Origin: Octopus sinensis
Taxonomy: Eukaryota
Length of the DNA: 61,815 nt
Assembly: GCF_006345805.1 (NCBI RefSeq)
Contig: NW_021832246.1
Location: 1 to 61,815, forward strand
Direction of reading: 5' to 3'
Within the stretch, counting starts at the first letter, position 1, and every line of letters begins with the position of its first letter. Made by a program: the position numbers and the translations under genes. This document shows positions 1 through 61,815 of the stretch, one piece after another. The notes below the pieces were generated by a model that saw only the letters and a list, made by a program, of their open reading frames with translations, made no database searches and had not been told where the DNA came from.

Positions 1-489
1 AGTGCCCCAGTATGGCCGCAGTTCTATGACCGCAGCAAAAATAAAAGGTAAAATAGTTTTCAAATCTAACATACATTCGCCGCACATTATTACAAATTCA
101 CAAGCTTATGCCAAAACTGTGTGGTTGCCCTTACACAAGACCACAGCATTCCAGTTATCTCTTTCTCTCACCTATTCCATATTCCACCAGGTGACATGGC
201 ACTCCGAGATTATTTAGAATCGGTCTACCAAGAGCATTACACACGGTAAGACCCCTACATTGTTTGACTAACCCACAGGTACTTATTTCCTGTGTAAAAT
301 TCTGAGTAACAGCGGGGTGAATCGCCAACTCATTGTCAACAATATATAAAATATACAGGATTTGTTAAGTAACTTTTCTTACTCTGGATACATACACACA
401 TATGAATGCATACGTATATATAAATACACAAGCACACACGCATATGTACACACACACACACACACATATATATATAAATAATTGAGTAG

Positions 490-735
490 TTGAATGAATT
501 ATCTTATTATGGATAATTCGGTTAACCGATACCTGGGTAGCAAATTCACGTCAGAAAAACACGGTTGAAGCTACATGCCTAAGGCAGAGATCGCGTGCTA
601 TCGTGTGGAAATTTGTGTGTTTTTTTTTAATACGTATTCCTAATTTCGAATGAATTATGTCGCCTGATGAGAATGCGAAAATATATGTCGAAAATAAAGG
701 AATTTTGTTAATTCGTCGTTCAACTCCATTCTTTC

Positions 736-737
<2 letters not shown>
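490..737 (+). mobile_element. Penelope-like terminal-repeat fragment with degenerate hammerhead core
   Basis: CTGATGA-G-AATG-C-GAAA-atatat-GTC at 664-689. Downstream sequence matches 33290-33342, and 492-557 is the reverse complement of 33421-33490. Flanked by (TA)n. Confidence 0.6.
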
Positions 738-781
<44 letters not shown>

Positions 782-829
782 GTTTGTGCATGTATATTTA
801 TGGATGGGTATATGTCTATAGATTATATA

Positions 830-863
830 GGCGCAGGAGTGGCTGTGTGGTAAGTAGCTTGCT
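830..863 (+). mobile_element. tRNA-derived SINE family S1, 5' piece (A-box side) split by insertion
   Basis: GGCGCAGGAGTGGCTGTGTGGTAAGTAGCTTGCT; continues at 3171. Uninterrupted relative at 11866-12021. Confidence 0.9.
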
Positions 864-3170
864 AACAGGTTGCTTCTACGCATGTGCAAGTCAATGTGGT
901 GCTGGACACCGAAGATGTAAGACGTGTTTATGAAAGCCGTCTTAAATTGAAGACTTTTGAATACTCAGCCGTAAGGTAACAATTTTGCGGGGCTAGTGGG
1001 GACCTGTTGTATGTTGCAAATTATTTTTACAAGCAAGAAGTCCTCACTAGACTCTGGTCTACCTGAGGCTGAGTGAAAATATTCACTTAATTGTGAAAAT
1101 TATTGGTTTGGAGGGCGTATCCTGCCAAACTTTCGTTTGAAAATAGTGTCAAATTTTGGCCGTAACGGTGAATTGAGAATTATTCTTGTGGGCGTATCTC
1201 GCAAGAAAACTATAAGAATAAGCCACTTGGATTACCTTTTGAACCAATTTTTGTGGAAGTTGTGTTCCAGTTGCGGCGTTCCAGGTTCAACTCAGGCTGG
1301 GAGTACCGTAAGGCCAGAAGATTTTTGCTGTGTTTTGCTGTTTATTGACTTTCTTTTGAACTTTATTTAACTCACCTTTTTATTTTTTTGGTTTATTGCG
1401 ACTTTCCGTTGATTTCTTCCCTTCTGTTGTGATTTCTCCTTTTAGTTTTTTCAAAAAATCTATCGAATTTTATTTGGACTTTTGAACTTTTTTCTTCTCG
1501 CTTTTTAAGTTTATTTTGAATATATTTCAAAAAAAAAACATGGCAATGAAAAATGACAAAATTTTGGAATAGGAGATTATACCGCCTAAAAAGTGGTTAA
1601 AAGACCGTGAAGATAGGACGGTGGTGTTGAGAACCTACTCCAAGACACTCGACACCATCGCCCTATTCGAAAAGACGGCAATTGAAAAGGAGTTGGCAGA
1701 GTATTTGCCAACAAATAAATTCATTTCCAGGAGTGTCAGATATGCAACGGTGTAGTTGCTATTTGACACCCCTGAAGAGGCTTGCAAATTTGCTAGTAAA
1801 CCCCTGGAGGGTAAGGAAATTTTATTTCTGCCCACGTACCAAAGAAAGAGACTGACGAAAGCTTGGATCTGCGGGCTGCCACCCGGCATAATACCAGAGT
1901 GGATAGAGGAGACTATCCGCCGGGGTCTGGGTAGCAGCGGAACTAAGCTTCTTAATGTGAAAGTTCTTCCTGCGGCTGTTTGGGTTGGGTCAAAAGCAAT
2001 TTTGACCCTTTGGACCCAATCAGCCAATCTGGTTCTTCCAGATTGTTTGAAAATGGCCGGGTGTAGGTACCCGGTGATACTTTAGGGTCGCCCCCCTAGG
2101 TGTCATCGGTGCTTGGAGTCCGGCCATATAAAGAAGAACTGTCCTCGGGAACAAAATAGGATCCCGGAGCAGTTAAGTGAAACCCCTGTAGAAGAGCGAA
2201 TTAAAACGGCCGAGGAAGCGGAGGACTCCTCAAACAGAGGCCGAAAGAGGAAGGTGAGCAACAATGGGTGCTCACCAAAGGATACTAGAGATGAGGAGGG
2301 AAAGGTGAATCTTCCGGCCACGGAGGAGACGCACCCTCCCTCAGTTGAAAAGAAAAAAAAAAGAGGAAGAGAAACGGGACGTTACCGGCAGTCGGTGACA
2401 TAGTACCTGAATGTCCCGGAACTACGTCGGTTGGGGTTGTGCCACCGACAGGAGAAGAAACACCGTTGGCGGGAACTGTGCCGCCAACGAAAGAATTGAA
2501 TATCCCGCACCCGAGCAAAAACGATGTATTGATCCCCTTCCATAGAGGCGGAGAGATTGAAAAGGTGATGGAAAAGCACCATAAGGGAGCACCTTTAGCC
2601 TTCACACAGGACCCCGAATGGCCTCCGCAGGTAGCTGTGGAGGCCGTGGCGTTCGACGTGACGCTTGGGCTGAAGGAGCTCAATGAGGATTATAGCTTGG
2701 TCCCGGGCGACGCTAACACGGAACGCGATTACATTCTGAGGGAGGCGTGGTGGATGGTGGAGGGTGCGGGCACAATTTATTTTGAGGACGAGTCATAAAT
2801 TGTGATACGACTTGAGGGGCCCCGACTTAGAGCTGCGCATTCCTAAGGGAAGTGTAACCCAGGTCTGGGAGGAGGGGCTTTGTGTATTGTATTTATATCA
2901 TATGTAATTATTGAACTATGTTGTTGTTAGTAATGGACTGTTAAGTCCAAAAATTGAAAAGTTGTAAAAATTGTAAGAGGTTTAATACCTCGTTTTGTGT
3001 TTGTTTTTAAAAGAACAATGTTTTAGAGGAGCAGAAGTCGGCGGGCGCTTTTTGTCTTCTCCCATCCTCATCATCTTTCTTTCATTACCATTCATTTCAT
3101 TAATGTCCCCGTCCAGCCCGCAAAGCTAACTTACTCTATGTACTGCCTTTATGGCAAATGTTATGAAACA
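864..3170 (+). mobile_element. ORF1-only non-LTR retroelement (Tx1/HAL1-like), copy 1
   Basis: Bounded by direct repeat AAGTAGCTTGCT (852-863, 3171-3182). Long 5' UTR, one gag-like ORF, ~370-bp 3' UTR, no RT. Homologous copy at 44555-46772. Confidence 0.9.
1540..2798 (+). pseudogene. Disrupted ORF1 (RRM-like region + CCHC zinc knuckle CHRCLESGHIKKNC, basic/Pro-rich tail)
   Basis: ATG at 1540; in-frame TAG at 1570, 1753 and 2083 (copy 2 has TGG and GAG at the first and third). Frameshift in the A-run near 2350; TAA at 2796-2798. C-x2-C-x4-H-x4-C motif at ~2101-2142. Confidence 0.85.
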
Positions 3171-3339
3171 AAGTAGCTTGCTTCCCAACCACATTGGTTC
3201 CGGGTTCAGTCCCACTGCGTGGTATCTTGGGCAAGTGTATTTCACTATAGCCTCGGGCCGACTAATGCCTTGTGAGTGGATCTGGTAGACGAAAACTGAA
3301 AGAAGCCCGTCGTATATATGTATACGTATATGTATATAT

Positions 3340-3380
<41 letters not shown>

Positions 3381-3590
3381 CATGTGTTTGTGTGTCTGTG
3401 TTTGTCTCTCACCACCAAACATCACTTAACAACCGATGTTGGTGTGTTTACGTCCCCGAAACTTAGCGGTTCGGCCAAACAGACCGAGAGAATAATTACT
3501 AGGCTTACAAAGAATAAGTCCTGGGGCAATTTGTTCGACTAAAGGCAGTACTCCAGCATGGCTTCAGTCAAATGACAGAAACAAGTAAAG
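3171..3590 (+). mobile_element. SINE S1, 3' piece (B-box, central domain, internal TA/TG microsatellite, 3' tail)
   Basis: GGTTCAGTCCC B-box-like motif; matches 11881-12021 plus 12430-12635, and 46773-47215. Confidence 0.9.
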
Positions 3591-4031
3591 TTATCTATTA
3601 ATAAATATGAGAATATATATACATTTACATATACATGCATATATACATACATACATACATACATACATACTACATACATACATACATACATACATATAGA
3701 CATATAAATATAAGTTATGTAGGTATAAGTTAGAGGTGTTTAAAACCTCCAAAGGATGGTTAAATCCAAAGGTGCTCCTGGTAATTACCTGAGTAGGTAC
3801 ATTCCTTGGTAAATGGCATACGGTAGCAGGCAATTCAGAGGTTAAACCTTAGTTTAAATTATATGCAAGAAGAAAATGGAAATAGGGTTACATATATACA
3901 TTATATACCAAAAGTAAATGGAGGAAAAATAACAGGAACGACCAACTTCTTCCTGTTATTTCTCTTCCATTTTCTTCGTCCATATAAATATATATATATA
4001 TATACTTATACATATACATACATTTATATGC

Positions 4032-4062
<31 letters not shown>

Positions 4063-4128
4063 TATATGCCATATCCATATCTACATCTATATCTATATCT
4101 ATCATTCAAACACACATGTATAAGTGTG

Positions 4129-4163
<35 letters not shown>

Positions 4164-4617
4164 GTGTTTGTGTGTGTATGTACACCGACTCTGTCATATT
4201 ACCATAGTATTCTACATAGCTATCCATCGCAAGCTCACGCTGTCCTCTTCCAGTTTACTTCTACTTACATTCACAACATTGACATCTCTCCCTATTCTCT
4301 TCCTCTTCCCGCTTCATCTTCAATACCCCTTCATCTCCGGTTCCTCATCTCTTCCAATCGCTAGCAAATTACACATGTACGGTCTCACATCTACAGAGTT
4401 AACCACACGCAGACAAACACACTAACTCTCTCGCACACAGATGCTATCGTACATTAATTCATCTTAAATATACTCACAAAATTCTGAATTTACAAAATGA
4501 TAAACATGCCACTACACATATTATATAATATTATTAATATACATGCACACATACAGCCATGCATACACACACACACACGCACATACACATATATACGTAT
4601 ATGATGTGTATGTCCGC

Positions 4618-4665
<48 letters not shown>

Positions 4666-4783
4666 GAATGTATATACATCTTTATAATATGCATTTATAT
4701 TCATATATCTAAATATATAATAAATATAAATATATATATTATATATATATATATAATATATATATATATAATATATATATATA

Positions 4784-4824
<41 letters not shown>

Positions 4825-5343
4825 CGTACACACACATACATACACACACATACATATCCATGCATATTGGTCTTTTATTATAGCAGTTTTCTCTGAAACG
4901 ATAGATTAAAACACGTCTTAAATGCGTTCAGCAATTCAATGAATATTTATAAATGTCTAAATAGGAATCGAAACGAGAGCGAAAACCAAACGAGGAAAAT
5001 ACAAAAAGAGAACATCATATAACTAAAACGAAACGAAACAAAATGTATAAGCATTACGTTTCTATTTCATTTTACATGTTTTATCATCGTTGTAGTTAGT
5101 TGCTGTTGGTTCCGTTTTTTGTTGTTTATATTTTTTTGTTTTTTTTTGTGGTTTATTGTTCGCTTGTTTTCGTTTTATTGTTATAAAACAAAGAGAAATT
5201 GAAGAAGAGATTAAAGAGAAATAAACTAAAATAAAATAAAATAAAACGAAAGAAAATTAGTAATATGGCCGACAAAGATAACCACAAACGGCAAAATACA
5301 AAATGAGAACGAAGAAATAATAATAATAATAATAATAATATAA

Positions 5344-5389
<46 letters not shown>

Positions 5390-5812
5390 GTAATAATAAT
5401 AATAATAGTAATGATAATAATAACAATGGCGATAAAACAACAAATGTAAGAACAGCAACAACAACAGCGACGATGGCTGCGGCTGCAATGTTGGCGACAA
5501 CACAAAATGAAGCTAAATAAAAGAAAAAACAAAAAGAAGAGGCAAACAAGAAACAATAACAGCAGCAACAATTACTATGAGAATGAAACAAATCTTCAAA
5601 CTGTCGGCCATTTTGTGTTAGGAATTAATGTTATTAGAGAAAGAGAGAGAGAGAAAGAGATTATGTGTGTGAATGTGTGTATGAGTACGTATGTGTGAGT
5701 ACGAGTGTATGTATGTGTTTGTGAACTAGTTTGCGTATGAGAGTAAGTGAGAGTATGGGGTTAGAGGGAGGCAGTGAGAGGGAGATATTTATCCAATGGA
5801 TTTCACATTGGC

Positions 5813-5851
<39 letters not shown>

Positions 5852-5884
5852 TATATATATGTATATATATGCATATATACATTT

Positions 5885-5916
<32 letters not shown>

Positions 5917-5958
5917 CACATATATACATACATACATATTTATATATATATATATATA

Positions 5959-6007
<49 letters not shown>

Positions 6008-6299
6008 ATGATAATTTCTGGCATTTTGTTTTGAAGAATTAGAAGGAAGAGATGAAGAACGAGAAAGAAGAAAATGAGAAAGGGGAAGGGAAAGAAATGA
6101 GGAGAAGAAGAAGTAGAGTGAAGAGGAGAGGAGAAGCGATAGCCACAAGAGAAGGAATGCAAAGAAAAAGAAACGGTGCGAGTCGGTGGCGAGTAATTGT
6201 TCAGTAATTCTTATCGCGGTCAGTATGGTCATCGTAGGAGCGATCATTACTACCATCACTAATCATCGTGTTCATCGCCGACATCCCCACCCCTTCATG

Positions 6300-6797
6300 A
6301 TCATAGTCATCGTCGTTGTCGTCGTCACTATCTTCCTCATCATTATCATTATCATCGTTATCGTCACTGCCATCATCATCCTTGTCGACAACGTCTTCGT
6401 TGTCGTCATCATCATCATCATCATCGTCATTTTCATCATCGTCCACACTGTTGTCATTATCATTAGCGTCACCCTCCTCTTCATCATCGTCATCGTCCTC
6501 ACCATCATCGTCATCCTTTTCATCATCATCGTCATTGTTCTTATCGTCATTATCAACTTCATCATCGTCGTCATCATTATCATCATCATCATCATCATCA
6601 TCGTCGTCGTCGTTATCGTCATCATCATCATCGTCGTCGTCGGTTTCATCATCGTCATTACTGTCATCATCATCATCATCACCACCATTATCATCATCAT
6701 GATCGTCGTCGTCGTCGTCGTTATCATCATCGTCGGTTTCATCAACGTCATTACATTTTCCACAATCATTATCGTCATCAACATTATTGTTGTCATC
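6300..6797. repeat. Long degenerate (ATC/GTC)n trinucleotide tract
   Basis: Direct reading; produces poly-I/V, poly-S, poly-D and poly-M pseudo-ORFs. Confidence 0.95.
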
Positions 6798-7667
6798 GGA
6801 ATTTCAAATCAGAATGTAAAAATGCCCAAAGAAAATGCCGCTAAGCATTTTATCCGACGTGCTCGGAAAACATAAAGCGAATCATGATACAGAATATGAC
6901 TGTAAAGAATACGGATGCTGCAAATAAACAAGCCAATTTGTCGTTGAAGCCGATTCTTAACCAATTATTCAGCTACAGGCATGATATGTTAGATATTTCA
7001 CAGGATGAAAGTTATGACTGACTGCATTACAAACCGCCCACAGAAAAAAAAAAACTGGAAAATTTCTATTCCTACAAACAAGGAGATAAATAAAAAAAAA
7101 GAACGCAAACAATTAAAGATAGTTTTTTTTTTGTTAGGAAAAAGCATTGTAAGAAATGTTACCTAATTCTTGTATCAGTTCCTTCCACCAGAGAATAATT
7201 TATCTGTAAAAGAAATGGAGAAACTTAACGTAATAGAAATATTTGAGAAATGATATAACAAGAATGGGAGGAATAAACTGGAATTGTAAGAATAAAAATA
7301 GACACAAAAGTTTAGAGCAAAAGGAGTTTTGGCAACGATCTTTTTTTAAAAATGCAGTTGTATGCATAACGAAAGCCCTAGAATTTTCGCTTCAGTTGTG
7401 ATGAATGTTATTGGAATAAAAACAAATATTGTAGAATAAAACTTAACGAGGTATTGGTTAGGGGTTATATTGGAAAAGATTTAGGAAGCTGGAAAACGTA
7501 CAGCCGAGAATTTCATGATACGTGCAAAACTAGAAAACGGTCATATCCATTGTGTTTTGGTCTGGTGCAAAATAAACACAGATTTTCTTTTGCAATTTTA
7601 TGTTTGTTTACAGAAAAAAAAGGAACTTTTACGTAGCAATGTTCACACAATATGCTATTCTTCGGCG

Positions 7668-7726
<59 letters not shown>

Positions 7727-7734
7727 TAATAATA

Positions 7735-8005
7735 ATAGTGGAATCTAAGAACAAAAACAATTCCTATCATAGTAGGTGCATTAGGCATGATAAAAAAATA
7801 TTCAGACAAACACATAACAAAAAAACCCGGACTTCCAAACACATATAACATACAGAAAATTGCACTACTAGGCACTGCACACATCCTACGCAGAATATTT
7901 CAATACAGTAACCATCAGAGCATCACAACAAATCACAGCACATACCCAAGGCACACAGAGCTGCGATCGGTAGTGAAGTGAAAGCAGGTTATAAAAATAA
8001 AACTA
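7735..8005 (+). mobile_element. Dong/R4-type RLE LINE 3' fragment in (AAT)n
   Basis: Translates WNLRTKTIPIIVGALGMIKK...IQKIALLGTAHILRRIF, the C-terminus typical of R4/Dong elements; (AAT)n on both sides. Confidence 0.8.
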
Positions 8006-8036
8006 CTGAATAATAATAATAATAATAATAATAATG

Positions 8037-8094
<58 letters not shown>

Positions 8095-8865
8095 GAATAA
8101 TAAGAATAATTATAATTATTATAATTATTATTATTATTATTATTATTATTGTTATTATTATTATTATTATTCGTTTAATATAATCAGCTGCTATGTACCT
8201 GTACCTATACGTATGTGTGACAGTTGCATATTTGTACCATGTATACCATCTATGTCGTACATTATACGTTATGACACAGATACACAAACATATGCATACA
8301 TCTATATACGCACACGCACACATACACACACATATATACACATATATATATATATATACGTATGTATACATACATACATATATGTACATAGACACAAACA
8401 CACAGATGCACACACATACACATATGTATTACTTAAAATATACTATATATATAAATATATATACATATACACAAGGAAAACAGACAGGTCTGAGGAATAC
8501 ATCCGCTTAACAGAGGGCACCATATTGAAATAGAGATCATTACAAGAATTGAGCGAAACAAAATCAACATTCTTCTTTTAAAGTTTCAAGTAAAAGATTA
8601 GTGATGTTTTCTACGTTACAGAAAGTACACGGGAAAAGTGAGAATTTTCTTACACCCGTTGATATCAACATTACAAAGAAATTCTTTCTGTAGATAAAAA
8701 TAATCTACAGAAGTTATAGGGTGATGCATCGTATAATCATAGACACCCTACGTAATAAAACTTTCTTCTCCATATTGATTCTTTTCCGAATCGGTCACCC
8801 TTCCAAATCCACATGTATCGATCAAAACGCGCCTTTGTTTGCGCGTGTGTGTATAGATATATATT

Positions 8866-8945
<80 letters not shown>

Positions 8946-9232
8946 GTACACACACACATATATATATATATAATATATATATATACACACATATGTGTGT
9001 ATGTGTGGGTGTATAGACTATAGTCGTGGATTAACGTTGCGACCAAAGGTTTCATGCGGAAAATTGAAAGAGTCGCAATCAATATTGAGGTGGATTATTT
9101 AAAATCTAATGCAGTCCGCTTGAAAATTGGGGAATTTCCTGCTTGAAACTATTCTCTGCGTGGTTAATCCACAAATAAACTATATTTTCATCTACCAAAT
9201 GACTTCTTACTGCTCACTTCAGTTGTGTTTGA

Positions 9233-9270
<38 letters not shown>

Positions 9271-9315
9271 AGACATATATGTATCAAAATAAGCAACAAG
9301 GATATCCAGCGGTAA

Positions 9316-9402
9316 TGCAGTACGATCGTTTCATGCAACTCTATTGAATTGAACAATGCAATCATTACATCAATTTAAAATGCAGAGGAAACTTCAGCTG
9401 CA
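9316..9402 (-). ncRNA. Degenerate type I hammerhead motif
   Basis: Minus strand: TGCAG-CTGAAG(t)...GAAAC-GATC-GTA-CTGCA. 5-bp stem I and palindromic stem III; A9 altered and stem II base unpaired. Confidence 0.55.
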
Positions 9403-9853
9403 CAAAGACATAGAATTTAATTAAGTCAGAACAGATGGACACATTAGTATAAATATACTTAAAATATCCATGAAGTTAAGGAGATAGACAAAGAACATGG
9501 TGTCTCACTCCAGTTTAGAAGTTACATCAACTTAAGTACCATATTCATCTGAATCTAAATTATATATATATATACAGAAAGGTAATAAAGGAAAGATAGA
9601 GAGAGTAATGCAGATAACCACAGACTTGACGGTACATATGTACATGTGTGTATGTATCGAATTTTGAATAAATACACCGGAACAACCATATATTTACAAA
9701 CACCAGGAACTCCCTTAATTCAAAATCTTATCACTTTGTTAACAAAATTTTGCAATCTCTTAAGAAGAGCTTCAATAAGCCTCAAAGCAAAATCACATAT
9801 ATATATGTATGTGTGTTGTATATATAAATATATATATATATAATATATATATA

Positions 9854-9905
<52 letters not shown>

Positions 9906-9913
9906 ATATATAA

Positions 9914-10561
9914 AATCAGAAAATGGAGAAAAGCTCGGATTAACAAACGCATCAATTGGACCACATTTATAGCTTATTTTTTAAATATACAAAGCATGAC
10001 ATAACAAATAGGTGACGTAACAAGTCTTACGGCCGTTTCCGCATCTGTTTCCAAGCCTCGCCTATAAATAACTGCGAAAATAAAATTCTTCCTCTTCATA
10101 GGACATTAGGATTAAGGCACGGAACTTCATTAGAGTAAAGAACAAGACCATCCAATACAAACAAAGCGAAGAAGAAATAGGAAAGAAAACGTGGCCTAGA
10201 AACGAAGCCTATAAGCCAATATATTAAAAGGAAATAATCCACTATTTTGGGGGCTACGAGGTCCGTAGGTCCGTTTCTAGGCCATGTCTTCTTTCCTATC
10301 CATCCTTCCCTTTGTTTATATTGGATGGTCGTGTTCTTTACTCTGATGACGCTCCGTGCCTTAATCCGAATGTCCTATGAAGATGGAGAATTCTATTTTT
10401 GCAATTATTGATAAGTAGCGCTTGGGAGCGGATGCGGAAACGGCCGTAAGAATTCTTACGTCACCCATTTGTTATGTCATACTTTGTATTAAAAAAAATA
10501 AGCTATAAATGTGGTCCAATCGATGTGTTTGTTAATCTTAGGCTTTTTCCATTTTCTGATT
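9914..10561. mobile_element. Fold-back element: ~290-bp inverted arms each carrying a hammerhead-like core
   Basis: 9914-10204 is a diverged reverse complement of 10272-10561. Right arm has CTGATGA (10343) ... GAAAC-GGCC-GTA (10437-10448). Confidence 0.8.
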
Positions 10562-10721
10562 ATTTGTATTTGTTTCCTGATAAACGCTTATCACCTGCAG
10601 TCTACGAGCATAGTGTGCCTGCATACCAAGCCCGGGTAACGGATACCGATAGTACATACGGATTTTTATCATTTGGTCGGTTATTACAACCGCTAACTCT
10701 CTCTCTATATATATATGTATG

Positions 10722-10768
<47 letters not shown>

Positions 10769-10816
10769 TATATATATATATATAATATATAGATAAAGCA
10801 AAATGATATATTACAT

Positions 10817-10863
<47 letters not shown>

Positions 10864-11199
10864 AGGTGATTCAAAAGTCGCCATACATAGGAACAATTTA
10901 TTTCTTATTAGAATCAATTTATAAGAACAGTTTATTTTTTATTTAAGAAGCTCTATATGGTTACCCTTGTTTTGAATACACATTGTAATACGCTTACCCC
11001 ATACGTTGTGAACATGTAGTAGCACATCTGGTGATACTTGTGCAAACGAGTTGGTGATGCGTTCCTTCAAATCACTTATATCAAGTGATTTATGCCCCCC
11101 AAGATAGAAATCAAAAGAAATTAGATCAGAGGATCTAGGAACTGTTTCTGATAAAAAAAATAAATGTTTCCTATGTATGGAGAGTTTTGAATCACCCTG
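10864..11199 (-). mobile_element. Internally deleted Tc1/mariner element
   Basis: ~30-bp TIRs (AGGTGATTCAAAA..CCATACATAGGA) with TA flanks; remnant PRSSDLISFDFYLGG...LKERIT...CIQNKGNHIE resembles the transposase C-terminus (WPPRSPDL motif). Confidence 0.85.
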
Positions 11200-11286
11200 T
11201 ACATATACATATATATGCATATTGATAAAGATTAAAGGGAAAATGAATAAGCAAAGCGTTTCGATATAGAATATAGATATACAGAG

Positions 11287-11377
11287 TCTCTTACAACTGT
11301 TTCTAAGATAATGAGGTGCGTGGATCATCATATGGATTAAGGATTCCCTAGGGCTGAGTATGCTGTCATCAGAGAGA
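11287..11377 (-). ncRNA. Hammerhead-like motif in Penelope-like repeat
   Basis: Minus strand: TCTCT-CTGATGA...GAAAC-AGTT-GTA-AGAGA. Perfect 5-bp stem I, stem II degenerate; relatives at 23330-23430 and 42057-42104. Confidence 0.6.
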
Positions 11378-11865
11378 TGTAAAAGCGAAAGACTCTAAAC
11401 GAGGATATTAGTGTATTCCGGTTAGCCAAGAATCTGGGAAGGGATCAGAGGAATATAGGAATGCGTTAGATAGATCCATGATCAAATAAAAAATATGGTT
11501 CCGGGTCATGACCAATGACAGGATCAAATGAGAATGTTCGGTGATAATTCTTGGCGAAGAATACAAGTAGAAGAGGAATATTATACAATTGTCACGAGGA
11601 AAGACGGAGAAGTTGGATGTATGGTGTAAATACATACTAGCCAGTATAGTGGCTATAATTAGTCGAGAAAGGTTAGGGCGTGCATGTACAGAGACCATGT
11701 CTATTCACCATAAGACATATTTCATATGATAATAGGACCCATAAAATCGTACATATAGGATAAACACGTAATAAATCTCATATTTGAAATTCTTCAGTCA
11801 GAGGAAGAAATAATATGATAACTACATACGGAATTGGAATATTAGAATTAGAATAAGAATACTAA

Positions 11866-12635
<770 letters not shown>

Positions 12636-13339
12636 TATACATTCGTATGTTTTTACAGATTTCACCTCTGTCATGATTATACCTGTTGCAGTTAAAATGT
12701 GTTACAAAATGAAAATAACAATTATTACAAATATGAAATTTGCACTCAAAAAATATAAAATGCAATAAATTTCTGTGATTCAGATATACGTTTCTATAAA
12801 GATATGAAATAATTCAAGATGGAAAAATACCAGGAAACATTTCTATTGTTGTAATTTAAACTATTGTCGCAAGATATATTCAATTTCGTTTAACTAATAA
12901 CAATATTCCTCAATATAAAGCCGCGATGGAAAATTTTAATTATTATAGATTCAAACTTCTTCATAAGTATATTTCTTGCAGTCAGTTCTTTATCTTTTGG
13001 AGAAAGAATCACTTTTGCTCCTACAATAGACTAGACTTATACTGAAATTAAATAAAAGCTTATAGAAATCTCCCTCGCAGTAATATAAATGACTTTAGAA
13101 CTTGGCAATTTTCAAATAAATAGAGACGTGAGTTGGTGTAAATTATTGAAAAAAATTAGTCTACACTAAATATTAAGTGTTATGGGTATCGCTGCATTTA
13201 AGCGAATAAAGGACGACGTCCTGATACAGTCCAACTCATATACTATTGGATAATGAGTTTTACACGGTCTCTCAGAATTCTTAGATCGTAGGCAAGATGC
13301 ATAATGCTAAACCAAATGGCTATGATATATTGGTTTCAA

Positions 13340-14046
13340 ACTTTGGCACGAAGCCAGCAATGTTTGGGGGGTTGGGATGAGTCAATCGCATCGAACCCAG
13401 TTCTTAACTGGTACTTATTTTATCGACTGAAAACATATGAAAGGCGAAGTCAAACTCAGCAGATTGGTACAAATATGAAGATAGAACTCCTACAAAAATC
13501 ATCATTACTTGGAACTGTAAGAGTTCTTGGAAAGGTTCTTGAAGCATGATCAGTAATCAAACGTTACCTTAGTCTGCTGACACTTTCCATCATACCCAGC
13601 AAAATAAGCAGCGAGTTTCCATCAAATAATGACCCTTACTACAACAGGAACAAGGTTTGAAATTCTGGGGGAGGGGGATAGTCGATGACATCGACCCAAG
13701 TGCGTAACTGGTACTTATTTTATCGACCCCGAAAGGATGAAAGCAAAGTAGACCCCGGCAGAATTTGAACTCAGAACGTATGAGCGCACGAAAAGCCGCG
13801 AAGCATTGTGCTCGTCACGCTAATGCTTCTGTCAGCTCGCCTTGCTATTATAGGCAAGAGGCCTAAAATTTCTGGGAGCGGGGTCGTCAATAACCCCTGT
13901 AACTTGACTGGTATTTAATTTATCGATCCCAAAAGGATAAAAGGCAAGGTTGACCTCGGCGATATTTGAACTTAGAACATAAAGACGGATGAAATGTTGC
14001 TATGCATTTTATCCGGCGTGATAACGATTCTGCCAGCTCGCTGCCT
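13340..14046 (-). mobile_element. Cluster of S2 SINE copies, with an RLE LINE 3' stub (13470-13630, plus strand)
   Basis: Repeated TCGACCCC...TGGTACTTATTTTATCGAC..GAAAGGATGAAAGGCAAAG blocks; stub reads IELLQKSSLLGTVRVLGKVLEA*. Confidence 0.75.
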
Positions 14047-14101
14047 GATTTAATCAAATAATGATAATAATAATGATGATGATAATAATGATGATGATAT
14101 G

Positions 14102-14171
<70 letters not shown>

Positions 14172-14176
<5 letters not shown>

Positions 14177-14540
14177 TAGCCCGCATAGGGCGCAAACCTC
14201 CGCCAAGGCAACGTCAACGTCATCTCAGCGATTAGCTTGAGATGAATTTTAAAATGTGAGTATCTGAAATAAATTCGACTGCTCTCACAAACGAGAATAC
14301 TAAAATCGAACCCGACCGCTCTCAAAGATTAAGTAATAAAAAAACAGGATCAATAATCCAGAATCCTTGTCCAGTACCTTATCGATCCCAAAAATCTAAT
14401 CAGATCGTGCGAGTTACGAGACCAAACATTCCTGAAAGTTTCATCCGAATCCATCCAGCGGTTCTTGAGATATCTTGTCCAAGAACAAACAAGCACAACT
14501 GGAAACAATACCTCTGCCTTCCCTAAGGCGAAGGTAATAA
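14172..14540. mobile_element. Helentron/HINE (DINE-1-like) non-autonomous element
   Basis: Short hairpin GCCC-GCATA-GGGC plus ACCTCCGCC at the left end; palindrome ACCTCTGCCTT...AAGGCGAAGGT at the right end; A-rich flanks. Confidence 0.6.
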
Positions 14541-15517
14541 TGATATGTATATAAAGGTATCAGACAAGCACTCACAGTTATTAGTAACAGTGTTGATCCT
14601 GTTAAGAAGCCATAGTCATGCAACTTATTTTGGTGTTTTCCTTGGGTCCAAGGCTTCATAATGCCTATTATACTATTACCACTGCGAAGAAGTGGCAGAA
14701 GTCAATATTCCTTTGAACGGGATACCTGGCCGTTGCAACTTTCAAAGCAAGAAATTTCGAATTTTGAGGAGCGCTCAACTCGAATATGTACACTTCAGTT
14801 CTTCACAGGTACTTTAATTCATCGACCTGGAAGTGGTGAAAGGAAGATGTGAACTCAGCAGGTTTTGAACTCAGAACATAAATACACGGATGAACTGCCT
14901 CTCACATGATAATGATGGGCATGTATGTATGTATATGTGTACGTATGCATGTATGCATGTACGTATGCATGTATGTATGCAAGTATGTATGTATGCATGT
15001 ATGCATGCATGCATGTATGTATGTATGAATATATTAATGCATGTATGTATGTATGAATGTATGTATGTATGTATGTATGTATGTAATGTATGTAATGTAT
15101 GGATGGATGTATCTCTGTATCTTCTATCTTTTAATTATTATAAATCTTTCACTGAAGAAGGAGCAAGTTTCCAACAAAGAGACAAAGCTCCATCTTTCAG
15201 ATGTAGTTAACACAGGCAAATTCACTTTCGGAACTTGAGAAAAGTCTTGCATATTTTTACTGTTCCACTCACAGTTTGCACTTGTACGAATTAGCCAGTT
15301 AATTCAGATTCTCCTTTATTCTCCTTTATGTATGTATGCATATATGTATGCATATATATATGTTTGCATGTATGTATGTATTTTTGTTTGTACATATATA
15401 TGCATGTTTGTATGTATTGTGTATGTATGTTTTTATGTTTGCATGTATGCTTGTTTGTTTGTTCGTATGTCTATATGTATGTGTGTTTGTATGTATGTAT
15501 GTATGTATGTATGTGTC

Positions 15518-15885
15518 GAGGCGCAATGGCCCAGTGGTTAGGGCAGCGGACTCGCGGTCATAGGATCGCGGTTTCGATTCCCAGACCGGGCGTTGTGAGT
15601 GTTTATTGAGCGGGATGGCTCCGGCAGGGATGGTGGTGATCCCTGCTGTACTCTTTCACCACAACTTTCTCTCACTCTTACTTCCTGTTTCTGTTGTACC
15701 TGTATTTCAAGGGGCTGGCCTTGTCACTCTCTGTGTCACGCTGAATATCCCCGAGAACTACGTTAAGGGTGCACGTGTCTGTGGAGTGCTCAGCCACTTA
15801 CACGTTAATTTCACGAGCAGGCTGTTCCGTTGATTCGGATCAACCGGAACCCTCGTCGTCGTAACCGACGGAGTGCTTCCATTCC
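15518..15885 (+). mobile_element. tRNA-derived SINE family S3 (head A + tail X)
   Basis: TGGCCCAGTGG A-box and GTTTCGATTCC B-box; head shared with 38945-39248, tail shared with 51730-52025. Confidence 0.9.
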
Positions 15886-16894
15886 ATGTATGTATGTATG
15901 TATGTTACTGTTTAGTTTTATTTCGAGATTTCTTGCCAATAAAGAAAGAGCTGGTTTCTGACCTAGATCTGAGGTCCCGGTATTTTTGCATGTATATTTG
16001 TATATATGTATGCATGTACGTATGTATGCATGTACGTATACATGTTTGTATGTATGCATGTATGAATGTAGATAGGAAGGTATGTAGGTAGGTAAGTAGG
16101 TAGGTAAGTTGGTAGGTAGGTTGGCAGGTAGGTGTGTGCGTTTTACTATTTAGTTTTCTGTCTATATTTCATGTTAATGGAGAAAGAAACGGTTTCTAAC
16201 CTAGTTCCAATGTAGTTTCTATGGAATTTCAGGAATATCAACTTGGCAGTTGTGCATATATATCTGTATATATGCAAGTATTTTGGCGTTAGTGCATATG
16301 CAGATCTGTATTTTTTATGCATTTATACACACATACACACACACACATATGTATATATACATATGTGTCTATATCATTGTATACATATGTATTTATATAT
16401 AACCGTGTATGTGTATGTGTGTTTGTGTGTGTGTGTGTGTGGCTATGTTCGTATCTATGTCTGTTGAATTGTATGTGTGAATATGGATGTAGATATAGCA
16501 TCATATGACCTTTAAAATAGAACAGGCCACAAGGAATGGTGATCAAAGAACGAAGCCCAGAGATAAAAAATAATAAGAGAAAGAAGACGAAGAGGAGATA
16601 GTGAGATTGTTGGCTAAGAGTGAAAAGAAAGAGAGAGAGAGAGGGGGGAGATAGAAGAGAGTAAGTGGTTAAGAAAACTAGAAAACGACAAAGAGGTGAA
16701 GTGTTGGACTATATATATATTGTGAGAAAGAAAGTTGGAGATGTGAGAAGAAGATGGAGATGTGTAAGGGTGGAGAGATGAAGCGTTGGAGAAATCACTC
16801 GGTGCTGGGAAGGAGAGAGATGTAGACACACCTACACAGAGAAACAACAATGATCAAACATAAAAAATCCTAATGAAAATAGCGTAGGGACAAA

Positions 16895-16944
<50 letters not shown>

Positions 16945-16981
16945 GAATAAAAACAATAGATCGATTGCGATATAGATACAT

Positions 16982-17063
<82 letters not shown>

Positions 17064-17074
17064 ATGTGTGTGTG

Positions 17075-17105
<31 letters not shown>

Positions 17106-17869
17106 GTCTGCATGTATATGTATATATATTTTTTATATACGGATATATATATATATTATATATATATATATATATAGACACACTCAACAAGAATATGAAA
17201 AATTTAGGCCATGCTTGTTAATACCTAACCTCCAATATTTATATTTACCTACGCATACACACACATAACATTCACACGCATATGTATATATACATATATA
17301 TACATACGTCTATATGTATATATGTATATATATATATACATTTACAAACACGCATACAGATTGATGTGGGAATGGTGGGGAAAGACGGTATGACGGAATT
17401 CAAAGCAGACTACACAAAGTGTGGTTCAAGCTAACTGAACGAAAAGATATATTCGAAAAAAAATAAAAGCAAAGAAACAAAAAAAACACAAAAGTAAATC
17501 AAAGACAAAATCTTTCTCCCCTCTGACTTGACATTAATCTGGTTATGGAAGGTAAATATCACAAAGCAGAATGCAGGAAGATGCAACTGTTTATACATAC
17601 ATACATACATACATACATACATGCATGCATGCATGCATACATACATACATACATACATACATACATACTACATACATACATACGTGCATGCACACACTCG
17701 CACACACAAACATGCATACATGCGTACACTCATACAAACATACATACATACATACACATGTCTATGTGTCCGTATATATATGTACACAAACATATATCCA
17801 TATGTACTTATATATATACGCACACATAATATATACATTCGTGTATGTATGTATATGTATATATATATA

Positions 17870-17900
<31 letters not shown>

Positions 17901-18809
17901 GTATATATATATACATAATATATATATATATACATAATGGGTGAAGTTACTAAGTGACTCAAGTGACTAGTGGTTCGTGCTTTGGTACTTTGCTAGGTAT
18001 TTATACACGAAACTCTCGGCCGTTCAGTCACTCTAACTTCTGTACATATATATATATACATATATGTATTAAGAATTCACAACGACCTCGAACCCAAAAG
18101 AGTAAACAAGAGAGACAGAAACAGACAGAAACAAAGGAAATGTCACTTGTATTTGAACACAATGCAAATGTTCTCTTAAAAAACTTTTCTTATAATTTTT
18201 CCAAAACTTAAGTGTTTTCCATACTTATAGTTGAAAAAGTTTCAATGAGTGAAACCGGTACTGAAATGATTTTTATAAAATCATTTTAGCATTTTCTACC
18301 TTGACCATTTTTCCAAATATATATATGTATACATGTATGTATGTTTGTATGTATGTATGTATGTATGTATGTATGTATGTATGTATGTATGTATGTATGT
18401 ATGTATGTATGTATATGTATCTTTATATATCATAGTCGGCTATAATTCCTGTATTTACTGTTGGTACCGTATACACGTATGCACAATGTCTTCTCGGTGT
18501 AGCTATAACTTTTAATACCGTCCTTCAAATTAACCTAATTTTTGATGTGTTGGAATGATTCTGTTCCGTCTTACTTGTTCATTCGCCGCTTAAATTGTCT
18601 CCATTATATCACTTAATTTTGTATTGTAACCGCTTGTCTTCTTTTTTAGAGACCTTCGATAGCTAAGCCCAATATACGGTTTCCATCTCGCATAAGGGCA
18701 GTGCGCCTAGATCACAACATTCCTCTCAATGCGACAATGGTTCGTTACAAACTTGAAGCGTAGCATTCTGAAGGATGGGTAATTTTCAGTTAGATCGATT
18801 ACTGTATGT

Positions 18810-18953
18810 CTATTACTATATTTACACATCCGTGAAAGGATGAAAGGACAAGTTGACCTCTGCAGGATTTGAACTCTGAATATATATAGCAAGAAGAAAT
18901 ATCACTAAGAATTTTGCTCACCAAGTTAACGCTTCTGCTATCGCGCCGCCTTG
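18810..18953 (-). mobile_element. Diverged S2 SINE
   Basis: GAAAGGATGAAAGGACAAGTTGACCTC...TTTGAACTC block. Confidence 0.7.
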
Positions 18954-19379
18954 ATCTTTAAATTCCTTTCGTTAATTCAATGATTGTAGCTTGTTTTAAA
19001 TTATGGTAGCATTCTCACTTTTCTTTTACCAATACGTCGATTATTTTGTCTTTTGAGTTAATATATTGATATATCGATCTTTAAAATATTTCCGTTTCGT
19101 CGATATCTGCATCGACTATGTCGGACATTCTTTTTTGTGTCGTCATTTTAGTTATGTTGTGTTATTTTTCGGGTATTGTAATATGTAATACGTAACAGTA
19201 AAGATTCATTCTTATTTAGTCTTTTATTCGTGTCGCAGTTACGGCTTTTGTGAGTTAAATTGGTCTTTTATTTTATGCCGTTGTTCCAATGTCTTTTGTA
19301 CGGCATATTCCGCCACTAGTTATTTACCCAATATGCAATTCACATAAGTATTTTAAAAGGAATGCTTCTGGTGTCCAGA

Positions 19380-20190
19380 AAGTGAGTGCACTTCACTTCA
19401 TTTATGAACTGAACAAATTCGTTGAGTAAAATTATGAGTGTTTTTACGGTACATAAACACCAAGATCGTGATCGTCTACCAAATCTCTTTCTATATTGGT
19501 CAGATTATATTTATATTCATGTTTTCCTTGGTTTTGTCCCAAATATTCTCCGGTGGAGATGTTGAATTACTCCGTACACATATCAGAGCGTGTAATTGCG
19601 TTTTGTGCATCAGGTTTTGAATGGGTTGATTGTTACACTTAATCAATGTTATCGGTTGCAACCCTTGAATTACTGATGCATTGTAGATTATTTTTATATT
19701 TAGATGGTTTCCAAACAATGAGAAGTGTTTCAATAGATTACAGTTGCATTTATTTTTCCACTATATGCTGTGGATTTCTAAATAACTAAACATTAATAGC
19801 TTGATTGGTCTACTAGCTGTTGTAAATTTTATATACTATTTGTGCAGTATTTTATTCTATGTTTGAACAGCTAAGAAGCTTTTAGTGTTTTGCATTAGAA
19901 TGATTGCTTATTTTAATATATATATTGCAACATTCGCGCTGAAGGTCGGATTGAAGCAGATAATGTCCCATTTGGCGTGGGGTGAGGTGGGGGCTCTGTT
20001 TGGTGTCAGATACAATTGTGCCAATTTGGCATGGAACTCTAATTCATCTTTTATCTCATTCTCTTTCAAAGCTTCACCATATAATGGTGCTATTTCACTG
20101 AATATTTTGTTGAAGAATATTTTGTAGATCCTGCGGTTTGTGTTGCTGGTTAGGTTCTTTCCTTCAATGCTAAAGTCCAAAGAAAAGTTC
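19380..20190 (-). pseudogene. Degenerate Penelope-like ORF (post-RT linker and GIY-YIG region)
   Basis: IICFNPTFSANV resembles the IIWFNPPFSxNV motif; CNC..LFGNHL..IIYNASV and STS..ENIW.K resemble the Cys linker/GIY-YIG segment. Many stops. Confidence 0.65.
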
Positions 20191-20645
20191 ATATGAAAGA
20201 AGAAGCCATAATGTAACCAGCAAATTTATTAATAGAAAATATAGAGAAGATAACTTTGAGAGAGTGGATAGTGAAGTGAACAGGACAATGGAACATATCA
20301 TGTGTACAGAATGACGTATGTAAACATTCAAAATATAGAATAATTAGAAATCAATGAAACCAGATACAGCATCGAAATGGATGAGTCGGATACTTCGACA
20401 ACGAGCACACAAATATAATATTATAAAGATATCATCTAATATGATGTATCCCATGGAAATAAAGGGTAATTAAAAGAAATCGGATGTAATGAGGACATTG
20501 ACCAGAAGGTGATCGAAGTAAGTCACGAGTCTGAAGGAAAGCGATGACGTTGTTAAGATAAAAAATATTTGGAAAATATTTACAGTCTATCCAATAAAAA
20601 ATAGGCACATGAGAACACATGAGACACCAATTAGCTGTATTTTAC

Positions 20646-20680
<35 letters not shown>

Positions 20681-22184
20681 AGTCTGTCTGTCTATCTGTC
20701 AGTCAATCTGTCTATCTGTCTGATTCTGTCTGTCCCCCTCTCCCACACACTCACACACACACACAAAGACACACACACACACATATACACATATATAGAT
20801 ATATATATTTGGAGAGGCCCCATGGAATGCCTACGGTGATCACAACGTAGATGATTCTATACTTTTGATTCGGAAGGGAAACCGCTATGCCTTTCCACAG
20901 GAGGGAACACGAAAACGTGGAACGATCCATCAGATTTTATCTCCCTAATTCTGTCCTGCTTCTCAATAAAACTGAAGTGATATATCTAATAATATTCAGT
21001 GAGCGTCTCTAATTTTTAAATTCATTTCACTCCTTCCCTTTTACGCTGTTTCGTACGTCACAAATATATACATATATACATACATACATATATACACATA
21101 TATACATAAATATTTATATCTAAATAAATATATATAGAGAGAGGTGTTTCTATACATAAATATATATATGCATGAATATATATACGCATATATACATGGA
21201 TATATATATATATATATATATGTATAAACATATTTATGTTTATGTGTATATATATTCACATGGATACGAACATATATTACATTGTATTCAACATGTGTTA
21301 TACATTCAAAAATTCAGACCAAAATATAAAATAAAATAAAATTTAAAAAAACAGCAAAAAAGATTGAAATTTATTTCTCTGGAGAAATTAATATTTGACA
21401 AGAAAACAAGCCATAGCAAAAAAAAAAAATGTATTTAAAACAAGAAAATATTTACAGCAGTGTTGTTTACAAATTGTAAATATTGCAGAAAAAAAAACAG
21501 GTGTGATAATCTGTGGGAATTCTTCCAAATATCTCACCTATATCGCACCATCACCTGCAAAATTTTCTGTTTAGGCCTAGTTACCCTTCTCGTTTTGTAT
21601 ATATTTTATTTACGTATTCACGAATTTGTTCAAATATTTTTTCATTGTATATCCGCCATATTACAATCTTGTTGTTGTTGTTGTTGTTGTTGTTTTCGCT
21701 GCTGCTGCGGTAGTTTTGTGTTGGTTTCCTTGCTATTTTATTTTTAAATCTATATTTAATATTAATATCAACTGTTTATTTTAATTTTTTTGTTTACCGC
21801 TTTCGAAAATTTTATCGTATCTCCCAATCTCTTTCAACGTCTCTACCTCGACTCTCTCTCACTCTTTCGCTCTCTCTCTCTCTCTCTCTTTTGCTCTCTC
21901 TCACTCTCTCACTCTCCTTCTCTCTCTCTCTCTACATGAGCTACAAATTCATCGAATCAAATCACTAAAAGATCCGACAGTATCATAAATACACATACAG
22001 GTGTAAAGAACAAAATTCGCAAACGCAGACACAGACAAGCATATATAGATACATATGTAGTATATATATTGTATCTCTCGTTCCCTCTCCCTCTCTCTCT
22101 CTCTCTGTACATATATATATATATGTATATATATATCTATATATATATGTATAATATTATATATATATATATATATATAATATA

Positions 22185-22216
<32 letters not shown>

Positions 22217-22607
22217 CGTATATATATAAATACACATATATGTAAAGGTAATATTTGGGTGTGTGTGTGTATATGTGTGTATTTGTATGTATGTATGTGT
22301 GTGTGAGAAAGAGAGAGTGTGTTATCATATCCGAGTGTTTACAGTACTAAGTTCAATGCGAAAAATAAGAATGCAGATGTTGGTAACTGGGATTTCTCAT
22401 TAGTATAATCCCCCTCCTCCTCATTCTCCCTCTCCTCATTCTACTCCTTCTTCTACTCCTCCTCTACTCATCCACCTTTTCCTCCGTCTCTTCCTCATCA
22501 TTAACATTATTATCGTTAGCATTACCTTCACGCATTTCAGTGGTTGAGTTTCCAATTGGAGAGGAGATACCCAGGCAGCGAGAGAGATAGATAGACGCAA
22601 AGAGAGA

Positions 22608-22662
<55 letters not shown>

Positions 22663-23329
22663 AGGAGATGGGGAGAAAGGTGAGAGAGAGAGACTGACAG
22701 ACACAGACAGACAGAGGTCGAAGTCTGTTTTTAGCTCCGAATTCTCCGTGATTCCGATCCATAGGAAATACAGGATATTTTATCCTCCAGGTAGCGATTC
22801 ATAAAAAAACATCAACTCCGAATAATAAATATTCGAAAATAATGAAAACTCTTTTCGTTCAATTATATACACGCACGTGTTCTAATCTACATATAACATG
22901 ACTTTATATGTGCGGGTGCGGTGTGGTGTATTTATATTAAGGCTGATTTTTATGTGATTTCTCTTTAACTTTCATCTTTCACTTCCTTCAGTCATTGGAT
23001 CGCGGCCATACAAAACTTTGAAGATTTTTTAGTCAAAAGAATCAGCCCCAATCCATTTTCTCTTCAAAGCCCCCGACTTTTTTATTTCGAAGCCTGCTAC
23101 GTATTATTTGAACTTGCTGCTTGTTCTTTGAAACCCGTTATTTATCGTTTATTCGAGGTTGTATTATGCCACAGGACCTTGCTTATATCTTCATCATTTA
23201 TTCGAACATGGAACTACGTAATGCATACCTATTTCACTCTGTTCCGTCCTTTAGTTTTTCACAAAATAGAAATTGCTACTATTCTTGAAGGGCGAATGTT
23301 CTACGTTTTTATATTTTCTGGCTTTTTCC

Positions 23330-23430
23330 CTTCTGATGACGGTTTATTTACCAAATAGAATCCTTAATACATATCATGATCCACAAGATTGGCTGCAAGA
23401 GACTGTTTTTGTTTATATTCTCTATTCAAA
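23330..23430 (+). mobile_element. Dead relative of the 11287-11377 hammerhead repeat
   Basis: CTGATGAC...AATCCTTAAT..CATAT.ATGATCCAC...AAGAGACT aligns, but the GAAAC segment is lost. Confidence 0.55.
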
Positions 23431-23446
23431 CGGAATGTCTGATACC

Positions 23447-23536
<90 letters not shown>

Positions 23537-23668
23537 TCACAGATACGCGCTGAGACTGCGACATCTCTGGCTCTATGTAGACGATAATTTCCGACCTCGT
23601 GAGAGTTGCAAAATTCTGTTAGTGTAAATATTATTTGCTACTACGATTTAATAAAAGCATATCTATCC

Positions 23669-25200
<1,532 letters not shown>

Positions 25201-25219
25201 ATCTATCTATCTATATCTA

Positions 25220-25259
<40 letters not shown>

Positions 25260-25286
25260 TATATATTATATATATATATATATATA

Positions 25287-25331
<45 letters not shown>

Positions 25332-25358
25332 TATATATATATCTGTACATATATATCC

Positions 25359-25393
<35 letters not shown>

Positions 25394-25519
25394 ATATAGA
25401 TGGATAGATAGATAGATACACACACACACATATATATATACACACATACGTATGTATGTATGTATGTATGTATATATGTATGTATGTGTGTATGTGCAGA
25501 TTTGTATGTTTTATTTGTG

Positions 25520-25770
25520 TATTCTCAAGTATATAATTACTTATCTAGACATGCTCATATATACTTAAATGATAAACTTCTGTAAAGTTTCACAGATTTT
25601 TACAGTTTCAGTGTTGATTGGAATTAGCTTTCTCCTTTCTGGTTTTGAGAAGCCTAATTTCTCAAGACTGGTATTTAAGCAGTGGGTTATATATCCCAGA
25701 GCCCCAATTATTGCAGGTATAAAACTGAACTTGTCATCTGGATAGAGTAAATGCAGATTTCTCAATAGCT
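25520..25770 (-). mobile_element. RLE-type LINE 3' fragment in (ATGT)n
   Basis: [20 protein letters not shown]...TVKICETLQKF; (ATGT)n on both sides. Confidence 0.65.
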
Positions 25771-26064
25771 AGATTTATATGCGTATGTATGTATGTATGT
25801 ATGTATGTATGTATGTATGTATGTATGTATGTATGTATGTATGTATGTATGCATGCATGTATGTATGTAGGTATGTATGTATGTATGGATGGATGGATGG
25901 ATGGATGGATGGATGGATGGATGGATGGATGGATGGGACGAAGGATGGTTAAATAGATGGACAGACGGATGTATACACATTATTTTACTAGTTCCAGAGT
26001 GGCAATTTGATACATCATTTGGTTCAACCATTAATGATTTTTTTTTTTTTATGTCACAGTGTTG

Positions 26065-26900
26065 AAAATGAGTGGTGAAAAAGTAGCAATGAAAGGTGTT
26101 TTAAGCGACCATTGAGAAAAGAAGCGAGTGCAAAGTCAGTGGCGAAAGATATTCGTGACGTGGAAGCCCAGAACAAATGAGAACAAATGTGCGGCACAAA
26201 ATTGGTTCCGACGTTTCATGGAAGTTGACACTCGCCTTGAAGAGAAACAAAGGTGTTACGTTGTGTAAGATTACGCTGTGTAAGATTAGTCCTTGTAAGA
26301 AATGGCAAAATATTCATATATTGTCAGCAGAAATTGTATTTTCACAAAACACCTTCATCCAGTACTTCCAGAAGCTCGGACTCGTGAACAGATGCTGTGG
26401 ACAAGCTTCACATGAACTGACCAATGACCAGGCTCAACGAGGCTTGAGCATTTGCTGACAACTACTGGCAACTCTTCGAGATGTCCGTTTTTAGCGTCGA
26501 GTTCTAACTGCGGATGAAAAATGGGCCTATTCTGATAAGATACATCAGTGGTTTCGTCCCGGCCAGCCTCAAAATCTGTTACGCAACACCAACACGGCGT
26601 TTTGAACAGACAGATATAATGCGCGTTTAGTGGAAGTTCGAGGGAGTGCTTCCCTTTGAGCTGGTTCCAATTGGGCATGCTATGAACGCCAGTCTTTATT
26701 CTCAACGACGGCAGCTGTTATGTAATGCTTTGAAAACTTGATACTTTGCCTTCGCTAATCAAAGTTGCGCTCTCCTACAACGTAACATTGCCTCAGCAAA
26801 CAAAACCAATAAGAGCAAGCGGAAATTAGAGGAATTTGTGGAGTCGGAAGTACTGCCTCACTCTGCCTACATACCTTACAAACTCAGAGTATCACCTTGT
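26065..26900 (+). pseudogene. Degenerate mariner transposase
   Basis: WFRRF..D..LE, KLGLV..HELT..Q..R..IC, TADEKW and L.HSAY.P motifs occur in order, with stops and frameshifts. Confidence 0.75.
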
Positions 26901-26918
26901 GATACACACACACACACG

Positions 26919-26963
<45 letters not shown>

Positions 26964-26984
26964 CTATATGTTTTTTATATATAA

Positions 26985-27056
<72 letters not shown>

Positions 27057-27596
27057 ATATGTATATTACGGATATGTACTTGCATAGCAAGTGATTTGAT
27101 CTGAGATCGTGTGCTGGAACGAAAACATTGCATCGTGGAAGGTGTTTGTAAGCCATTTAAGAAACACACAAAAGCCGTTGGATTCACTTCAACATTTAAG
27201 TTTAATTTGTCAAAATATTTTCGTCGTTATAAGACCACGACCTGTTCGTATATGTATATATATGTATATTTAAATATTCAGAGTAAAAAATTGAATATTA
27301 ATTATATTAACATCAAGTTAAACCAGTGGCCTAGCATTTTGAAAATATCTGAAGATTCAGAAAAATTATATTATATTTTCTAAGTGGTCTATATTAATCT
27401 TTTCTAAGTGGTCAGACATATGGGGGTCTACATCTAGCATATTGTATGTCCATTTAGTGGTCATCCCTCTTATATGTATGTTATATACATGTATAATATA
27501 TATAATATATATATATATATTATATATATATAATATCATATATTGAATATATATATAATATATAATATATATAATATATATATATATCAATAATAT

Positions 27597-27638
<42 letters not shown>

Positions 27639-28062
27639 GTGTATGTATGTATGTATATATATATATATATATTATATATATATATACATGTGCATGTATG
27701 TATATGTATGTTAGAAAACAGAGTGATCTGATGGATGTATTCCGAAAGCATCCTAATGTAATCTTTATTGTTCTTTGAAAACCCTGATAACTTTTTAAAA
27801 TGCAATGTTATATCTTTGTATAGGTTTTGTAATTGTAATCTTATTTAAGAAATGATATAATTGTTGGTGAATGTGTTGATTAATTAATAAATTTATTTGC
27901 ATCCATTAAATATGTTTGTTTTCTAACTCAATAAAATGTTTGATAACTTATGATTTTCTATATAATATATTCATTGAAGAATTATCACTTCAAATTTAAT
28001 AAAATAAACTAGTGTATCTTGAAATAATATCCCTATAAGAAGTTTGAATATCCTGATTGTGA

Positions 28063-28113
<51 letters not shown>

Positions 28114-28248
28114 TATATATACATATACATATACATATATACATACGTACGTATTCAAATATATATGTATATATCTATGGGTGTACATACGTATATATAT
28201 ATATATACCTATGTATATTATACGTATATATATATATACCTATATATA

Positions 28249-28580
<332 letters not shown>

Positions 28581-28854
28581 TTTCAACACACGATTTCTCA
28601 TCAAAAATCTTGCAAAACAAATATATAAACATATATATATATTCATATATATGTATATACACACACAGACTCAAACACACACATATATGTGTGTATGTGT
28701 ATCTGTGTATGTTTGTATGAATGTATGTATGTACAGTTAATAACAAGAAATATTTACGGGATTTAAGGATAAAATTTGTACATGAGCGAGATTTCCAGTT
28801 TCGGCTGTCTGAACACTTGCAATCTCTCTGAGATCCTATCTATCTTATTATCTA

Positions 28855-28941
<87 letters not shown>

Positions 28942-29515
28942 GTTTGTGTGTCTGTAAATATATTCATGTATATGTCTGTCTGTATGTATGTATGTGAGCG
29001 TGTCATTGGTTGTAAAACAAAAATATGTTACAGGCAGAGATAAGATTCTTCAAAGCGCCTAAGTAGTTAAGCTAATTATCATATTAGCTCTATTTAAAGA
29101 ATAGTTACATCCAACGATTTCCCTCTAAACACAGCTGGGGTTTTCTTCCTCTCGATATCTAACAGCTTCTCAACAAACTATCTACTTACGAAAAATCTAC
29201 ATATAGTAGAATGCTGTTTTTTTTTTACTTCCAACGTGTTGATGGTGTCTGGTTTAAGACTGGCTTAATCGTACATGTTACGGATCTTAGATATAACACA
29301 TTACTGTTCTGGTCATCTCTAGTTTTGTTGCGTACAAACAGTCTAGACATACATGTCTCCGTGCTTAACGTGTTTGTTTTGTAAGTACGTGGTTTGGCGT
29401 TCGTTCTTGCAACACGGCAAATTGGCTGTCTTCTGTAATGCCGGATCAACCGATGAATCGGTCTCGTCTTTGAATATCAGAAACAAAAACGTGTTGAAAC
29501 TCGAAACCCGCCGCG

Positions 29516-29547
<32 letters not shown>

Positions 29548-30434
29548 TGTATGTATGTATGTATGTATGTATGTATGTATGTATGTATGTATGTATGCAT
29601 GCATGCATGTATGTATGTATGTATGTATGTATGTATGTATGTATGAATGTATGCATGGATGCATGCATGCATGCATGTATGTATGTATGTATGTATGTAT
29701 GTATGTATGTATGTATGCATGCATGCATGCATGTACGTATGTATGTATGTATGTATATATGTATATATGTATGTATGCATCGCTGTATGTATCGCTGTAT
29801 GTATCGCTGTATGTATTAATATATGCATTCATGTATGTATGCATGTATGTATTTATATATATATGAATGTATATATGTATGAATTTATGTATGCATTCAT
29901 ATATGCATGCATGAACGTATGTATGTCTATCTACATTCTTGGATTATGGAATGTATGAACCTATTTGGTATTGCATCGAATTTTGAGCGACTGCTTGGAA
30001 AACGTATGGCGAAGTAGATGCCGGACCTGACAGCATACGGAAGAAATTAAGGGACTGTACAAATCAGAAGTAGCATCTTCCAAGGGGACTACCTGTCCCC
30101 ACTGATCTTTGTACTGTGCTTCATACCACTAACACTGATTCTAAGGAAAGCAAAATGTTGGGTCTATATACAAAAGCCGCCAACAAAAAGTCAACCATCT
30201 GTTATTCATGGATTAGACATGTTTATAATCACTTACATTATTGCGAATAAACGGAGAAAAAGTGATACCTGAAGATTTATCGGTCTAAATTGGATTTTGT
30301 AAGGAAGGGCTTTTCTTACAAACTAAATCATTTTCAACCTATTCCGCCATCACTGCCATGGCATTATATTACTTATTCCTTAGCGTATTGAGTTTTTCCA
30401 TGAAATATAATTAAAGTTGCCATATGTCAAAGAA

Positions 30435-30507
<73 letters not shown>

Positions 30508-30541
30508 TAACAACAACAGCAACAACAACAACAACAACAAC

Positions 30542-30596
<55 letters not shown>

Positions 30597-30699
30597 GATA
30601 ATAATAATAATAATAGTCAAGTAGGACGTGTTTTAAATTAAATTGCATTCGTCAGAAATAAATATATCGTAAATAACATATATTGAAATGCTTAAAACA

Positions 30700-31460
30700 T
30701 ATAAATATGCGATTGATTTTTCTACAAATAATACAGATATATTACCATTGATGATACGAGGGATAAACTCTCCAGATTTAGTTTAGTGTTGATGTAATGT
30801 GTACAAGTTGAGACAATTTTCAAAAGGGTAGTGTCTCGACTCTTCAAACGCGAAACTAAATTTCGTGGTTATTCCAGTAAAGATGCAAAATATTTGCCAA
30901 AAACAGAATTGGTTCTACAGCAAGCTACGTTGCCTCAATAATCTTAACATATCTCAACAAAATAGCTTCAAACACGACAAACCTAAAAAAAAAAGTTACT
31001 TCGGTATATAACACTACTCTCTGCAGTTAAGAGTAACTAAATCGTGAGAAGATATATCAGATATCTACAGTAAAAAGGTTTTAAAATGGATATCAATAAA
31101 CGGTCTTTCATTAATACAAAACTGTATCGCTATCAGAAATAATACACTGTTTAAAATGAATAAATAATAAAAACGCTGTACGTTGCAACTTCTGGACCAG
31201 AAAGAAAAACTATTCATAATTTAGAAAATATATTAATAACATCGATTATCTGCTTTGGGTATATCATACAGCTGTCGTATACTCCAGATAGGTCTGCACC
31301 ATAAACAGAATGGAAATCAATTTTTTGTAATCAACAAATATTAATAACACTTCTAAATGCAATAAATAATTTCTGTATAGGTTTGTCAAATTGTTCATAC
31401 ACACCAATATTCAAGAAACCTTTAGAGAATATTCTAGTCCCAACAGAAAGCTGTGAGACA
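30700..31460 (+). mobile_element. Possible highly decayed mariner-like relic
   Basis: SYTPDRSAP near 31276-31302 resembles PYSPDLAP; little other support. Confidence 0.3.
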
Positions 31461-31709
31461 TTGCCAGCTGATTATCGCAGGATATGTTCACTTGAAATTG
31501 CTTTCTAATGTATACGACAAACTAAATTTAATTCCCCGCCATATATACAGTTGCTTGTATTCCCAGGAATATCCTGGCGTATCAATTTCTATCTGTCTGT
31601 CTGTCTGTGTGTCCATATGTCTGTCTGTCTGTCTATCTGTCTCTCTGTCTGTCTCTCTCTGTCTCTCTCTCTCTCTCTCCCCCTCTCTCTCTACACACAC
31701 ACATATATA

Positions 31710-31813
31710 TTTCAAATTTACAGAAAACAGAAGACGAAGACGTGTAAGGGAACAACAAGCAGGTGCATTAGTTTCACGCTCGGGAAGAATGGAAGAGTCT
31801 TTGACGTTTCGAG
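31710..31813 (-). mobile_element. Partial copy of the 58376-58565 repeat
   Basis: Reverse complement CTCGAAACGTCAAAGACT...TTCCCGAGCGT.AAACTAAT matches 58464-58560. Confidence 0.75.
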
Positions 31814-32054
31814 ACTATATATATATATATGAATATATATATTGGTCAGGGTACGTTAGAGGTTATGACAACAGTCTGAGAGATAACTGGTATTCTATGA
31901 ATCCACTGGTGTATTACGTATATTTAATAATGAGCATTGGTGTTAATGCTCATAAATGATAGTTAATGACAAAAATAAACTAGATTTTGTCAATTAATAT
32001 ATGATGTAAATCATTTGTTATCCATTAATTGTATCTCTATTTTCTGTTTTCCTT

Positions 32055-32085
<31 letters not shown>

Positions 32086-32092
32086 ATATATA

Positions 32093-32124
<32 letters not shown>

Positions 32125-32187
32125 ATGTATATGTGTGTGTATATGTTTATATATATATATATGTATACACATACACACACACACACA

Positions 32188-32222
<35 letters not shown>

Positions 32223-32224
32223 CA

Positions 32225-32680
32225 TAAAGTGGATCAGGGTATTATATGCCAAAACCTGCGTGATCTCGGCATAGCTAGAAAGCTTCGAACGTGGTTACGT
32301 GACTTTCTGAAAGATAGAAGTCAGGCAGTAGTGGTCATTGGAACCACCTCAAAGCAAAGACAAATAGGGAGGCGTGTTCCACAGGGCACTCACTGCCTTA
32401 GGACCACTGCTTTTCATAATGATCCACTCAAGTATGCCTTCAGCTACCCGGATAGCCATTAGCTACGCAGACGATACGAATGTCTCGCAGAAAATACAGA
32501 ACCCCTGAGATGATGCTTACCTGCAGCAGGAGTTGGACGCAATTTACATATGGGCTGAGAACAATAATATGCAGGTTAATGCTGAAAAATTCCAAGCCTT
32601 GCGCTACCAGCGTCCAAAACTAAACTTACAGGATAAACTGGTCCACAGGGGATAACAATCGCAGACCCTAAATCAGTGAT
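32225..32680 (+). pseudogene. CR1/L2-like reverse transcriptase remnant
   Basis: KVD.GI...W..DFLKDRSQ.V...VPQGT..LGPLLF...YADD motifs with frameshifts. Confidence 0.85.
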
Positions 32681-33210
32681 ATCTTATCCCTTTTAGTATA
32701 AAAAACTTTCTCATAGTTGCTAAGAACTACTACCAATCCCAACAGTAACCTTGTATCTTGTCATTGCTATTGTGGCCTGCATCTGCCCTCTCCCTATTAA
32801 GTTGGCACATTCGAACACACAGATACAGTCTTTTCAGTTCTTGACCGTTAGTTCTTGCTATCTCTCTCTCTCTCTGCCTTCCACACACACATTCATGCAT
32901 TCAAAGACGCACACACACACACATTAAGACAATTTTACACACTCATACATACGAGCACTCATTCATAAAATAAATCAAATATAAACACCAGTCATACAGA
33001 ATACATTCCCTCTCTTTAATTTTCCTATACCTTCCTTCTCCTACCTTGATTCTACCCTTGAACTATTTCAACGGACAATTTCTCCTGCTTTCAACCAATC
33101 TGGCATCACCCCCTATAAATAGTCATTATTTATCATTATCTTTATGGGCTCCTCGTGAGCAGTCGTCGAAAAGCTTGTTGTGCATTTTGTTGGAGAATTA
33201 AGTTCCTGGA

Positions 33211-33294
33211 TTTTCCTGAAGAGAAAGCTGCATAATGGACTCCTTATTCACTCGGAATTAGGGACTTTGCAGACTTCGAAACATATGTCGAAAA
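33211..33294 (+). ncRNA. Type I hammerhead ribozyme, apparently intact core
   Basis: TTTTC-CTGAAGA-G[long stem II]C-GAAAC-ATAT-GTC-GAAAA. 5-bp stem I, G-C closing stem II, palindromic ACATATGT stem III, GUC cleavage triplet. Confidence 0.8.
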
Positions 33295-33619
33295 TAAAAT
33301 AAAGGAATTTTGTTAAATCTTCGTTCAGCTCCATTCTTTCCTATACTTAATATATAAAACTTCAAATTTCCGCACTAAGACACGGATTTTATGCCCTATG
33401 GTCGTAACTTCAACCGTGCTTTTTCTGTTGTGAGTTTGCTACCCAGGTATCGGTTATCTTTCGAATTATCCGTAATAAGATAATTCATTTGTCTACTTTA
33501 ATAATACATATATATATATATCTTTGAGAAATGAGTAAGTTACCACTAAGTTACCAGGCATCTACCACTTGTTTTATTGTCTAATAAGACACACACATAT
33601 ATACACACACATATCCATA

Positions 33620-34235
33620 TACGGTCCAGAGAAGAAGGTCTCGTCATTCCTCTTTTCTCCTCCTTTGTACGGCCACACATTGAATGCGGCTGCCACCTGT
33701 GGTCTCACCATACAAAAGTAAACATTTCGAAGATTGAATCACTCCAGAGGGCAATCTAAAAGAATCAAGGGCACAAATGATCTCGATTATTGTGACTGCC
33801 TTAAAGCATTGAAACTCTATTCTCTCCAGCGCTGCTGCGAGCGATACATCATTTACACGATGTAGAGAATATACCACCAGCATTGCCCAAATGAGCTCGA
33901 CATTAGTTTCAGAATTCATCCAAGCCTAGGACCAAGAGCCATACGTCCCCTATCTAATTCAGGATCACAACACATAAATACAATTTCTGTTCCTAAACAG
34001 GCCCTACCCTATTTAACATTGTCCCAAAACAGACCAAAGAGGAAAAGGGTCCCATTACCTTTAAACAGAATCTGGACAAAATTCGTCAAGGAATACCAGA
34101 TATGCCACCCATACCTGGATACAACTCCCTTCCAACAAGAATTCCTTACTCGAATGGACCATGATGTCACAAAACTTGACATTAAAAAGATTTAGCAAAT
34201 TCTTATCAGGTGGTGCTAATAAGTTAGACATAGCC
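33620..34235 (+). mobile_element. CR1/L2-like LINE 3' part (continuation of 32225-32680)
   Basis: LFSSFVRPHIE.GCHLWS..KIESLQR and LKLYSLQR..ERY motifs; 3' end homologous to 42397-42635. Confidence 0.8.
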
Positions 34236-34239
34236 TGCA

Positions 34240-34535
34240 CATGCAACGGCTACAAGTCGAGAGCTCCGCACACCGGAGGCCAGCAAGTGTCTGAGATCAT
34301 CAGGAGAGAATGCTCGCCGTTACGGGGCCTACCTTTCATCACTGCGCACCGGAATCCCTCATGATATGAGGCCCGGCTTGCTAGATCAACTGGTTACCAA
34401 ACGAAGCTCAGTATTTATCTAGCCATCACTTATTGTTGCTTCTTAAACAAAACCAGTAGCTAGCCTTTTCCACTGTAGTTTGGATATCGGTCACGGTGGT
34501 AGAGTTAGGCCTGACAACAGCAGTTGTCTCACATT
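34240..34535 (-). mobile_element. Possible HERO/NeSL-type RLE LINE 3' end
   Basis: IQTTVEKASYWFCLRSNNK*WL resembles the AExASxWLWxxR terminus; followed by a GC-rich UTR. Confidence 0.45.
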
Positions 34536-34592
34536 GTGTCCAACAAACACACACACACACACACTCTCTCTCTCTCTCTACACACACACACT

Positions 34593-34625
<33 letters not shown>

Positions 34626-34637
34626 ATGTGTAGATAG

Positions 34638-34668
<31 letters not shown>

Positions 34669-35252
34669 GATAGATAGTTTCATATATGTAAACTTGTATA
34701 TTTACACACATATATACATGTCTGCGTGTGTATACATAAGTATATATTTATGTTTGTATTTAACTACCCAACTGTATGTATATGTGTTGTTTCTGTGCGT
34801 CCGTGTATGTCCCTGTGCGTGTGTGTGTGATGTGTGTGTATGAGCGTATGTCGGCTTGTAAACACACAAACATGTGTAGCATAACATGAGCACGATAGGG
34901 TTTCTATGAGAAGGGGAGATAAGCACTGAAACAACAGTTAGGAGTGAGTGCAATCACGTTCGTGTAGCGATAGGTAAGACACATACTTAAAAACAATATG
35001 GATTATCTTTATAATCTCGATAAATATCTCGTGGATGCATTCCGTTCTTAGACGATTCCAAATAAGACGAGGAACACATGATGCCGAGATTCCACCAAGA
35101 ACATTAGAACAATATGGCGAAGACAAACTTCTATTGATTTTCTTATTTGTTTCAAGAAAACGAAATCATCATTCCATTACTTACGACTAATCTACTCTCC
35201 TTTCTCGAATATGAATTCTACATATGTATGTGTGTACGTATATATATATTAC

Positions 35253-35312
<60 letters not shown>

Positions 35313-35372
35313 CATATATATATGTGTAAATGTAAATTTATGCATATATGTATGTGTATATAAGTGTGTGTT

Positions 35373-35403
<31 letters not shown>

Positions 35404-35533
35404 CATTGTAATGTAGATTTATGCATATATGTGTGTGTATGTGTATATATTATACGTAAATACATATCTATCTATCTATATATGTTTATACATAGATACA
35501 TATATGCACATGCATATATATATATATATATGT

Positions 35534-35571
<38 letters not shown>

Positions 35572-35580
35572 TATATATAT

Positions 35581-35611
<31 letters not shown>

Positions 35612-36369
35612 GTATGTATGTATATTGTATAATGTCTGCCATTGAAAAAGTATAGATGCGTATGATTATTGAATTTGCATGCATGCATAGATTTAGAGAG
35701 TGCGAGAGGGAGAGAGAGAAAGAAATATATGTACATGGATGCATGTGTGTGTGTGTGTGTATTTATTTATACACGCATACATAATTGGCTATCTACATCG
35801 CAGTTTTGTCTATATTAGGCAAATATAGACTCCCTTTCAAATCAACTTGAATTACAAATTCAATCTCCATTTTCATAAGTCGAATCCAATCGAAATCCCT
35901 CGTGACGTAAAACAAATTACGGACATAGTTGCTTTCCTTCGTTTTTCTTATTTTTCCCTTTCACAATACTCTTTCTTGTCTTCTTTCTTTATTTGCATAT
36001 TTCTTTATTTCTCCAGAGTCTACCTTCGTCCTATTCGCTTCACTATTTCTCCCTACCGTAATATGTCCATTAGCAATTTAAGAAAAGTGGTGACCGTAAT
36101 TTCTTCTTTGACCTCATATATTCATGCATATTGTGGATACATAAATACATACATATAAGTATATATATGTATATATATGTATATATATGTATATATATGC
36201 ATATATATGTATATATGTATATATATGTATATATATATATATATATACATATATACATATATACATATACACACACATATATATATACATATATATGTGT
36301 GTGTGTTACATACACTATATTATATATATATATATATATATATCTCTTATATATATACTCTTTATTTTG

Positions 36370-36545
36370 TTTCTTTTATTCTTTTATTTATTTCACTCAT
36401 TGGACTGCGGCCATGCTGGAGCACCGACTTTAGTCGAAAAAAGCGACCCAGAACTTATTCTTTGTAAGCCTAGTACTTATTGTTTCCGTCTCTTTGCCGA
36501 ACCGCTATGTTACGGGGACGTAAAGACACCAGGATTGGTTCGGAG
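36370..36545 (-). mobile_element. S1 SINE 3' tail
   Basis: GACTGCGGCCATGCTGGAGCACCG...TAAGCCTAGTACTTAT is the reverse complement of the S1 tail. Confidence 0.8.
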
Positions 36546-37575
36546 GGGATGACACATACACACATACACACACACACACACACACACATATATACTACTT
36601 ACCACACTGTCACGACTATGCATATATATGTTTATATGTATATATATAAGTATATATATATAATATATATATATGTGTATATATATATATATATACATAT
36701 ATACATATTCATGCGTGTGAGTGTGTATGTATGGATATATATATATATTCATATATTAGTTGTTGATAACTATATACATATGTATGTAAATATATATATA
36801 TATATATACATTTATATATGTATATATATATTCATGCGCGTGAGTATGTGTGAATGTATATATATATACATATATACATATTCATGCGTGTGAGTGTATA
36901 TGTATAGATATATATATATTCATATATTAGTTCTTTATATCTATATACATAAATCTATGTATAAATGTATTTATATGTATTCATGTATACATACTCAGAC
37001 ACCCATATAAACAAATACGTGTATGTAGTCATATAATATATACATGTATATACATTCATTTGTGAGTGAACTTTGTGTATGTGTGTGTGTGTGTGTGTGT
37101 ACGTGTAGAGTTTATATATACATATATACATGTAGTACAGTGCTGGAGAGTAACATACATGAATGCCCATTGCAAATACTGTTCCTGCAGTAAGTTAAAC
37201 GTTGTTTTAATCCACAAAGGCCTCGACCAATTAATGACTGCTAAGATATTAGCGGGAGGATGGGTAGGGCAGAACGTCGAGGGTGTCGTGGAGGATGGAG
37301 AACAAGGAGAAATGGTGTTAGTTTTGTCTTTATTGTTTTCGCTTTGTCATTGTCTTCTGTAAAATTCTTTGGCGTCGACTACCACGTCGATCTTCCTTTC
37401 TTCTTCGACAGCACCAATAGGACTTGACTATTTAACTTCCGGTTCATTAACTTATTCGCTATCACGCCAATCATTAGCTTTCTAGCCTCAAGTCGGTATT
37501 AGCCTGGGAATCAATGAAAGATACGTGTGTGTGTGTGTATGTGTGTGTTTATCTATACACATATGCATGTATATG

Positions 37576-37629
<54 letters not shown>

Positions 37630-37688
37630 GGGTATAGATATATTCAAATGTCTCTGCATACATGTATACGTGTATATATATGAATATA

Positions 37689-37749
<61 letters not shown>

Positions 37750-37871
37750 TTCATTAAAGTATAATTGCACATTGATGAATATATATATATATACTTTTAT
37801 ATACATGCATATATATAATATAATTGCACGTACATATTCAGGAATGCATGTATGTATATACATACATATAT

Positions 37872-37911
<40 letters not shown>

Positions 37912-38674
37912 ATATATATATATATATATAAATATATATATATGTATATATATGTGTGTGTGTATTATGTATGTATGTATGTATGTATATATACATAAAT
38001 CGATATCCGTATGTCTATAAGTGAAAATGTATATTGATCTTAATGCAAATATTGTTACTACTCTTGTTTGATCACTTACATTTATGGCAGTGTGTATATA
38101 TTGTCTATGCAGTTATATGTATATATATGTGTGTGTGTGTGTGCATGTATGTACGTTTATGTATCGACACATAAGCGCATATGTTAGTGTGCGCCGCGAG
38201 TATGTGGCGTGACATCGTTTGAATTTAATCGCCGTGCCGTCTCGCCACGTAGGATTATTGAACAAAGCGTTGTGGATACTCTTACCTGTTAATTGGGCGT
38301 TTCAAGTAGCCTGGAAGAAAAATAGTGTTATTGTTAATAAAGCTGGGTGGAAAAGAGACGATGTGAGTTTTACAACGGACACACAAGGCAATTGAAGCAG
38401 AATCTAGAACGTCATCAAACACGAGCCTGAAAACAATTACGTCTTTAGTAGAGACTTCAATGAAAGTATGTGTAGACTGTTGAAGAAACCGTAAGTTCCT
38501 TTTGTCATATTAAGCAATCGTTAAAATTGGAGAAATACTATATGTAGTAATATTACGAATATGTTTATCTCTCTCTCCCTTTCTCTCTCTATCTCTCTTT
38601 GGCTCTCTTTCGCACGAACAGACTCCCTTCCATAAACACACACACGCGTGTATATATATTTATGTCTGTGTATT

Positions 38675-38870
38675 AGTGTGTGTTTGTCCCCAATCCCCAC
38701 TGGACAACCGGTCTTGGTAACTAAGCGTTTCGTCAAAGAAAATCTATAGAATCAGCACGAGGCTTAAGAAGTAAGTCTTGGGGGTCGATATGTTCGACTA
38801 AGAAAAAACCCTTCGAGACGGAGCTCCAGCAAAGCCGCAGTCAAATGATTGAAATAAGTAGAGGAATAAA
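38675..38870 (+). mobile_element. S1 SINE 3' tail (diverged)
   Basis: TTTGTCCCC...GGGGTCGAT.TGTTCGACTAA...GCTCCAGC...GCCGCAGTCAAATGA. Confidence 0.75.
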
Positions 38871-38884
38871 ATAATAATAATGAT

Positions 38885-38944
<60 letters not shown>

Positions 38945-38951
<7 letters not shown>

Positions 38952-39248
38952 ATCACGTGACCGAGCAGGCTAGCAGATGTTGCTACAACTCGCTGGTCAC
39001 AATGCCCTTTGGATTGTTTTAGCCTTCAAATGACGCCACCTCGCTGGCTAAGCGAACAGGCCTACAAAAGAGTGAGAGAAATTAGCGGCGAAAGAGTAGA
39101 GTAGGGATCGCCACCACCCCCTGCCGGAGCCTCGAGAAGATTTAGGTGTTTTCGCTCAATAAACACTCACAACCCCCTGTCTGAGAATCGAAACCACGAT
39201 CCTACGACGGCGAGTCCACTGCCCTAACCACTGGGCCATTGCGCCTCC
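38945..39248 (-). mobile_element. SINE S3 (head A + tail Y)
   Basis: Same head organisation as 15518; tail matches 48935-49045. Confidence 0.9.
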
Positions 39249-39266
39249 ACACACACACACTATCTA

Positions 39267-39322
<56 letters not shown>

Positions 39323-39354
39323 CATGTGTGTGTGTTTGTGTGTGTGTCTGTGTA

Positions 39355-39835
39355 CAGTAAGCCGTCGACAATTGCGGATGTACGTTCCAAAACCCCTCAC
39401 GATGGGTGAAAATCGGTGAAGTAGAAACCGTACTGTTTTTTTACTCATTTTTATTGAATATATTTATTTTATTATAAATGCAAAGCAATACCACCTACTT
39501 GCCTCCCGAGTTTCGTTTGCCATTCAGTATGGGAAAAGTTAGTTTACTCATCTATGATACAGGAAGTATCTTCTTTTTAATATATTTTAATTAATATGTT
39601 ATACAGTGCTGCATTCTACTCTATTTTTGTGTATTAATTTATTAATTTTTAGCCGTGAAAATTCTTATTTTACCACACAAATAATTAAAGTCTAACCAAA
39701 TATAAATAACTATCGGCCGCAGAAACCTGCGAGCTACTGAGTAGTCCGCAATATAAATGTATATATATTAGTCAGAAAAATCCGCAACGTACTGACTGCG
39801 CGATAGGTGAATCACGATATGCCAAGGGATTAATG
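39355..39835. mobile_element. Tigger/pogo-like MITE relic
   Basis: TA|CAGTAA.CC.TCG... and ...AGGGATTAATG|TA degenerate TIRs. Confidence 0.55.
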
Positions 39836-40016
39836 TATGTGTATGTGTGTATGTGTATGTGTGTATGTGTGCGTGTGTAGTTGAAAAAATATAGAGATCT
39901 ATAAAAATCACATTTTTATTATAAAAAAGATGGGGATGGAAATAACGCAGAATTAAGTCTAAGATATTTCAGTTTAAGAGGGAACTTAATAAAAGATTAT
40001 ATAAGTAAAATTATTA

Positions 40017-40054
40017 ATGTTACCGGTTTCGATGTAGTTGATCTTATCAAATAT
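40017..40054 (-). ncRNA. Degenerate minimal hammerhead
   Basis: Minus strand: ATAT-TTGATAA-GAT-caactac-ATC-GAAAC-CG-GTA-ACAT; two core substitutions. Confidence 0.45.
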
Positions 40055-40276
40055 TAGTAAAAACTTATAAAAATTTCAAAACTTTGAAGAAAAAGCAGTC
40101 TATCTTCTATCTCATAGTCAAGAACATGTCTGGAGATTTTTGGTTGAAGTCTTCATTATAAATGGTTTGATGTAGAGTTTAGAGTGTCAGAGAGTGAGAG
40201 AAGGGGTGTCTATTGTCTAAAAGAAATCTTTGTGCGTTTCTGAGGGAAGGGAGATATGTATGTATACATACATACA

Positions 40277-40368
<92 letters not shown>

Positions 40369-40524
40369 CATACATCGAACTCTCGCGTGCACCAAATGGC
40401 AATTGCTAAAAAGCATTCGTGAAGTAAAATCATGTAGCAACACCAAATGGCGGTGTCCCAGCATGGCCACAGTTTGTGAGCTGAAACTAGATAAAATAAA
40501 ATAAAAAATAAATAAATATATATT

Positions 40525-40558
<34 letters not shown>

Positions 40559-40596
40559 TATATATATAATATATATATATGTATGTATATATATAA

Positions 40597-40654
<58 letters not shown>

Positions 40655-40991
40655 AAAAAAATATATATATATTATATATATATATATAAGATATATATAT
40701 ATATAGATATATACATACACATATATAAGTATATATATATATATTAATAAATGAAATAAAACATATGCATATATATAAACATATATGTACGTACCTACCT
40801 CTACATGTACATATACACGCATATATGAGTACAGGACACCAAAGGGACGTCGAACATAAAGAGAAACGAAAACATAGACACAAACCAAAGGAACTGGACA
40901 TTTTTTAAAAACAACAAAAAATGGAGTACAGGACAATTAACACAAAGAAAAAAACCCTTCTTCAGTCGCTATGGTTTCATCTACTCTACGT

Positions 40992-41037
<46 letters not shown>

Positions 41038-41259
41038 AGCCAAATATGTATAATATCGGTGCTTATTAATATTAATATATACACTGATATATATTTTGTT
41101 TTATTTTGTTCTGTTTACCTTCCATTATTGTACCAATGAGTATTATATATTAATTGTAGCACTATGAAGTTTATGTATAAGTTTTTATATTTTACATTTT
41201 TATATTTTTATATTTATATGTATATGGTTAAATAATCTTTTTCACATTATAACAAATTT

Positions 41260-41375
41260 AATTCTCTGAAGAGGCCGTGGGGCATCCTTGTTATGCCTCA
41301 TTTATACCTGCCTTTATGGCTTATAGGTTAAATGAGGTATGACTGCCCTCACTGCCGAAACAGCTGTCAGATTTG
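41260..41375 (+). ncRNA. Type I hammerhead ribozyme, intact core with very long stem II
   Basis: TCT-CTGAAGA-GGC...GCC-GAAAC-AGCT-GTC-AGA. Stem II pairs GGCCGTGGGGCA/TGCCCTCACTGCC and GTTATGCCTCATTTA/TAAATGAGGTATGAC; palindromic ACAGCTGT. Confidence 0.85.
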
Positions 41376-42056
41376 ATTTAATTACATATTTATTTGAAAT
41401 TTTATACTTATATCTCTTTGTCTATTTACTCTTACTGTATATTTTGTATAATGCCTTTACTGATATGTAATGGTGTATTAAAGTATTGATTGGGTATCAT
41501 CTGATAGTTGATGTTTTATTGATTTAAGTATGTTTCTCCATTCTCTAATTTTGTAGTTATATATATATATATATATTATATATATATATAGTCTTATCAT
41601 ACACACACACACATATATATATACTACTAATATAGGATAAAACATTTTTCCAGAAAAAAATCATCAGAAGTGGCAGCATATTTGAAATACCTTTAAATGT
41701 TAAAATTATAAACAATTCATAAACAAGGGCGAAAGAAAAGTAGAAACAATTTTCTTTTGCCCTTGTTTATAAATTATATATATATGTATATATATATAAA
41801 CACATATATATCTGTCTGTCTGCATCTTCTGTACGGATTTCTCTACAACACGTGTGTCTGAAGAACTAAACAACGAAAGCCATTACATACAATTCGAAAA
41901 CATCCGCACCGATTGCTCGAGTCAGTCTGTTTTCCTAAGATTTAAAAAATAATATTCAATATATACTTTTTTTTGTATATATATTAGACAAGAGTTAACA
42001 AAGCGAAGGCTGTGTGGAGTTTTCAGGACATTTATATGGAAGAAGATATAGATATA

Positions 42057-42104
42057 GTCTTACAGTTGTTTCTAGGATATTATAGATATACCTTCATCAG
42101 AGAC
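42057..42104 (-). ncRNA. Compact hammerhead-like motif
   Basis: Minus strand: GTCT-CTGATGA-AGGTATAT..ATATCCTA-GAAAC-AACT-GTA-AGAC. Confidence 0.65.
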
Positions 42105-42240
42105 GATGTGAGATGGTTAAAAAGAGGTAAATGTTTGAATTCGAAATAGGGAATTATTTTGGAAAATCAGGAGATAGGGAATGTACGGGGAAATGAGAGA
42201 ATGAAAGTAGAAATAAATATATAATATTGTATTTATATAC

Positions 42241-42285
<45 letters not shown>

Positions 42286-42345
42286 GTGTGTGTGTGTGGA
42301 TGTATATATATGTGTGTGTATCTATCTATCTATCTATATATATAT

Positions 42346-42396
<51 letters not shown>

Positions 42397-42397
<1 letters not shown>

Positions 42398-42635
42398 GTC
42401 CTGCCCTGTTTAACTTTGTCCCAAAACTGATTTAAGAGGAAAAGGATCCCATCATCTTTAAGGAATACCAGATGAGCCACTCATACCTGAATACAGCTCA
42501 CTCAAAAAGAACTCACTACTTGAATGGATCATAAACAAAACTTGACTTAAAAAGGATTTAGATAATCCTATCAGGTGGTAGTATTTAGTTAGACATGGCC
42601 GTGACCAATCTTTGGTCGAAAGATATCTAAGTTTT
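42397..42635 (+). mobile_element. CR1/L2-like LINE 3' stub
   Basis: Homologous to ~34000-34235; terminal hairpin GACCA-ATCTT-TGGTC. Confidence 0.75.
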
Positions 42636-42643
42636 CTTAGTTT

Positions 42644-42761
<118 letters not shown>

Positions 42762-43098
42762 CATATTTATATAATATAATCTCAATTCAGTTCATATTGT
42801 TCTTGGTGTTGTTGCTGATGTTTATATTTGGTGTGATTGAAGCGTCTCTTTTCAAAACGGTACGTGATGGAATAGTATGGTGATGGTTGACTGCTGCCTG
42901 GTAATCTATTATGTAATTAGTAAATGCCCTCTTCCTTCAATTTTAGTATCAGGAGGATTAAAACTTTAACTAATTAACTAATGTCTCCTTTGTCATATAT
43001 TTTTCTTTACACGCCATGCCGTCATCTTTGATTTCCTCCTCGTTTCCTCTCTTCCTCCTCCCTCTCACGTTTATCAGATGTTTCAATATTATTTAACA

Positions 43099-43542
43099 CT
43101 AGCAATATAGCCCAGCGTTGCTCGGGTTTGTTTTTTATTTGCGCTTAAAACGGCAGACTTTGATGTCGCGTTTACAAATTTTTGACACAGTTTCAATCTT
43201 TTTTGAAAAGTAAAAATTCTGCATTATTTAGCTTGTTATTCTCTTTAAGTGAACATTTTTCTGGTCGAAATACACCGAAAAATGGCGACACAGCAGTTAA
43301 AAAATCGTAAAATATAAGGCTTTTCATAGAAAAAAGCATCTTTTTAATGTAAATAATTTTTGGTCTTAACATGGTCCGATTTGAATTTTTTCTTCTACGG
43401 AATGAAGAGCAAGCCTAACTTACTCTCAATCTTGGTCAAATTGCGCCGCAGGGTCTCGGAGGAGATAGTGTTAGTTGAAGGCTACCAAACCTGCCACACA
43501 CACACACACACACAGAGACAACTTTAGCTTTGTATGTATAGA
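43099..43542 (-). mobile_element. Non-autonomous Helitron
   Basis: Minus strand begins TC and ends CTAG, inserted between A and T; subterminal hairpin CCCGAG-CAACG-CTGGG; internal (CA)n near the 5' end. Confidence 0.8.
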
Positions 43543-43551
43543 TTAAATCCA

Positions 43552-43952
43552 AGGCAGCAAGCTGGAAGAACCATTAGCACGCCGGGTGAAATGCATAGTA
43601 GTATTTCGTCTGCCGCTACGTTCTGAGTTCAAATTCCGCCGAAGTCGACTTTGACTTTCATCCTTTCTGGGTCGATTAAATAAGTACCAGTTACGCACCG
43701 GGGTCGATGTAATCGACTTAATCCGTTTATCTGGTCTTGTTTGTCCTCTCTGTGTTTAGCCCCTTGTGGGTAGTAAAGAAGTAGGTATTTCGTCTGTCTT
43801 TACGTTCTGAGTTGAAATTATACAGAGGTCGACTTTGCCTATCATCCTTTTGAGGTCGATTAGTTAAGTACCAGTTGCATGCTGGGGGTATTCTAATCGA
43901 CTGGCCTCCTATTCCCAAATTTCGGGCCTTGTGCTTATAGCAGAAAGAATTA
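43552..43952 (+). mobile_element. S2 SINE dimer (full unit + second unit with alternative tail)
   Basis: GTATTTCGTCTG...TACGTTCTGAGTT block occurs twice (about 43601 and 43785). Confidence 0.85.
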
Positions 43953-44520
43953 CGTAATATTAAAGTAAGATCTTTATCTTTGTGTTTTATCTATCGACGT
44001 ATCGAATTATTCTGGATCGCAGATGTTTTAATTATTTTTTTCTTAACTAAACAGTTTGAAATTTCGTATACTAGTGTACTTTCTCGCGCTGAATACGGTT
44101 TACTTTCAACATTTTTTTTAAAATTTCGTATTTTAGATGTTATTTCGTGTTAAATTTGTCGTATTTGGGTTATCTTAACGAATGAACGACGTGTATTCAG
44201 CTGAAGAAAGTTACTGCTGTAAGCAATAGTAATCGAAGGGCAATAACTTCCGGGTCATCTCTACTGAATGTCACCACTCTGTTCTATTTCATTTTTGTTT
44301 ACTACCTGTGTTGCATATTACACGCGTTGTTTGTTTTTATTTTGTTTTGCTTTATTTTCGTTGTTTTCCAAGGAGGTTATTTTCCCAAAAATGAAACCAT
44401 TGAAGGATAGCGATCTGCTGCAATGCCGGTTAAATATTCCTAGCATCCATTGGAGTTAAAATCACCAAATATTTTAATTACATTTCTTACCCTGAAAAAG
44501 CAAGAAAATAAATAATAATA

Positions 44521-44554
44521 GGCGTAGAAGTGGCTGTGTGGTAAGTAGCTTGCT
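44521..44554 (+). mobile_element. SINE S1 5' piece split by insertion
   Basis: GGCGTAGAAGTGGCTGTGTGGTAAGTAGCTTGCT; resumes at 46773. Confidence 0.9.
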
Positions 44555-46772
44555 AACACACATGCGCAGTTAGTCAGTTGCTTCCTGTTGAGCCAGAGTG
44601 GACGTGAGTAACCAGCTCCGTCCAATTATAGAAAAAAGACCAGAAACGGAAAGTTGTCGAGGTGATTGATTTTGTTTATTGTGAGTTGGGCATAATTTAT
44701 TACGTCCCAATTATTTCAGTAAGTTGTGTCCAACTCTGAGACAATTTCGCCTGCTCTCGGCGGCTGCCGTTTTTGTGTTTATTGAAAAAAAAGCAGTGGG
44801 GGGGGCGTATCCGTCTTCGATAAATTGAGTGAATATTTTTTTCACGTAATTGTGAGAATAGTATTGTGCTGTAAAGAACTTTTTGTGAAAACTGCTATAT
44901 AGGGGAGTATTTTGCCTCCGAAGTTTGAACAAGTTTTACCAATTTTACACCAATTTTTGTGGAAGTTGTGCGTTCCTGGTTCAATTTAGGCCGGGAGTAC
45001 CAAATGGCCAGAAGGTTTTTGCTGTGTTATTGACTTTCTTTTTAACTTTATTTGACTTTCTTTTTAACTTTACTTGACTCTCTCCTTTTTTCACTGTGAC
45101 TTTCTTCGGATTTCCTTTTCTTCTCGTTTTTTAGTTTTATTCTGAATACATTTAAACAAAAAAACAAAAAAAAAAACATGGCAACGAAAAATAACAAACT
45201 TTTGGAATGGGAGATCATACCGCCTAAAAAGTGGTTAAAAGACCGTGAAGATAGGACGGTGGTGTTGAGAACCTACTCCAAGGCACTCGACACCATCGCC
45301 CTATTCGAAAAGACGGCAATCGAAAAGGAGTTGGAAGAGTATTTGCCAACAATTAAATTCATTTCCAGGGGTGTCAAAAAGAGGAAGAAAAACGGGACAT
45401 TCCGGTGCTACACTGACAGCCGGTAATGTCCCGTTTTTCTTCCTCTTTTTCTTTTTTTTTCCCCTTTTCAACTGAGGGAGGGTGCGTCTCCTCCGTGGCT
45501 GGAAGATTCGCCTTCCTCTCCTCATCCCTATTATCCTTTGGTGAGCACCCATTGTTGCTCACCTTCCTCTTTCGGCCTCTGTTTGAGGAGTCCTCTGCTT
45601 TCTCGGCCGTTATCATTCCCTCTTCTAGAGGGGTTTTACTTAACTGTTCCGGGATCCTATTTTGTTCCCGGGGACAGTTCTTCTTTATGTGGCCGGACTC
45701 CAAGCACCGATGACACTTAGGGGGGCGACCCTCAAGCATCACCGGGTACCTGCACCCGGCCATTTTCAAAAAATCTGGAAGAACCAGATTGGCTGATTGG
45801 GTCCACAGGGTCAAAATTGCTTTTGACCCAACCCAAGCAGCCGCAGGAAGAACTTTTACATTAAGGAGCTTAGTTTCGCTGCCACCCAGACTCCGGTGGA
45901 TAGTCTCCGAAAGAGGAAGGTGAGCAACAATGGGTGCTCACCAAAGGATAATAGGGATGAGGAGAGGAAGGCGAATCTTCCAGCCACGGAGGAGACGCAC
46001 CCTCCCTCAGTTGAAAAGGGAAAAAAAAAGAAAAAGAGGAAGAAAAACGGGACATTGCCGGCTGTCAGTGTAGCACCGGAATGTCCCGGAACTACGTCGG
46101 TTGGGGTTGTGCCACCGACAAGAAAAGGAATACCGTTGGCGGGAACTGTGCCGCCAACGAAAGAACTGAACGTATTGGTCATCTTCTATAGAGGAGGAGA
46201 AATTGAAAAAATAATGGAAGAACACCACAAGGGAGCACCTTTAGCCTTCACACAGGACCCCGAATGGCCTCCGCAGGTAGCTGTGGAGGCCGTGGCGTTC
46301 GACGTGACGCTTGGGCTAAAGGAGCTCAATGAAGATTATAACTTGGTCCCGGGCGACGCTGACTCGGAACTTGATTACGTTCTGAGGGAGGCGTGGTTGA
46401 TGGTGGAGGGCGCGGGCACAAGCGATTTCGAGGACGATATGTAATTATTGAACTGTTATTATTAGTAATGGACTGCTAAGTCCAAAAATTGAAAAATTGT
46501 AAGAGGTTTAATACCTCGTTTTGTGTTTATTTTTACTAATAATGGACTGCTAAGTCCAAAAATTGGAAAAATTGTAAGAGGTTTAATACCTCGTTTTGTG
46601 TTTATCTTTAAAAAGAACAATGTTTTAGAGAAGCGAAAGTCGGCGGGCGCTTTTTGTCTTCTCCCATCCTTATCATCTTTCTTTCATTATCATTCACTTC
46701 ATTAATGTCCTCGTCCAGCCCGCAAAGCTAACTCAATCTGTGTACTGTCTTTATGGCAAATATTTTGAAATA
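44555..46772 (+). mobile_element. ORF1-only non-LTR retroelement, copy 2 (internally inverted/duplicated)
   Basis: TSD AAGTAGCTTGCT at 44543-44554 and 46773-46784; ORF1 ATG at 45178; segment ~45393-45908 is inverted; AATAAA at 46769-46774. Confidence 0.9.
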
Positions 46773-46899
46773 AAGTAGCTTGCTTGCGAACAACATGATT
46801 CCGGGTCCATTCCCACTTCATAGCCCCTTGGGCAAGTGTCTTCTACTATAGCCTCGGGCTGACCAAAGCTTTGTGAGTGGATTTGTTAGATGGAAACTA

Positions 46900-46951
<52 letters not shown>

Positions 46952-47215
46952 GTGTGTGTGTTTGTGTGTGTGCGTGTTTGTGTGTGTGTGTGAATATGTA
47001 TGTCTGTGTGCCTGTGTTTGTCCCCCCAGCATCGCTTGACAATCGATGCTGGTGTAATTTCTCATGCTGAACACGGTATTATTTGCGGTTCAGCAAAAGT
47101 GACGGATAGAATAAGTACTAGGCTTACAAAAAATAAGTCCTGGGTTCGATTTACTCGAATAAAGGCGATGCTTCAGCATGGCCACAGTCAAATGACTGAA
47201 ACACGTAAAAGAGTA
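46773..47215 (+). mobile_element. SINE S1 3' piece
   Basis: Continuation of 44521-44554 with internal TA/TG microsatellite and tail. Confidence 0.9.
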
Positions 47216-47499
47216 AAAATAAATAAAAGCGTGTAATATGAAACACAGGCAGTAAGCAAAAACAAAATAAAACAGAATGATGACATTTAGTTCAGATGAC
47301 CAGGAATTTGTTGCAGTAACTTTCTTCAGCTGAATACACATCGTTGATTGGTTAAAATTAATCAAATACAAGAATTTAAACACGAAATAATACCGTGTTC
47401 AGCATGAGAAATTACACTAGTATACGAAGTTTCAAACTGTTTACTTAAGAAAATATATTTAAAACTCTTTAGGGACAAAGATTTCTTGTTAAATGCAGC

Positions 47500-47914
47500 A
47501 GAATGTAAAGACAGACGAAATACCTATTTCTTTACAACCCACAAGGGGCTAAACATAGAGGGGACAAACAAGGACAGACAGACGGATTAAGTCGATTATA
47601 TCGACCCCAGTGCGTAACTGGTACTTAATTTATTGACCCCGAAATGATGAAAGGCAAAGTCGAGCTCGGCGGAATTTGAACTCAGAACGTAGCGGCAGAC
47701 GAAGTACCGATATGCACTTAGCCCGGCGTGCTAACATTCTAACCAGCTCGCAGCCTTGATGATGCTAACAATATTCTTTTCTAGTCTAGGCGCAAGGCCC
47801 GAAATTTTTATGGGAGGGAACCAGTCGATTAGATCGACCCCAGTATGCAACTGGTATTTAATTTATTGATCTCGAAGAATAAAAGGCATAGTCGACTTCG
47901 GCGGCATTTGAACT
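47500..47914 (-). mobile_element. Two S2 SINE units
   Basis: Reverse complements of the 43552-43952 units. Confidence 0.85.
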
Positions 47915-48500
47915 CCATACGCTTTTGGAATTTTTCATGAAAATTCTAACAGCGTTAACTTCAAGAGAATTAGACGAAAGTGAGTTCTCTTTATCGAATA
48001 GTGTCAACTCGCAGACTATTCACATAAATTCTTGCGTATATAAGATGTCAGTGACCGATGATTGCTATAGTACACTGAATAATGTAGCAGGTGGTGCGGA
48101 AATTTTTCTAAAACTGCATCCCAGAATTCATTAGAATTGAAACACATCAATCCAGTGTAGCGAATTCTAAGCAATTGTCCCATCGACTGAACAAAACAAC
48201 ATCAGCAGCAACAGACAGTTTTCTGTTAAATCAATCTCTATTGTCTCAAAATAAAGGAAAACATTTTGAAATAATTGTTGAATTACTCTTTAAGAAAAAG
48301 ACAATATAGTCATCATTCTGTTTTTATTTTTTGTTTCATTAGAAGATAGAAACTCAACGTGAAGACAAAACTGTTGCTACAAACAAAGAACTCAATATTC
48401 TCGATACACTAGGATGTAACTCTAAATATTCAATTTTCATGTAAAATTCTCTCGAAGTTAACGCTTTAGAATTTTCATGAGAAATTCTAAAAGCGTATGG
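47915..48500. mobile_element. MITE with ~56-bp terminal inverted repeats
   Basis: CCATACGCTTTTGGAATTTTTCATGAAAATTCTA..AGCGTTAACTTC.AGAGAATT and its reverse complement ending at 48500; TSD not evident. Confidence 0.75.
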
Positions 48501-48878
48501 TGCAATAAATATCCCACCGATTCAATACTGCAGTTTATAGATCAACTGGACAAGAGAAATCCTGGGGCTAAACACTACGAACAACTGCAAGTACCTCTGG
48601 GTAAACACATCATGAATTTGGACCCAAATAATGCATCTGAGATAATAACTTTGACACGTTTCGGCGATACGCTTCGGCCAAAGAGTGGCCCAAGCCATTT
48701 CTAACTTAACAGCACCACCTTTAAAATTGTGTTCAACGTTATATTTTTGATGCATTTACATGCATATAAGCATGTATATATACATATATATGTAAGTATG
48801 TACGTATATGTTTGTATATATTCATGCATTTATATATTATTTATATCATTATATGATCGAACGCAACGTATCCTTTTC

Positions 48879-48917
<39 letters not shown>

Positions 48918-48934
48918 ACCTACATAATCTATAT

Positions 48935-49045
48935 CACCGTGATCACTGTGACAGATCAGGCTATCAGATGTTGCTACACATCGCTGGTCACAATACGCTT
49001 CGCATTGTTTTAGCCTTCAAATGACGCCAACCTGCTGGCTAAGCG
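48935..49045 (-). mobile_element. SINE S3 tail Y fragment
   Basis: Matches 38945-39065. Confidence 0.8.
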
Positions 49046-49064
49046 AGCAGGCCAGCAGAAGAAA

Positions 49065-49111
<47 letters not shown>

Positions 49112-49324
49112 GATATATATATATATATATATGTGTGTGTGGTGTGTGTGTGTGTACAAACAAACACACACACATTCACACGACCACATGCTGGAACCTT
49201 GACTTTTCTTCGTTCCTAAGAGACGTTGTTTCCCGAAATTTTCATAAACTGAAACAATTTTCCCCACAGGAAATTCAAGAGAAGGTACGACAAATTCGAG
49301 CAGGGATGTGTACTGAGCGAAAGT

Positions 49325-49428
49325 GAGGCACCAACTGACGCCTATGTGCTGATACTCGCAGTGGGACTGAACCTGGAACCACGTAAGTGAGAAGCAATCT
49401 TTTTATCATAGAGCCACGCCTGCGCCTG
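49325..49428 (-). mobile_element. S1 SINE head (diverged, empty site)
   Basis: CGCAGTGGGACTGAACC...AGCCACGCCTGCGCC. Confidence 0.75.
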
Positions 49429-50355
49429 TAGCCATGCTTATATTTTTAAAAAACTATAGATAAGAGGATTTTTGAAATGCTTAAACTTTCATATGGATAT
49501 TTTAAAGCCTTAAATTATGTTTATTTAAAAACTTCAGCAGCACCTAGGTATTTCCCGTTGAGCAAACACTACAGTAGATTGTAATGACGAGATATTTATG
49601 GGCGATTTGACTGTTATTTCTAATAGAGTCAATGACCGTATAGCGATTGTACCCCACTTTTTAAAACAGTAGGATAAAGTGTTCACCATTAACTACTGAG
49701 ATACCATTTCCTGTCTGACAGAGTCATTAAACACATTTATTTTATCTCCCAACTAAACCATCGTGTCTCTGTTTAGTTGCACAATTTTCCAAACAAATGG
49801 TTGGAAAATTTCTTCTGAAGAATACAATTATTACTCAACTAACTCCAAACATTTCTAGTTCATCCTCTGACTAGATTCCACCCTCCCCACAAACCGCTAT
49901 CCATATCTCTTCATTCCGTTCCAACATAGAGGCGTATTGCACCAACAGGAAGCAGACGGAATGCTTCTTTTAGAGGAAGTTGCTTCATACAAAGAGATGT
50001 TTGGATGGAAACAACACCCTTTTACGTTGCCAAAACCAAAATTCTTTTACATTTGATTAGATAATTGTCTTCTTATTTTTGGCTTTTGTTATTGTTTTGG
50101 TTATTGTTGTTGTTGTTGCTGTTGTTGTTGTTGTTGTTCTTCTTCTTCTTCTTCTTCTTCTTCTTCTTCTTCTTCTTCTTCTTCTTCTTTTTCTTCTTTA
50201 TCGCCTGTTCTTTTCTCTTTCCTTTCTTTATTCTATCTTTCCGTTTTGCTAATTAGAAAATGGAAATATAACCGAATTTCAAACACTGACGTCAAAGTAT
50301 AAGACTACAAACATGGTATCTATATATCTATCTATATATCTATCAAACATGGTAC

Positions 50356-50439
<84 letters not shown>

Positions 50440-51351
50440 TATCTATATATATATATATATATTATATATATATATATATATTATATATATACGTATAATA
50501 TATATATATATATATATATAAAATATATATACCCTTCATATATGCAAAATATATGAACGTGTAAGTGTGTGTGTATATATACGCACGCACACTCATACAC
50601 ACACATAACGAAATCAGAGAGAGTGTATATGGAAAAGTAGTGAATAAATTCACATGTGAACAGTTGATAAACACTTAGCCTCACCGTGGTCGCACGATTC
50701 TTGTGAGGGAACCACTTTGCACACGCCGCAAGGCAAACCCATGAACGGTTTCGTAAGTAGCAGGATGTTTTACCTGTTTACCAAGAATGCTTCTCTCGTG
50801 TTTGTCCTACAAAGAAAGGAAGTATCTTGGTGAAGCTTATAAAGAATACTATGAGTTATAGTTAGAGATCTGACTCGTTTCTTTATCAGTATATTAATTG
50901 TCTGCATGTAAAAAGTATAATAATTGGAATCCCGCAGCGACGTCTGTGTACGAATCAACTGTGAAAAAGTTTGCTTTTAACCTCGTTGTCTAATTAAGCC
51001 CTGTGATGAAACCACGAGACTCTCTCGTTCACTTTTTCTGGAACGAAGCCGAGAGCAGCTCCATTGCCATAGATTGGCAGTGGTCTTTTTTATCAAAAGT
51101 GTTGACTTATTATATATTATATACCCTGCTAGCGAATGTACTGCTATGCAGGTAACTTAATATAGCGCTTGTTACTGAATACAACATTTACACGTAGCTC
51201 GCAGCGACCTATTTGGTCTATTTGTAACACTAACAAATAAAGATGTTCACGTTATGATTGTAATAATCAGTCGAAACTCGTCGAGATGTTCTCGAATCTG
51301 TCATTTTCTGAAGTAACAACATAATTTATTTACATAGTAAGTCTCCATATA

Positions 51352-51520
51352 TATTTCTTTACTACCCACAAGGGGCCAAACAAGGACAGACAAACGGATT
51401 AAGTCGATTACATCGACCCCAGTGCGTAACTGGTACTTAATTTATCGACCCCGAAAGGATGAAAGGCAAAGTCAACCTCGGCGAAATTTGAACTCACAAC
51501 GTAACGGCAAACGAAATATC
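51352..51520 (-). mobile_element. S2 SINE (5'-truncated)
   Basis: Near-identical to blocks in 12043-12200. Confidence 0.85.
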
Positions 51521-51729
51521 TGCAAGTGGTTCACATGTGATCTTAATGTGTAATGTGTGCAAACTTAAAGAGAGTCCTTACTCGGAAGTATCGATTATAA
51601 CTTGGTAACAAGGACCATGCTCACGCTAGTTGGTATAGGGGCCTATGTAATCGTAAGATGTCATAGACAAAGACTCAGCTTTCCCATTCTTGATCCAGTG
51701 AGATATAAAGGATATGACTACTGTAAATC

Positions 51730-52025
51730 TTTCGGTTATGACGACAAGCGCACCAGTTGATCCGATCAACGGAACATCTTGCTAAGTGGCTGAGCATTCC
51801 ACAGATATGTTTTCCCTTAACGTAGCTCTCAGGGAGATTCAGCGTGATACAGAATACGACAAGGCTGACCCTTGAATTTCAAGTACAACTCATTTTTGCC
51901 AGATGAGTGGATTGAAGCAGCGTGAAATAAAATATCTTGTTCGAGAGACAAAATGTACCGTCGGGAATCGAACCGACGACATTACGATCGTGAACCAAAC
52001 ACGCTTACCACTAAGCCATTCGCCT
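51730..52025 (-). mobile_element. tRNA-derived SINE (head B + tail X)
   Basis: Minus-strand TGGCTTAGTGG A-box and GGTTCGATTCC B-box; tail matches ~15700-15870. Confidence 0.8.
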
Positions 52026-52320
52026 TCACTCAAGTATAAGACAACACAGAAGGAGCGAGCTGTGTCATCACGTGTTTTGGCTGAAGTAACTTAAACTGAA
52101 TTATTTTGGTCAAAATTGCTTAATTTTACGATGTTCGTTTTTGTGTGAATATGTAACAAATTGCAAACACAGAAAAACACACATGCCTGCATATACACAC
52201 AGTACAGTTTGGTAATCGGCGTTGGTTTGTTTACGTCACCCCGCAATTTAGCTGTTCAGTGAAAAGTAAAAGATTTGAATATGTACCAGAAGTGACCCAT
52301 TTAGGGTGTTTTCACAGCAT

Positions 52321-52357
<37 letters not shown>

Positions 52358-52431
52358 ACACACATATGTATACATATATATATATATGAAGATATATATG
52401 TATATATATATGTGTATATATTTATATATAT

Positions 52432-52501
<70 letters not shown>

Positions 52502-52641
52502 TATATATTCTGACATGTATATATACATACAATGGGTTTGCCTTACATGTATAGAAGCACATATACATACATATAAATAAATATATATATACGCATGTAT
52601 GAACCTATCTGTCGAGATGTGTTTGTGTGTGTCTGATTGTG

Positions 52642-52692
<51 letters not shown>

Positions 52693-52883
52693 CGGAGAAA
52701 AAGTAGCAGAGAGGGGGAAAAAGTGAAAGAGAGACGGAGAGAAAATAACAGAGAGGGAGAAAGGATGAGAGAGAGAGAGAGACCACTGAGTGAAAGGAGA
52801 GACAGAGGTAGATGTATAGGCATGTATTTGAATGTACGGTAGTATTTCATCACCGCAACATCCCATCAGCACTACAGCATCCT

Positions 52884-53117
52884 CCACCACCACCACCACC
52901 ACCACCACCACCACCACCACCACCACCACCACCATCACCACCACCACCACCAACTCCACCACCACCACCACCACCACCACCACCACCACCACCACCATCA
53001 TCACCACCACCACCACCACCGCCACCACCGCCACCGCCACCGACACCACCACCACCACCACCGCCGCCGCCGCCACCACCACCACCGCCGACGCCGCCGC
53101 CCCACCACCACCACCAC
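52884..53117. repeat. (CCA/CCG)n tract
   Basis: Direct reading; gives poly-P, poly-T and poly-G pseudo-ORFs. Confidence 0.95.
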
Positions 53118-53810
53118 GGCAACTGCTATTCCTTACAGTTTAAACACCCACACCACCAGTACGAACAGTATACCAACATATTGCAATAAAATGCCATACC
53201 AACAGCACACTACAGTGGAACCACCACGAATACCATTTACTGCGACGACGCCAACACGAAGACAAATTTGACCAGCAAAAACACAGCCACCACCACCACA
53301 ATCGCCACCACTACAAGATTATTGCGTCCGTCCTCCTTCCTGCACGCCACTCTCACACCATCACATGGCACTAGTAAACTTCTTCACACATAATCTGACT
53401 ATTAGGAATGTGGTTTTAAACATAAATAATAAAAAGAACAAAGAAAAACACGATAGAAACACGTAGAAAAACAGAAACACGCTAAAAACACCGCAATAAA
53501 ACGTTAATAAAACGTTACATACGGACAAACGAATAGAGGCTAAACGAAAATAAAACATCGAATGTTGATGGATGCAATTTCCGTTCAAAGATTAAAATGT
53601 TTCATTTATCGCTTTCTCTCTTTCCCGTACTTTGTTGTCTCTCATCATTTCTCCTTTATTTATTTGTTTGTTTAGCTTGTAATCACAGTTTGTTATTTTT
53701 CTTGTCCATTAATTATATATTTTATTAATTTGTTTTTAAGGCGGTTTTGATTTTCTTTATTTTCTTTTCTGTGTTTTCGTTTTTTGTTTTTAATTCAGCG
53801 TTTGTTATAT

Positions 53811-53850
<40 letters not shown>

Positions 53851-53906
53851 AAAAAATTTTATTCTTTGTGTTGTCTGTATCTCTGTTTGTTCTTAATTAA
53901 CACAGT

Positions 53907-54065
53907 CTACTTGTTGCAAGATACAGGCTGCAATAGAAAAGGGTTGGAAGCTGGCTGTGGTACGTGGTACAGATTCGTCAAAGGTTGTCGACGTCGTCGT
54001 TGTGTTGGGTAAGGTGGAGATGGTGAGCGTGGATGGTGGGTGGGTGGTGGGAGGTAGCCGTTCAT
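53907..54065 (-). CDS. Candidate 52-aa small ORF (MNGYLPPPTHHPRSPSPPYPTQRRRRQPLTNLYHVPQPASNPFLLQPVSCNK)
   Basis: ATG in GCAACATGA context, in-frame stop upstream, non-repetitive GC-richer island, AATAAA ~45 nt after the stop; no homology recognised. Confidence 0.3.
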   Translation of the reverse strand: MNGYLPPPTHHPRSPSPPYPTQRRRRQPLTNLYHVPQPASNPFLLQPVSCNK

Positions 54066-54249
54066 GTTGCTGATGTATTATTTCGTTTCCTCCTTTGGTG
54101 GATTTTTATCGGTTAAGCATGTCCGTGTGCAGATTGTTATATAATAATAATAATAATAATAATAATGATAATAATAATAATAATATGATAATAATAATGA
54201 TAATAATAAATGATGATGATGATGATAATGATGATGATGATGATGATGA

Positions 54250-54287
<38 letters not shown>

Positions 54288-54319
54288 ATAATAATAATAA
54301 TAATAATAACCATAATAAT

Positions 54320-54350
<31 letters not shown>

Positions 54351-54419
54351 TAATAATAATATTAATAATAATAATAATATAATAATAATAATAATAATAA
54401 TAATGTATGTGTGTGTATA

Positions 54420-54790
54420 TGTTTGAGTGTCTGTGTTTGTCCCACCAACATCGCTTGCTGGTGTGTTCACGTCCCCGTAACTTAGCGATTCGGCACAAGA
54501 GACCGATAGAATAAGTACTTGGCTTGAAAAAGAATAAGTCCCGGGGTCGATTTACTCGACTAAAGGCGGTGCTCCAGTATGACCGCAGTCAAAATGACTG
54601 AAACAAGTAAAAGAGTGAAAGAGTAAAAGAGAGTCGTTAGCACACCGGGCAAAATTCTTTGCGGTATTTCGCCGCGCTCGACTTTCACGACCAACCTTTC
54701 GGGTTCGATAAATAAAGTACTAGTTGTGTACTGGATTCGATTGGATCCTTTCCCCAAAATTTCAACCTTTGTGTCTATAATAGAAAGGAT
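54420..54790 (+). mobile_element. S1 tail followed by diverged S2 unit
   Basis: Family-diagnostic blocks as above. Confidence 0.8.
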
Positions 54791-54814
54791 TATTGTTATT
54801 ATCATTTTAATTAT

Positions 54815-55005
54815 TTTATTGTCTTTGCACAGATGCTAATGCTGGGGATGTACTACTGTGTTAGCTGTTGTACACCAGTAAACTAAGGAAACACCCCTTA
54901 TTTTTCGAGCACCATCCGGAGTATTCGAGCAATTCCAAGCAGTGCTGTTTTCTGCAAGTGCTCCACCCTTATTGTAGCACCTATCTGTTCCATGTACTTC
55001 TCGAG
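54815..55005 (-). mobile_element. Dong/R4-type 3' stub adjacent to (TTA)n
   Basis: EQIGATIRVEHLQKTALLGIARILRMVLEK*. Confidence 0.8.
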
Positions 55006-55049
55006 ATTATTATTATTATCATTATTATTATATTATTATTATATTATTA

Positions 55050-55091
<42 letters not shown>

Positions 55092-55248
55092 AATGTTGTT
55101 GTTGTGCTCGTAAGATTGCCAGATGTCTTTGTGTATCTTTTATTTAGGGAGCTGAGCTCATTGGGTATTTCCCTTAGTTTGATATGAGTAATTTACAAGT
55201 TTATGAAATTGTATAGTAGAGACATATTGCAAAAAACAATGGTTCCTT

Positions 55249-55480
55249 TGTGATAGGTTATATATCCCGAAACGGAGTTAGTACTAATATTTTAAAGTCG
55301 CAGATAACGTGAAAATGCAGGCATAGGAATAAAGCTATTCAATCTAACGGGGTTAGTTTCTGAAAAGACAACAGGGACAGAAATATGCCCGACGTGTGAT
55401 AGGGTATATATCACAAAACAGGGTCAGTGTCTAATATTTTAAGGTCGGAGATAAAGTAAAAATGCAGGCCTAGGAATAAA
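55249..55480. repeat. Diverged tandem duplication, period 146 bp
   Basis: TGTGATAGG.TATATATC...CTAATATTTTAA.GTCG.AGATAA.GT.AAAATGCAGGC.TAGGAATAAA at 55249 and 55395. Confidence 0.8.
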
Positions 55481-56194
55481 TCTGAATAGATCTGAAATCA
55501 CTAAATGCCATAAAAGAAGGCAAATGCGCTACTTATCTGCATAATATACTGACGGTTTGAAGAAAATATTAATCATATTTTTTTGAGAGTCCAGTGTTAG
55601 CAAAATAGAAACGTATGACAGAGTTGTCGCTTTGAAACACTGGGAATTATGCCAGGACTATAGATTAGCAACAAAGAAAAAAGGCTGAATGGACACACAG
55701 AGAAAAATATGTCAGAGAACGACTTTTCCCTCGGATATGCAAATATAACCACATAGGAAAACCGACAATAGAATTAAGCCGAACATGGGGATTGAAAACG
55801 GCAATAACCTCTATAATAAAAGGTGTCTTGGGAATGAATATAAAAAAAAAACAAGAACACAAAAAAAAGATAAACGTTAGTTACACACTGAGTCAACGTA
55901 TAACAAATAGCTTTGCAAGGAATTGCAGACATGTTATTAAATCAATAGAAGAGAAAATCCAAATCTAAAAGACAACCGGATGCAAAAACGAAAACAACCG
56001 CAAAAAATGGGATTGGTAATTTAAAGGTGAAAGAATTCCATAAACAAGTCTACTAAGAGAATAGCAAAAAAAAAAAAAAATCAGAAACAATAATTATCAT
56101 TATTATTATTATTATTGTTGTTGTTGTTGTAGTAGTAGTAGTAGTAGTCACTTTTATTGTTATTATTATTGTTGCTGCTATTATTATTATTATT

Positions 56195-56465
56195 ATCGAG
56201 TGAGAGAGCAGTACATGCCATCAAAGTGACACTGGGGTAAAATATACGAAGCCCAATATACCCATCATGACTACCCGTCTGATAAGGGTACACCAGGCAC
56301 ATGCATCACAACCATATGTGCGCGACATGGTGATCTCATATCAAGATAAACAGCACATGACATTGCAGGTGGGGCCCAGTTAGAATTTTCTCCAGGTTGA
56401 GTAGCCCATCCCGCTCAAAAGGTCCCTGAATAAGGGTTGTTTAAGGATGTTGAAAGAACCACCCA

Positions 56466-56466
<1 letters not shown>
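56195..56466. mobile_element. GC-richer SINE/LINE-tail-like insert within (TTA)n
   Basis: Sharp boundaries against TTA repeats on both sides; no second copy in the window, family unassigned. Confidence 0.5.
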
Positions 56467-56504
<38 letters not shown>

Positions 56505-56506
<2 letters not shown>

Positions 56507-57772
56507 CTTCGTAACAAAGTGCAGGTAAAAAGGCACCGGAGTCTTTAGTCATCTATCAAGTCACAACATCGACCTCAGGCAGATAATACTTTCCTTAAGA
56601 TGTGCGCTGTGCCCAATAAGGCTGCTTTTTGCAAGACATCAATCTTGCATGGGATTTCCAGTTGCCTTAAGAAGTTTTGAAGTTTCAATTGGAGTGAGCG
56701 CAACACTCCGATAACCACTGGCATCATTTTTACATTACCCTATCGCATTTCATACAGTCTTGCCATTTCCACTTTCAATTCAGAGTACTTGGTGATTTTT
56801 TCAACCGCTTTGCTCACAACATTTATGTCATTTGGTATGGCTACATCAGTGTATTTTTCTGTTTTATTCAATGTGAGAATATCAGTGTATTTTTATTTTT
56901 TATTCAATATGAGAATATCAGGCCGACGGTGTTCGATTACACGATCTGTCTGAAAATCATAGTCCCAGAGTATCGTTACTTTTCCATCCTCCTGCATAAC
57001 TTTAATTGGTACATGTTCTCTATTACTTCATATTGTTATTTATGGTGTAAGAGCCAATGAAGATTCACACACACACTTTATCGTGGCGGCGCTTGCATTC
57101 TTATTGTTCAATGCTCTCTCATCCACTTACCAAGTGGGCCATATTTCCACACTCTTTCCACAGAGTCTGCATTTCTGGGTGTCAGAAGTTTTAAGGACAT
57201 TATACTTCACTGAATTGGTACTGAGAGCCTGGTCTTGTGCAGCAATGATCATGCTTTCGGTGATACGCTTCAAAATCACCTCGCACAAGCCATGCCACCT
57301 ATGCTGTATTATCCTTAGCGTCCTGTTTACTCCTTTCAAACTGTCTATGCATTCTCATTCCAAGAAGGTCTTTTTTTCTCTTCTCCTCAGCTCTTTGGTT
57401 AAACTATTCCTTGCCCATCATTTCATCTGCATTTACACCTACATCTTTCGCGGCATATTGCAACAGGACTCCATCACTATTTATCAAATACTCAGCAAGC
57501 ATTCTTCTTTCTCTCCTTATACAATGGTCTCTGCTAATTAGTCTTCTGCCACCATTCTTTCTTTTCTTATACAGTCTGTTTACGTTTGCTTCAGGGTGTA
57601 GCGTTCCACGCAGCGTCATCAAATTTCTCCTCTTATCCAGTGTAGATATTTCTTCCTTAGTCCATTTGAGGATGGATGCACTATATCTGATAACCGCAAC
57701 TGCCCAGATATTCATTCAGATAATCATATTTTGGGCATTTAGGTTGGATTTCAACACCGTCTTCATCCTTTT

Positions 57773-57775
<3 letters not shown>
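56505..57775 (-). mobile_element. 5'-truncated Dong/R4-type RLE LINE in (TAA)n
   Basis: WAVAVIRYSA..LKWT, AAQDQAL.T, CRLCGKSVE, RPDIL, DVAIP.D, KY.EL..E and LQKAALLGTAHILRKVL motifs occur in order; (TTA)n on both sides. Confidence 0.9.
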
Positions 57776-57820
<45 letters not shown>

Positions 57821-58320
57821 TATTATTATTATTATTATTATTATTATCATCATCATCATTATTATTATTATTATTATTATAAAATGACTACCAAGTGTAC
57901 ACCATTATAGGTAATATATAAACAAAATTCTATAGCGTATTATAATGCCACTTGCAATAAACAGAGCCATCGCTTTAAAACTACAAATCACTATTAAAAT
58001 ACAAACGCCTAATGCAATAAACATAACTGAAATAGGTCTGTAACGAATGCGTATATTCCGGGATCAATGGATTTCGCTTTCTGTATGAAAAATCACACTT
58101 AAGCTCGTCAGTCGGATCTAACGCTACAACAACTATTTCTGAAATATTCATCACATTATACAGAGTGCGTTCTTACATATGAATGCTCCCACGGCATTCA
58201 AAATGAATGTATATACTGTTCAACTAGCGCGGTGATACCATTCACAAGCTAAGACGATCCAAAGCGCATTGTGATCGGTGATGTATAACAACGTCAGTCT
58301 GGTCGATAAGTGATATATAT

Positions 58321-58367
<47 letters not shown>

Positions 58368-58375
58368 TATATATA

Positions 58376-58565
58376 TTCGCCATGATAGATCGCTAGCCAC
58401 TAAACCTTTCTCTAGTTTTTCTCCGTGTTTATTTCTGTGTTCCTTTCTGTCGAAGAGCGTAGGCTCGAAACGTTAAAGACTTTCTCACTTCCCGAGCGTT
58501 AAACTAATACATCGTTTGTTGTTCACACACCCGTCTTTGTCTTTTGTTTTTGTAAATTCTCACCA
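58376..58565 (+). mobile_element. Penelope-like repeat with minimal hammerhead variant (58443-58478)
   Basis: CTTT-CTGTCGA-A-GAGC-GTAG-GCTC-GAAACGTT-AAAG; flanked by (TA)n. Confidence 0.55.
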
Positions 58566-58578
58566 TATATATACATAC

Positions 58579-58656
<78 letters not shown>

Positions 58657-59299
58657 GTGTGTGTAATACAAAATGGGACAATAACGCAAAATATTCGGAC
58701 AGTTAGGTGATACAAAAATGGGACAACAAAACATCAAGATAGACGATACAAAGAAAACAAGGACTGGTCATTCGAAGTTTTCTTTCCTCAGTCGAGTACC
58801 AGATTATCTTCGCAATTTCAGCTGAATATACTCGAGATTGCTCCAATCTGGCCTGCCCTCAAGGAAAAACTAAGCTAAGAACATTAGATTCCTTGGAAGA
58901 AAGCAGCGGACGGAAAAAACGGACAATGTTACACAAATGCAATAAAAATAATAACAGGACATAACAACAGGTATCTTTCGACTAAGGACGAATTAAATTA
59001 AGCGGCGTGTGTGGAAATGAAGCCTTACGGCAGGGATACAAGTTTTCACAGACACAGATATATATATATATATATATATAATATATATATGTTTTATATA
59101 TACCTACATGTGAGTTTCCGTTCGTGTTTGTCCCCACGACCAGTGTTGCATTGCTTACATTCGTTAACCTAGCGGATTTGTAAAAATAAAGCCCGTAGAT
59201 CAAATAGTACTGTCATAAATTTATTGGGCTGAAACCCTTCAAAGCGGTGACTTGATATGGCTGCAGTGCAAGGACAGAGAGAAGCAGAAATAATCTTAG

Positions 59300-59410
59300 A
59301 AAAGACGTTGTCATTCCTTGAAGAAAGATCATTGCTGACAAAGAAGTTGAAAATATTTTGAAGTATGATGATTTGAAAGCAGAGATAGGGCGGATGTACA
59401 GAAGCAAAGG
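59300..59410 (+). pseudogene. RLE endonuclease fragment
   Basis: DVVIP*RKIIADKEVENILKYDDLKAEIGRMY. Confidence 0.7.
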
Positions 59411-59652
59411 TGGGCAGTTCTGACGATCAACCTCGAAGAATTTTGATTCAATTTCCGCCAAATTCATCATATCACGTGGAACGGGTGGTCATTAAGATTG
59501 ACAAATGTTGCGTCCTTAGACCAGCTCGGTTCATGTCCTCTGAAAAGGGACTTCCTGTCATCTACCTTTTTTCTTAAAGCATCACGTATAATATGAAGAA
59601 ATTAAAAGGAAGTATTCTAAATTCAAGAATTCATTCTGTAAAATATGAAATA

Positions 59653-59902
59653 TAATGATGACGATGATGATTGTGGTGGTGGTAATAATAATAATGATGA
59701 TGATGACGGTGGTGATGTTGATGATGCTGTTGCTGGTGGTGGTGGTGGTGGTGGTGGTTGTAATCATGATGATGTTGATGTTGATGATGATGACCATCCC
59801 CATCATAACGACGACGACGACGACGATGATGATGATGATGATAATGATGATGAGGAGGATGAGGACAATGATAATGATGGTCATGAGGATGATGACGACG
59901 AT
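59653..59902. repeat. Degenerate (GAT/GGT/GAC)n tract
   Basis: Direct reading. Confidence 0.95.
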
Positions 59903-60239
59903 AGCAAAATATTTATTAATGTTTAGAAATTGATAATATTTCAAAGCAATTCCGTATTGAAAATTGAAAAAAAAGAAAAGAAAAACTTAAATAAGATAAA
60001 ACAGAAAAAAAAAATATATATATATACACGAAATGTTGTAGAAAGAATTTGTAAGTTGAATTAATGAAAGATAAATATAATTAGACAGGAAGAGCCTACG
60101 CGTATATGTATGTATGCGTGTTGTGTATGGTACATGTGTGTGTATGTATGTGTATACATGTATGTGTGCAAATGCATGTACAATACATACAAACAGAAAT
60201 ACATATATACATATATACATACTTACAAATATATATATA

Positions 60240-60278
<39 letters not shown>

Positions 60279-61201
60279 TATATATATGTATGGGTATACA
60301 TATGTGTATGTATGTATGAATATATACGTATATATGCATGTACGTCTATATATACGTATATATGCATGTATGCATATATGCATGTATGTATTATGAGTGG
60401 AGAGAGAGAGGGGGAGTGAAAGGGAGAGATAGAGATAGATAGATAGAGAGAGAAAGACAGAGAGAAGTATAGGAATTGATACAACGGCCTAAATTCCTTC
60501 AAAACTATGACTCAGCTTGAATGAGACCGCTAAAAGATTATACGCATATATATGTGTATATGTTTATATACTCGTGTATATACGTATGGTTTTGTGTGTG
60601 TGAAAGAGGTGTACATGCGTGCGCATATCGGTACTTATGCGTCTGAATGAGCATCCGTTTGTGTGCGTGTGATTTATTAAAACAGCTTGTTGCTGCGCTA
60701 TCTTCTTTCCTTTTTTAAATCTACAACATAATAACAGAGTGACAATAAAGTCTCTTGGTAATTACTAACGCTTCTTTAAAGAATAGGAGAGATAATTTGA
60801 ACGAATATATTATTAATCCCTAAAAATTAATTGGCATGTTAGAAGAAACTTTTGTTCTTCGTTTTCTGATAGTTATAGCTATGGGCACAAGTATCAGTAT
60901 TTACTGGTCATCGTCAGTATAATAAAGTCGATTTATAGTACAGTTTAAGCGAGTGTATTTTGACTGAGTGCAAGGCGTTTCGTATAGAAAAGGATTTGTA
61001 GTTAATGGTACTTGCTTTAAATAGTACAATTAAAGATTGCAGTAACTGGGAACAATGACTGGAATAGAACATTCGCAAATTCAGCTAAATCGTTATATGA
61101 TGAGAAACGTACATGAACATAAGGAGTTTTCAAAATTATTTGAAGACAAAGAGCAAAAAATACATACACAAAAATAAATACATACACAGACACACAGACA
61201 C

Positions 61202-61237
<36 letters not shown>

Positions 61238-61815
61238 GCGTGCACACACACACAAACGTTCAAAACCTGCATACACGTGCGTACGGCAGATACCCAGACA
61301 AAATGCACTGAGGTGTATGCAAGCGCAGCCACTCTGCTACAAAACGGTGCGTGGGCGTTTATAAGGGCGTTGACCTAAATAAAGGGGTAGCAAGTTCCCT
61401 TCGTCACAATGTGATGCAGGTGCTGTGTTTAATCAAACTGAACAGTGGCCTAACCGAGTGCATTTCATGATTTTAATTTCGAGAATGTTTATATACTGAT
61501 AGAGCACAGAAAGTGTGTCAATACCCAGCTGGAGGAGGTGTTCTCCTGGGACTACAAGCTACAGTAGCATTCACCCTTATATATTCACATATATATGCAT
61601 ACATGTATACACGACAAACAACTCTTGACAAAGGTCTTTTAATATAGTGTTTGAAACGAAAAGGAAAGTGTCATCAATGTTTTGGAAGTTAGCCTTTCAC
61701 CAGACGAAAGAAAATAAGAGAAAGTTGGTGGAATGAGAAGAAAAATTGTTTGGGATCGGGTGGAAATACCTTTCAATGGGGAGGGCTGAGGAAGAGCGGA
61801 AGAGATGAGATGGTT

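What the first reader, a model, noticed from the sequence alone, without database searches (positions are those of the whole stretch)
1540..3170. The SINE-targeting element encodes only ORF1: a HAL1-like 'half-LINE' with no RT or endonuclease
Seen: both copies run 5' UTR, one ~420-codon gag-like ORF (RRM-like segment, CHRCLESGHIKKNC knuckle, basic and Pro-rich tail), ~330-370 bp 3' UTR, then TSD, with no ORF2 remnant. Stops in copy 1 are sense codons in copy 2 where the two can be compared, so the ancestral ORF was open. Established: HAL1 elements are ORF1-only L1 derivatives. Inference: site specificity must be supplied in trans by an autonomous Tx1-like partner, and ORF1 retention suggests it is required in cis.
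Basis: partly seen in the sequence, partly recalled or inferred. Interest (0 to 1): 0.8.

Follow-up and report, generated by a model that had tools for sequence, protein, structure and literature searches.

The report
Octopus SINE-targeting half-LINE family
An octopus genome carries hundreds of copies of a 2-kb jumping gene that encodes only an RNA-binding protein and sits at one exact spot inside a very common short repeat, and it likely borrows its cutting and copying enzymes from a full-length relative found at the same spot with the same tail.

Summary
Confirmed and extended. Window 852-3185 is one copy of a large octopus family of 1.9-2.7 kb non-LTR elements that encode only ORF1 (two predicted RRMs, a CCHC knuckle, a basic/Pro tail). 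None of 77 full-length copies has an ORF2 remnant or an LTR. They sit at one site (GTGTGGT^AAGTAGCTTGCT) of a SINE with 61,294 exact empty sites. I found the predicted partner: a 5.45-kb L1/Tx1-type element with an intact APE-RT-zinc-finger ORF2, the same site and the same terminal hairpin. The two occur in mixed tandem arrays, and ORF1-only ends outnumber partner-type ends 52 to 19 among 77 sampled junctions. These are not simple deletions: their ORF1 is 27% identical to the partner's, forms its own clade (members down to 35% identity), and shows purifying selection (pN/pS 0.15 for shared variants, 0.71 for private ones), which supports action in cis. New detail: bases 10-15 of the apparent 5' TSD follow the element subfamily, not the local target (17 vs 0), pointing to a target-mimicking RNA leader. 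Corrections: copy 2 is internally inverted, and the TSD is not a clean 12 bp. It works like HAL1 or HeT-A. I found no report of a Tx1-type, SINE-targeted version, but Repbase and Dfam could not be searched.

The parts
830..851 (+). 5' head of the target SINE, with an A-box-like TGGCTGTGTGG (read by eye)
   Evidence: 61,294 exact empty sites genome-wide
852..866 (+). 5' junction of copy 1: about 9 bases of true target duplication plus about 6 bases of target-like leader carried by the element (leader inferred)
867..1539 (+). 5' UTR of copy 1 (AGGTTGCTT subfamily; 5' ends vary widely among subfamilies); presumed internal promoter, untested
1540..2798 (+). ORF1, about 420 codons, broken in this copy (TAG at 1570, 1753, 2083; frameshift near 2357)
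1585..2088 (+). two predicted tandem RRM domains (aa about 16-104 and 105-183)
   Evidence: model of a natural intact copy; Foldseek and VIA; Atlas
2101..2142 (+). single CCHC zinc knuckle CHRCLESGHIKKNC
   Evidence: Pfam zf-CCHC E 0.006, below the curated cutoff; the partner's knuckle passes it
2799..3170 (+). 3' UTR, unrelated to the partner's except for the last about 40 nt
3144..3170 (+). terminal hairpin TGCC-N5-GGCA (3144-3156) plus AAAT..TGAAATA tail shared with the autonomous partner; presumed ORF2p recognition signal
3171..3185 (+). 3' junction: the native target sequence
3186..3590 (+). rest of the interrupted SINE (B-box-like GGTTCAGTCCC read by eye, body, (TA)n, tail)
44543..46784 (+). 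copy 2 (ACACATGCG subfamily), same SINE site; ATG at 45178; rearranged
45393..45908 (-). inverted and partly duplicated ORF1 segment inside copy 2

Best explanation
This is an ORF1-only non-LTR retrotransposon family inserted at one site of an abundant octopus SINE, likely mobilised in trans by the endonuclease and reverse transcriptase of a co-resident L1/Tx1-type partner that shares its target and its 3' hairpin, and likely needing its own ORF1 protein in cis. Shown: anatomy, family size, target, partner with intact ORF2, shared terminal 40 nt, mixed tandem arrays, purifying selection on ORF1. Inferred steps: (1) the element is transcribed from an internal promoter and its ORF1p (RRM-RRM-CCHC) coats its own RNA; (2) partner ORF2p recognises the terminal hairpin and tail; (3) the partner's APE endonuclease nicks the bottom strand at GTGTGGT^AAGTAGC and primes reverse transcription; (4) the top strand is nicked up to about 15-17 nt downstream, and the cDNA end, complementary to a (T)GCTAAC-type leader, anneals to that overhang to prime the second strand; (5) because the target is regenerated at each junction, later insertions build tandem arrays.
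For: 0 of 78 ORF1-family units with both junctions have an ORF2 hit (median 2238 bp), against 18 of 18 partner-type units. Intact partner at G000:C8:54102906-54108352 with ORF1 467 aa and ORF2 1130 aa, Pfam Exo_endo_phos, RVT_1 and zf-RVT, best PDB match LINE-1 ORF2p E 3e-65; an ORF1-only copy follows it directly. Both end in the TGCC-N5-GGCA hairpin and TGAAATA, whereas the genome's related families with other targets end in AATAAAGAAAT or a near variant. Hairpin 93.7% paired, with 5 cells changed on both sides in 44 distinct ends. Selection in 76 copies, codons 9-207: private variants 76 syn/187 nonsyn/7 stop (pN/pS 0.71), variants in 3 or more copies 150/77/2 (0.15); without CpG-context changes 55/151 vs 125/64, Fisher p 3e-15. 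Leader: at position 13, 5'A/3'T in 17 of 80 units vs 5'T/3'A in 0 (p 1.5e-5); 5'/3' mismatch 2.4% at positions 1-9 vs 11.7% at 10-15; genome-wide 48 of 48 5' junctions of one subfamily read TAAC, while 26 of the 100 listed 3' junctions read TTAC. Some 5'-truncated copies duplicate 15-17 nt.
Against: No experiment shows trans-mobilisation or cis action. No listed holder is on record as RNA, so expression is untested. The RRM model is weak overall (mean pLDDT 43.5; VIA top Z 8.2, near the common-fold range). The hairpin has only 4 pairs, and related sequences can beat shuffles. In the position tests the junction regex caps mismatches in the first 11 bases, which lowers the 1-9 rate, and the 5' and 3' pattern sets are not identical subfamilies. 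In 8 units a private target variant at positions 10-12 is shared by both junctions, so the join point varies. Other truncated copies duplicate only 7-12 nt. Recurrent mutation and segmental duplicates could inflate 'shared' variants. Tx1-clade placement is untested by RT phylogeny.
Confidence: 0.85

Rival explanations
1. The copies are simple, recent internal deletions of the autonomous element (dead on arrival, or like TRE5-A.2).
For: They share target and 3' end with the partner. Internally deleted partner copies do exist (L068, L111, L142, L155). An origin from the ancestor of the SINE-targeting partner lineage is not rejected (AU p 0.63, constrained tree 3.7 lnL better).
Against: ORF1 identity to the partner is 27% over 197 aa. 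Only 2 of 77 5' UTRs match the partner's, over about 40 nt, and the 3' UTR has no match beyond the last 40 nt. The ORF1-only ORF1s form one clade with full support on a long stem, with subfamilies from 96% nucleotide identity down to 35% protein identity. An ancient deletion origin stays likely; a recent one does not.
Confidence: 0.03
2. ORF1 is kept because ORF1p, not the endonuclease, helps choose the site, for example by binding Pol III factors on the SINE promoter as TRE5-A ORF1p binds TFIIIB.
For: The site lies between A-box-like and B-box-like motifs (read by eye). TRE5-A ORF1p binds TFIIIB (PMC5633606, passages).
Against: Insertion is base-precise and sequence-defined. The partner's relatives hit (TC)n, (TCTA)n and another SINE, the pattern of endonuclease-defined Tx1 targets (PMC4494074). 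Two ORF1s only 27% alike reach the same base. Short 5'-truncated copies with no ORF1 left also sit at the site, though they came from full RNAs.
Confidence: 0.08
3. ORF1p acts in trans, as a helper or a dominant-negative restraint on the partner, and is kept by host-level or group-level selection.
For: Long stem branch and a distinct C-terminal region relative to the partner's ORF1 would suit a changed function.
Against: Individual copies decay almost neutrally (pN/pS 0.71 with stops), and constraint sits on variants shared along source lineages, as selection on transposition success predicts. No single conserved locus was seen.
Confidence: 0.04
4. A gag-only LTR element or provirus-like remnant.
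For: The CCHC knuckle is gag-like.
Against: No terminal direct repeats (1 weak hit in 77). 5'-truncated copies with intact 3' ends occur. ORF1 is homologous to ORF1 of APE-RT elements (E 1e-21). The N-terminus folds as RRMs, not capsid.
Confidence: 0.005

Closest known systems
HAL1 (half-L1) of mammals
   Same: Non-autonomous LINE derivative encoding only ORF1p (PMC5753468, passages); long independent persistence.
   Different: ORF1 here is RRM-RRM-CCHC (Type I per PMC5203782, passages), not Transposase_22. No poly(A) tail; ends in a partner-shared hairpin. Base-specific target. The defining paper (Bao and Jurka 2010, PMC2923044) was not held.
HeT-A and other ORF1-only Drosophila telomeric elements
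   Same: ORF1-only, site-specialised, tandem arrays with ORF2-bearing partners; about 40% of telomeric families are ORF1-only (PMC13534243, passages).
   Different: Those are telomeric Jockey-type elements (clade recalled); this is L1/Tx1-type and inserts into a dispersed SINE with a target duplication.
Dictyostelium TRE5-A.2
   Same: Lacks ORF2, is mobilised in trans by TRE5-A.1 ORF2p, and targets Pol III units (PMC5633606, passages).
   Different: TRE5-A.2 is described as a variant of TRE5-A.1 and inserts about 50 nt upstream of tRNA genes through TFIIIB/B-box; here insertion is inside the SINE at a fixed base and ORF1 is only 27% like the partner's.
Sequence-specific Tx1-clade elements (Tx1, Keno, Kibi, Koshi, Tx1-Mar) and SINEU
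   Same: APE-RT elements with repeat or transposon targets; non-autonomous SINEU riders share the target (PMC4494074, passages and section 15). This genome also has a (TC)n-targeting family like Kibi.
   Different: The targets named in the parts read are DNA transposons, LTR elements, snRNA genes, 5S rRNA, satellites and microsatellites, not a SINE; the riders are non-coding, not ORF1-coding.
Melanogaster-type R1 and Drosophila R2 5' junctions
   Same: Target-like bases at the RNA 5' end are proposed to anneal and prime second-strand synthesis (PMC2718515, passages).
   Different: There the leader is upstream 28S sequence or two Gs; here it mimics the downstream part of the duplicated target and differs by subfamily.

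Membership tests
ORF1-only non-autonomous non-LTR retrotransposon (HAL1-like class) | Full-length members encode ORF1 and lack ORF2 | tested here: met
   0 of 78 and 0 of 77 units with an ORF2 hit; 12 of 77 with an open ORF1 of 390 aa or more
ORF1-only non-autonomous non-LTR retrotransposon (HAL1-like class) | Propagates as its own family, not as one-off deletions | tested here: met
   Own clade 100/100; subfamilies; selection on shared variants
ORF1-only non-autonomous non-LTR retrotransposon (HAL1-like class) | TPRT hallmarks: target duplication, 5' truncation, no LTRs | tested here: met
ORF1-only non-autonomous non-LTR retrotransposon (HAL1-like class) | Mobilised in trans by a partner's ORF2p | not testable with these tools
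   Indirect only: shared target, 3' end and mixed arrays
HAL1 proper (mammalian L1 derivative) | ORF1 of mammalian L1 type (Transposase_22) | tested here: not met
   Pfam finds only zf-CCHC at E<=1; model gives tandem RRMs
L1 group of APE-type LINEs (partner) | ORF2 with N-terminal APE, RT and C-terminal zinc motif, closest to LINE-1 among solved structures | tested here: met
   (LINE-1 ORF2p E 3e-65 vs R2 E 6e-20)
Tx1 clade (partner) | RT groups with named Tx1 references in a phylogeny | not testable with these tools
   No named Tx1 reference came up: one search hits are unnamed or generically named; one search gave none
Tx1 clade (partner) | Type I (RRM + CCHC) ORF1 and sequence-specific insertion into repeats | tested here: met
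   criteria from PMC5203782 and PMC4494074 passages
tRNA-derived or CORE SINE (target) | tRNA-related head | tested here: inconclusive
   ARAGORN none in 6 loci; Rfam no tRNA match at E<=10 in two stretches; A/B boxes read by eye; resemblance to octopus OR2/CORE is recalled, not tested
LTR retroelement | Long terminal repeats | tested here: not met
   1 of 77 units with a weak 32-bp 81% match

The most novel reading that the evidence does not exclude
A three-tier parasite system unreported so far: a SINE is the dedicated niche of a Tx1-type LINE, which is in turn outnumbered nearly 3 to 1 by an old protein-coding satellite lineage. The satellite keeps its own, deeply diverged ORF1p for cis packaging, captures the partner's ORF2p through a 40-nt 3' signal, and renews a target-mimicking 5' leader as SINE subfamilies turn over. 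It would be the first ORF1-only, base-specific Tx1-type element and a natural experiment showing that ORF1p can be cis-required and unmatched to the ORF2p it works with.
Probability: 0.5. Interest if true: 0.75.

Novelty: new variant of a known kind. Interest (0 to 1): 0.6.

Why it matters
Why ORF1-only elements keep ORF1, and whether ORF1p must match the ORF2p it serves, is an open question. Here both players have natural open reading frames in one genome, are young (98% and 96% mean identity among 8 copies each), and share a base-exact target, so cis/trans complementation and ORF1 swaps become direct tests. The genome also holds a small radiation of related endonucleases with different targets (two SINEs, (TC)n, (TCTA)n), useful for mapping specificity. 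For octopus repeat annotation, the 2-kb family has no RT and would probably be labelled unknown or mistaken for genes: one fragment is annotated as LOC115225585.

Tried and rejected
LTR/gag-only reading: rejected. Recent-deletion reading: rejected. Claim that ORF1 comes from a lineage unrelated to the partner: not supported; free trees put it on a long stem away from all autonomous ORF1s, but the AU test does not reject a clade with the SINE-targeting partners, so old origin and accelerated evolution cannot be told apart. Rows L113 and L127 and L218 and L179 were dropped for aligned pieces under 130 aa. Pairwise dN/dS binned by dS (0.40 to 0.09) is biased by the binning and is not relied on. 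The repeat finder was swamped by microsatellites. tRNA identity of the SINE head: no ARAGORN or Rfam support. Expression: no RNA holder listed; one run guessed to be RNA has contigs over 28 of 30 bins but is not shown to be RNA. An endonuclease-region homologue search returned nothing at E<=1e-10. No close ORF1 relative outside this species' annotation was found among predicted proteins; the next hits are 23-31% identical, several from other Octopus species. Earlier scan findings: none. No complex prediction was sent.

Full report
Setting. The window is contig C8717 of a 2.72-Gb genome. Source names of its proteins say Octopus sinensis.

Observation. Copy 1 runs from a SINE head (830-851) through AAGTAGCTTGCTAAC (852-866), a 5' UTR, an ORF from ATG 1540 to TAA 2798, a 3' UTR, and AAGTAGCTTGCTTCC (3171-3185), after which the SINE continues. 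The ORF has TAG at 1570, 1753 and 2083 and a frameshift in an A-run near 2357. Two of the stops are sense codons in copy 2; the third region is missing there.

Family. A DNA search gave 41 matches from 40 scored of 1995 candidates, and a protein search 150 of 150 scored at 65-100% identity; both are lower bounds. The exact 3' junction pattern occurs 993 times (control 0) and the exact empty site 61,294 times. Of the first 77 listed junctions I examined 70 directly: 50 are ORF1-only-family ends, 15 partner-type, 5 unclassified. The 7 skipped were judged from coordinates of earlier hits: 4 partner-type, 2 ORF1-only, 1 unassigned. The total is 52:19:6, which extrapolates to very roughly 670 ORF1-only-family ends; the sample is positional (C1 and the start of C2), not random. 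Among 97 units with both junctions found, 78 had this family's ORF1 and none an ORF2 hit; 18 had the partner's ORF1 and all had ORF2 hits; 1 was an ORF2-only truncation. These units were required to have target junctions, so they do not measure off-target insertion. There are no LTRs.

Protein. Natural open frames are 421-425 aa; 12 of 77 full-length copies are open. Many others shift frame at the A-run, which may partly be assembly error. Pfam sees a sub-cutoff CCHC knuckle. The Atlas's nearest clusters are CCHC and ZCCHC3-RBD types (0.90-0.93). An AlphaFold model from 20 aligned natural sequences is poor overall (pLDDT 43.5), best over aa 20-100, and matches tandem-RRM proteins (25 Foldseek matches at E<=0.001, of which those listed are RRM proteins; VIA Z up to 8.2, rmsd 3.0 over 82 residues). 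RRM plus CCHC is Type I ORF1, consistent with Tx1 (PMC5203782, passages).

Partner. Junction sampling turned up ORF2 ends at the same site. G000:C8:54102906-54108352 (L118) is 5447 bp with ORF1 467 aa and ORF2 1130 aa, carrying APE, RT and zf-RVT, closest to LINE-1 ORF2p in the PDB. An ORF1-only copy follows it head to tail, and L068/L116 is an ORF1-only, partner, ORF1-only array. The two share the last about 40 nt: a TGCC-N5-GGCA hairpin and TGAAATA. The hairpin is 93.7% paired in 44 distinct ends with compensatory UA to CG/GC and CG to UA changes (4 pairs only, 44 of the 47 distinct ends were aligned). Related autonomous families in (TC)n, (TCTA)n, a second SINE and other sites end in AATAAAGAAAT or a near variant. 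Upstream of the tail the 3' UTRs are unrelated, and 5' UTRs match only at the tip in 2 of 77.

Independence and selection. ORF1 identity to the partner is 27% over 197 aa, lower than the partner's 41-46% to families with other targets. ORF1-only ORF1s form a 100/100 clade on a long stem. Against over-reading this: an AU test does not reject grouping them with the SINE-targeting partners (p 0.63; the constrained tree scored better). An ancient ORF2 loss from the partner lineage followed by fast ORF1 change remains the simplest origin. In 76 copies (77 less one with a weak ORF1 score), private variants are near neutral (76 syn, 187 nonsyn, 7 stop; pN/pS 0.71) and variants shared by 3 or more copies are strongly constrained (150, 77, 2; 0.15). 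Without CpG-context changes the contrast holds (p 3e-15). Constraint on amino acids, and not only on stops, means the protein matters, and constraint along source lineages means it benefits the element that encodes it. That is the argument for action in cis; it is inference.

Junction. The apparent TSD is composite. In 80 full-length units that end in the SINE, the 5' side reads A where the 3' target has T at position 13 in 17 cases, and never the reverse; mismatch rises from 2.4% (positions 1-9) to 11.7% (10-15). One subfamily's 5' junction reads TAAC in 48 of 48, while 26 of 100 listed 3' junctions (of 125) read TTAC. Nine of 81 units have AAGTAGCTT+TGCTAAC with an extra T, and particular 5' ends recur with their own leader variants (CTTACC, TCTCACC) at independent loci. 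Partner copies show the same. Some 5'-truncated copies duplicate 15-17 nt, others 7-12, and 8 units share a private target variant at positions 10-12. The best reading is a top-strand nick up to about +15-17 and annealing of a leader-derived cDNA end, with mismatches resolved either way. A nick near +9 with simple joining is not excluded. A like mechanism is proposed for R1 and R2 (PMC2718515, passages). Young 3' sites are 74 of 100 TAAC against about 53 of 100 listed empty sites (hand count); this is suggestive only.

Mechanism, marked. Shown: anatomy, target, partner, shared tail, arrays, selection, junction asymmetry. Inferred: internal promoter, cis coating by ORF1p, capture of partner ORF2p by the hairpin, endonuclease-defined targeting, leader-primed second strand. 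Confidence 0.85.

Comparison and novelty. It works like HAL1 (PMC5753468, passages), HeT-A (PMC13534243, passages) and TRE5-A.2 (PMC5633606, passages), but it is not HAL1 proper. Tx1 elements targeting other transposons, with non-coding riders, are known (PMC4494074, passages and section 15). Nine searches listed no paper on an ORF1-only Tx1-type element or a SINE-targeting Tx1 in octopus; most hits were seen as listings only. The O. vulgaris annotation (PMC13282606, parts 1-2 of 3) counts 13 recently active L1-Tx1 families but describes no targets in the parts read. PMC4758252 and PMC11203168 (passages) added only that an octopus CORE SINE (OR2) and gastropod Tx1 exist. Bao and Jurka 2010 was not held. 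Supplements of these papers, the Zenodo library, Repbase and Dfam were not seen and could already hold these families. Contigs of runs with three different organism labels cover all 30 bins of copy 1 at 85% likeness or more, so the family is probably not confined to one assembly.

Verdict. A real, well-supported new variant of a known kind; interest 0.6.

Noticed in passing
window 23797-25165 (+): 5'-truncated copy of a different L1/Tx1-type autonomous family (zf-RVT, 59% to the partner's ORF2) inserted in a (TCTA)n microsatellite, ending GCCAATAAAGAAAC.
   Followed up: partly
L122, L123, L127, L129, L131: Autonomous family inserted in (TC)n, like Kibi; L122 has an 1138-codon open ORF2 frame.
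   Followed up: partly
L150, L151: Second SINE-targeting autonomous family, inserted at CGTATTTCGTCTGCC of another abundant SINE (copies of that SINE lie at window about 43550-43810 and 47500-47760). So SINE targeting occurs at two different SINEs in this genome; whether it has an ORF1-only rider was not checked.
   Followed up: partly
L128, L130, L137, L152, L153: Further related autonomous families with other, unidentified targets; L153 is in tandem.
   Followed up: no
L063, L068/L116, L073, L077, L118, L183: Head-to-tail arrays of up to three or four units mixing subfamilies and the partner, since each junction regenerates the target.
   Followed up: partly
L117 (G000:C1:6391000-6400500): Deeply diverged ORF1-only unit (35% identity to P0001) of about 2.1 kb at the same site, with a variant 3' end.
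   Followed up: partly
ORF1-only units: 5' ends are highly diverse (37 different first 9-mers in 77 copies); L025 and L063 begin with tips like the partner's, suggesting exchange of 5' ends.
   Followed up: partly
L027, L066, L069, L070, L079, L158, L162: Some subfamilies sit in the AAGAAGCTTGCTTCC variant of the SINE and carry matching TTC(C/T) leaders, suggesting turnover in step with SINE subfamilies.
   Followed up: partly
L170, L177: An internal junction-like sequence (tail plus AAGAAGCTTGCTTCC) inside the 3' UTR, perhaps a captured older end.
   Followed up: no
window 57264-57887 and 32094-32462: Decayed RT-like fragments of other LINEs (seen in the ORF list; not identified).
   Followed up: no
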